DNA of 32,000 nucleotides. It comes from Candidatus Thorarchaeota archaeon (GTDB taxonomy: Archaea; Asgardarchaeota; Heimdallarchaeia; Hodarchaeales; Hodarchaeaceae). The translations under genes were made by a program, and so were the position numbers. Of the stretch, positions 1 to 32,000 are shown in pieces. Numbering within the stretch: the stretch's first letter is position 1; the number at the start of each line of letters is the position of its first letter. The notes under the pieces are model-generated. The model was given only the letters and a program-made list of their open reading frames with translations. It did no database searches and was not told the origin of the DNA. The stretch is from assembly GCA_048882505.1 (NCBI GenBank), contig JBHLRO010000014.1, forward strand, positions 66,154 through 98,153, read 5' to 3'.

Positions 1-1
1 G

Positions 2-1030
2 ATCCCCCATGGTACTCAAGAAATCAAGAATCTTCACATCCGCAGGAGTAAGTTTGAAGGATTGATGCTGTACAGCCAGTGGACAATTAAATCGTGGGGA
101 GGGACTGGTGATCTTGACCTGAGGCTCGCCATAGATTAGGGAAGGTGGTATTTGCCACGGATCCTCACCTCCTACCAGGCCCGATAAATTCCAGTTTATA
201 ACCCTTTGATTCACAGGGTAGACCAAACTGTCGGGCAGTTGCTCCTGTATCGTGTGCAGGATTTGTGTTTCTTTGAACGGGATCTGTACAAGACTGAAGG
301 TTCCAACTGACATGTTCGCGTTCATGAGCAAGACATCAAGAAACCTCTCGGGAAAACCACCCGTATGGACGATCAGAGAGGTCTCATATCCCAACTGTCC
401 CATGTCCAGCACGTGTTGCACGGCAACCATATCTAGCAGTCTAAGCCTTTTAATTCGGCGAGAAATCGTCTTGATCGATCTTTTCTCAAGACCAATATAG
501 TCTCTATATGGATAGAAATCCATGAATAGGTTGTTTGGATCCCGTTCAAGTTGGAGGTTAGCCCGAAGAAGGGCGATATCTATTTTGTCTAAAGGGACGA
601 TAAAATTGGTGAGGACGGGGAGAAGATGCTCAAAAATGACTTCTTTCCTCCCTGGAATCCTTTTAGTATATATACCTTGGAGAATTACATGAATGACGCT
701 TTTGGGGTGACAGCAAACTTCGTAGGTGATGAGTTGCAATGGCATCATGTACCCGCCTCTATCTTTCCAACGAAGATGAATAGAGGCGTGCGTTTTTAAC
801 CACGGTTCAACCAATCGCAGAGAGGGGTCATGTTTGAATTTTTCATAAAACGGAAGCACATCATCCACGAGGATGCGTCTTGAGATTCGGAGAACATCAT
901 CCAAGCTAGTTTCCTTGGCCAGGTCGTGGATTTTAATCCAGATTCGTAAGAAATGCTCAACATACGGTTCAAGCTTGTACTCCTGAGGGTTGTGGAGGAC
1001 AGATTTAATCTGAGAACTGGGAAGTGTCAT
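2..1030 (-). CDS. Tandem Lrp/AsnC-like wHTH regulator, paralog P1 (3' end runs off the window start)
   Basis: Not in the ORF track. Manual translation from ATG 1030 gives MTLPSSQIKSVLHNPQEYKLEPYVEHFLRIW...VPLDKIDIALL...LDMGQLGYETSLIVH...INWNLSGLVGGEDPWQIPPSLIYGEP...LTPADVKILDFLSTMGD, open to the edge and sharing motifs with 3118-4563, 6438-7943 and 7895-9358. Confidence 0.9.
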   Translation of the reverse strand, partial: MTLPSSQIKSVLHNPQEYKLEPYVEHFLRIWIKIHDLAKETSLDDVLRISRRILVDDVLPFYEKFKHDPSLRLVEPWLKTHASIHLRWKDRGGYMMPLQLITYEVCCHPKSVIHVILQGIYTKRIPGRKEVIFEHLLPVLTNFIVPLDKIDIALLRANLQLERDPNNLFMDFYPYRDYIGLEKRSIKTISRRIKRLRLLDMVAVQHVLDMGQLGYETSLIVHTGGFPERFLDVLLMNANMSVGTFSLVQIPFKETQILHTIQEQLPDSLVYPVNQRVINWNLSGLVGGEDPWQIPPSLIYGEPQVKITSPSPRFNCPLAVQHQSFKLTPADVKILDFLSTMGD

Positions 1031-1045
1031 GATTCACGAGGAAGA

Positions 1046-1078
1046 GGAAAAGGGTTTTATAAAGAGCTCTAGAACCAT
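1046..1078 (-). promoter_or_regulatory. Archaeal promoter (TATA box TTTATAAA 1056-1063 plus conserved upstream element) for P1
   Basis: TATA box lies 26 nt upstream of ATG 1030, consistent with a leaderless transcript. The block is 29/33 identical to 2455-2487. Confidence 0.75.
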
Positions 1079-1117
1079 GGGATTATTTTATGCCCAAGAA
1101 ATATCCGTGATGGATGG

Positions 1118-2329
1118 TCATACCTGGTCTGTGAGTATTCCTCGTAGTAGCATGCGCCGTTTGAGCACGTTTCGTCTGTGTTTCAATGATAATTGGAATG
1201 GTAAACGCGAGTTTCCTTTCGTCTCCTGGTATTGCTGCGCCAGAATGGCGTAGGCAAGGACTTCGAGATTGGCCTTTTTGATGGTTCTAAAGTACGGATG
1301 TCGCGCGAGCAGATCCACCATCGAATAGGCTCCAGTCTGAATTCTCTTTGTCTCACTCGTGGATAAAGGAAGACTAAAGTGTTTGCTCAGATGTCTGATC
1401 TGTGCCTTAAGACTCTTCACCTTCTGCGCCCGCTTCCTTTTCCACCCTACCTCCTTTTGAGCGGCGTTTTTTCTATCACTTGATGATCTCAGGAGATTGG
1501 ACAAATGCCGGCGTACTGTGTGACGACTGGCTCCAAGATGATCCGCAATCTCCTGCAAGGTCATTTGCGTGTAATTGGCCTCCAGGAAATCCCTATCCTC
1601 TTTTCGCCACTTCTTCCTCCGGCCCGACCGTTGTGGAATCGCCCCATCCTCCTCCTGCGTCTCCCCTTTTTCCTCTTTCTGTGTGATCCTATGCAGGTCT
1701 TGCAATCGGGCTTGATAATATACGGCTTCTGATGAACGATCCAATTTCACCGCGATTTTCTCGATGGTGTCAGCATCGTTGCGATAGTTCATTTCCAAGT
1801 AGTTCAGGTCAGCGGAAGACCACCGCGGTTTTAAATCGCGGATTTTGAGGGCGAGTCTTTTCATTTTCTTATAGACTGACGTATCTGGACGATTGAGTGC
1901 CTTTGCCATCTCTGGGATACTCATGTGCTTACTCTTGTCTTTAAGAAAACGGATTTCCTCATCGGTCCATTCTTTCCGTAGGGATTTTCCTTCGGTCAAT
2001 TGCAATTGCGTCAGCTTCGTTCGGATTGAGACATACGGGCGGTGAAGAGCTTTTGCAATTTCAGAACTGGTCATCTGTTGATAGTTTTCTCTTAGAAACT
2101 GGATTTCTCCGGGACTCCATGCTTTACCTTTTCGCCTCCTTTTCTCTGCGGCTAATCCAAGTCTCTGTAACTTTCTGGAAACGGCAGCTGAGGAACGGTT
2201 CAGGGCACTAGCTAGTTCGAAAATGGGCATTGCCCGGCTGTTTTCTTTTAGAAAAGCGACCTCGGACCGTGACCATGCTGTCATTCCAAATCGGGCCTCT
2301 GGTATGTCTTTTGGAGGCCAATGCCCCAT
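1118..2329 (-). CDS. Myb/SANT-like repeat DNA-binding protein (5 repeats) with helical C-terminal domain
   Basis: Five W[ST]xxExxFLxxN...EIAxxLxR..SVxxKxxxLxL repeats, beginning WSRSE, WSPGE, WTDEE, WSSAD and WRKED. Confidence 0.8.
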   Translation of the reverse strand: MGHWPPKDIPEARFGMTAWSRSEVAFLKENSRAMPIFELASALNRSSAAVSRKLQRLGLAAEKRRRKGKAWSPGEIQFLRENYQQMTSSEIAKALHRPYVSIRTKLTQLQLTEGKSLRKEWTDEEIRFLKDKSKHMSIPEMAKALNRPDTSVYKKMKRLALKIRDLKPRWSSADLNYLEMNYRNDADTIEKIAVKLDRSSEAVYYQARLQDLHRITQKEEKGETQEEDGAIPQRSGRRKKWRKEDRDFLEANYTQMTLQEIADHLGASRHTVRRHLSNLLRSSSDRKNAAQKEVGWKRKRAQKVKSLKAQIRHLSKHFSLPLSTSETKRIQTGAYSMVDLLARHPYFRTIKKANLEVLAYAILAQQYQETKGNSRLPFQLSLKHRRNVLKRRMLLRGILTDQV

Positions 2330-2439
2330 TTGAAATGATCCCTGGCTGTGGTAATCTTCCAGTGAAACTTCATGTTGTCGAGCTTGTATTCTTGAGGTCT
2401 CTGGAATATTGATTCAATTTGAATTCTGGAAAGTGTCAT
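2281..2439 (-). pseudogene. N-terminal relic of a tandem-wHTH paralog (52-aa ORF)
   Basis: MTLSRIQIESIFQRPQEYKLD matches the P1 N-terminus MTLPSSQIKSVLHNPQEYKLE at 12/21 residues, then similarity ends. It has the same promoter at the same spacing. Confidence 0.75.
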
Positions 2440-2454
2440 TGGTCAACTGAAAAT

Positions 2455-2487
2455 GGAAAATGATTTTATAAAGAGTTCTAGAATCAT
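2455..2487 (-). promoter_or_regulatory. Second copy of the P1-type promoter (TATA TTTATAAA 2465-2472)
   Basis: 29/33 identical to 1046-1078; TATA box is 26 nt upstream of ATG 2439. Confidence 0.75.
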
Positions 2488-2789
2488 TAACATCCTATTC
2501 CTCTCATCAAAACAGAACACACCCAAAATCATGGTTAACCCCTCTTCGTCTTAAAGCGAGAATGTCCAAGGAGACGGGCAAAATTTTTACAGCCTGCTAT
2601 CTCAGAGTGATAACTTGGCTCACCGTATCACAAGTCCCAGGACATACCCCCAGCTGAACTTTAATCGATCGGTGGGGCTGCGGACTGGGAGGAGTTTCGC
2701 CCGTCACACCTAAAGGATCCTCCAACACAAGGGGATCACTGACTAGATGATTTGAGGCGAAGATTAGCCCATATAGGAAAATTTGTGTG

Positions 2790-2803
2790 CCAAAAGCTTT
2801 TGG
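2790..2803. repeat. Perfect 14-bp palindrome CCAAAAGCTTTTGG just downstream of the small peptide gene
   Basis: Read directly, 6 nt after the stop at 2810 on the minus strand. Could be a terminator or a binding site. Confidence 0.5.
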
Positions 2804-2809
2804 AAAACC

Positions 2810-3004
2810 CTAATCAGCCATGGGAGGATTCGGTCCAGAGCCATTACCGCTGGCTGTGCCAACGGACAGGAAGAGTAAGACCAGCATTATTACCCAGGGT
2901 AATAGTTTCCAGAAAGCAATGCCTACATCGGGTGTTCTGTCTCGAAGTCTAAGTTTCTCTTTCATCATTTTCACCATTTTCAGTCTACTAGTGCGTCGTA
3001 ACAT
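2810..3004 (-). CDS. Small secreted or membrane peptide precursor (GPxPP family, copy 1)
   Basis: Basic N-region, hydrophobic LLPWVIMLVLLFLSV segment, then GTASG-NGSGPNPPMAD-stop. Resembles the ORF at 15731-15856. Start could be any of several ATGs. Confidence 0.6.
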   Translation of the reverse strand: MLRRTSRLKMVKMMKEKLRLRDRTPDVGIAFWKLLPWVIMLVLLFLSVGTASGNGSGPNPPMAD

Positions 3005-3049
3005 ATGCGGAGAGATTCTCTAGGTCTTTTATGCGGAGAAATTCTCTAG
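3004..3049. repeat. Two direct repeats TATGCGGAGA(G/A)ATTCTCTAG, period 26 bp, each with an internal GAGA..TCTC palindrome; candidate operators
   Basis: 3004-3023 and 3030-3049 match at 19/20 nt and lie between divergent genes. Confidence 0.75.
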
Positions 3050-3082
3050 CCGCAAGTACAGCAGGGATATGAAATAACAAAG

Positions 3083-3109
3083 TTTAAATGTTTTGGAGAT
3101 CTCCTCTAG
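3083..3109 (+). promoter_or_regulatory. TATA-like TTTAAA (3083-3088) followed by the palindrome GGAGATCTCC (3095-3104)
   Basis: About 30 nt upstream of ATG 3118, which is therefore the preferred start of P2. Confidence 0.5.
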
Positions 3110-3117
3110 TGTTAAGC

Positions 3118-4563
3118 ATGTCTCCTTCCTCCCTTTTAACCGCATACTTGGAAAATAACCGACAAAAACAGGCTGGAGACTCGTCTACTCAGTTTATGCA
3201 AGAATGTCTTCTGGTTTGGGATTACATCCATGAAAAAGCACCTGAACTTTCGGTGTCCGATATCAAATCATTCTCACGATCGATCTATAAGACGTTGACG
3301 CTGCCGCTCTATGAGAAATTTTCCGCTCTAGATTTTTTGGAGAAACAGGAGGGATGGGTTAAAGAGTACGCCAGCTTGACGATCAATTGGGCTGACAGGG
3401 GTCGGATCATTTTCCCCCTCCGCTTGATTACTTATGAAGTGGTCAACCACCACAAACGCATCTTTGAGTTTTTCTTGCAAAAACTGCGAACAGGGGAGAT
3501 GGAGGCCACCGCCCAGAATTTATTTGAGTTCCTGTTTCCTAAATTGTTAAATATTCCCATCCCTCTGACCAATACGGATCTACTTATTCTCAAGGCTCTT
3601 CAACCGTTACAGGATCGAACTGTGGACTATTTAAAGGGCGTTCCAAATGAAGAACTCGCTGACTATTCAGGCAAATCCTTTCGGAACATTGTTCGACGCG
3701 TAGAATCCCTACGTTTCTGCCAGATTCATGTTCCCATCCATTTCTTGGATCTCGCGCAGCTAGGATATGAAACCTTCCTATTGTCCCACGATAGTCCTAT
3801 TCCTGCACAGCTTGCGGACTATACCCTGATGTCCACCGACCTTATGATTAGTACTTTTTCCATTGTGCAGATCCCAATTAAAAATAAGAAAATCTTCGTG
3901 GAATTTCAAGACCGACTCCAGCCCACCATCTTTCAACCGATGGCGGATCGGGCACTAAACTGGAATCTCACGGGATTACGAGCCGGAGACGACGGGTGGG
4001 AAGTCCCTCCGTCCTTCATCTATTGTGATCCCACCATAGATCTTACTGTACCATCGCCAGCGCTTGGTATGTCTGTATTACCGGAACTGGAGCGGTTTCG
4101 CTCGCTGACTGCCGCAGACATCAAAATACTGGAATTCTTGACCACAATGGGGAGTTTTACCACGAAGAAAAGGTTAAGTGACGCGGTCAAGGTCTCAACC
4201 AAAGAGGTCACCCAGCGTGTAACGGAGTACCAGTCCGAACGTCTGCTCCAGAAAGTCTACCAGTTCTATAACATCGGACTGGATCTAACCGTCTTCTTCT
4301 TCATTGCCAGCCCTCAGGATGTTGGAATTTCGTGGCTGAATCATTTTCTGACCTTTCCGAAAATGGACGTTTTTTCCAACACAGAGCCACCTACCTCATT
4401 CTATTTTGGGCATCTCAAACTTCCGCCGAAATGGTATAAAGATTTTACTCGAAAACTCAAACAGATCAAGCAGAAGTTTCCTACGGTCAAAATTTATTAT
4501 TCAGTGGAACCACCTCTAATGGCTAAGTGGAACCTGTCCCTGAAACAGACCTATGTGTCATAA
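3118..4563 (+). CDS. Tandem Lrp/AsnC-like wHTH regulator, paralog P2
   Basis: Two HTH-like segments (TNTDLLILKAL...EELADYSGKSFRNIVRRVESL...LDLAQLGY; TAADIKILEFL...KRLSDAVKVSTKEVTQRVTEY...NIGLD), each followed by an alpha/beta segment. The ORF track starts it at 3088. Confidence 0.85.
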   Translation: MSPSSLLTAYLENNRQKQAGDSSTQFMQECLLVWDYIHEKAPELSVSDIKSFSRSIYKTLTLPLYEKFSALDFLEKQEGWVKEYASLTINWADRGRIIFPLRLITYEVVNHHKRIFEFFLQKLRTGEMEATAQNLFEFLFPKLLNIPIPLTNTDLLILKALQPLQDRTVDYLKGVPNEELADYSGKSFRNIVRRVESLRFCQIHVPIHFLDLAQLGYETFLLSHDSPIPAQLADYTLMSTDLMISTFSIVQIPIKNKKIFVEFQDRLQPTIFQPMADRALNWNLTGLRAGDDGWEVPPSFIYCDPTIDLTVPSPALGMSVLPELERFRSLTAADIKILEFLTTMGSFTTKKRLSDAVKVSTKEVTQRVTEYQSERLLQKVYQFYNIGLDLTVFFFIASPQDVGISWLNHFLTFPKMDVFSNTEPPTSFYFGHLKLPPKWYKDFTRKLKQIKQKFPTVKIYYSVEPPLMAKWNLSLKQTYVS

Positions 4564-4831
4564 TGGAAACCAACTCCTCCATTTTGACGGACAAGCCACA
4601 CCCATCCACCACACTTGCCCACACTGTGCGCGGGCACCAGTGAAGTCGTTTTTTTTTGACCAAGATCTTAGCATCCTCTGGTTTCGAGGGTATTTGGAAG
4701 GAGGTATCGCAACTTTTTGCCATGATCGGGCAATTTTTGGCATGATTTCGAACCTTCGTGTTTTATTGTTGGAAAGTACCTGGAGGGGACTGACGAAGTT
4801 AGTTACTTGTCAGAGAAGGATATACTCGTGA
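4553..4831 (+). CDS. Small hypothetical protein with a CPHC motif
   Basis: Fills the gap between co-oriented genes with short overlaps at both ends; one CxxC only. Confidence 0.4.
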   Translation: MCHNGNQLLHFDGQATPIHHTCPHCARAPVKSFFFDQDLSILWFRGYLEGGIATFCHDRAIFGMISNLRVLLLESTWRGLTKLVTCQRRIYS

Positions 4832-5112
4832 CTCTCCTTACAAAGCAATTTGGGGTTACATATCCCTTAGAACACGTTTTTCAACTGATTTATCTTAGTG
4901 CGAACCTCTTTTCCTCATTTGAGGTGCAAGATGCCCTGGCTGAATTAAAATTGCAGGATCCTCATCGATATTCTCCCGAGGAGCACAAGATCGTGCTCCG
5001 TTACTTCCTGGATCTCATCGAGAATCTGACGGCTGAACGCCTCAATCTCATCCAAAATCCCACGGACGACCAATGCTATGTACTCGTCGGTTTCGCGGCA
5101 GGAGGCCCCTGA
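4807..5112 (+). CDS. Hypothetical protein, possible winged-helix fold
   Basis: Helical pattern ending in a beta-hairpin-like LNLIQNPTDDQCYVLVG; its TGA overlaps the next ATG (TGATG). Confidence 0.6.
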   Translation: MSEKDILVTLLTKQFGVTYPLEHVFQLIYLSANLFSSFEVQDALAELKLQDPHRYSPEEHKIVLRYFLDLIENLTAERLNLIQNPTDDQCYVLVGFAAGGP

Positions 5113-5543
5113 TGGTGTATGTCACCCCCCGTTTCATGGAGACCCGAAAAATGACCCGGCTAAAACAAGTTGTGCGAACCGAAGAGGACATTCAGTCAGG
5201 GCAGATGACCCAGCTGGCCGACCGGGTACTCATCCTCTTGTCCTTCAAGGACGCACCAGTCCAGAACTTATCGTTCATCCTCAAGGCGCTGGGCATCCAG
5301 ACGGTGGAAGAAAAATCCCAGATCTTACACGAAATTTTCGGTTTGATCCGCCAAGGGATCATCTACGTGCCCGACACCGGTTTGCCGGAGCTGATCCAGA
5401 ACCGCCTCATAGATGCGCAGTCCTTAGATAAGATTGATTTACGTCTGCTCCAACCTTACGATAAGATCATCGAGGAAATCCAACGACAGGTCAGACTCGC
5501 ACGGGAAAAACACGACGCAGTTGAAGCGAACCACCATGTCTAG
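5112..5543 (+). CDS. Hypothetical protein, possible winged-helix fold
   Basis: ATG 5112 is coupled to the upstream stop. LADRVLILLSF...LSFILKAL...ILHEIFGLIRQGIIYV follows a wHTH-like pattern. Confidence 0.65.
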   Translation: MVYVTPRFMETRKMTRLKQVVRTEEDIQSGQMTQLADRVLILLSFKDAPVQNLSFILKALGIQTVEEKSQILHEIFGLIRQGIIYVPDTGLPELIQNRLIDAQSLDKIDLRLLQPYDKIIEEIQRQVRLAREKHDAVEANHHV

Positions 5544-5853
5544 TAACACCTCTCATTCTAGTCCACGGGGCACGGTCGCCCAAATCCTGAGGCTCTTAAG
5601 CGCTCTACGCGACGGGGCCGCCGTGACCGTCCAGGAACTGAAGGCCTCCATCAATCACAACCTTTCCTGGAGCCTCTTCCTCTGTGGCCTGGCCTACTTG
5701 AGTGAGATCAGGGCCATTCAGATTTCCGACGCGGGCATGGTGGCTCGACTTTCCACTGCCCCCATCACCATCCCTCTCGATATTGAGACCCGTCTCCAGG
5801 AAATCGTCCGAAAATATGATGTCACCCAAAACCAAGCATATCGTGTGATCTAA
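5536..5853 (+). CDS. Hypothetical protein, possible winged-helix fold
   Basis: ATG 5536 overlaps the upstream stop. AQILRLLSALRDGAAVTVQELKASI...LCGLAYLSEIRAIQIS follows a wHTH-like pattern. Confidence 0.6.
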   Translation: MSSNTSHSSPRGTVAQILRLLSALRDGAAVTVQELKASINHNLSWSLFLCGLAYLSEIRAIQISDAGMVARLSTAPITIPLDIETRLQEIVRKYDVTQNQAYRVI

Positions 5854-5858
5854 ATGGT

Positions 5859-6338
5859 GTGTGTACCCTTATGGTATATCATAGAACGAAAAGTTTTTCG
5901 ATGGTAGAATCCTTGTTTCCCGTCCCCGATACCCCTACCGAAACTGTGAATTGTGATCTGCTGATCGTGGAGGATAACGTGGATCTGCAAGAATATTATC
6001 ACATTCTCTTTGGCATGACCCCGTGGAACATTGTCGCGCTCCTTGCCGATGGACTGGAAGCGATCAGCTATTACAAGGATCTCTACCCCAAACCCTCGGT
6101 CATTCTCTTAGATATCGACCTGCCAGGCTGCTCAGGGCTTCAGGTCGCTGAACACATCCTGCAAGCCCACCCCGCCCAGAAAATTGTCTTTGTGAGCGGG
6201 GTGCGTCGCGATCTCGTCATCCCTACGGCCCTCCAGGGTATCCCGTGGATTGACAAACCTTTCCGGATAGATGATTTGCTTGACACCCTTGAGACATTAC
6301 GCGGTCAAGAGACTCCCGAACCTCCAAGGGATGGGTAG
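5859..6338 (+). CDS. Stand-alone CheY-like response regulator receiver
   Basis: LLIVEDN acidic pocket, VILLDIDLP phospho-acceptor Asp, FVSG switch residue, KPF motif. True start may be ATG 5871 or 5901. Confidence 0.9.
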   Translation: MCTLMVYHRTKSFSMVESLFPVPDTPTETVNCDLLIVEDNVDLQEYYHILFGMTPWNIVALLADGLEAISYYKDLYPKPSVILLDIDLPGCSGLQVAEHILQAHPAQKIVFVSGVRRDLVIPTALQGIPWIDKPFRIDDLLDTLETLRGQETPEPPRDG

Positions 6339-6441
6339 GTGGTCCGGGGGGATACCCCGCCTGTAGTGATCGACGGTCATAGTGATATCCCAGTAGAATT
6401 TCATGTTGCAGAAGAGTGACCAGGGAGGGGGGATCCGTCAG
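6332..6441 (-). pseudogene. Internally deleted relic of a further tandem-wHTH paralog
   Basis: N-terminal LTDPPSLVTLL (compare P3 LTDLPSLATLL) is joined directly to C-terminal MKFYWDITMTVDHYRRGIP/TTYP (compare P3 MRFYWKIYTPVDRANWGIPLSTTYP), with frameshifts. Confidence 0.8.
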
Positions 6442-7943
6442 GATGATCCCTCCTGAGGATAGGTGGTCGAGAGCGGAATACCCCAATTCGCCCGATCAAC
6501 TGGCGTATAGATCTTCCAGTAGAATCTCATATCGGCATCTCGCTGTGCCTCAAGGATGCGATCCATGTTGCGGGCGAAGGGTTTAATCCATTTGTTTGGA
6601 AGTTTGAGATGTCCGAAATAGACTTGAGAGGCCCCTTCGTTGTGAGAGAAGACATCTGCTTTGGGAAAAGTCAGGAAGTGATCCATCCACGAGATAGACC
6701 CCCCCTCTATGGAGAGATAGAAGAATATGGTCAGATCCAGGCCCACTTTGGCAGGATTGCCTACTCTTACAACCAGGTGGCTCTCTACCATTTCCTTAAG
6801 TCCCGTCGATATTCGGGTAACGGACACTCCAATCGCCTTACTTAGGGCACTTACCGACTGAAAAGATCCTTTAATACTGTAAAAGTCAAGCACCTTGATA
6901 TCTGCCGGTTTAAGGGGAAAGGGAGAAAATACAGGGGATAGCGAAAAGTCTACATTCGGCGTGGGAGCGATGAGATCGACTTCAGGTTCGCCATACAAGA
7001 GGGACGGAGGGATCTGCCAGGGATCCTCACCCCCCATCAGACCAGTCAGGTTCCAGTTAACTAGACGGCGATCCATCGAAAAATTGAGCTTGGTATCCGT
7101 CAACGATCGTATTGAGGCTAAGATCTTCGGTTGGGAATAAGGGATTTGCAGGAGACTGAAGGTTCCCAACTGCATCGTGGATGAGAGTAACAAATAATCC
7201 CGATATTCTGCGGGAAAGCCGTCTGTATGGAATAACAGGGTGGTTTCGTACCCGAGCTGCCCCATGTCTAGGGCAAGCATATCCTGAAGCACACCTACCT
7301 CATCTAATCGTCTCAACCGACGCATGACCGTTTTTTTGGAGGCCTCAACATGGGGGAGATAATCGGCCTTGGAGAATTCGCGGAATGGGTTTTTTGCCCT
7401 TGTTTGCAGGAGGGTCCGTGTCTTCAGGAGCGCTACATCCAACGGGTCCAGGGGCACTATGAAATTTCCCAACACAGGCAGGAGCGTTTCCCAAAGGGCT
7501 CGCCTTGTGCCCTTGATCCCGCCACTCCGCAATCCTTGTAAGTAGAAGTTGAGGAGATTGTCCTTGTGATAACATATCTCATAGGCGAGAAATCTCATTG
7601 GGAAGAGATAACTTCCATGTCCCTCCCACTTTATGGTAATAGAGGCGTATCGCTTTTCCCAAGGTTCGACGCGCTCGAGTGAGGGATCCGGGGAATATTT
7701 TTGGTAGAACGCGAGAACATGAGAGTGGAAAATGCGTCGGGAGATAGGGTACAGGTCATCTAATGTGGCCTTCTTCGCCTCCTCATGGATAATGACCCAG
7801 ATAGACAGGAAATCGGCCACGAACGGCTCGATGAAGTGTTCCTCAGATCTCCCGAGGACACTGTCCAGGAGAGTGGCCAGGGAGGGGAGATCCGTTAAGA
7901 CAATCCCTCCTGTGAAAAGGTTTCGGACAATGAGAGACTCCAC
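6438..7943 (-). CDS. Tandem Lrp/AsnC-like wHTH regulator, paralog P3 (start uncertain)
   Basis: Same motif series: VPLDPLDVALL, LDMGQLGYET, NWNLTGLMGGEDPWQIPPSL, LKPADIKVLDF, FPKADVF, YFGHLKLP. Confidence 0.88.
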   Translation of the reverse strand: MESLIVRNLFTGGIVLTDLPSLATLLDSVLGRSEEHFIEPFVADFLSIWVIIHEEAKKATLDDLYPISRRIFHSHVLAFYQKYSPDPSLERVEPWEKRYASITIKWEGHGSYLFPMRFLAYEICYHKDNLLNFYLQGLRSGGIKGTRRALWETLLPVLGNFIVPLDPLDVALLKTRTLLQTRAKNPFREFSKADYLPHVEASKKTVMRRLRRLDEVGVLQDMLALDMGQLGYETTLLFHTDGFPAEYRDYLLLSSTMQLGTFSLLQIPYSQPKILASIRSLTDTKLNFSMDRRLVNWNLTGLMGGEDPWQIPPSLLYGEPEVDLIAPTPNVDFSLSPVFSPFPLKPADIKVLDFYSIKGSFQSVSALSKAIGVSVTRISTGLKEMVESHLVVRVGNPAKVGLDLTIFFYLSIEGGSISWMDHFLTFPKADVFSHNEGASQVYFGHLKLPNKWIKPFARNMDRILEAQRDADMRFYWKIYTPVDRANWGIPLSTTYPQEGSS

Positions 7944-9358
7944 TTGAAATGATCCACTGGTGAGATTAGTTGCCAGTAAAACTTCATGTCTGCTTGCCGC
8001 TGCTCGTTCACAATGACAGCCAGATTACGGGCAAATGGTTTAATCCATTTGAGGGGTAACTTGAGATAGCCAAAGTAGGCGGAAGTAGATGCCTGCTCGT
8101 GGATGAAAAGATCCACCTTGGGGAACGCTAAAAAGTGGTCTACCCAGGGGATAGAGTCCCCCTTGATGGATAAGAAGAAGTAGCACGAAATATCGAGTCC
8201 AATGCTAAAGAACTGGGTCATTCGAATGATCAGATCTTGCTGTGAGTACCTTTTCAGGGCGGCGGAGAGATGGGGTACGGATACGTCAATGATTTGACTA
8301 AATTCCGTGAGCGAGGCAGACCCGCCCTCACTACTGATAAAATCCAAAATCCTGATATCTGCGGGAGTTAATGGTATGGGATCAAATTCTGGAGGTAAAG
8401 ACAAGTCTAACCGAGGAGTAGGGGTAATTAAGTTGATTTGCGGATCGTTATACACCAGGGAGGGAGCAACCTGCCACGGGTCTTCGCCCCCGATGAAGCC
8501 CGTCAAATTCCAGTTGCTAATTCGGCGCAGCATGGGATATGAGACAAGAGACTCCAACTGATCTTGTAGTTGGTGTAACGTACTGGTCTTCTGAAACGGA
8601 ATTTGCACCAGACTGAAGATTCCCAGTTGCATACGACTGGACATAAGTAAATAAGGGCGAAACTCCTCGGGAAAATCATTGGTATGAAAAAGGAGGAATG
8701 TTTCATACCCGAGCTGCCCCATATCAAGGAAGTAAAGGACTCCCATGATCTGAAGCAGATCCAGCTTGGCCCATCTTCGTGTGATCGTTTTTTGCGAGGT
8801 GCGGACAAATGTGCCGATCTCGGTTTTTGAAAAGTCTCCGAAGAGTTTTCCCCCATTGTGTTCTAACCAGAGAATACTCTTCAATATGTCAATATCGACT
8901 GGGTCCAGGGGGACTACAAAGTTGGTTAAGGTGGGAAGGAGAAAGTTAAAGAGTGCGTCCTTTGTGCCTTTCATCTCGTTGGTCCGTAGCTTCTGCAAGT
9001 AGAGCCAAAGAAGCTTCTTCTGGTGATAAAAATACTCATACAACAATAAATGAAGTGGAAGGTAATAAAGTCCTCGCTTGTTCCAATTGATCAAAATTGA
9101 AGCGTAACGCTTTTCCGTGGCGGGAACACGCTTGAGAACAGGATCACCGGCATATTTGTGGTAGAACGGGAGAACCTGTTCATTAAGGATTTTCCGACAC
9201 AGTGGAAGGAGATCGTCAAACGCAATATTTTTCGCTTGCTGTTGGATAGAGGCCCAGATGGCAAGGAAATCCGCGACAAAGGGATCGATCTGGTGTTTAC
9301 CCTTATTGGTCAAAGCGACATTCAATAACTTCGAGAGAGCGGATTTTCCTGTCATCAT
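7895..9358 (-). CDS. Tandem Lrp/AsnC-like wHTH regulator, paralog P4
   Basis: Same motif series. ATG-ATG at 9358/9355 aligns with the paralog N-termini; the ORF track uses TTG 9385. Confidence 0.88.
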   Translation of the reverse strand: MMTGKSALSKLLNVALTNKGKHQIDPFVADFLAIWASIQQQAKNIAFDDLLPLCRKILNEQVLPFYHKYAGDPVLKRVPATEKRYASILINWNKRGLYYLPLHLLLYEYFYHQKKLLWLYLQKLRTNEMKGTKDALFNFLLPTLTNFVVPLDPVDIDILKSILWLEHNGGKLFGDFSKTEIGTFVRTSQKTITRRWAKLDLLQIMGVLYFLDMGQLGYETFLLFHTNDFPEEFRPYLLMSSRMQLGIFSLVQIPFQKTSTLHQLQDQLESLVSYPMLRRISNWNLTGFIGGEDPWQVAPSLVYNDPQINLITPTPRLDLSLPPEFDPIPLTPADIRILDFISSEGGSASLTEFSQIIDVSVPHLSAALKRYSQQDLIIRMTQFFSIGLDISCYFFLSIKGDSIPWVDHFLAFPKVDLFIHEQASTSAYFGYLKLPLKWIKPFARNLAVIVNEQRQADMKFYWQLISPVDHFKWSLSLSETFSQEGLS

Positions 9359-9571
9359 GCCACTTCCAAAAGCGATTTGGGACAAACCATGGACTTGACC
9401 CCGCTCCGTACTCTATCTCAGGTTATTGATTATGTTTCGTTGACTCAGACAGTTATAACCTCCAAATATTTTAAAGTGCTTTGAAATAGAAAAACACCCC
9501 GTTCTTCTAGAACAGATGGGCCTGACCACTTTGGTAGTGCTATGGTCCAGGGTAGCAACCGCGTGCGGCCT

Positions 9572-10309
9572 TCAACAGCGCCACTGGGAGATCCCGTCAT
9601 GCCGGGTCATGGTCGGACGGAAAGGAAAACCTAATACCACACAGGCCTCTCCGACCGAGTCCTCGAGCCGTTTTAATGCGCCCGTCTTGTCTGAGGGAAG
9701 GGGGTCGAGCGAAGGAGACTCATAGAAAGTGACCAGTTCCTTGACGAGGTGGATGAGCTGCGAGGAACCGATAATCGTGTAGGGATCCACACGACTGACA
9801 AGGCGGTATCGGCGGCGTTCGGCGATTTCAAGGGCGGTCACGACCGCAAAAGGCGTCATTAGGGGGGGTTCGCACGGCGCATAGACTGTCACGCGACGCT
9901 GGAATTCACGACTCGAGATCCGACCTCGTTGCGAAAAGTACGGAAATAACCGATGGCGGAGGTCGTTCGCCCAGAGGTCGGTGTGCTTCCAGGCTGAGAA
10001 CAGCATGTGTGCTTCCAATGAGTACCAGGGCCAGGGAGAGGCGATTCGGAGAGTGGCAAAGGCGGAGTCAATCGTTTCGGCCAGTTTGGCTCGACATAGG
10101 TACGTGACTAGGATCGGCAGTATCTGCTCCATCGAGGACACCAAGTCGTTATTGATGAACAGCGTGTGCGTCCGGCTGTGTGGATTGGAATCCAGACAGA
10201 TCGTCTCTCCCCTCCAGACTTCAAAGAACACCCGCCACTCCAGAGCGAGTCTTTTGAACACAGGCTGGGTTTCAGAGCTGAGCTGTCTCACGAAATAGTG
10301 ATAGGGCAT
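9572..10309 (-). CDS. Hypothetical protein, possibly a degenerate zincin-like fold
   Basis: Long ORF downstream of the longin gene. ATG 10309 is preferred because the longer start overlaps that gene extensively. LVTYLCRAKL sits where an HExxH might be; the fold call is weak. Confidence 0.6.
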   Translation of the reverse strand: MPYHYFVRQLSSETQPVFKRLALEWRVFFEVWRGETICLDSNPHSRTHTLFINNDLVSSMEQILPILVTYLCRAKLAETIDSAFATLRIASPWPWYSLEAHMLFSAWKHTDLWANDLRHRLFPYFSQRGRISSREFQRRVTVYAPCEPPLMTPFAVVTALEIAERRRYRLVSRVDPYTIIGSSQLIHLVKELVTFYESPSLDPLPSDKTGALKRLEDSVGEACVVLGFPFRPTMTRHDGISQWRC

Positions 10310-10707
10310 ATGAGATCCCCGTCCTGCGGGCCTTTTAACTGGTGAAGTTGTTGGGCAATCCACTGGGCAAAAGATTCGAAATGGCGGGGTTGGTTGCTTT
10401 CTACCCAGGGAAATTGTTCCACAAATCGGTCGAGAATCGTGTTGACGCATTCCAGGATACCTGGGGTTAGCGCTTGATCCCGCGAAACGAGGGCCACAAG
10501 ATGCGTCTTTTCCCCCTGACGAAAAACCAGCTTGCTGTTTTGGAGCTGAATCTCGTCAATGGTGTCCTTCAACCATTCCCTGGCAAGCTGGACAAATGCC
10601 ACCAGATATCCCCCGATCAACTGCGGATCCTCCGTCAGTTTGGGTTCACAATGGACATCGATCAGGCATCCCAGCGTTTCGTGAATAATAAAGATGGAAT
10701 GGATCAT
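10288..10707 (-). CDS. Longin-like domain protein
   Basis: MIHSIFII..LGCLI...DPQLIGGYLVAF..LA.E....IDEIQL.NSKLVF...LVALV...ILDRFVEQF...FESF pattern typical of longin / AP-sigma-like folds. GGTGTGA RBS upstream. Confidence 0.7.
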   Translation of the reverse strand: MIHSIFIIHETLGCLIDVHCEPKLTEDPQLIGGYLVAFVQLAREWLKDTIDEIQLQNSKLVFRQGEKTHLVALVSRDQALTPGILECVNTILDRFVEQFPWVESNQPRHFESFAQWIAQQLHQLKGPQDGDLICPITIS

Positions 10708-10849
10708 CGATCACACCTAGTTCTAGGTATTTCTTGAAAATGAATTCAACAGATTTTTTCAGTTTCTTCAGAATGTAAAGAAACTTTTGAAGGAAAAATT
10801 TACTAGATAGTTTTTAAAACTTTGCCTTCTGTACCTTCGCCTGAGGACA

Positions 10850-11005
10850 ATGGAGAAACCAACTGCTACGGCAAAGCTAACCAGTAACAACCAGATCACA
10901 CTGCCGAAAGCGATACGAGAACGGCTGGGGGTGAACGTGGGAGACATTGTCCTGTTCTTCATTAAGGACGAGGAAATTGTGATCCGTGCCAAAGTGCAAT
11001 TATGA
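10850..11005 (+). CDS. AbrB/MazE/SpoVT family DNA-binding protein (51 aa)
   Basis: Not in the ORF track. MEKPTATAKLTSNNQITLPKAIRERLGVNVGDIVLFFIKDEEIVIRAKVQL; TATA-like TTTTTAAA at 10811-10818. Confidence 0.9.
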   Translation: MEKPTATAKLTSNNQITLPKAIRERLGVNVGDIVLFFIKDEEIVIRAKVQL

Positions 11006-11091
11006 TCCTGGAATGCCTATGCTTGCCTAGTCAAAATTGCATCCGAGAAGGAGGGTAATGAGGGCACCACACCAGATTGGAGGGTAAAACC

Positions 11092-11763
11092 ATGAGAACC
11101 AAAACGCTCGTGTATGTCAATCTGGCGTCGTTTTGGGCTCTGTTCATTATTACCGCTGGTCTCAGATTTCTAAGTACTCCTCCTGAAATCGAGCCTGTAC
11201 AACTTCTGGCGTTTTCAAGTTTCCTCCGCGCCATTTTGGAGTATCTTCTCCTGTTCAGTTGGAACCTGGGACTTCTTACCCTTAAACGTTATCAAGACGA
11301 GCGGAGGATTAAGCGGCAAAGACTCGTGTTTGGAGGTGCAATTATCTTGATTGTTACATCGTTTTTCGCCGTATCCATTCTCGATACTGCCCTGCTTCCG
11401 CCTGTAGAAGGATCCCCACTCAGCGTGCGGTCATTCGAATATGGTTTCAACGGAGATGCACCCTCGTTCAACATTCTCCGATTGACCCTATGTAATTCTG
11501 GTACTGAGCAGATCCTGATTACTTCTCAGACAGTGCAAACGTATGACGGTACCCGATGGAGCGATGCGCCGTATGTCTATAGCTTTTTCCCATATACGCT
11601 CAAACCAGGAGGTTGTGGCGGGAAAAGTACCTGGTTTATCCCCCCCTCCGTGAATCCGGTTGACTATCGTTTTGTCGTGACCTATCGGATTGGAGAGGGG
11701 GAACTTCAGGTATTGATCGGCCCGCTCTGGTCGGAATATAATTCAAGTGCCATCGCTTTTTAA
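11092..11763 (+). CDS. Membrane protein: three TM helices plus a C-terminal beta-rich extracellular domain
   Basis: Three hydrophobic segments followed by LRLTLCNSGTEQILITSQ..., Ig-like in character. GGAGGG RBS before ATG 11092. Confidence 0.7.
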   Translation: MRTKTLVYVNLASFWALFIITAGLRFLSTPPEIEPVQLLAFSSFLRAILEYLLLFSWNLGLLTLKRYQDERRIKRQRLVFGGAIILIVTSFFAVSILDTALLPPVEGSPLSVRSFEYGFNGDAPSFNILRLTLCNSGTEQILITSQTVQTYDGTRWSDAPYVYSFFPYTLKPGGCGGKSTWFIPPSVNPVDYRFVVTYRIGEGELQVLIGPLWSEYNSSAIAF

Positions 11764-11790
11764 AAGGAAGATAAGGTTCCGACACTCACT

Positions 11791-11976
11791 TTGCCCCACT
11801 CATTAGACGATGATTTTTACCATGTGGAGAGTGCTAACCCTGTGCAACGGGTTCTTCGTCCCGTATGCAAGACGTGTGGCACCCGCCAGATTGTGTTAGC
11901 CAAGTATTGTTCCTTTTGCGGAACCGAGATCGTCCCCCTCGATGTTGAGATTACACCTCCTCCTTCACACAAGTGA
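11791..11976 (+). CDS. Zinc-ribbon protein
   Basis: CKTCG-x8-YCSFCG; TTG start. Confidence 0.65.
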   Translation: MPHSLDDDFYHVESANPVQRVLRPVCKTCGTRQIVLAKYCSFCGTEIVPLDVEITPPPSHK

Positions 11977-12039
11977 CTGTGCTGACCCCCCCGGGGGTAT
12001 AATTTTCAACACAACTCGGGTTACCATCCTGGTCAGACC

Positions 12040-12804
12040 CTATTTTTCATGCGCTTCGATACATGCTTTGAATAAACGTTCAAACAGGTTGTCCGAATTG
12101 AGAAGGTTTTGATAGAAGCGATGAGAATGGCTCAATGCCAGGGACATATCGGGGTTGACCGTAATCATAGACGTCTTTTGGAGCAATTCGACGATATCTA
12201 ATCCCATGTCGCAGGTGATCCCAAGTAGTTCCCGTACCTCCCTGAGGTAGAAGGGGATGGCGAGGCGCTCCCGCTGGAACAATAGAAACATGACCATATA
12301 GGCCTCAATGGGGTAATTAACGGGACAATCGTTCTGCACCCCGAGACATTCAGCCTCGGGGGGGGTGGTGAGGGAGGGATTAAGGTAGTAGCGCGGGTTT
12401 TCTGATCTTATACCTGATCTAGGATGTTGGATGAGCAGCTCCTTTTGGACAAGTTGTTCCAGGCTTTTGGTAACCTGAGCTAGCTCAGGCATCCCTACAT
12501 ATGACCCGCACATTTGGCCGTAAATCTGGTCGAAATTGATATCCATGCTAGGTGTTCGTTGCTCTAAGCGTTGGACAGTTTCTAGCAGGCGTAAGTCCAG
12601 CTCATCATGGCACAGCAGACATAACGGAACCTGACATCCCCCGCACGGATTCATCCCAGCGTGTTGAACGAAACTGACGGTCACCAAATTTTCATGGAGT
12701 TGACGGAACAGCTCGCCTGCCCCAGGAGTATCAAAAACATCGCTAAGCGGGCGGTGATTGGCCCATTTCGGGTCATCAAAGAAAGACATTTCGGAGCCAT
12801 CCAT
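12040..12804 (-). CDS. Cys-rich segment plus two probable winged-helix domains
   Basis: CGGC-x4-CLLCH; VTKSLEQLVQKELLIQHP...RYYL and LREVRELLGIT...DIVELLQKTSMITV are wHTH-like. Confidence 0.65.
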   Translation of the reverse strand: MDGSEMSFFDDPKWANHRPLSDVFDTPGAGELFRQLHENLVTVSFVQHAGMNPCGGCQVPLCLLCHDELDLRLLETVQRLEQRTPSMDINFDQIYGQMCGSYVGMPELAQVTKSLEQLVQKELLIQHPRSGIRSENPRYYLNPSLTTPPEAECLGVQNDCPVNYPIEAYMVMFLLFQRERLAIPFYLREVRELLGITCDMGLDIVELLQKTSMITVNPDMSLALSHSHRFYQNLLNSDNLFERLFKACIEAHEK

Positions 12805-12875
12805 TTTATGGTTTTTATCACTATAATTAAGCTGCTAACCACCCCGTCCTCAGGGTGAAATCTGACCAAATCGCC

Positions 12876-13085
12876 TCAGCTGACATCTATCGTGCGCTGC
12901 AAGATGATGCTTTTTATATATGAAAACACATCGACATGCCTCGAGGTACTGTTGAATCCTGCAAGTGACTCCAAGCCCTTGGCTTTTGACCGAACACTCA
13001 TGGGATGGTTCAAGTACTCTGGTTCGGTGTAGGAGGATGAATTTGGAGTCTGAAAGGGAAGAGGGGTTAGGCTGAGTTTCTTCAT
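12876..13085 (-). CDS. Small hypothetical protein
   Basis: ATGA overlap with the upstream ORF; no recognisable motif. Confidence 0.35.
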   Translation of the reverse strand: MKKLSLTPLPFQTPNSSSYTEPEYLNHPMSVRSKAKGLESLAGFNSTSRHVDVFSYIKSIILQRTIDVS

Positions 13086-13291
13086 CCTTGGATTCCTTTC
13101 AAAAAGGCCTCCACCACCAACCCTGCAATCTGGAGTTGCTTGGTGCGGGAGAATCGGGAAAATTCGGGGAAGACCATGTGCAATCCCTCCAGAATGTGGT
13201 CCAACACCGCCTTTTGGTCGATCCTCAGGTGATTAAAGTAGTCCTCGGGACCGTAGGTTTCATACAGGTTATATATTTCGTGATATGGCAT
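13082..13291 (-). CDS. Small helical hypothetical protein
   Basis: Protein-like amphipathic composition; GAAGGA upstream of the ATG. Confidence 0.55.
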   Translation of the reverse strand: MPYHEIYNLYETYGPEDYFNHLRIDQKAVLDHILEGLHMVFPEFSRFSRTKQLQIAGLVVEAFLKGIQG

Positions 13292-13761
13292 GTTCCTTCA
13301 TTCTCTTTGCGAAGTGACGATACACTAGCTGATAAACCTGTTCTTCTATTCGTCTTGGATGGGAGACTCGGTGGTTGGAATCTTTAGGTCAATGGCGAGG
13401 TGGCGATACGGGACTGGAAGACGTGCCTTTGTCTGGGAAGGCCCTTTTCCGAGGATCCAAAATTTTAATCCAACATTGGGATCCTCTTCATCCGGCGATT
13501 GGAACCACACGAAAGTGGGTACGACTTTTGATCTCCATCTGATCTATCGCAGGTTTATGCGGATGATCTGGAACATACTTTTATATATTCACGAAAAGAG
13601 GAAAACAACGCGGAGAAACGTAAAACCGACCAGACGAAAATTGACGGGAATATTGGCACTTTCGCGAAAACCTCCCTTGAGGATGACGTAACCCTTTTTG
13701 TAAAATGTAAATACTGAATTAGAATTGCCTAACAGGTAGCACTTTGAATGAGAAGTGATTT

Positions 13762-14571
13762 TCAAGCAGTTATCGTTTCCTCGATTAACAATTTTGAGAA
13801 TTGTTCACTTAATAAGCTTTTGTTGTGGTCTAGGAAATCTATTACAGCATTAGCAACATTTAAGATCTTTTCATCAAATGTAATAAATTGTACAGGTCTT
13901 TTACCAGAACAACAAAGCATAATACAACCTATTAGATGAAATCTGTCCTTTTTCCCAATATTTGGTGTGTTTTTCTGGAACAAGAAGAAAAAATTCTTGA
14001 AATCTATTGCCCATAACATGATACTATCTTTCACCCAACGTCGTACAAATTTGTGAGTAATAACATCAAAACTTACTACTGCATGAGAAGGGAGTCTATG
14101 CAAAAGCCTAAAGAACTCTCCACGGAGGCTAGGATTATTATAAACATTGGAGAATCCTTTCCCCCTCCATTCAAAGTAATGATAGATAGAATTAAAATGT
14201 GGATTAGATTTTATTTCATTAGATATCTCCCGAAAAACTTCGTTCTTATTTTCACCTTCCTCAATTCTTTTTTTTGCATTGAGAAGATAACGTCGTATCA
14301 ATAAACTAAATTCTTCAACTTTATGAGACACCATATCTGAGAATTCCCAACTAATTGTATCAAGGACAGCAATGAATTTATTCTTGGATGAATATTCATC
14401 TAGTAGTTTTAGAGATGCTTGCCCTAATCTTTGCTTATGAGAATCCTCACTTAATTCTTCTTCAAAGATTCGGGAAAACCAAATAGAAGTGTCTGGTATT
14501 GATTCTGTTGAACTTGAACCTGGGTGAGGAAAATCTAGAAAAATTATCTCTTCTTTTTTCACAACTCCCAA
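13762..14571 (-). CDS. PIN-domain ribonuclease-like protein with a large helical insertion
   Basis: PIN acidic motifs in the expected order: IPDTSIW, SWEF, GKKDRFHL, FITFDEKILNVA. Confidence 0.7.
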   Translation of the reverse strand: MGVVKKEEIIFLDFPHPGSSSTESIPDTSIWFSRIFEEELSEDSHKQRLGQASLKLLDEYSSKNKFIAVLDTISWEFSDMVSHKVEEFSLLIRRYLLNAKKRIEEGENKNEVFREISNEIKSNPHFNSIYHYFEWRGKGFSNVYNNPSLRGEFFRLLHRLPSHAVVSFDVITHKFVRRWVKDSIMLWAIDFKNFFFLFQKNTPNIGKKDRFHLIGCIMLCCSGKRPVQFITFDEKILNVANAVIDFLDHNKSLLSEQFSKLLIEETITA

Positions 14572-14581
14572 AGATATCTAC

Positions 14582-15298
14582 CTATCCAAAAAGGGCCTTT
14601 AGGACTTCTTGTTGAGGTTTTATTTCAGCTCTTATCTTTTCTTTCTTAGTGGGGAGAATGAGTGAATAGTTAGATACCGTATTTAGATCCCAATATAGGA
14701 GATCTTCCATTTGCTTTTTCTGGGCTTCATTTGCTTCCTCCCAATGTCTCCCTATTTCACTTAGTCTTAATAGAACGATTAGCATAGCGGTCAAAATATT
14801 TACTACTGAACCCAATTTTGTATGAGAACGTCTAACTGTGACTCTTTGTAAAGATTCTTTTACTTCATTTGAGACCTCCTGGAAATTTATAATCGCTTGA
14901 GAAAAAAGAAACAATAATTTATGACCATCTGATGAAAATTCGTTATCTAAATCTGCAAAGTAATGATTTAAGTCAACTTCTAGTTTTGCATAGGATTCAG
15001 AAAATCGTTCAAAAGATTCTTTCTTTTCTTGTCTCCAGCGATGATAGGCGATTGGATGCTTCCTTTCTAGATTTTGTAAATCTTTAGTAAATTTCCCTCT
15101 GAGTTCCTGTAATCGATCATCAATTTCCTGAAAAGCTCTGAATTTTATGTTCTCAGTTTCTTCTGCTATAAATTCATCTATCTTTTCTCGGAATTTCGTG
15201 TCTAATTTATTCAGTTCCTTTTCTTCAATGTCTTCATCTATCGATACTCTGTATTTGAATAGATCAAGGATTTTATCTTTAAATTCAGTTGGAAACAA
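14582..15298 (-). CDS. Acidic coiled-coil / helical protein, probable partner of the PIN protein
   Basis: Glu/Lys-rich helical sequence ending 10 nt upstream of the PIN gene in the same AT-rich block; TTG start with GGGGT upstream. Confidence 0.75.
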   Translation of the reverse strand: MFPTEFKDKILDLFKYRVSIDEDIEEKELNKLDTKFREKIDEFIAEETENIKFRAFQEIDDRLQELRGKFTKDLQNLERKHPIAYHRWRQEKKESFERFSESYAKLEVDLNHYFADLDNEFSSDGHKLLFLFSQAIINFQEVSNEVKESLQRVTVRRSHTKLGSVVNILTAMLIVLLRLSEIGRHWEEANEAQKKQMEDLLYWDLNTVSNYSLILPTKKEKIRAEIKPQQEVLKALFG

Positions 15299-15683
15299 TA
15301 ATCTTACCCCATAAATGTTAGATATAAGTACAACAAGTTTGCCAAACGCGAATCAGTTCTTTGGAATGAGTAATTCAACTATTAGATTCAATATGTTTAA
15401 ATGTTTTCAAATTTAAAATGACCCTGAAAGAGGCATCCTATACAAACCGAAATAGCAATGGAAAAAGGGATCCTCGCTCCAGATGATCAGGAGAATGGCT
15501 TGATCAAGACAAGGATGACGATTTCCTTATTGTCTTATTTTGCCTCCGTAGCCGCTGAGTTTCTCGAAAAGCCCTTAACCGTTTCTAAACCGGCGGACGT
15601 GTCTGGGAAAGCCTAGTACCGGTGTTTACATGACCTCACGAATCCATTCCTGCGGATCTTTATAAGTAATAAGACGGAGATCC

Positions 15684-15732
15684 AAAAAAATAAAACGGGG
15701 ACAGAGCTGGATCTGCGATCGATCGCCAGCTC
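15684..15732 (-). terminator. Hairpin (GAGCTGG...CCAGCTC with inner GCGATCGATCGC) followed by a T-tract
   Basis: Inverted repeat at 15704-15732 beginning at the peptide stop, then TTTTATTTTTTT on the minus strand. Confidence 0.6.
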
Positions 15733-15856
15733 AGCCTGTGCGGGGGGGAATGGGGCCACCCGCAGGATTGCCCGTGCTGGTCACAACGGCCACCAGCAGG
15801 ATTAGCAACCATACGGTAATCCCCACCAACTTATAACGGTTGATATGGAATTTCAT
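15731..15856 (-). CDS. Small secreted or membrane peptide precursor (GPxPP family, copy 2; 41 aa)
   Basis: Not in the ORF track. MKFHINRYKLVGITVWLLILLVAVVTSTGNPAGGPIPPRTG; strong RBS GAGGTGA 5 nt before the ATG; terminator after the stop. Confidence 0.75.
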   Translation of the reverse strand: MKFHINRYKLVGITVWLLILLVAVVTSTGNPAGGPIPPRTG

Positions 15857-16095
15857 GGAATTCACCTCTTCGAGGGGGCTGAATACGCCCACCTGACAAA
15901 GATCACCCCCTATCGGCCTGGGCCTTTAAAAAGGTGGAAACACGGGTCTCATTTCACGTATATAAAGCGGAGTGGCGTGAATTTGCAATTCACTGGAACT
16001 CTCCCCATTGTGGCTTGGTAATTCTGATCGGAATCAAGCCCCTTTAGATAGGTGAAATGAAGACCATAGGATGTAATTCGGTATCAGAAAAGGAA

Positions 16096-16389
16096 TTAAT
16101 CGTGTGCCTTTCGAGCCTGTACTTGGACAAACCGTTTGGTCTTCTCCTGTCTCGATCGTTCCGTCATTGTAATCAACGGAAACTGGGTTTGACAGTACTC
16201 CACGATAGTCAACAGGTTTACTGCCGTAGTATAATCGACATCAGGTGCTGGTTTCTGGGCAAAATCGGGAATGAGCAGATTAAAGTTGCCCGCGTCCATT
16301 TGTTCGTGAATATAATCGTTCATTGTTTCTAAAATTTTCATAGTCGGGCGCCGCTTCGCGGATTCATCAGGCACAGCAAAAGTCTCCAC
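16096..16389 (-). CDS. Hypothetical protein
   Basis: 97-aa ORF with protein-like composition, divergent from 16544. Confidence 0.5.
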   Translation of the reverse strand: METFAVPDESAKRRPTMKILETMNDYIHEQMDAGNFNLLIPDFAQKPAPDVDYTTAVNLLTIVEYCQTQFPLITMTERSRQEKTKRFVQVQARKAHD

Positions 16390-16543
16390 AAATCGTGATC
16401 TATGAGGTTTTTCCTCACCTCCTCTTTTTGTGTGTTTTGTTACTGATGAAATTTGGCTTATGGTGAGATTAATTAGTATTTAGTAAATTATGCTATATTT
16501 TAGATAATTTTATAAATACATCCTCACAGAGTGGAGGACGAAA

Positions 16544-17005
16544 ATGACCTCGCTCCTCAGTCCCCCAGCCAGCTTGAAAGAAACGCTGTTGCGTGAATTG
16601 CACGCCGTTAAAATTCGTCGTGCTATTTACGAAGCGGCGGCCTCACCCTCACACCCTCCAGCGTCAAAACGTCGGCCCTGTTGGGGAATCCCCTCCCCCA
16701 CCCGAAAAGGGGATATTGTCCGAAGTAGGGGCGAGCAAATCATCGCGGACTTCCTGTTTAAGCATCAGATCCCATATGAATACGAACCCCAGATCGCGTT
16801 AGGGGAACAGCGGCTCCATCCCGATTTCTATCTCCTCGGTGCAGACGTGTATATCGAGTACTGGGGAGTGACAGGGGATCCCTACTACGCGAAAAAAAAG
16901 GGGCAGAAATTGGCGCTCTATCAACAGTATTCGATCGCCGTCATCTCGTTATATCAAACCGATCTCCCCTACCTCGCATTGATTTTTGACGTGGACGGGA
17001 GTTAA
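16544..17005 (+). CDS. PD-(D/E)XK-type nuclease domain protein
   Basis: VRSRGEQIIADFLF...YEYE...HPDFYL...YIEYWG...KLALY pattern; GGAGG RBS and TTTATAAA upstream. Confidence 0.8.
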   Translation: MTSLLSPPASLKETLLRELHAVKIRRAIYEAAASPSHPPASKRRPCWGIPSPTRKGDIVRSRGEQIIADFLFKHQIPYEYEPQIALGEQRLHPDFYLLGADVYIEYWGVTGDPYYAKKKGQKLALYQQYSIAVISLYQTDLPYLALIFDVDGS

Positions 17006-17324
17006 GGGAGTGGCCTCTGTTCCAACCTCCTCAACTCGAACCCTGCTCCAAGAGGCCTTACGTGGTGCCCGTCGGAGACTGACAGCGTCCAGCCAAGGCA
17101 GCTGTGTTTTGATTTCAGGGGGTTCCTCGCTTTCGTGCTTGATTTGTAAATTCCCTATCCAGGATGAAGACCCCTCGCTGAGCTGCCCCGATTGCGGTCA
17201 ACCGTTTCATCGATCCCACCTCTTGGAGTGGTTGAAGGTGAAACGCCAGTGCCCAAAGTGCCGGACGGCGCTTCGGGTGTTTGGTTTCCCTACTCCCTTC
17301 GAGTCGGTGGATGTCGTAGGATAA
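16986..17324 (+). CDS. RING-finger protein (putative E3 ligase or zinc-binding module)
   Basis: CLIC-x12-CPDC-x4-HRSH-LLEWL-x4-CPKC with the conserved RING Trp. True start may be GTG 17011. Confidence 0.8.
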   Translation: MTWTGVKGVASVPTSSTRTLLQEALRGARRRLTASSQGSCVLISGGSSLSCLICKFPIQDEDPSLSCPDCGQPFHRSHLLEWLKVKRQCPKCRTALRVFGFPTPFESVDVVG

Positions 17325-17787
17325 AAGACAGGGTTTCCCCATATATAAGGGTTCAGCAATTGGTGGGTGAATCGCATAACCCTGCATTAAATGGATGGAA
17401 CCGAGTATGACCTCCCAAGCTGAAGACTTTCAAGCCACGCTGGAACAAACCATCGATTATCTGAATTACAACGGCCCCATCAGATCAACTGCTTCAGTTG
17501 AGACGATTACGGTCAAGGACCCTGAAACCTCGATCCATTCTCCGAGAAGAGAACGCTCGCACGATTAGGACGAAATATGTTCTCCATCGGGAAGAATGGA
17601 AGGCAACGTTGCAAGACCTAGAGAAACTGGCTACCCAGCAGTAGGTACTGGCTACCCAGTGATCCCGAAAACTAGGTCACTTGGGGGAACAATTGGGCAT
17701 CATCGTCTTCAGGCCCACCTGGAAACCTCGATGGCAGAGGTCAACCAAATCCAGGAAGAAATCCTAAAAAGATCTCGGTAGTGATCA

Positions 17788-18258
17788 TTAGGAGAACTCG
17801 GGATGCCACGTCCAGACCAACCCGGTATTGAGTACCACCAGGACTTGGGCGAGGGTACAGTTCAGACACAGGGCCCCAATGAGGAACAGTTCGATCCAGA
17901 TGAGGTTGACAATCGCCACACACATCATCGCATATTGGAGAATGAGGAACAGATACCATCGCTGCAACCACACTGGATTGATGCCGAGGGCGATCGAGGG
18001 CCGCGACGAGAACCCGCCCACTATCAGGGTCTGGATCAACACACCTGTGATGCCCACCGCCCCTAGCAATGAAATCGGGATCCCAAAAAGCGTCCCATAT
18101 TCCCGAAAGGCCTGAATCAACTCAGGGGTCGTCGTCCCACATCCACAGGCCCCCGCCAAATAGTCGAGGGTCTGTACTGTGAGGATCACAATCGCCAGGA
18201 GGGAACCCGCCGCGATCAACCCGAAACGCCATCTTCCCAAAGCCGGGGACACGCCCAT
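17788..18258 (-). CDS. Vitamin K epoxide reductase (VKOR) family membrane oxidoreductase
   Basis: Four TM helices, loop cysteines (ACGC), YGTLFGIPISLLG and active-site LCLNC; AAGGAG RBS. Confidence 0.85.
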   Translation of the reverse strand: MGVSPALGRWRFGLIAAGSLLAIVILTVQTLDYLAGACGCGTTTPELIQAFREYGTLFGIPISLLGAVGITGVLIQTLIVGGFSSRPSIALGINPVWLQRWYLFLILQYAMMCVAIVNLIWIELFLIGALCLNCTLAQVLVVLNTGLVWTWHPEFS

Positions 18259-18264
18259 CTCTCC

Positions 18265-18393
18265 TTACGATGTCAAGGCCTCGTCTTCCTCTTCCAGCTT
18301 CTCCTTTAAATGGGTGACGCAATAGTATTGGCGCTTGTAGCTGGCATACATGGGTTTCTCGCAGCGTGAGCAGAGCTTCGGAGCGTCTTCCAC
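18265..18393 (-). CDS. Small zinc-finger protein (42 aa)
   Basis: Not in the ORF track. (M)EDAPKLCSRCEKPMYASYKRQYYCVTHLKEKLEEEDEALTS has CxxC...CxxH and fits between two co-oriented genes. Confidence 0.65.
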   Translation of the reverse strand: MEDAPKLCSRCEKPMYASYKRQYYCVTHLKEKLEEEDEALTS

Positions 18394-18427
18394 GTGTACA
18401 CCCAATTTATGATTGGTGCAGAGTCCT

Positions 18428-19237
18428 TTATGTAAGATCCCCTGGGAACCGTCGGCCCCTTCCCAACGCCGCCCGCCCGATTTGGAGCCGGAGCTGGTGG
18501 GGATCCTCGCCTAATCGGGCCGCCAGTACTTGGTAATGCACTGCTGGGTGGTGAGGGAGGGGAAGCCGCTTATCCATCTCATACCTATGGATCACGCGCC
18601 ACAAGCCGGAATTAGAAGTCTCGAACATCTTTGTCAGCAGGATCGTGGGGAAAGTCGGATAGAGTTCCATCAACGCCCATAGCCGAACTCCGCCGAAGGC
18701 CCACCGTTCGGACTCGTAGCCATGGAGGGTCATGGGGCGATAGTTGAGGCGGAACGCCGCTTTTTCTAACATGTCCACGAGGACAGGGTCGTCCCGATCC
18801 ACATACATCCCCTTCACATAACGGATGAACACCACTCGCCAGTCCTTGGTGGTCAACGGGGTGTACCCCATCACCCTGAGCTGTTGATAGACGGAATTGT
18901 ACTTCCGCTGGAGGATTTGGGCCAGTTCGACTACCAAGAACTTGTCATGGTTCGCGTGCAGGAATTTCTTCTCCTTGTCTGTCCAGCGTTGCCGCGTATA
19001 CTGCCATTGCCAGTAGTCCCCGAATTCGTCCTTGACATACCCAATGCAATAGTCCCGTTGAATCCCCAATTGGATCGCTTTTCTCCGTACTGCCCCAGGG
19101 GACATATTCACATGGGCCGCAACGGCAGAATACGACATATGTGCCACGTTGTCCTCTAAATAGCGGACTTTGGTGGGTGTCCACTTCCGTTTGCGTTTGG
19201 GTCGTTTCGGTCGAGTTTTCTGCATTAGTTCCGCCAT
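18428..19237 (-). CDS. Myb/SANT-like repeat protein (2 repeats)
   Basis: WTPTKVRYLEDN...VRRKAIQLGI and WTDKEKKFLHAN...ELAQILQRKYNSV. ATG 19237 is preferred over the ORF-track start 19324. Confidence 0.75.
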   Translation of the reverse strand: MAELMQKTRPKRPKRKRKWTPTKVRYLEDNVAHMSYSAVAAHVNMSPGAVRRKAIQLGIQRDYCIGYVKDEFGDYWQWQYTRQRWTDKEKKFLHANHDKFLVVELAQILQRKYNSVYQQLRVMGYTPLTTKDWRVVFIRYVKGMYVDRDDPVLVDMLEKAAFRLNYRPMTLHGYESERWAFGGVRLWALMELYPTFPTILLTKMFETSNSGLWRVIHRYEMDKRLPLPHHPAVHYQVLAARLGEDPHQLRLQIGRAALGRGRRFPGDLT

Positions 19238-19281
19238 CCTGCCACGCTCTGTAGCACTTCGATGTCGATATGGCCCACGAC

Positions 19282-19291
19282 CTTTATATAA
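19282..19291. promoter_or_regulatory. Possible bidirectional TATA box CTTTATATAA
   Basis: The only AT-rich element between divergent genes starting at 19237 (-) and 19302/19314 (+). Confidence 0.55.
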
Positions 19292-19301
19292 TCGGAAACG
19301 A

Positions 19302-19910
19302 ATGGAGAGCAAAATGACACCCACCCCCTTTTCTGAGGAGCTCGAAAGAATCCTGGCTCATGCTTGGTGTCACCATGTCCGCCGTGATTATCGACTAAAC
19401 AGGTTGTGGGGCGGTGAACGGGCATTACAAGTATCCTTGGGAATGGGATTAAGGCAATGGTTAGATCCCTACCCCGAGATTCGGGTGTGGTTCGAAGCCA
19501 CTCATCCGTATCGTAAGCAGGGCAAAGATTCCACAAAGATCGTGGATCTCATCATTGTACGGTTATCCCCAGAACATGCCAAACAGGGAGACCATGTGTA
19601 TGATGAAATGGCGGATATCCAGTATGATGACTTACTGATCTGTGAATTAAAGTACAGTAGTTCGAAAACAAGGTCAATTGATACCGACCTCGCTTTTCTG
19701 GAACAATCCCAAGTACAAACATCCGATGTGGTTCAAGTATTTGGGTGGATTCCCTATACCGACGAGAAAACGCGCGCCCAAGAGAAAATCGATCTGATTG
19801 TGGCGAAGACCGCTGCTTTCCCGTTAAGGTTCATGCTGGGGAGACCAACCAGTCCGTTTCGATGGTCATATTATGGCAATGGAGAAGAGATGTATTTCTC
19901 CCAAGACTAG
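19302..19910 (+). CDS. PD-(D/E)XK restriction-endonuclease-like protein
   Basis: GGERALQ helix, IVDLIIV, ICELKY and IDTDL motifs. Start at 19302 or 19314. Confidence 0.7.
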   Translation: MESKMTPTPFSEELERILAHAWCHHVRRDYRLNRLWGGERALQVSLGMGLRQWLDPYPEIRVWFEATHPYRKQGKDSTKIVDLIIVRLSPEHAKQGDHVYDEMADIQYDDLLICELKYSSSKTRSIDTDLAFLEQSQVQTSDVVQVFGWIPYTDEKTRAQEKIDLIVAKTAAFPLRFMLGRPTSPFRWSYYGNGEEMYFSQD

Positions 19911-19963
19911 TCCGTAGCCATCCCATGTGGCTTGATCAGAATGGACAGACTGTTTAGTACTGT

Positions 19964-21010
19964 TTACATTCTCTTGAATCTATATCTATGACGCCAAGTA
20001 TAAGCGAGTAGCAGTAAAGCACCAAGAAGGGGGAAAACGATAAGACTCGTTGATTCACTCACCACTAGTCTTGAGTTCTCGATCGAATAGTCGATTAGCC
20101 GTTCAATATGCGCAGACTGCTTGACACTAGCGACGATTTCTCTTTTTAACGCAGAAGTTGAAATACTCAAATTCCTAGTGATTTCGATGGGTAATCCAAT
20201 TTCGTTGGCATAAACATAGACATTGCTTCCCGTGTTTGCTCCTTCCCCAACCAAGGATTCTTTTCGATATTCATACCAATAAACATCCCCGTTCACATCT
20301 TGAAAATGGACGTAAAAATCAATTTGTCGCAGGGTTTCTGTAATGGTAACTGCTGTGACATTGGAACCTTGCCAGAATGTCGAATACGGATCGCTGGGAA
20401 CGATCAGAAATGTTATCGTGATATGAAATTCAATGGATTGATTTAGCGGTTCTTGAACCTGAAAGCCATATTTGTTGTTCCAGAATGTCAGGATTTCGTT
20501 TTGTGGTTCCCCAGTCACAATCGCGAGATTCTGACTCCCCCGCGTGCCTATATTACCGTTATTGACCCAAATGGCTCCTGAGATATTTTGTTCTAAACTT
20601 TTATTACCAAAAAGAACAGTAATGGTAGCTTCCCCATCCAAACCATGCCAATAGTTTCCTCTCGTTGAGAAATATTCTTGGAAATCATGTATTTGAATAC
20701 CTATCGCGAAAGGTCCTGAAATCTGCGATCCTGGATCTTCTGTCGAACCATTCTCAAAATAGTAGGAACTATCCTGCCAGGAAAAAAACGGGAGTTGGGG
20801 ATTGGTGACATTACTTAGGATCAGATTGACCTCTTTATCAAATCTATTAACAATAGTTCGATCGACCGTATAATTAACGAATCCGCTAGGAATCTCATAT
20901 ACCCAACTGTCACCTTCATGGATTCGTACTAATTTCGTGATGTCTTGGCTCGCTCCAGGAGTGATAACGATAAGAGATACCAATAGTAATAGAAAGGGTG
21001 CTTTTTTCAT
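19964..21010 (-). CDS. Secreted surface protein with a C-terminal membrane anchor
   Basis: MKK plus hydrophobic signal peptide, beta-rich body with many N-x-S/T sequons, C-terminal TM helix and basic tail. Confidence 0.8.
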   Translation of the reverse strand: MKKAPFLLLLVSLIVITPGASQDITKLVRIHEGDSWVYEIPSGFVNYTVDRTIVNRFDKEVNLILSNVTNPQLPFFSWQDSSYYFENGSTEDPGSQISGPFAIGIQIHDFQEYFSTRGNYWHGLDGEATITVLFGNKSLEQNISGAIWVNNGNIGTRGSQNLAIVTGEPQNEILTFWNNKYGFQVQEPLNQSIEFHITITFLIVPSDPYSTFWQGSNVTAVTITETLRQIDFYVHFQDVNGDVYWYEYRKESLVGEGANTGSNVYVYANEIGLPIEITRNLSISTSALKREIVASVKQSAHIERLIDYSIENSRLVVSESTSLIVFPLLGALLLLAYTWRHRYRFKRM

Positions 21011-21225
21011 TTTCTCACCTCATGTCTCTTTGATTAGATGTGCTTTAAGTTATATCTGGGAAACATCAGTAAATGTAACTGCCTCATATAGCAAATAATT
21101 CCACTTTATCCATAAAATCGTTGAGCTTTCCATTCATCACTTCATTGTATTAAAGATATGCAGTAAAAGCACTGCATACACAGCTCGTTCAACCTTCATA
21201 TACCCATATTCACAAACTCGATCAG

Positions 21226-21249
21226 AAAAAAAGAGGTGGGGTGCCCCAC
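21226..21249 (-). terminator. GC hairpin GTGGG-GCAC-CCCAC followed by T7
   Basis: Read directly on the minus strand at the end of a GC-rich intergenic tract. Confidence 0.5.
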
Positions 21250-21565
21250 GTTCCCGTGCCCTACCCGCACGATGCCCCCAAAGTGTCTGGGTAGGGGAAA
21301 ACCGGGGGCGGAGTACTTTCCGCGCGGATCGTCCACCACTCGGGTGCGTGCCCAAACAGGTGAGTAGTGTATGATACTGGGAAAGTCACGGTGACCCCGT
21401 CATCCATCCCTACCTTCGGGCCCTATATTAGCTCACAGGCCCAACTTTTTGGTTAATATTTGATAATGGTTTTGGAATTATTGGTGCAATGAGAGGTTAA
21501 TTACCGTAATACATGCAAAGAATTAGATTTATTAGATTGAAAAGAATAGAAAAGTATAGTGGCAA

Positions 21566-23335
21566 ATGAGGCTGGAGGCAACCGTATTGCGAGTTGCAAT
21601 AGTAATAGGAGTTAATAAATACATAATCCAAGGTTATCGATCTTTAATTTCCCCAATTTACGATGCAGAAATATTTCACACTTTAATAAGTGCCTCTTCC
21701 TCTTATGAGTCTAAGGATACATTGTTGATCAAAGTTTCAAGCAAAAATTTCCAACGATTTGGTGTGAATTCTGTTAAAAATAGAATAAAAAAGTTTTTAT
21801 CCAGGTATGAGGGAGTAAAGGTAGACGAATTGTTGTTTTATTATAGTGGACACGGTATCCGAATGGACACTGGTGCGAGGGGGGAGGATTTTCATTATGT
21901 GTTTACAGATGGAGAACTTAGTGATATTGCTTTGAATGAAATCCTCAACCCAGTAAAGCGAACCCGAGCAGTGAAATTCATCGATGCCTGTCATTCGGGC
22001 TTACCTATGGAACGTGCTAATCAAATAGTTCTTTCTTCTTGTTCCGATTCTCAACAGACAAGGGAAGGCATAACTATTCTTAGTGATTTCACTTTTGCTT
22101 TGATAAAGGTCATGTTTACTAAAAGAAATTTAGGAACTAGGCTATCCTATAACTCGTTATTCAATCAGGTTGGTGAGTTCTTGAGAACGCGTAGAGAGTA
22201 TATCTCTGACCTACCTACAGCGAATTATAGTACGGCTGCAACAGGGAACTTTATCACGGTTACGCAAACTGTAATTGATGCTGTGCACAATAAGATCTTC
22301 AATATTTACCAAATCCGACCAGACACGATAAGCAGAATAATAAATGCCTTATATGTACGCAATGATCTTCCCAAATTAACACATTTTTTGCTGGAATGCT
22401 ATGAGCATTTTTCGAACTTCTTTTTGAAAATTCTGGAGTTACCTCTGGGTGCACAACCAATCAGTCAGGATAATGGAAGACGATTTAGGGGATTATCGAA
22501 ATCTTTAATCAAGAAAATTCGTCTTTTGGTTACCCGTATAGTAGAGATCTATAGGAGTGATGCTATCTCCTTACAGGAGAATTCCTTTCCAAATCCAAAT
22601 TTACTATACGAAAATATGTTGTTTTGTGCATATTTTTATTATTTCATCCATGATTGGGAGGGGGCAAGGAAAATCTATTCCATATTGATCAACAACAAAC
22701 CAGAATGGGATGATTCAATCATAATCCCCGAATCCCGTTTGCATCTCCAGTATGGGAATACATTGCTAAAAATATCGATGATCAAAGGAAATTATGACAT
22801 GATTGATGAAATCGTCAGTCATCTAGATCGTAGCCGTGATTTGACTAGGAAAAAACGTGAGAAAGTCGCTGCATGGTATAACACTGCTCTCGCTCTCCGG
22901 TTTAATGGAGAGCTTGAGGATGCCATTGAGGCAATTGACGAAGCAGAGAAATTATATCGGCAACTAATGAACAAAGGCGAGGAAGTAGAGACATTTGAAA
23001 ACACTCTAAACGAATCAATTTTGTGTAGACTCTCATTGTTTTGGAGAAACACCAGAGAAGGATCCGCCGTGGTAGAAAAGGATCTGGAAGAGATAAAAAC
23101 CAAAATAAATGATTTTGGATCCTATCCCGACGAAATTGGATGGGCTAACTACTACCTTGCAATATTTCGCTTCATATACTCTAAAGCTAAAGGTATTAGC
23201 CAAAACTATAGAGAAGAGATTTTGGATTTCTTATCCAAGGCCACGCGATCTGGAATGGACGTAGAAGAAGAACTTAGAAAAGAGCAAACCTTTCCTGAAA
23301 TAGCTAAGGATTTAGAAGTAATTCTAAAAGAATAA
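21566..23335 (+). CDS. Caspase-family (peptidase C14) protease with C-terminal TPR-like repeats
   Basis: AIVIGVNKY, L..P..DA, FYYSGHG (catalytic His) and FIDACHSG (catalytic Cys); AWYNTALAL...LEDAIEAIDEAEKL and ANYYLA helical repeats. Confidence 0.9.
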   Translation: MRLEATVLRVAIVIGVNKYIIQGYRSLISPIYDAEIFHTLISASSSYESKDTLLIKVSSKNFQRFGVNSVKNRIKKFLSRYEGVKVDELLFYYSGHGIRMDTGARGEDFHYVFTDGELSDIALNEILNPVKRTRAVKFIDACHSGLPMERANQIVLSSCSDSQQTREGITILSDFTFALIKVMFTKRNLGTRLSYNSLFNQVGEFLRTRREYISDLPTANYSTAATGNFITVTQTVIDAVHNKIFNIYQIRPDTISRIINALYVRNDLPKLTHFLLECYEHFSNFFLKILELPLGAQPISQDNGRRFRGLSKSLIKKIRLLVTRIVEIYRSDAISLQENSFPNPNLLYENMLFCAYFYYFIHDWEGARKIYSILINNKPEWDDSIIIPESRLHLQYGNTLLKISMIKGNYDMIDEIVSHLDRSRDLTRKKREKVAAWYNTALALRFNGELEDAIEAIDEAEKLYRQLMNKGEEVETFENTLNESILCRLSLFWRNTREGSAVVEKDLEEIKTKINDFGSYPDEIGWANYYLAIFRFIYSKAKGISQNYREEILDFLSKATRSGMDVEEELRKEQTFPEIAKDLEVILKE

Positions 23336-23351
23336 TGTATTCAATGATGGG

Positions 23352-25910
23352 ATGGAACAACTGCTAATGAAATCCACCAAAAAGATAATCCTTGTCACCA
23401 TGATTTTATCTTTTGCCTTCTTCGGTTCATACAAGGGATTTCATGGACATACGAAAGGGGAGATTCTCTCTTACCAGTTCACGGAATCGTTTGACACCCA
23501 AACCTATCTCGACACTAGTGCTACAACCGCTCTTGGGTGGGGCGGTGGGAACCTTTCTGTCCCTTTGAAGAACTGGAATAGCATGATTTACAAATCTGCC
23601 AAACGGGATGGAAACATTTTCATAAATGGATCAGGAATCGGGGTGATGAATTCCGACGCTGGTTCAATTGGCATCTATAATTTTAGTAATCCCTTGAATC
23701 CTATCGAACTTGCTCAAAAATACACCCCTTGGACCGATGAAGCGCTATTTCTGTACAAAGACCATGTATATATTGCGAGTGGGGGAAATGGTGTAGGCAT
23801 CATCGATATCCGCGATTTATCCAATCTTTCGGATCCCTTGTACGTTCCCACGAGTCTAAACGCCAATGATCTGGTCGTGGAGAGGGATTTCGTTTTTGTT
23901 GTGGATAAAACGAATCTTGCAATCTTCAATATTACCGACCCGGTCAATCCTGGCCCAGTTATTTACCAAACAGCAGACACAGCAGATCATATTGCTGTCT
24001 ACAATGGTTTTGCGTATATGACGTGCAGGGATAGGATTGGAATCGTCGATGTTTCAGATCCAACCAACCCCTCTGGTATTTTTTATCGGGATGGCTTTGG
24101 GGGGTATACGCTCGAAGGAATTCACATCACAAATGATCTTGCTTTCGTGGCCGTAGATCATGGAGGATTAGCGATCTTCAATGTGAGCGATTCGTGGAAT
24201 CCAAGTGTTCCAGTTCTCATAGATACAGGATTCCTCAATATTATAGACGTACGGCCTTCCGATATACTTGTTTATGGTGATGTCGCAATCTTGGTGATCT
24301 CTGACACGAATAACGACTATTGTGGGTTGGTAGCGATCGATGTTTCCGAGTTGAACGACCTCAAAACCATGATCTCAATCGAGTTGAATCTTTACCAGGC
24401 ATTGAACTTAGCCATTTTCAATGATTATTTGTACGTTACTGGGAGGGATATTGTGAATTATCAATCAGAACCATATGTGATTATAACGTATTTCAAAGAT
24501 GTTCTCAAATGGGATTCACCCGTTATTGCTCAAACTTCATCTATTCATTATGGTGGGAAGGTTCGAAATGTTACTGTACAGTCGAACGAATTGGTCGGAT
24601 TAAATTCGAGTATTACTCACCATGTTTCATTCGACAAACGAACTTGGTACAATGTATCACTGAATGAAACTCATTCGTTCACAACCAATACTGATTTTAA
24701 CTTCTATTGGCGAGTAGTTCTATTCACTGAGGTAAATGAGACGACTCCTCCAATTATTTATGAAATTTCGATTCAATACGATGTCTATTACTCCGCAACT
24801 ACTACTAGTGCTCCGACCACAGCGATAATTCCACCTGGTGAAACTAGGATCTTCGATTTTTCAATCCTGAATATTTATGATTTCTCCTTTTCAACCTCTC
24901 TTTCAGCGGGTTCCACTCAAATCAATCTGAACAACCTCCAATCAGGCCGAAATTTGCAGATTATCGTTTCTCCACGTCCAAACTTAAGATCAACAGTCTT
25001 TCTTCTCTCTAATAGCGGACTCCAATCCGAAATTACCTGGCAACTCATAAATCCTCAAGGATTTCCCAAATTGGCCGTAACTCAATCAGCTGGTGAGACT
25101 ACGACTAGATCGATAACCATAGATGCATCAGGATCATGGAGCCTTCTGTTTCAGTGGGACGACTCAATTGAGGCCACGCTTTTTGATTGTCAGGTCACAT
25201 TTACACCCGTGTCAGGAAATCCCCAGTCGATCAATCCAGATCCCCTGTTTCTACCTGTATTGATTTTTACGATACTGCTTTCAATAGTAGGAATTATTCT
25301 TTACAGATCGGTTCCCGCTTGGCGTCGAGAACAGCAAAAACGTGCTATAAAACCACCCCTTCAAAAACCGAGTTTCCGACTGGATATTAAAAAATCTGGA
25401 AAGGAAATCCCCAAAACTCAAACCCCTCAGCACAAGGTTCAACTTATTAGACAAAAGGCGAAACAAGACCCCGTTCCCCTCCAACCTAGGGTGAAAACTG
25501 AAATACCCAGTGAAGTACCAATTTTAATTTGGGCTATTGCTGGTATGCAGATTCTAATGGGCATTTTTTCCCTATCTTTTAACCTTTTACTTGGAATCTT
25601 AATATTGGCAAGTGGGATTCTGACGATTCCTGCTTACTCTCAAAACATGGAAGCAAGGAGAAAACGTGAGCGAGAAAGTGTTGGTCTTAAGGCGGTAAAT
25701 AGGATTACACTGGACGGTACGATCCCCGAACCTATAGGACGAATTTCCTTCTTCTGCCAGCTCGACAACCTACAACATCCAAAGACCACAGCGGGTTATC
25801 AGTGTCAGAATTGTTCACGAATGGTTTGTGCGGACTGTTATGAAAAGAGTATCAAGGTGGGGGTGCCTGAGTGTCCGTTTTGTGACGGTCCATTGAAAAG
25901 AATACAGTAG
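23352..25910 (+). CDS. LVIVD-repeat surface protein with TM helices and a C-terminal RING-like zinc finger
   Basis: Signal peptide; repeats IGIYNFSNP, VGIIDIRD, LAIFNITDP, IGIVDVSDP, LAIFNVSD, LVAIDVSE; TM segments; CQLD...CQNC-x4-CADC-x11-CPFC. Confidence 0.85.
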   Translation: MEQLLMKSTKKIILVTMILSFAFFGSYKGFHGHTKGEILSYQFTESFDTQTYLDTSATTALGWGGGNLSVPLKNWNSMIYKSAKRDGNIFINGSGIGVMNSDAGSIGIYNFSNPLNPIELAQKYTPWTDEALFLYKDHVYIASGGNGVGIIDIRDLSNLSDPLYVPTSLNANDLVVERDFVFVVDKTNLAIFNITDPVNPGPVIYQTADTADHIAVYNGFAYMTCRDRIGIVDVSDPTNPSGIFYRDGFGGYTLEGIHITNDLAFVAVDHGGLAIFNVSDSWNPSVPVLIDTGFLNIIDVRPSDILVYGDVAILVISDTNNDYCGLVAIDVSELNDLKTMISIELNLYQALNLAIFNDYLYVTGRDIVNYQSEPYVIITYFKDVLKWDSPVIAQTSSIHYGGKVRNVTVQSNELVGLNSSITHHVSFDKRTWYNVSLNETHSFTTNTDFNFYWRVVLFTEVNETTPPIIYEISIQYDVYYSATTTSAPTTAIIPPGETRIFDFSILNIYDFSFSTSLSAGSTQINLNNLQSGRNLQIIVSPRPNLRSTVFLLSNSGLQSEITWQLINPQGFPKLAVTQSAGETTTRSITIDASGSWSLLFQWDDSIEATLFDCQVTFTPVSGNPQSINPDPLFLPVLIFTILLSIVGIILYRSVPAWRREQQKRAIKPPLQKPSFRLDIKKSGKEIPKTQTPQHKVQLIRQKAKQDPVPLQPRVKTEIPSEVPILIWAIAGMQILMGIFSLSFNLLLGILILASGILTIPAYSQNMEARRKRERESVGLKAVNRITLDGTIPEPIGRISFFCQLDNLQHPKTTAGYQCQNCSRMVCADCYEKSIKVGVPECPFCDGPLKRIQ

Positions 25911-26020
25911 AAAGTTTTTTACACATCATCCCGTGCTTCCTATCCTCATGGCCGGCGCCATAACGGTTGGGTCCTGCATAAGTATAACACGAGTACAGTA
26001 TCCGAAGGCGAGATCCAAGA

Positions 26021-26800
26021 ATGAAGCATTTATTACAGAAAGAAGATTTATTGCGAGAAATTTTGGTTATCATTTGCTTCTTACAGCTTTTACGTGAACT
26101 ATTGATTGTCATATTACCTATTGAAGTAAACATAGTTAATATCTACTCACCAGTATATTTGATCATTGGAGGGCCAATATCTGAAGAACTTCTATTCCGT
26201 TTGGTTACCATGGGGTGGATTGGGCGTGGAAATGGGTATCCTTCGGTTACTGATACCAATAATAGCCTATCTAGGATAGTTCAAACAATTTTCATTGTAA
26301 CTGGGTCAGTTATCTTTGGTTACGTTCACACGTTTACCTATGGAGAAGCGTCCTTTTCCTATTACATGACTGGAGGCATCATATATGGGATTCTATTTTT
26401 TAGATACGGCTTTGTGATGTGTCTAGGTTGGCATATGTTAAACAACTTGACAAGTTTTATTGAAATGGAAATGATCTCATTTCCTCCTGTTTTTAGTGTT
26501 TTTCGAATTGCACTGATCGGTTTTTATGTTTTCATCGTTGAACGGCGGAAGGGGTTCATCTCTGATTTGTTTCAGAAACTAAAACAGCAAAGACCATTCT
26601 TAGTGGCTTTTTTGCTAATTTTCTCGATACTAGGTACGATATTCGTTGATTTAGGTTATTCCTTGTTTATGATAACGTTAATCTTCAGCTTAGCACTAAT
26701 AGATTCATTGGAAGTGATTTCTTGGAACTCAGCACATCGCATAATAAACCATATCAAACGGGATGATCGAGGGAACCATCTCTCTAAACAGGGAAAGTAA
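26021..26800 (+). CDS. CPBP (CAAX protease / Abi family) intramembrane metalloprotease
   Basis: GPISEELLFR, FGYVH and HMLNN motifs in a multi-TM protein. Confidence 0.88.
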   Translation: MKHLLQKEDLLREILVIICFLQLLRELLIVILPIEVNIVNIYSPVYLIIGGPISEELLFRLVTMGWIGRGNGYPSVTDTNNSLSRIVQTIFIVTGSVIFGYVHTFTYGEASFSYYMTGGIIYGILFFRYGFVMCLGWHMLNNLTSFIEMEMISFPPVFSVFRIALIGFYVFIVERRKGFISDLFQKLKQQRPFLVAFLLIFSILGTIFVDLGYSLFMITLIFSLALIDSLEVISWNSAHRIINHIKRDDRGNHLSKQGK

Positions 26801-26862
26801 AGTGAAAGGTAGGGAACGGGAGAGGTGGCCCTACGTGAGGAAAAAACTTAATAGCGCTAGAT

Positions 26863-27258
26863 TCATCCATCATCCCACTCCTCCCATTCCTCCTGATCAT
26901 TTGTATCGATTCCCCGCACATCGTACTCCTCTTCCATGTCGTCCTGTTCCAATAATGCCGCGCGGTCTATGGGGTGCTCGTAGGTGGCAATGGTTTTTAT
27001 GGGAATGTCTGCATACTTGGTTGGAGCCACCCGTAATGTTTCGTACCCGATTCGTTTCTCAAACAGGTCTGGGTATTCCTCTTTCAACGTCTTCGGGGAA
27101 GCCTTCAACCGCCAATAAGTAATGGGGCCAGAATAACTAATGCGGAGACCTCGGGTCTCAATTGTCCTTAGGCCATCACCCGCCATGAAATCCTTCATCT
27201 TCTCAATGTGTGTGTCTAATTGGCGTTCTACTTGACGTAACTCCATTCTGAGCTCCAT
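26863..27258 (-). CDS. Hypothetical protein resembling the accessory C-terminal region of phage YqaJ-type exonucleases
   Basis: Coiled coil then ...PKTLKEEYPDLFEK...YETLRV and an acidic tail; TTTAAAAA about 30 nt upstream. The family resemblance is from memory only. Confidence 0.55.
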   Translation of the reverse strand: MELRMELRQVERQLDTHIEKMKDFMAGDGLRTIETRGLRISYSGPITYWRLKASPKTLKEEYPDLFEKRIGYETLRVAPTKYADIPIKTIATYEHPIDRAALLEQDDMEEEYDVRGIDTNDQEEWEEWDDG

Positions 27259-27776
27259 CCGTCTGAGAACTCGGATGCCTGTTCACATTTTTAAAGCTGG
27301 CCACCCTATTTTATTTGTTTAAGCAAACCAGGATCTCACATATTGATCCGTCCTCTCGATTTTCATCTCGTTTCATTCGCTTGAATCATAGATAATCCGT
27401 TGTAGCTCCTTCCTCAATGATACCAAAATCGTAAACCAGATTTCCGCTATGATCCGTATCGATTGCCCCTTCTGATGGTGTTACAAGTAACATAGTGCTA
27501 CCACTTCCACTCGGTCGAGTGGCCAATAAGGGAAAAATATGATATTAAGGTGTTTTCCAGCTTTTTACGTAGTCGGAAAGCAATTCCCATTACGATCATC
27601 GAAGTAAGAGGTTACTCAAATCCAGGATCCATATCTGAAGGTCTTCCGACAATGAGTAACACCTGTAGAGTCGATAAATCCTGGTAATGGGTATCTGGAT
27701 GCTTTTTGTTATAAAGTAGAATGCGAACAGAGTTGTCGAGTTTAAAAGGGATTACCGCTAGAGCCAGCGAATACCA

Positions 27777-28415
27777 ATGGTATCCGTCCTGCTGTGCAAG
27801 AAAGAACCCGAAATCTTGGCCACCTACCTAGAACAATACCTTCACGATGTGCATCGTAAGGTACTCGAGGGTAGAGACTTCGAGAGTGCGACCATTATTG
27901 GAGAAATTAAAAGGACCGAAGATATGTTCAATTCGGTTCTAGATCGCCGCTTAATCAATCAAGCGAAAAAAATGTGGTTGAAGAAAGGAAAACGGGCTTT
28001 TTTGATCATGGCAGGAGTATACAGTGATTCGCGTCTACGGTTGGAGCCTGTCATGGGGGCCTTAGTTAAAGCCGCTTATGATTACAATGTCACAGCCATC
28101 CAAGTTCCATTAGACGAACAAATTATCGCGTGGGTGATTCATACTCTCCTTAAATACGACGGGAAACCGCCCCGCCCGAATGATTGGAAGATGATGGAGT
28201 GGGTACCCAAGCTACGGGACAATGTGACCGAAAACATGCTTAAATGCGTCCCTGGTATAGGATGGAAGACCGCCAAGGCGATTGCGAACGTCCTCCCTAC
28301 CATCAAGGAGGTTAGCGCGGCCTCGATTGGTGATCTGCAGAAGATCCCCACCATCGGCCCGAAAATTGCGACCTCCGTCCATAACGCAGTTCACAAGGGA
28401 GAGGTCTCTGAGTGA
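27777..28415 (+). CDS. ERCC4/XPF-family nuclease with tandem helix-hairpin-helix motifs
   Basis: RDF...GEIKRTEDMFNSVLDRRLINQA nuclease motif; VPGIGWKTA and IPTIGPKIA HhH motifs. Confidence 0.88.
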   Translation: MVSVLLCKKEPEILATYLEQYLHDVHRKVLEGRDFESATIIGEIKRTEDMFNSVLDRRLINQAKKMWLKKGKRAFLIMAGVYSDSRLRLEPVMGALVKAAYDYNVTAIQVPLDEQIIAWVIHTLLKYDGKPPRPNDWKMMEWVPKLRDNVTENMLKCVPGIGWKTAKAIANVLPTIKEVSAASIGDLQKIPTIGPKIATSVHNAVHKGEVSE

Positions 28416-29104
28416 CGGGTCATGCCCCAGATTTTACTGCTGCCGAAAATGATGTCATCCGCCGCTACTACCCATGGTTGAACCGAGACAGTGTGAAAAC
28501 CAGGCTCTCAGGGCACCCCTGGTCTGACATCCAAAGACAAGCGCTTGCCTTGGGCGTGCCACGGGATCCCCATCTGTCCCGTATCCGCCTGACCGAAAAT
28601 GAATTCCAGACCGTCCTTCACCGTTTCACTCATCGCGGCGGGGTGCTCATCGAGCTCAGTCGGATCTTGAAACGACCTACCAAGGATCTGCGGCGCTTCA
28701 TAGAAGTATTGATCGAACAGAAACAGCTACCGCCGGACACGGGTACTCCTAAGGAGCGACGCCAACGCAAATTCACCTATCTCTGGCAATTGCTGGACGA
28801 GATACTCGTCTTTCTACCGCCGCGGTTTGAGCGTGCTCAGATCACAACCTATCTCGAGGAGGTCATTGAGCAGTTGAAAACCAATGGATGGTTTCAGCAT
28901 CGGGCGGCCTCCCACACCATCGCTTATGCCCTGGTGTGCTACGTCTGCCACCAGGTGGCCTCGCCCGACGACCCCAAGTTCATTGTACCCGCACCCAAAC
29001 GGAATGCGGTGGACAAGATCCGATGCCTGATCGGAAAACAGATTGAACCCGTGACCCAGGCCAAGAGCCAGTCCGTGGCCGATTCGGCCTCCATCCTGGG
29101 TTAA
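28412..29104 (+). CDS. Myb/SANT-like repeat protein with helical C-terminal domain
   Basis: FTAAENDVIRRYYP...RLSGHPWSDIQRQALALGV; GTGA overlap with the ERCC4 gene stop. Confidence 0.65.
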   Translation: MTGHAPDFTAAENDVIRRYYPWLNRDSVKTRLSGHPWSDIQRQALALGVPRDPHLSRIRLTENEFQTVLHRFTHRGGVLIELSRILKRPTKDLRRFIEVLIEQKQLPPDTGTPKERRQRKFTYLWQLLDEILVFLPPRFERAQITTYLEEVIEQLKTNGWFQHRAASHTIAYALVCYVCHQVASPDDPKFIVPAPKRNAVDKIRCLIGKQIEPVTQAKSQSVADSASILG

Positions 29105-29252
29105 GGATCGCGGGCCTGCACGACCGCGTCTAAACTGGGACGGGGGAGAATAATCGAGACAATAGAGATGAGCAGTCGCTGGACGCCATACGAGACAAGA
29201 GCGACCAGGAGGCTGGAAGGCCAAGGAACGGCCTGAGTCAGACGCTGAACCT

Positions 29253-29807
29253 TCAGGCTTCCGTCTCCCCTACCTCGGCCATTGGAGGGATGACCCACCA
29301 ATCGTATTTATTCTTGGATTCGGAGTGTTCTCGTTCTTCCTTCTGGATCACTCCTTCGTTGGCCAGTATTTCAAGCGTGTTATAGAACGTGTACTTGTCT
29401 ATGTCATACCCTTGGCTCGTGAGTACGTCATACGCCCGGGATTTCGAGATCCCTTGCCCCGCCAGCTTGGTGAGGATCAACTCTTTAAGCTCGTTTTCAT
29501 CCGTCAAGGAATCTTGGTCTTGTTCCCCCGCCGCATTTCGGAATTCGAGATTGAGGCGCCGCCCTTCCACCAAGAACTGCTGCAGATAGGTGGTGACCAA
29601 AGCTGTGGGGCCACTGCAGGGCAGTCGTACTTTGTCACCATACGTGATTTCGTCATTCGCGCCTACACGGGATTCTTGGATCTCGATGGAGGCCCGCGCT
29701 ATCCCCCACTCGGGATGTGGGCTCGGGGGCCAGAGTTTGACGGTCACGAAGCGTTTCGGACTAATTGTGATTCGTTCATACATAATGGGTCGATTTTCGG
29801 AGGTCAT
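29253..29807 (-). CDS. Putative DNA-binding protein: beta-rich N-domain plus C-terminal winged helix
   Basis: GAGGG RBS before ATG 29807; LKELILTKL...ISKSRAYDVL...FYNTLEILANEGVIQKEE...WWV is wHTH-like. Confidence 0.7.
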   Translation of the reverse strand: MTSENRPIMYERITISPKRFVTVKLWPPSPHPEWGIARASIEIQESRVGANDEITYGDKVRLPCSGPTALVTTYLQQFLVEGRRLNLEFRNAAGEQDQDSLTDENELKELILTKLAGQGISKSRAYDVLTSQGYDIDKYTFYNTLEILANEGVIQKEEREHSESKNKYDWWVIPPMAEVGETEA

Positions 29808-30046
29808 ACTTGATTCCCTCTGGACTTTGTAAGGTTCAACCCCCATTGCTGAAGATCTTTTTATACCTGGAAACGACCAGATTTTTTTTCCACCTATATA
29901 AAGGGGGTTTGGGGATGGTGCGTGGAAACAAGTTCTTGTTTTCTCTCCACGGCAACCCTCATCTCTTTTGGAGGCCAGCTTGCCTCTGGCCTCACCTTTC
30001 CTCCTTTAAATCAGTTCAAGACCTAATATAATCGTAGATTTCAGCT

Positions 30047-31195
30047 TCATTCGTTCTCTATTCGTACTAATGTTTTAAGAAAGGAAACGTAACCCCTATC
30101 TTTCTCTCCCTGTAAAATGAACAAATCGAGCCTCTTTTCCATCGTTCCAAGGCCCACTAAAAACTTCGAGAGATTCTCATAGAATCTAATGACCGACTCG
30201 TTTGACAAAATCGATGGGTCATAATTTGCACGGTTGAGGGCTTTTTCAATCCAATAATTGTATTGTTCCCAATGCACTTTCTGATGAACCGTGTTTTGGG
30301 AGAACAGGAGGTAGGGGACTCCTTCGGGGGGTTGTTCGGTAAATAAATATCGAAAAACATTGGTAATGATTTCTAGAGTTGATACGATCGCTTCAAGTAG
30401 CGTTAAGGCTTCCATGTCTCTAAAGCTGAAGTGATACGATAATCTGATTCCAGATAGAGCCTGATGTGCTGCCATCATATCTTTTTGAAACGAACCAAAA
30501 TAGCTGGTACTATCTATCTGTTTGTAAGACAAGAACGTAGTTATTTGTTGAACTCGAGATATTATATCGCTTTTAACTCGTTTGAATTCAACCAAAAACC
30601 TCTGCCTGAAAAGAGGTATAGCTTTATTCAGATATAATGTGTTTAACTCTTCAATGGTATCACCAGAGGTTGTGACCACGGTCAAATAGTGTTGAATGAG
30701 TTTGATGTCATAGAAGTTTTGAAAATAGCGATAGCTCATTCTGATTAAAAGAAAACCAACTAACAGCCCACAAATCCAACCTATGTAGGTGTTAAGCTCA
30801 TCATAGAAACTTATCAACACTGGATCGAAGAGGGGGACGGCATTATTGCGTAAAATAACAATAACAAACGCAGAAATTAAATAAATGTCCCGTATTGTCT
30901 CGTTCAGGAATCTCTCCCAATAAGGTTGACTCAGTGTCGTGCGAAGTAAGAATGCCCCCTTAGGCAGATGTCGATCATAGAAGAGCCAGATGGGTAAGTT
31001 AATACACAATCCTTCAAGGAGAGGTAAGATAGACAAAATAATGAATATTGTGCCAGACCAGAATAGCAAAATTTGGATGTTTTGTAAGAGAGAGGACAAC
31101 GGTTGGAGAAGAAGGGCAATGGAAAGACAAATGGAACAAAACGCTTTAGCCGCTGTACTTGTCTGGGTTCCTGATTCCAAATGAATAATAGACAA
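30047..31195 (-). CDS. Hypothetical membrane protein with a C-terminal helical domain
   Basis: About four hydrophobic segments in the N-terminal half; AT-rich. Confidence 0.7.
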   Translation of the reverse strand: MSIIHLESGTQTSTAAKAFCSICLSIALLLQPLSSLLQNIQILLFWSGTIFIILSILPLLEGLCINLPIWLFYDRHLPKGAFLLRTTLSQPYWERFLNETIRDIYLISAFVIVILRNNAVPLFDPVLISFYDELNTYIGWICGLLVGFLLIRMSYRYFQNFYDIKLIQHYLTVVTTSGDTIEELNTLYLNKAIPLFRQRFLVEFKRVKSDIISRVQQITTFLSYKQIDSTSYFGSFQKDMMAAHQALSGIRLSYHFSFRDMEALTLLEAIVSTLEIITNVFRYLFTEQPPEGVPYLLFSQNTVHQKVHWEQYNYWIEKALNRANYDPSILSNESVIRFYENLSKFLVGLGTMEKRLDLFILQGEKDRGYVSFLKTLVRIENE

Positions 31196-31335
31196 TCCTT
31201 ATGTCACTCCATTCAACACTCGTTTTGGATTTAATTATGCTCTTTTATTAAGATGGTAGGTCTTGAAGCGCTTCAGGCTGCTGCGAAGAGAGGATTCCAT
31301 TGCCTAGACATTGAAAGAATGAAGGGTGTGATAAC

Positions 31336-31354
31336 AAAAAAAGGAGGGAAAAAA
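31336..31354 (-). terminator. T-tract terminator downstream of the LuxC-like gene
   Basis: TTTTTT-CCCTCC-TTTTTTT on the minus strand 12 nt after the stop. Confidence 0.45.
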
Positions 31355-31366
31355 GAATTAGGGGAT

Positions 31367-31999
31367 TTAGATTGTCTGTTCGTCCATGACCCACTTCACT
31401 TGCCGCCTTAGAGGCTCGATGGCATCCTGTGGTGTGGCAAAGCTTCCATTACCAGCATGGCCCAAGGACACAATCCGTTGAACACCATGCATGACCAACC
31501 GATCCCGAATGTGAGTTTTGAGGGTTTCAGGGTAAATGCCCGCCGTCTGCGTATAGGCATTGGTCGATTGGACGGCGGTTTCAATGGAATCAACAGGGAC
31601 TATGTTGGCCACGCGAGAACAGAGTTGGGCAGAGAAGTCCACAGGTTCATCCCATTGCGAGACGATCACTGCGCCTTCATTGTTTTGGCCACCATACACC
31701 TGGTAGAAGTCGTCGGTCAGGCGGATCGCGTCAATCTCGTTCTTCAGTTCGGCATTGAACACCTTGGGTGCGGTGGAGAACTCTGGCGGGAGGTTCATCA
31801 AGGCAGAATACAGGTACTGGCCAAACTGATTGGCTTTTTCAATGCCTTCCGCATCCGTACCGCTCTCCACATAGATCACCCGAGCGCAGACGCATGCTTC
31901 CTGGTTGAACACCCCGACGTCTCTGGCGGCTAACGCTGCAGCGGTGTAAATAGCATCTCGGCTGTTAAAGGCCTCTTTCCCGACAATGGAGGTGGATAA
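31367..31999 (-). CDS. Acyl-CoA reductase (LuxC-like, ALDH superfamily), 5' end beyond the window
   Basis: Frame is open to the window edge: AARDVGVFNQEACVCARVIYVE (catalytic Cys region), QTAGIYP, GVQRIVSLG. Confidence 0.85.
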   Translation of the reverse strand, partial: LSTSIVGKEAFNSRDAIYTAAALAARDVGVFNQEACVCARVIYVESGTDAEGIEKANQFGQYLYSALMNLPPEFSTAPKVFNAELKNEIDAIRLTDDFYQVYGGQNNEGAVIVSQWDEPVDFSAQLCSRVANIVPVDSIETAVQSTNAYTQTAGIYPETLKTHIRDRLVMHGVQRIVSLGHAGNGSFATPQDAIEPLRRQVKWVMDEQTI

Positions 32000-32000
32000 C

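Follow-up and report, generated by a model that had tools for sequence, protein, structure and literature searches.

A short open frame lies head-to-head with a large regulator gene in a Hodarchaeales genome (4.3 Mb in 83 contigs). Does it encode an exported peptide, and could the two genes form a peptide-communication system, as proposed in an initial annotation of this DNA? We call window the whole stretch of DNA analysed, i.e. 32,000 nucleotides corresponding to positions 66154-98153 of contig C14, and all feature coordinates given below refer to it.

The small gene

The open frame initially noted extends over 2810-3004 on the reverse strand; it comprises 64 codons, reads MLRRTSRLKMVKMMKEKLRLRDRTPDVGIAFWKLLPWVIMLVLLFLSVGTASGNGSGPNPPMAD-stop and ends with SVGTASGNGSGPNPPMAD-TAG. 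All of its described parts are present as read, namely a basic N-region, a hydrophobic segment, TASG and a terminal tail. Its start at 3004, on the other hand, had to be revised. A Shine-Dalgarno sequence, GGTGA, is located at 2971-2975(-), 2 nt before an ATG at 2968 and 5 nt before another at 2965, and most of the 17 orthologous intergenic regions that we inspected have kept a TTTCACC-type sequence there. In addition, the family alignment (see below) starts at M13/M14 of the 64-codon frame, i.e. at 2968/2965, and the publicly available annotation has the 51-aa form. We thus consider 2968 or 2965 the likely start and, given the conservation of the ribosome-binding site, the 64-aa form less likely. 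The gene accordingly spans 2810-2968(-), with 52 codons from 2968 or 51 from 2965, and a TAG stop at 2810-2812.

The 52-aa protein is laid out as a basic N-region, a 10-residue core, a c-region SVGTA/SG and a tail, (S)GNGSGPNPPMAD. The N-region (residues 1-24, MMKEKLRLRDRTPDVGIAFWKLLP; 2897-2968(-)) has a net charge of +3 and contains a motif typical of the family, R-x-R-x3-4-D-x-x-[LI]-x-[LF]-[WL]-K-L-L-P. It is followed by the hydrophobic core, or h-region, WVIMLVLLFL (2867-2896(-)), by the c-region SVGTA (2852-2866(-)), which has small residues at -3/-1, and by the C-terminal tail SGNGSGPNPPMAD (2813-2851(-)), a predicted exported peptide of 13 aa, which a cut after ASG would shorten to 11.

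The perfect palindrome that had been pointed out after the stop codon does exist (14 nt, CCAAAAGCTTTTGG, 2790-2803, with T4 runs around it), but three perfect 14-nt palindromes occur in the window versus 2.3 expected in shuffles, and nothing comparable was found downstream of the stops of homologues. Being at chance level and absent from homologues, it was given no weight beyond the surrounding T-runs (at most a local terminator) and was rejected as a terminator or other element.

A mini-protein family specific to Hodarchaeales

Homologous small ORFs, the search for which had been recommended in the initial annotation, turned out to be numerous. With a three-sequence profile, small open frames were detected in all 21 sampled genomes of the same genus, and no match better than E about 0.07 was obtained outside the genus. 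A 31-sequence profile, applied to 1.84 billion proteins, recovered 55 cluster representatives at E<=1e-3, which are without exception 41-81 aa long; those that are named are "hypothetical proteins" from Candidatus Hodarchaeota/Hodarchaeales MAGs. The 2810 gene matches the family profile with an E-value of 6.7e-24, its sequence being itself among the profile seeds. Profile searches were needed, as a single-sequence word search with the 51-aa sequence in a collection of 5.8 billion proteins retrieved only itself. No Pfam or NCBIfam model matches the small proteins (a sub-threshold Prion_bPrPp match of the second copy in the window was rejected as merely hydrophobic similarity), and in the literature we found no paper on this mini-protein family and no report of peptide-based communication or of a peptide pheromone in Archaea or Asgard archaea. 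The small ORF is a real gene, which belongs to a previously undescribed mini-protein family specific to Hodarchaeales.

Seven family members are encoded in this genome. Type A, which includes the 2810 gene, is defined by M-x-K-x-[IL]-R-x-R-x3-D-[VA]-E-L-x-L-[WL]-K-L-L-P, a 10-12-residue core and S-x-S-L-G-x-A, and its G/A/P-rich tails end with a hydrophobic residue followed by Asp. The hallmark of type B is L-G-[IVLM]-A-D-P, then a proline run. This type is represented in the window by ORF B (15731-15856(-); 41 aa), which reads MKFHINRYKLVGITVWLLILLVAVVTSTGNPAGGPIPPRTG-stop, with VVTSTGNPAGGPIPPRTG at its end and NPAGGPIPPRTG as its tail. A tail pattern T[AS][ST]GN..GP.PP common to the 2810 and 15731-15856 ORFs had initially been noticed. 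This resemblance is borne out and goes beyond chance: a six-frame scan of the genome for GP.PP near a stop revealed a third copy, on contig C7, which is a paralogue of ORF B and has a promoter-like upstream stretch in common with it.

Coding-type conservation, on which the initial proposal depended, is found in both types. Over the tail NPAGGPIPPRT, the C7 and 15731 copies exhibit seven synonymous and no non-synonymous codon differences, versus seven synonymous and 11 non-synonymous differences over the 22 preceding codons (h/c region). The tail of this sister subgroup is under strict purifying selection and is the best-conserved part of these copies. Among 26 type A genes, pN/pS amounts to 0.47 in the N-region, 0.48 in the core and 0.72 in the c-region plus tail, thus remaining below 1 in all three, and synonymous divergence is close to saturation (~0.65) and equal across regions. 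Equal synonymous divergence combined with pN/pS values below 1 indicates that the constraint is exerted on the protein and not on the DNA. Among type A members, conservation is higher in the N-region than in the tail (mean pairwise identity 0.48 vs 0.36, pN 0.30 vs 0.47), which would be unexpected for a mere generic Sec tag and points to a cytoplasmic function. The tails vary between species even inside one orthologous group (VVAGPASTIID, VSAGPAGCIVD and ALGGPNGALID, for example).

Linkage to a family of regulator genes

The small gene is divergent from the gene of regulator P2 (3118-4563(+), 481 aa from 3118), from which it is separated by 149 bp. P2 belongs to a family of proteins of ~480 aa, whose genes we label c0. 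The expected linkage between small ORFs and such tandem-wHTH (double-Lrp) genes is conserved: when two genome-wide searches are combined, 44 of the 51 small-ORF matches abut a c0 gene, 43 of them divergently and one in tandem, with gaps of 111-282 bp from match to match. Conversely, 44 of 69 c0 genes have a small-ORF partner according to the weak first profile, and the larger profile identified type B partners upstream of nine further c0 genes that had been scored as alone. Most of the c0 genes left without a partner occupy inner positions in tandem arrays (P1, P3 and P4 in the window, for instance) or are located at contig ends.

In this genome, five of the nine c0 paralogues have a small-gene partner. 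Three of these five are only 22-24% identical to P2 by BLASTP, and their partners are correspondingly divergent; deep c0 paralogues with 20-23% identity to P2 go together with the divergent type B peptides. Two of the seven small-gene copies have no adjoining regulator; ORF B is such an orphan, devoid of an adjacent c0 gene. Beside the c21-like gene, a search over 10288-10707 of the window revealed no relic of a small gene. The closest database relative of the 2810 peptide, P0026 (tail ALAGGPNMPVAD), also faces the N-terminus of a c0 protein, across a region containing TTTTATCTAGATAAAA. Similar proline-tailed small ORFs adjoin c0-like genes in a second family of the order, and in a class-wide sample of 81 genomes full-length c0 genes were detected in these two families only. 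Elsewhere, in another family, the ORF upstream of a related 494-aa gene is instead a tiny one without prolines. Overall, there is strong evidence that the small gene and the divergent c0 gene constitute a conserved two-gene cassette, which recurs throughout Hodarchaeales.

As for the wider surroundings, type B genes head an operon that continues with genes for proteins of ~107, ~146 and ~290 aa. As mere leads, the nearest Atlas clusters of the ~146-aa protein are longin/roadblock-like, and those of the ~290-aa protein, which has an H-box-like HELRTASL, are PAS/HisKA proteins. Next after P2 in the window come two small proteins, which belong to the c2 and c1 families, and a receiver-domain protein. 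One syntenic type A group (seven loci) has a pair of M16B peptidase genes (one with HFLEH, the other inactive), a gene for a proline-rich 504-aa protein and several genes for unknown proteins downstream on the same strand. The initial remark that no transporter or confirmed receptor is visible extends to the other loci: genes for exporters, importers or membrane receptors show no consistent linkage across those examined.

The regulator and the shared control region

An AF2 model of P2, built with a 28-sequence alignment for the form starting at 3088, reached a pLDDT of 87.9 and a pTM of 0.84. Because the first 11 residues of this form are disordered in the model, and 28 nt separate the ATG at 3118 from a preceding TTTAAAT box, P2 probably starts at 3118. 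Model residues 162-490 match the tandem Lrp/AsnC-like structure of NirDL (Foldseek: 4ch7, E 2.8e-7; VIA: 4czc, Z 12.6 over 265 residues). They form two wHTH plus alpha-beta RAM modules (residues 162-335 and 339-490), and each half also matches individual Lrp/AsnC structures (Z 6.3-7.4). For the N-terminal helical domain of ~155 residues, a wide VIA search with residues 1-160 returned no clear match. Pfam yields only sub-threshold HTH matches and no TPR for P2, and Pfam and NCBIfam recognise none of P2, c1, c2, c3 and c9. According to the model, then, P2 is an N-terminal helical domain joined to a NirDL-like tandem Lrp/AsnC unit.

Three candidate operator copies are present in the region between the two genes (2969-3117), flanking the putative TATA element of the small gene and following that of P2. 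The first, GCGGAGAGATTCTCTAGG (3007-3024, an AGAGA-T-TCTCT palindrome), is located between the coding region of the small gene and its TATA-like element, read as ATAAAAGA at 3025-3032(-). The second, GCGGAGAAATTCTCTAGC (3033-3050), is proposed from its sequence and from the recurrence of the motif in orthologous regions. The third, GGAGATCTCCTCTAG (3095-3109), lies between the start of P2 and its TATA box (TTTAAAT, 3083-3089(+)); orthologous loci have TTTAAAT or TTATAAAT in the corresponding position. The majority of the 17 intergenic regions inspected contain a motif YCGRA-N6-8-T[CG]TCTAGA (YCGRA-N6-8-TCTCTAGA) directly upstream of the c0 TATA box. This layout fits a control of both genes by P2, which would probably bind the CTAG-centred operators. 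The stretch is contained in three sequencing runs, all of them DNA sediment metagenomes from one study and one of them probably its source, with no RNA run listed.

Predicted export and cleavage of the tail

Judged from its sequence, the small protein fits a Sec-type (class I) signal peptide. The net charge of the N-region ranges from +2 to +6 in type A and from +1 to +11 in type B. The strictly hydrophobic core, which comes after the Pro of K-L-L-P, has 10-12 residues in most family members. In several members a K or R is encountered only 10-11 residues into the core, which is too short for a classical membrane span, and several type B members have one directly after the core; in many members, however, the uncharged stretch up to the c-region reaches about 20 residues. 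The -3/-1 rule is respected, with small neutral residues and no Pro at +1 (G-T-A|S or A-S-G|N in the 2810 protein, A|D-P in type B), and a G-x-A/G column is conserved across the family (SLGTA, SLGIA, QGMA, LG[IVLM]A-DP). The exact cleavage point is ambiguous: aligned with the SLGTA column of type A, the candidate signal peptidase I site would be GTA|S, yielding a 13-mer, and aligned with the GMA/STG column of type B it would be ASG|N, two residues further on, yielding an 11-mer. A gene for a Sec11-type signal peptidase I is present in the genome, and the peptide-binding proteins that it encodes itself have signal peptides ending with ...V-x-A. Other kinds of processing signal were rejected. 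Archaeosortase/exosortase signals (PGF-CTERM and others) have the order of motif, helix and basic cluster reversed relative to the one found here, and the whole protein is only 52 aa long; the N-region ends with W-K-L-L-P and lacks the [KR]-G/A junction of class III (pilin/archaellin) signals; lipobox and sortase-type readings are likewise rejected from the sequence. We regard cleavage and release of the tail as about an even call.

The best explanation of the whole, which we favour tentatively and with a little less than even confidence, is a cassette of an exported pre-peptide and its regulator. The 51-52-codon gene would produce a mini pre-peptide with a basic cytoplasmic N-region, a Sec-like core and c-region, and a Gly/Ala/Pro-rich tail of 10-15 residues. 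This precursor would be inserted post-translationally, with its N-terminus inside, and signal peptidase I would cut it after the G-x-A/G position (GTA|S or ASG|N in the 2810 protein), so that a peptide of 11-13 residues, (SG)NGSGPNPPMAD, would remain outside the cell. Both promoters are probably under the control of P2, acting through palindromic, CTAG-centred operators in the ~150 bp between the two genes. The peptide would accordingly be the regulated output of this two-gene unit, and may be an input as well, in an autoinducer-type loop.

That the tail is a ligand of the Lrp-type regulator seems rather unlikely to us. When P2 and the 51-aa precursor (alignments for both) were co-folded, a score of 0.84 was obtained versus 0.65 for one control with an unrelated partner, a difference below the required margin, and the result is counted neither for nor against binding. 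A complete cell-cell circuit, in which the tail would accumulate outside, be taken up or sensed, and switch the tandem Lrp-type regulator, which in turn would control the peptide and the adjacent signalling genes, is also an unlikely outcome at present. Against signalling, the cassette has no linked dedicated exporter, importer or receptor, and its divergent placement equally fits a plain regulator/target pair.

Alternative explanations

The main rival to an exported peptide is an uncleaved single-pass membrane micro-protein (N-in, C-out, effectively tail-anchored), whose expression the regulator would simply control; we consider it doubtful but well worth weighing. Either in the membrane or via its conserved cytoplasmic N-region, such a protein could for instance act as a tether or modulator of the double-Lrp regulator or of the nearby PAS/HisKA-like, longin/roadblock-like and receiver proteins, in the way that MgrB, SafA or AcrZ modulate theirs in bacteria. 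The uncharged stretch from the Lys of KLLP to the c-region provides about 20 residues for a span in many members, although the strict core has only 10-12 residues before the conserved G-x-A and some members have K/R right after it. The protein-level conservation of the N-region motif (R-x-R..D-x-E-L..WKLLP), which exceeds that of the tail in type A, and the position of type B genes at the head of operons with soluble signalling-type proteins are both in line with a membrane micro-protein, and a 51-aa protein must in any case insert post-translationally, as tail-anchored proteins are established to do. However, the NPAGGPIPPRT tail is the best-conserved segment of its subgroup while core and N-region drift, which is hard to explain for a mere stub.

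An exported Pro/Gly-rich effector, for example an archaeocin-like antimicrobial or a surface-modifying peptide, with the double-Lrp protein only as its regulator, shares all the signal-peptide features of the favoured reading and would account for the diversification of tails between species within one orthologous group. We nevertheless find it improbable, since no immunity or export genes are consistently linked and the tails are short, mostly uncharged and devoid of the cationic character of known proline-rich antimicrobial peptides. A gene located 1.2 kb from the second copy does give a weak EntA_Immun match, but this match is below the Pfam cut-off and the gene is not conserved beside other copies.

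Still less probable, in our view, is a RiPP-like precursor, the N-region of which would be a leader for dedicated enzymes such as the M16 peptidase pair of the syntenic type A loci. A leader-like N-region whose conservation in type A exceeds that of the tail, and the M16B-type pair and unknown proteins found downstream on the same strand at seven loci, are what such a precursor would predict; these seven loci nonetheless form a single syntenic orthologous group and count as one observation, M16 genes are absent from the window and from type B loci, the M16 proteins have no signal peptides, and no family of modifying enzymes could be identified. Finally, the idea that the frame arose by chance or is non-coding DNA from the promoter of the regulator gene, as might be suspected of a small frame inside a long intergenic region rich in regulatory motifs, is refuted to near certainty by comparative data, i.e. 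coding-type substitutions, frames open in all homologues, a conserved ribosome-binding site and 55 database clusters with equal length and architecture.

Comparison with known systems

The pairing described here, namely an export-tagged mini-peptide gene and a ligand-type (Lrp/RAM) transcription factor, is conserved, multiplied and lineage-wide in Hodarchaeales, which among Asgard archaea are usually considered the closest to eukaryotes. To our knowledge, peptide-based communication has not been described in Archaea. If the peptide is a signal, the cassette would provide a new receptor fold for peptide sensing as well as secreted-peptide signalling in Asgard archaea, and if the circuit outlined above holds, the several cassettes of a genome, whose tails diverge, would each be a separate channel. 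If the product is a membrane micro-protein, it would still be a conserved protein, so far unannotated, that accompanies an expanded family of regulators. Either way, the small gene explains the long upstream region kept by c0 regulators.

Small membrane proteins such as MgrB, SafA, AcrZ and KdpF resemble the 2810 protein in their size (40-60 aa), their single hydrophobic segment and their regulated genes beside signalling genes. However, they are full-length membrane helices with no conserved signal-peptidase-like c-region, and their functional contacts are established in the membrane or through a periplasmic stub. Plant CLE/IDA hormones are similar in having a signal-peptide precursor and a Pro-rich C-terminal mature peptide of 12-13 residues, and the 2810 tail contains SGPNP, a sequence also present in many CLE peptides. 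CLE precursors are longer, though, and their peptides are sensed by receptor kinases; moreover, the other members of the mini-protein family lack SGPNP, and there is no evidence of homology.

On the regulator side, the closest likeness is with the Lrp/AsnC (feast/famine) family and NirDL/AhbAB. P2 has the wHTH plus RAM fold twice, as does the NirDL fusion, and it is head-to-head with a small target gene, with palindromic sites at the promoters, as in the Lrp/AsnC family. P2 differs from all of these by its additional N-terminal helical domain of ~155 residues. RAM domains of Lrp/AsnC proteins bind amino acids and other small molecules, and siroheme in the NirDL/AhbAB enzymes; we know of no Lrp-family protein that responds to a peptide.

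On the peptide side, the likeness is with Phr (Rap-Phr), NprX, PapR and the arbitrium peptide AimP, in which a 40-60-aa precursor combines a Sec signal peptide with a short C-terminal peptide and is encoded beside its regulator. Mature peptides of the Phr/AimP type are 5-10-mers. As in these systems, the genome encodes oligopeptide-binding proteins that could re-import peptides (at least eight SBP_bac_5 genes, none of them linked to the small gene). By contrast with them, the small gene is divergent from its regulator gene instead of downstream on the same strand, its N-region carries a conserved motif, and the predicted mature peptide is longer (10-15 aa) and Gly/Pro-rich; the putative receptor, furthermore, is Lrp/AsnC-like and not a TPR protein.

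The streptococcal Rgg/SHP and ComR/ComS systems of the RRNPP group offer the nearest parallel in gene arrangement, with a tiny gene divergent from that of a cytoplasmic DNA-binding regulator, cassettes multiplied as paralogues and, in Rgg/SHP, a functional part expected at the C-terminus of the precursor. The differences concern the host, which is archaeal here, the precursor, which in Rgg/SHP is a hydrophobic peptide without a leader that PptAB exports and Eep cuts, and which has a Sec-type-like N-terminus here, and the regulator, P2 being a tandem Lrp/AsnC-like protein without a TPR peptide-binding domain. The peptide-communication proposal of the initial annotation is partly supported, as it stands where homologues, linkage and coding conservation are concerned. 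Adjacency of a pro-peptide gene is shared with RRNPP systems (149 bp here) and a TPR-type receptor is not, so that the cassette should be considered an analogue of RRNPP/arbitrium systems and not a member of them. It appears to be a credible candidate for archaeal peptide signalling.

Promoter motif and gene arrangement at double-Lrp loci

Double-Lrp genes, which encode tandem Lrp/AsnC-like regulators of about 480 aa, have in common a palindrome centred on CTAG (YCGRA-N6-8-T[CG]TCTAGA), which is conserved immediately 5' of their TATA box, both in the intergenic regions of loci L023-L042 and in the window, where it occurs three times (3007-3024, 3033-3050, and 3095-3109). This motif is probably the operator of the double-Lrp regulators. 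Only one pair (L043, G000:C1:458696-460549) has the small pre-peptide gene 3' of the regulator gene and on the same strand, all other pairs being divergent. A different family of the same class has a gene of 494 aa (L078-L080; genomes G029, G047, and G041) that matches the double-Lrp family in the HTH region only; upstream of it, where a proline-tailed gene would be expected, there is a conserved tiny 16-codon ORF, MISFELIDQELVEKEL (about 2210-2260).

Genes accompanying the small gene

In a single syntenic group of type A loci (L041:1519-7478; also L028 and L034-L038), several genes lie 3' of the small gene. They encode small proteins of unknown kind (families c2, c1, and c9), a protein of 504 aa whose linker is long and Pro/Ala-rich, and a pair of M16B peptidases, one carrying HFLEH and the other inactive, both devoid of a signal peptide. 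The type B small gene heads operons (L047:6278-7965, L049:8200-9421, and L039:8012-9746) encoding, in order, proteins of about 107 aa, about 146 aa (longin/roadblock-like), and about 290 aa. None of the three matches Pfam; the last contains an H-box-like motif, HELRTASL, and has PAS/HisKA-like neighbours in the Atlas protein clusters.

The window itself carries a homologue of the longin/roadblock-like protein (10288-10707, minus strand), followed by an overlapping 292-aa frame (9572-10450, minus strand). As neither a small peptide gene nor a double-Lrp gene was found ahead of this homologue, the two frames (9572-10707) may represent a decayed type B operon.

Small protein tail and other genes in the window

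The tail of the window small protein contains an N-G-S sequon (2851-2837, minus strand), and several relatives display NAT, NVT, NTT, or NIT within or close to the tail. Because such N-x-S/T sequons recur, N-glycosylation of the predicted exported part is possible.

Downstream of small ORF B, at a distance of 1.2 kb, lies a gene (13762-14571, minus strand) for which Pfam gives a sub-threshold match, Enterocin A immunity domain, at 21.4 bits versus a cut-off of 22.1; this gene is not conserved next to other small-gene copies. The window also encodes a VKOR-family protein (17788-18258, minus strand) and a 589-aa caspase-domain (Peptidase_C14) protein (21566-23335, plus strand). Finally, a 51-aa ORF (10850-11005, plus strand) has an AbrB/SpoVT-like N-terminus (ITLPKAIRERLGVNVGDIV) and is possibly a gene of antitoxin type that has escaped annotation.

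Follow-up and report, generated by a model that had tools for sequence, protein, structure and literature searches.

An unannotated 41-codon gene in a Hodarchaeales genome encodes a predicted export-tagged mini-protein and is a candidate for peptide signalling

Introduction

In the Rgg/SHP, ComR/ComS, and other RRNPP cassettes of Firmicutes, a very small open reading frame (ORF) coding for a basic N-terminus and a hydrophobic segment adjoins, often divergently, the gene of a cytoplasmic DNA-binding regulator; the active part of the product is C-terminal, and many diversified pairs occur per genome (PMC7564271, PMC7595303). The Phr propeptides of the Rap-Phr system of Bacillus have about 40–50 amino acids, of which the first part is a Sec-type signal peptide and the C-terminal end supplies the short mature peptide, and short proline-containing C-terminal peptides behind a signal peptide are also found in the plant CLE (and IDA) precursors. 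The bacterial small membrane regulators MgrB and SafA have fewer than 50 residues and one hydrophobic helix, and such genes are often missed by annotation (PMC12648545).

The gene considered here, termed mini-gene in the following, resembles each of these systems in part. It lies in a stretch of 32,000 nucleotides (the window; contig C14, positions 66154–98153) of a 4.3-Mb genome in 83 contigs from the Hodarchaeales, an Asgard group that belongs to the known archaea most closely related to eukaryotes. An earlier note, made from the letters of the window, had described it as a hidden gene of 41 amino acids with its own ribosome-binding site and terminator, and had joined it with a second small ORF at 2810–3004 into a family of GPxPP peptides. 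A full-text literature search retrieved no paper on the family of mini-proteins of about 50 amino acids described below, nor on peptide pheromones or ribosomally made signalling peptides in archaea.

Results and Discussion

Reading frame and expression signals

The mini-gene occupies positions 15731–15856 of the minus strand and comprises 41 codons and a TGA stop, as defined by ORF scan, family profile matches, and dN/dS. Its frame is intact from the ATG (15856–15854) to the TGA (15733–15731) and translates into MKFHINRYKLVGITVWLLILLVAVVTSTGNPAGGPIPPRTG, and no longer ORF that could account for the region exists on either strand. The Shine-Dalgarno sequence GAGGTGA (15862–15868, minus strand; −12 to −6) precedes the ATG by 5 nt and is complementary to the 3′ end of the organism's own 16S rRNA (GGATCACCTCCT), in agreement with the proposed own ribosome-binding site; a GGTG is found at the same place in many family members. 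The TATA-like elements that had been reported near 15925 and 15960 were recovered as well. The TATA box TTTATATA (15966–15959, minus strand) is located 110 nt 5′ of the ATG, matching the range of −110 to −122 seen in most family members, and a second TATA-like element (TTCCACCTTTTTAAAGG; TTTAAA) is found at 15930–15925 on the same strand. Both are conserved in the two closest relatives of the mini-gene, a copy on contig C7 and the ortholog of the latter in genome G016.

Downstream of the coding region, a hairpin (15736–15700) and a T4AT7 tract (15695–15684) together form a likely archaeal terminator (15684–15736, minus strand). Both parts of the terminator claimed in the earlier note are thus present, but the hairpin, with −17 kcal/mol, is not more stable than shuffled sequences (z −0.49). 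In archaea the termination signal that matters is the T-tract, and the C7 copy carries a T8CT5 tract about 55 nt past its stop codon. A possible 5′-UTR hairpin (UCUU[U/C]G ... CGAAGA; 15867–15902, minus strand) abuts the Shine-Dalgarno sequence, into which its 3′ arm runs, and could gate translation of the mini-gene. It is kept in the C7 and G016 copies and hence in all three orphan copies (also at L009:5225-5265 and L014:7175-7215), although one G-C to G-U change among n = 3 sequences constitutes weak evidence.

These features may also be read as signs of a role on the RNA or translation level, with the mini-gene being a proline-rich leader on which aIF5A-dependent pausing at PIPP, adjacent to the stop codon, tunes either termination or a gene further downstream. 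Such a role would fit the stop codon, which falls into the 5′ arm of the hairpin in front of the T-tract, the PP or poly-Pro ends of many family members, and the possible conserved 5′-UTR hairpin at the Shine-Dalgarno sequence. It is nevertheless very improbable given that whole clades of the family lack PP (...AGPASTIID, ...AAGAVRSGVD), that the next gene on the same strand is 430 nt away and past the T-tract, and that conservation acts on the amino acid level while synonymous changes are tolerated.

An Rfam search of positions 15300–16400 yielded nothing relevant. Contigs from three DNA runs of one sediment study are identical to the window and contain no variants. The protein is absent from the public protein collection and the gene is therefore unannotated. 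We regard it as very probable that the mini-gene is a real gene and a member of the family described in the following.

A family of genus-restricted mini-proteins

A whole-genome motif scan combined with tblastn revealed, besides the two ORFs in the window, a third copy on contig C7 (MKPKLREEATNLFSQLSWGNLIWLTVWLLILLVNVTQGMANPAGGPIPPRT) and weaker copies on contigs C1, C6, C13, and C5. The family thus has seven copies in this genome, which were recovered by profile search with E ≤ 6e-14 as compared to 0.13 for the next best hit, a gap that is partly circular since all seven copies were in the profile seed. A further candidate on C5 (31852–31980) was dismissed, as it sits inside an ORF of 1050 amino acids. 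Searches with the single sequence of the mini-gene retrieved the C7 paralog (E 2.5e-9) and its G016 ortholog (E 1.6e-8), and these matches indicate that the mini-gene is more than a chance ORF. The homologs among small ORFs for which the earlier note had suggested a search therefore exist. Within the genus, a profile of six copies was matched by small ORFs from 20 of 21 species, at 1–8 copies per genome; in 62 other genomes of the class it had no small-ORF match below 100 codons, and the few weak matches there were either inside longer frames or interrupted by an internal stop. When 1.84 billion proteins were queried with a profile of 27 copies, 38 cluster representatives were obtained at E ≤ 1e-3, nearly all of them with 43–55 amino acids. 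The family is restricted to the genus. With the seven paralogs as queries and E ≤ 10, NCBIfam returned no match and Pfam only a spurious prion-signal match, and look-alikes in the ESM Atlas were limited to unnamed clusters below 0.9.

As determined for 58 distinct members, the family proteins have an n-region of about 20 residues with a net charge of +4, often M-x-K-K-L-R-x-R, a hydrophobic core with a median length of 15.5 residues (13 in the C7 copy) that often begins with K-L-L-P-W, and a tail of about 15 residues that contains 21% Pro, 19% Gly, and 12% Ala and usually has a net charge of −1. In many members G-x-A directly precedes D/N-P. The mini-gene product has the basic n-region, the core of about 15 residues, the Gly/Pro/Ala-rich tail of 10–18 residues, and the total length of 41–55 amino acids that characterize the family, and its gene shares the TATA box about 110–120 nt 5′ of the ATG and the GGTG Shine-Dalgarno sequence. 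Within the family it belongs to a subfamily with the signature N-x-x-K-[IV]-[FL]-W-[IV]-T-x-W ... Q-G-x-A-[DN]-P-x-[GE]-G-P-x-P-P, whose members in the genomes G018, G020, and G003 are paired with a regulator gene (see below). The C7 and G016 copies matched these paired members in BLASTP with E-values of 1e-8 to 1e-9, and the motif N-R-x-K-[ILV]-x-[WG]-[IV]-T-x-W is common to the mini-gene and the subfamily. The short N-terminus of the mini-gene product is typical of this W-x-T-x-W subfamily. Because the N-termini of the paired members are equally short, and because the segment N-R-Y-K-L-V-G-I-T-V-W agrees with their consensus, the short N-terminus is not a truncation defect.

The sibling in the window (2813–2965, minus strand; 51 amino acids, MKEKLRLRDR...NGSGPNPPMAD) shares with the mini-gene the profile family, the three-part build, the long 5′-UTR with a distal TATA box, and the genus-restricted distribution. 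It differs in its long N-terminus MKEKLRLRDR, in its tail NGSGPNPPMAD, and in being arranged head-to-head with a regulator gene (3088–4563, plus strand). The homology between the two ORFs, which the earlier note had deduced from a parallel of their tails, is thus real and both fall into one profile family, but this family has seven members rather than two and GPxPP does not define it. Most members lack this motif and whole clades have the PP-free ends given above, so that an end three residues after PP is not a family-wide trait either. Of 127,033 frames, 9 had GPxPP near the C-terminus; 3 of these 9 were family members, and within the family the motif is confined to some clades. The family is best defined by its basic N-terminus, hydrophobic core, and variable Gly/Pro/Ala tail. 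In G020 (contigs C126, C97, and C234), 8 small-ORF copies are accompanied by clusters of regulator paralogs, several of which carry internal stop codons and thereby show local birth and death in the family.

Selection on the mini-gene

The tail of the mini-gene product is identical to the tails of the C7 and G016 copies (NPAGGPIPPRT) except for its last Gly. In the 11 tail codons, 7 synonymous and 0 non-synonymous differences separate the mini-gene from the C7 copy (dN 0, pS 0.70), and with about 30% of sites being synonymous we estimate the probability of 7 out of 7 changes being synonymous by chance at about 2e-4 (0.30^7). Since the tails have remained identical despite these changes, the peptide is under purifying selection. 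The dN/dS check that had been proposed in the earlier note gave 0.25/2.3 for the helix (TM) and tail together, with a dN of 0.43 for the helix. The respective values for the C7 and G016 orthologs are 0.124/0.361 overall and 0.045/0.296 for codons 21–51.

The synonymous divergence of the mini-gene and the C7 copy is saturated (dS about 2) as compared to 0.36 for the split from G016, and the duplication must therefore be old. The unit that can be aligned with the C7 and G016 copies encompasses the TATA box, the second TATA-like block, two 5′-UTR blocks (GTGATCTT; TCGAAGAG.TGA), the ORF, and the T-tract. That the start codon, Shine-Dalgarno sequence, frame, and TATA position have stayed intact after such an old duplication argues against a decaying copy. 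Nor is it at all likely that the mini-gene arose by recent duplication of the C7 transcription unit, lacks a function, and has not yet decayed in its variable, species-specific region. Its dS of about 2 makes it far older than the G016 split; the preserved expression signals and the whole tail with its strictly synonymous changes also speak against this explanation. Points on its side are the uniqueness of the locus to this genome (the 2-kb locus had no DNA match in 21 sister species), the mosaic base composition of the region, the lack of a partner gene nearby, and relics of regulators elsewhere in the window that attest to birth and death in the family.

The evidence indicates that the mini-gene is a functional and conserved coding gene under selection, whose product is built like an export-tagged mini-protein. 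The earlier note had seen the two ORFs of the window as variants of different specificity. While the mini-gene does differ in its tail from the gene at 2810–3004, it has the same tail as the C7 copy and would thus duplicate an existing specificity.

Predicted export and processing

The mini-gene product has an n-region of 9 residues (MKFHINRYK, charge +3), an h-region LVGITVWLLILLVAVV, and a polar c-region TSTG. The h- and c-region correspond to codons 10–29 (15770–15829, minus strand) and were delimited by the core and charge statistics of the family and the shared motif; the hydrophobic core has 16–17 residues. Codons 30–41 (15734–15769, minus strand) code for the predicted exposed or mature tail NPAGGPIPPRTG, with the proposed signal-peptidase site after T-S-T-G29. 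In terms of the three-part build of the family, the tail is STGNPAGGPIPPRTG. By inspection, the n-h-c tripartite arrangement, Ser at −3, Gly at −1, and Asn (Asn30) at +1 agree with a signal peptide, the cleavage site being placed by the −3/−1 rule only. This architecture is as expected for a 12-mer behind a cleavable export signal. Together, the positive-inside rule and the shortness of the core, with Ser and Gly in positions −3 and −1, suggest N-in/C-out insertion and probable signal-peptidase cleavage to NPAGGPIPPRTG. As separate steps, we consider export of the product in this topology to be likely, whereas its cleavage to a free peptide is close to a coin toss with a slight lean to the negative.

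If not cleaved, the product would be a single-pass N-in/C-out membrane mini-protein, whose basic N-terminus or helix modulates a partner and whose tail is a short external stub. The partner could be the double-Lrp regulator described below, which the mini-protein would tether or antagonize, or else a sensor or transporter in the membrane. Bacterial small membrane proteins such as MgrB and SafA act in this manner. The N-terminal and helix-start motifs are strongly conserved across the clades of the family, and M-x-K-K-L-R-x-R (in most clades) and K-L-L-P-W are more conserved than a disposable signal peptide would need. In addition, the uncharged stretch including the S/T/G flank reaches 20–25 residues in many members, and some paired loci carry kinases, response regulators, or an FtsX/MacB-type ABC system beside the small gene. 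However, the strictly hydrophobic core is short, and behind it lies a polar c-region whose −3 and −1 positions are occupied by small residues, as in cleaved signals, and the strongest purifying selection within the orphan pair acts on the tail and not on the helix. A stable membrane mini-protein is hence a serious alternative, even if it is on balance rather unlikely.

Double Lrp/AsnC-type regulators as usual partners

The small gene is accompanied in 26 of 30 loci by a gene coding for about 480 amino acids, which is located at a distance of 70–260 bp and usually in head-to-head orientation. This gene family is confined to Hodarchaeales-type genomes, where it is annotated as 'hypothetical' or 'Lrp family.' In the databases, the neighboring regulator's homologs bear the names Hodarchaeota, Hodarchaeales, and Heimdallarchaeota, which supports the placement of the genome in the Hodarchaeales. 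An AlphaFold2 model based on 35 homologs (pLDDT 90.2) comprises a helical N-domain and two modules of a winged helix-turn-helix (wHTH) and a beta-alpha-beta (RAM) fold each. In Foldseek the best match to this model was the fused Lrp-like siroheme decarboxylase NirDL (4czc, E 3e-7), followed by many Lrp/AsnC regulators, and the modelled fold thus identifies the partner as a double Lrp/AsnC-type regulator. The clades in a maximum-likelihood tree of 35 regulators match the tail types of the peptides, a congruence that is no proof of co-evolution since linkage alone predicts it. Repeats of the CTAGAGAA..ATCCGC type are present upstream in several paired clades, and the mini-gene has only a CTCCGC beside its TATA box; with the hexamer in 9 of 32 upstream regions versus about 3 expected, the enrichment is modest.

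Two kinds of additional genes were observed at paired loci. A protein of about 100 amino acids with the motif F-[ET]-[DS]-F-x-V-x-D and no Pfam match recurs beside several pairs (window 4807–5112, plus strand; C1:460583-460903, C6:57896-58297, C5:83762-84052, C13:11810-12088) and may be a third component of the module. On C1, the paired small gene is followed by genes (C1:461011-464924) that by sequence reading seem to code for a PadR/ArsR-type wHTH protein, a 941-amino-acid FtsX/MacB-type permease, and an ABC ATPase and that possibly represent a peptide export or immunity system.

The arrangement on C1, where the pair is followed by a PadR-like regulator and by the transporter and ATPase of a MacB/FtsX-type ABC system, as is seen with peptide immunity or export systems, would also be compatible with a secreted antagonistic peptide (archaeocin- or bacteriocin-like) or another effector that is controlled, but not sensed, by the double-Lrp regulators. 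The small size and predicted export of the peptides and their multi-copy, rapidly diversifying family add to this explanation, which is still improbable because the tails are short, neutral or acidic, and rich in Gly, Pro, and Ala, unlike cationic or amphipathic antimicrobial peptides, and because modification enzymes or immunity genes are not consistently linked to the small genes.

Genomic context of the mini-gene and a candidate regulator on C20

No regulator or relic of a regulator was found within 4 kb of the mini-gene (best tblastn E 0.1). Its nearest relatives, the C7 copy and the G016 ortholog, are likewise unpaired and located in a neighborhood that is syntenic and unrelated. The region around the mini-gene has a mosaic base composition. 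Just downstream of its terminator, two adjacent genes coding for proteins of 269 and 238 amino acids (13762–15298, minus strand) form a block with 34% GC versus a genome average of 41%; neither has a credible Pfam match, and the block is probably a separately acquired island. A RING-finger protein of 112 amino acids (16986–17324, plus strand; zf-RING_2, E 1e-6) and a VKOR-family membrane protein (17788–18258, minus strand) are encoded within 2.5 kb of the mini-gene. The RING domain counts among the eukaryote-like traits of Asgard genomes.

In the regulator tree, a regulator encoded on contig C20 (62970–64484) groups with 100/100 support with those regulators of G018, G020, and G003 that are paired with QGxADP.EGP.PP peptides. 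It has no intact small gene beside it, and its G016 ortholog (89% identity) is also alone. As the C20 regulator groups with paired regulators and yet stands alone, the peptide genes, of which this genome carries two of this type, and their probable regulator have become unlinked in this lineage. The C20 regulator is therefore a candidate partner of the mini-gene peptide on phylogenetic grounds, although it is doubtful that the peptide actually is a ligand of a C20-type regulator. A prediction of the complex of the C20 regulator and the 41-amino-acid protein, both supplied as alignments, scored 0.02 and 0.00 relative to a mark of 0.32 and counts neither way.

Two putative relics of a small gene near the C20 regulator were discarded. 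The downstream fragment 'RYKLIGPTFWL' showed no homology when the DNA was aligned and was treated as a chance resemblance, and an upstream ORF of 31 codons (MIHRDF...GIAENYISY) has not been preserved as an open frame in G016, where the locus is 89% identical. Its resemblance to the helix-coding part extends to about 17 of 20 nt, and it can be no more than a decayed relic. A scaffold gap of 100 N (L048:7534-7633; C20 about 64534–64633) lies immediately upstream of the C20 regulator, and about 80 bp including the start codon of the regulator are duplicated on both sides of it. Due to this duplication it seems that overlapping contig ends were joined here during assembly, and the true upstream region of the regulator is to be read without the duplicate.

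Proposed function

The family context suggests a functional link of the mini-gene to double-Lrp regulators, either as a sensed signal or as a controlled target. That the tail is identical in two unlinked and anciently diverged genes indicates that it is the selected part of the protein and that its function does not depend on an adjacent regulator. As the best explanation, to which we assign a probability of roughly 0.4, the mini-gene would be an orphan paralog that codes for an exported mini-protein, the released tail of which acts in trans on a double-Lrp regulator. In this scheme the positive N-terminus would stay inside the cell, the short hydrophobic core would serve as export signal, and the tail would be exposed outside, where signal peptidase would most likely cut behind TSTG and set it free as NPAGGPIPPRTG. 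The double-Lrp regulator of the matching clade, encoded on C20 (62970–64484), would then take the peptide as its cue, and the mini-gene would be a second producer of the same 'pherotype' as the C7 copy. The strong purifying selection on the tail in two unlinked genes favors this trans-acting peptide, and the unusually conserved N-terminal and helix-start motifs favor the stable membrane mini-protein, which is nearly as likely. The known ligands of Lrp/RAM domains are of amino acid size and not 11-mers, which counts against a peptide ligand, and linked genes include no peptide importer. That the mini-gene has no regulator beside it and that its locus is unique to this genome also count against the best explanation.

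In the widest form of the trans-acting peptide reading, which is clearly speculative and in our view rather improbable, the Hodarchaeales would communicate by diversified, Sec-exported Gly/Pro 'pherotypes' of 10–15 residues, each of which is read by a cognate tandem-Lrp factor, with the mini-gene and the C7 copy as unlinked producers of NPAGGPIPPRT(G) and the unlinked C20 regulator as its reader. If this is true, archaea would here have their first known system of signalling by ribosomal peptides, as far as literature searches show, and RAM domains would be a new receptor class for peptide pheromones. The multi-copy export-tagged family and its dedicated regulators would offer a testable entry to cell–cell or envelope signalling in the Hodarchaeales, and the mini-gene can be regarded as a credible candidate for peptide signalling in archaea. 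It also illustrates that gene callers miss members of the mini-protein family. The novelty rests with the family as a whole; what the mini-gene adds is the argument from an orphan gene with a duplicated pherotype and the naming of a candidate regulator on C20.

Comparison with known systems

The likeness to plant CLE peptides, which the earlier note had taken to be probably convergent, amounts to a coincidence of five residues (SGPNP) that occurs in the sibling only. The mini-gene has GGPIPP instead of the CLE core, its tail NPAGGPIPPRTG does not contain a CLE motif of 12–13 residues of the R-x-V-P-x-G-P-N/D-P-L-H-N type, and the family precursors do not have a long variable domain. Since only G-P...P recurs across the family, the likeness is ascribed to chance; apart from the spurious prion-signal match, Pfam returned nothing at E ≤ 10. 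The comparison with MgrB and SafA extends to size, the single hydrophobic helix, and the neglect by annotation, but there is no homology, the core of the mini-proteins is shorter and signal-like, and they are linked to a cytoplasmic Lrp-type regulator instead of a sensor kinase. The precursors of Rap-Phr are similar in length and layout; in contrast to this system, the mini-protein family has neither a Rap-like receptor nor homology to Phr, and its cleavage is deduced from the −3/−1 rule only.

The cassettes of the RRNPP type share with the mini-protein family the very small ORF, the basic N-terminus and hydrophobic segment, the adjoining regulator gene, and the multitude of diversified pairs. 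They differ in their receptors, which combine TPR with HTH (or phosphatase) domains, whereas the regulator in the Hodarchaeales is a tandem Lrp/AsnC protein (wHTH and RAM). The archaeal host and the Gly/Pro-rich rather than hydrophobic tails set the new family further apart, and no export, processing, or import components were identified for it. Orphan peptide or receptor genes, as represented here by the mini-gene, the C7 copy, and the C20 regulator, also occur in RRNPP-type systems.
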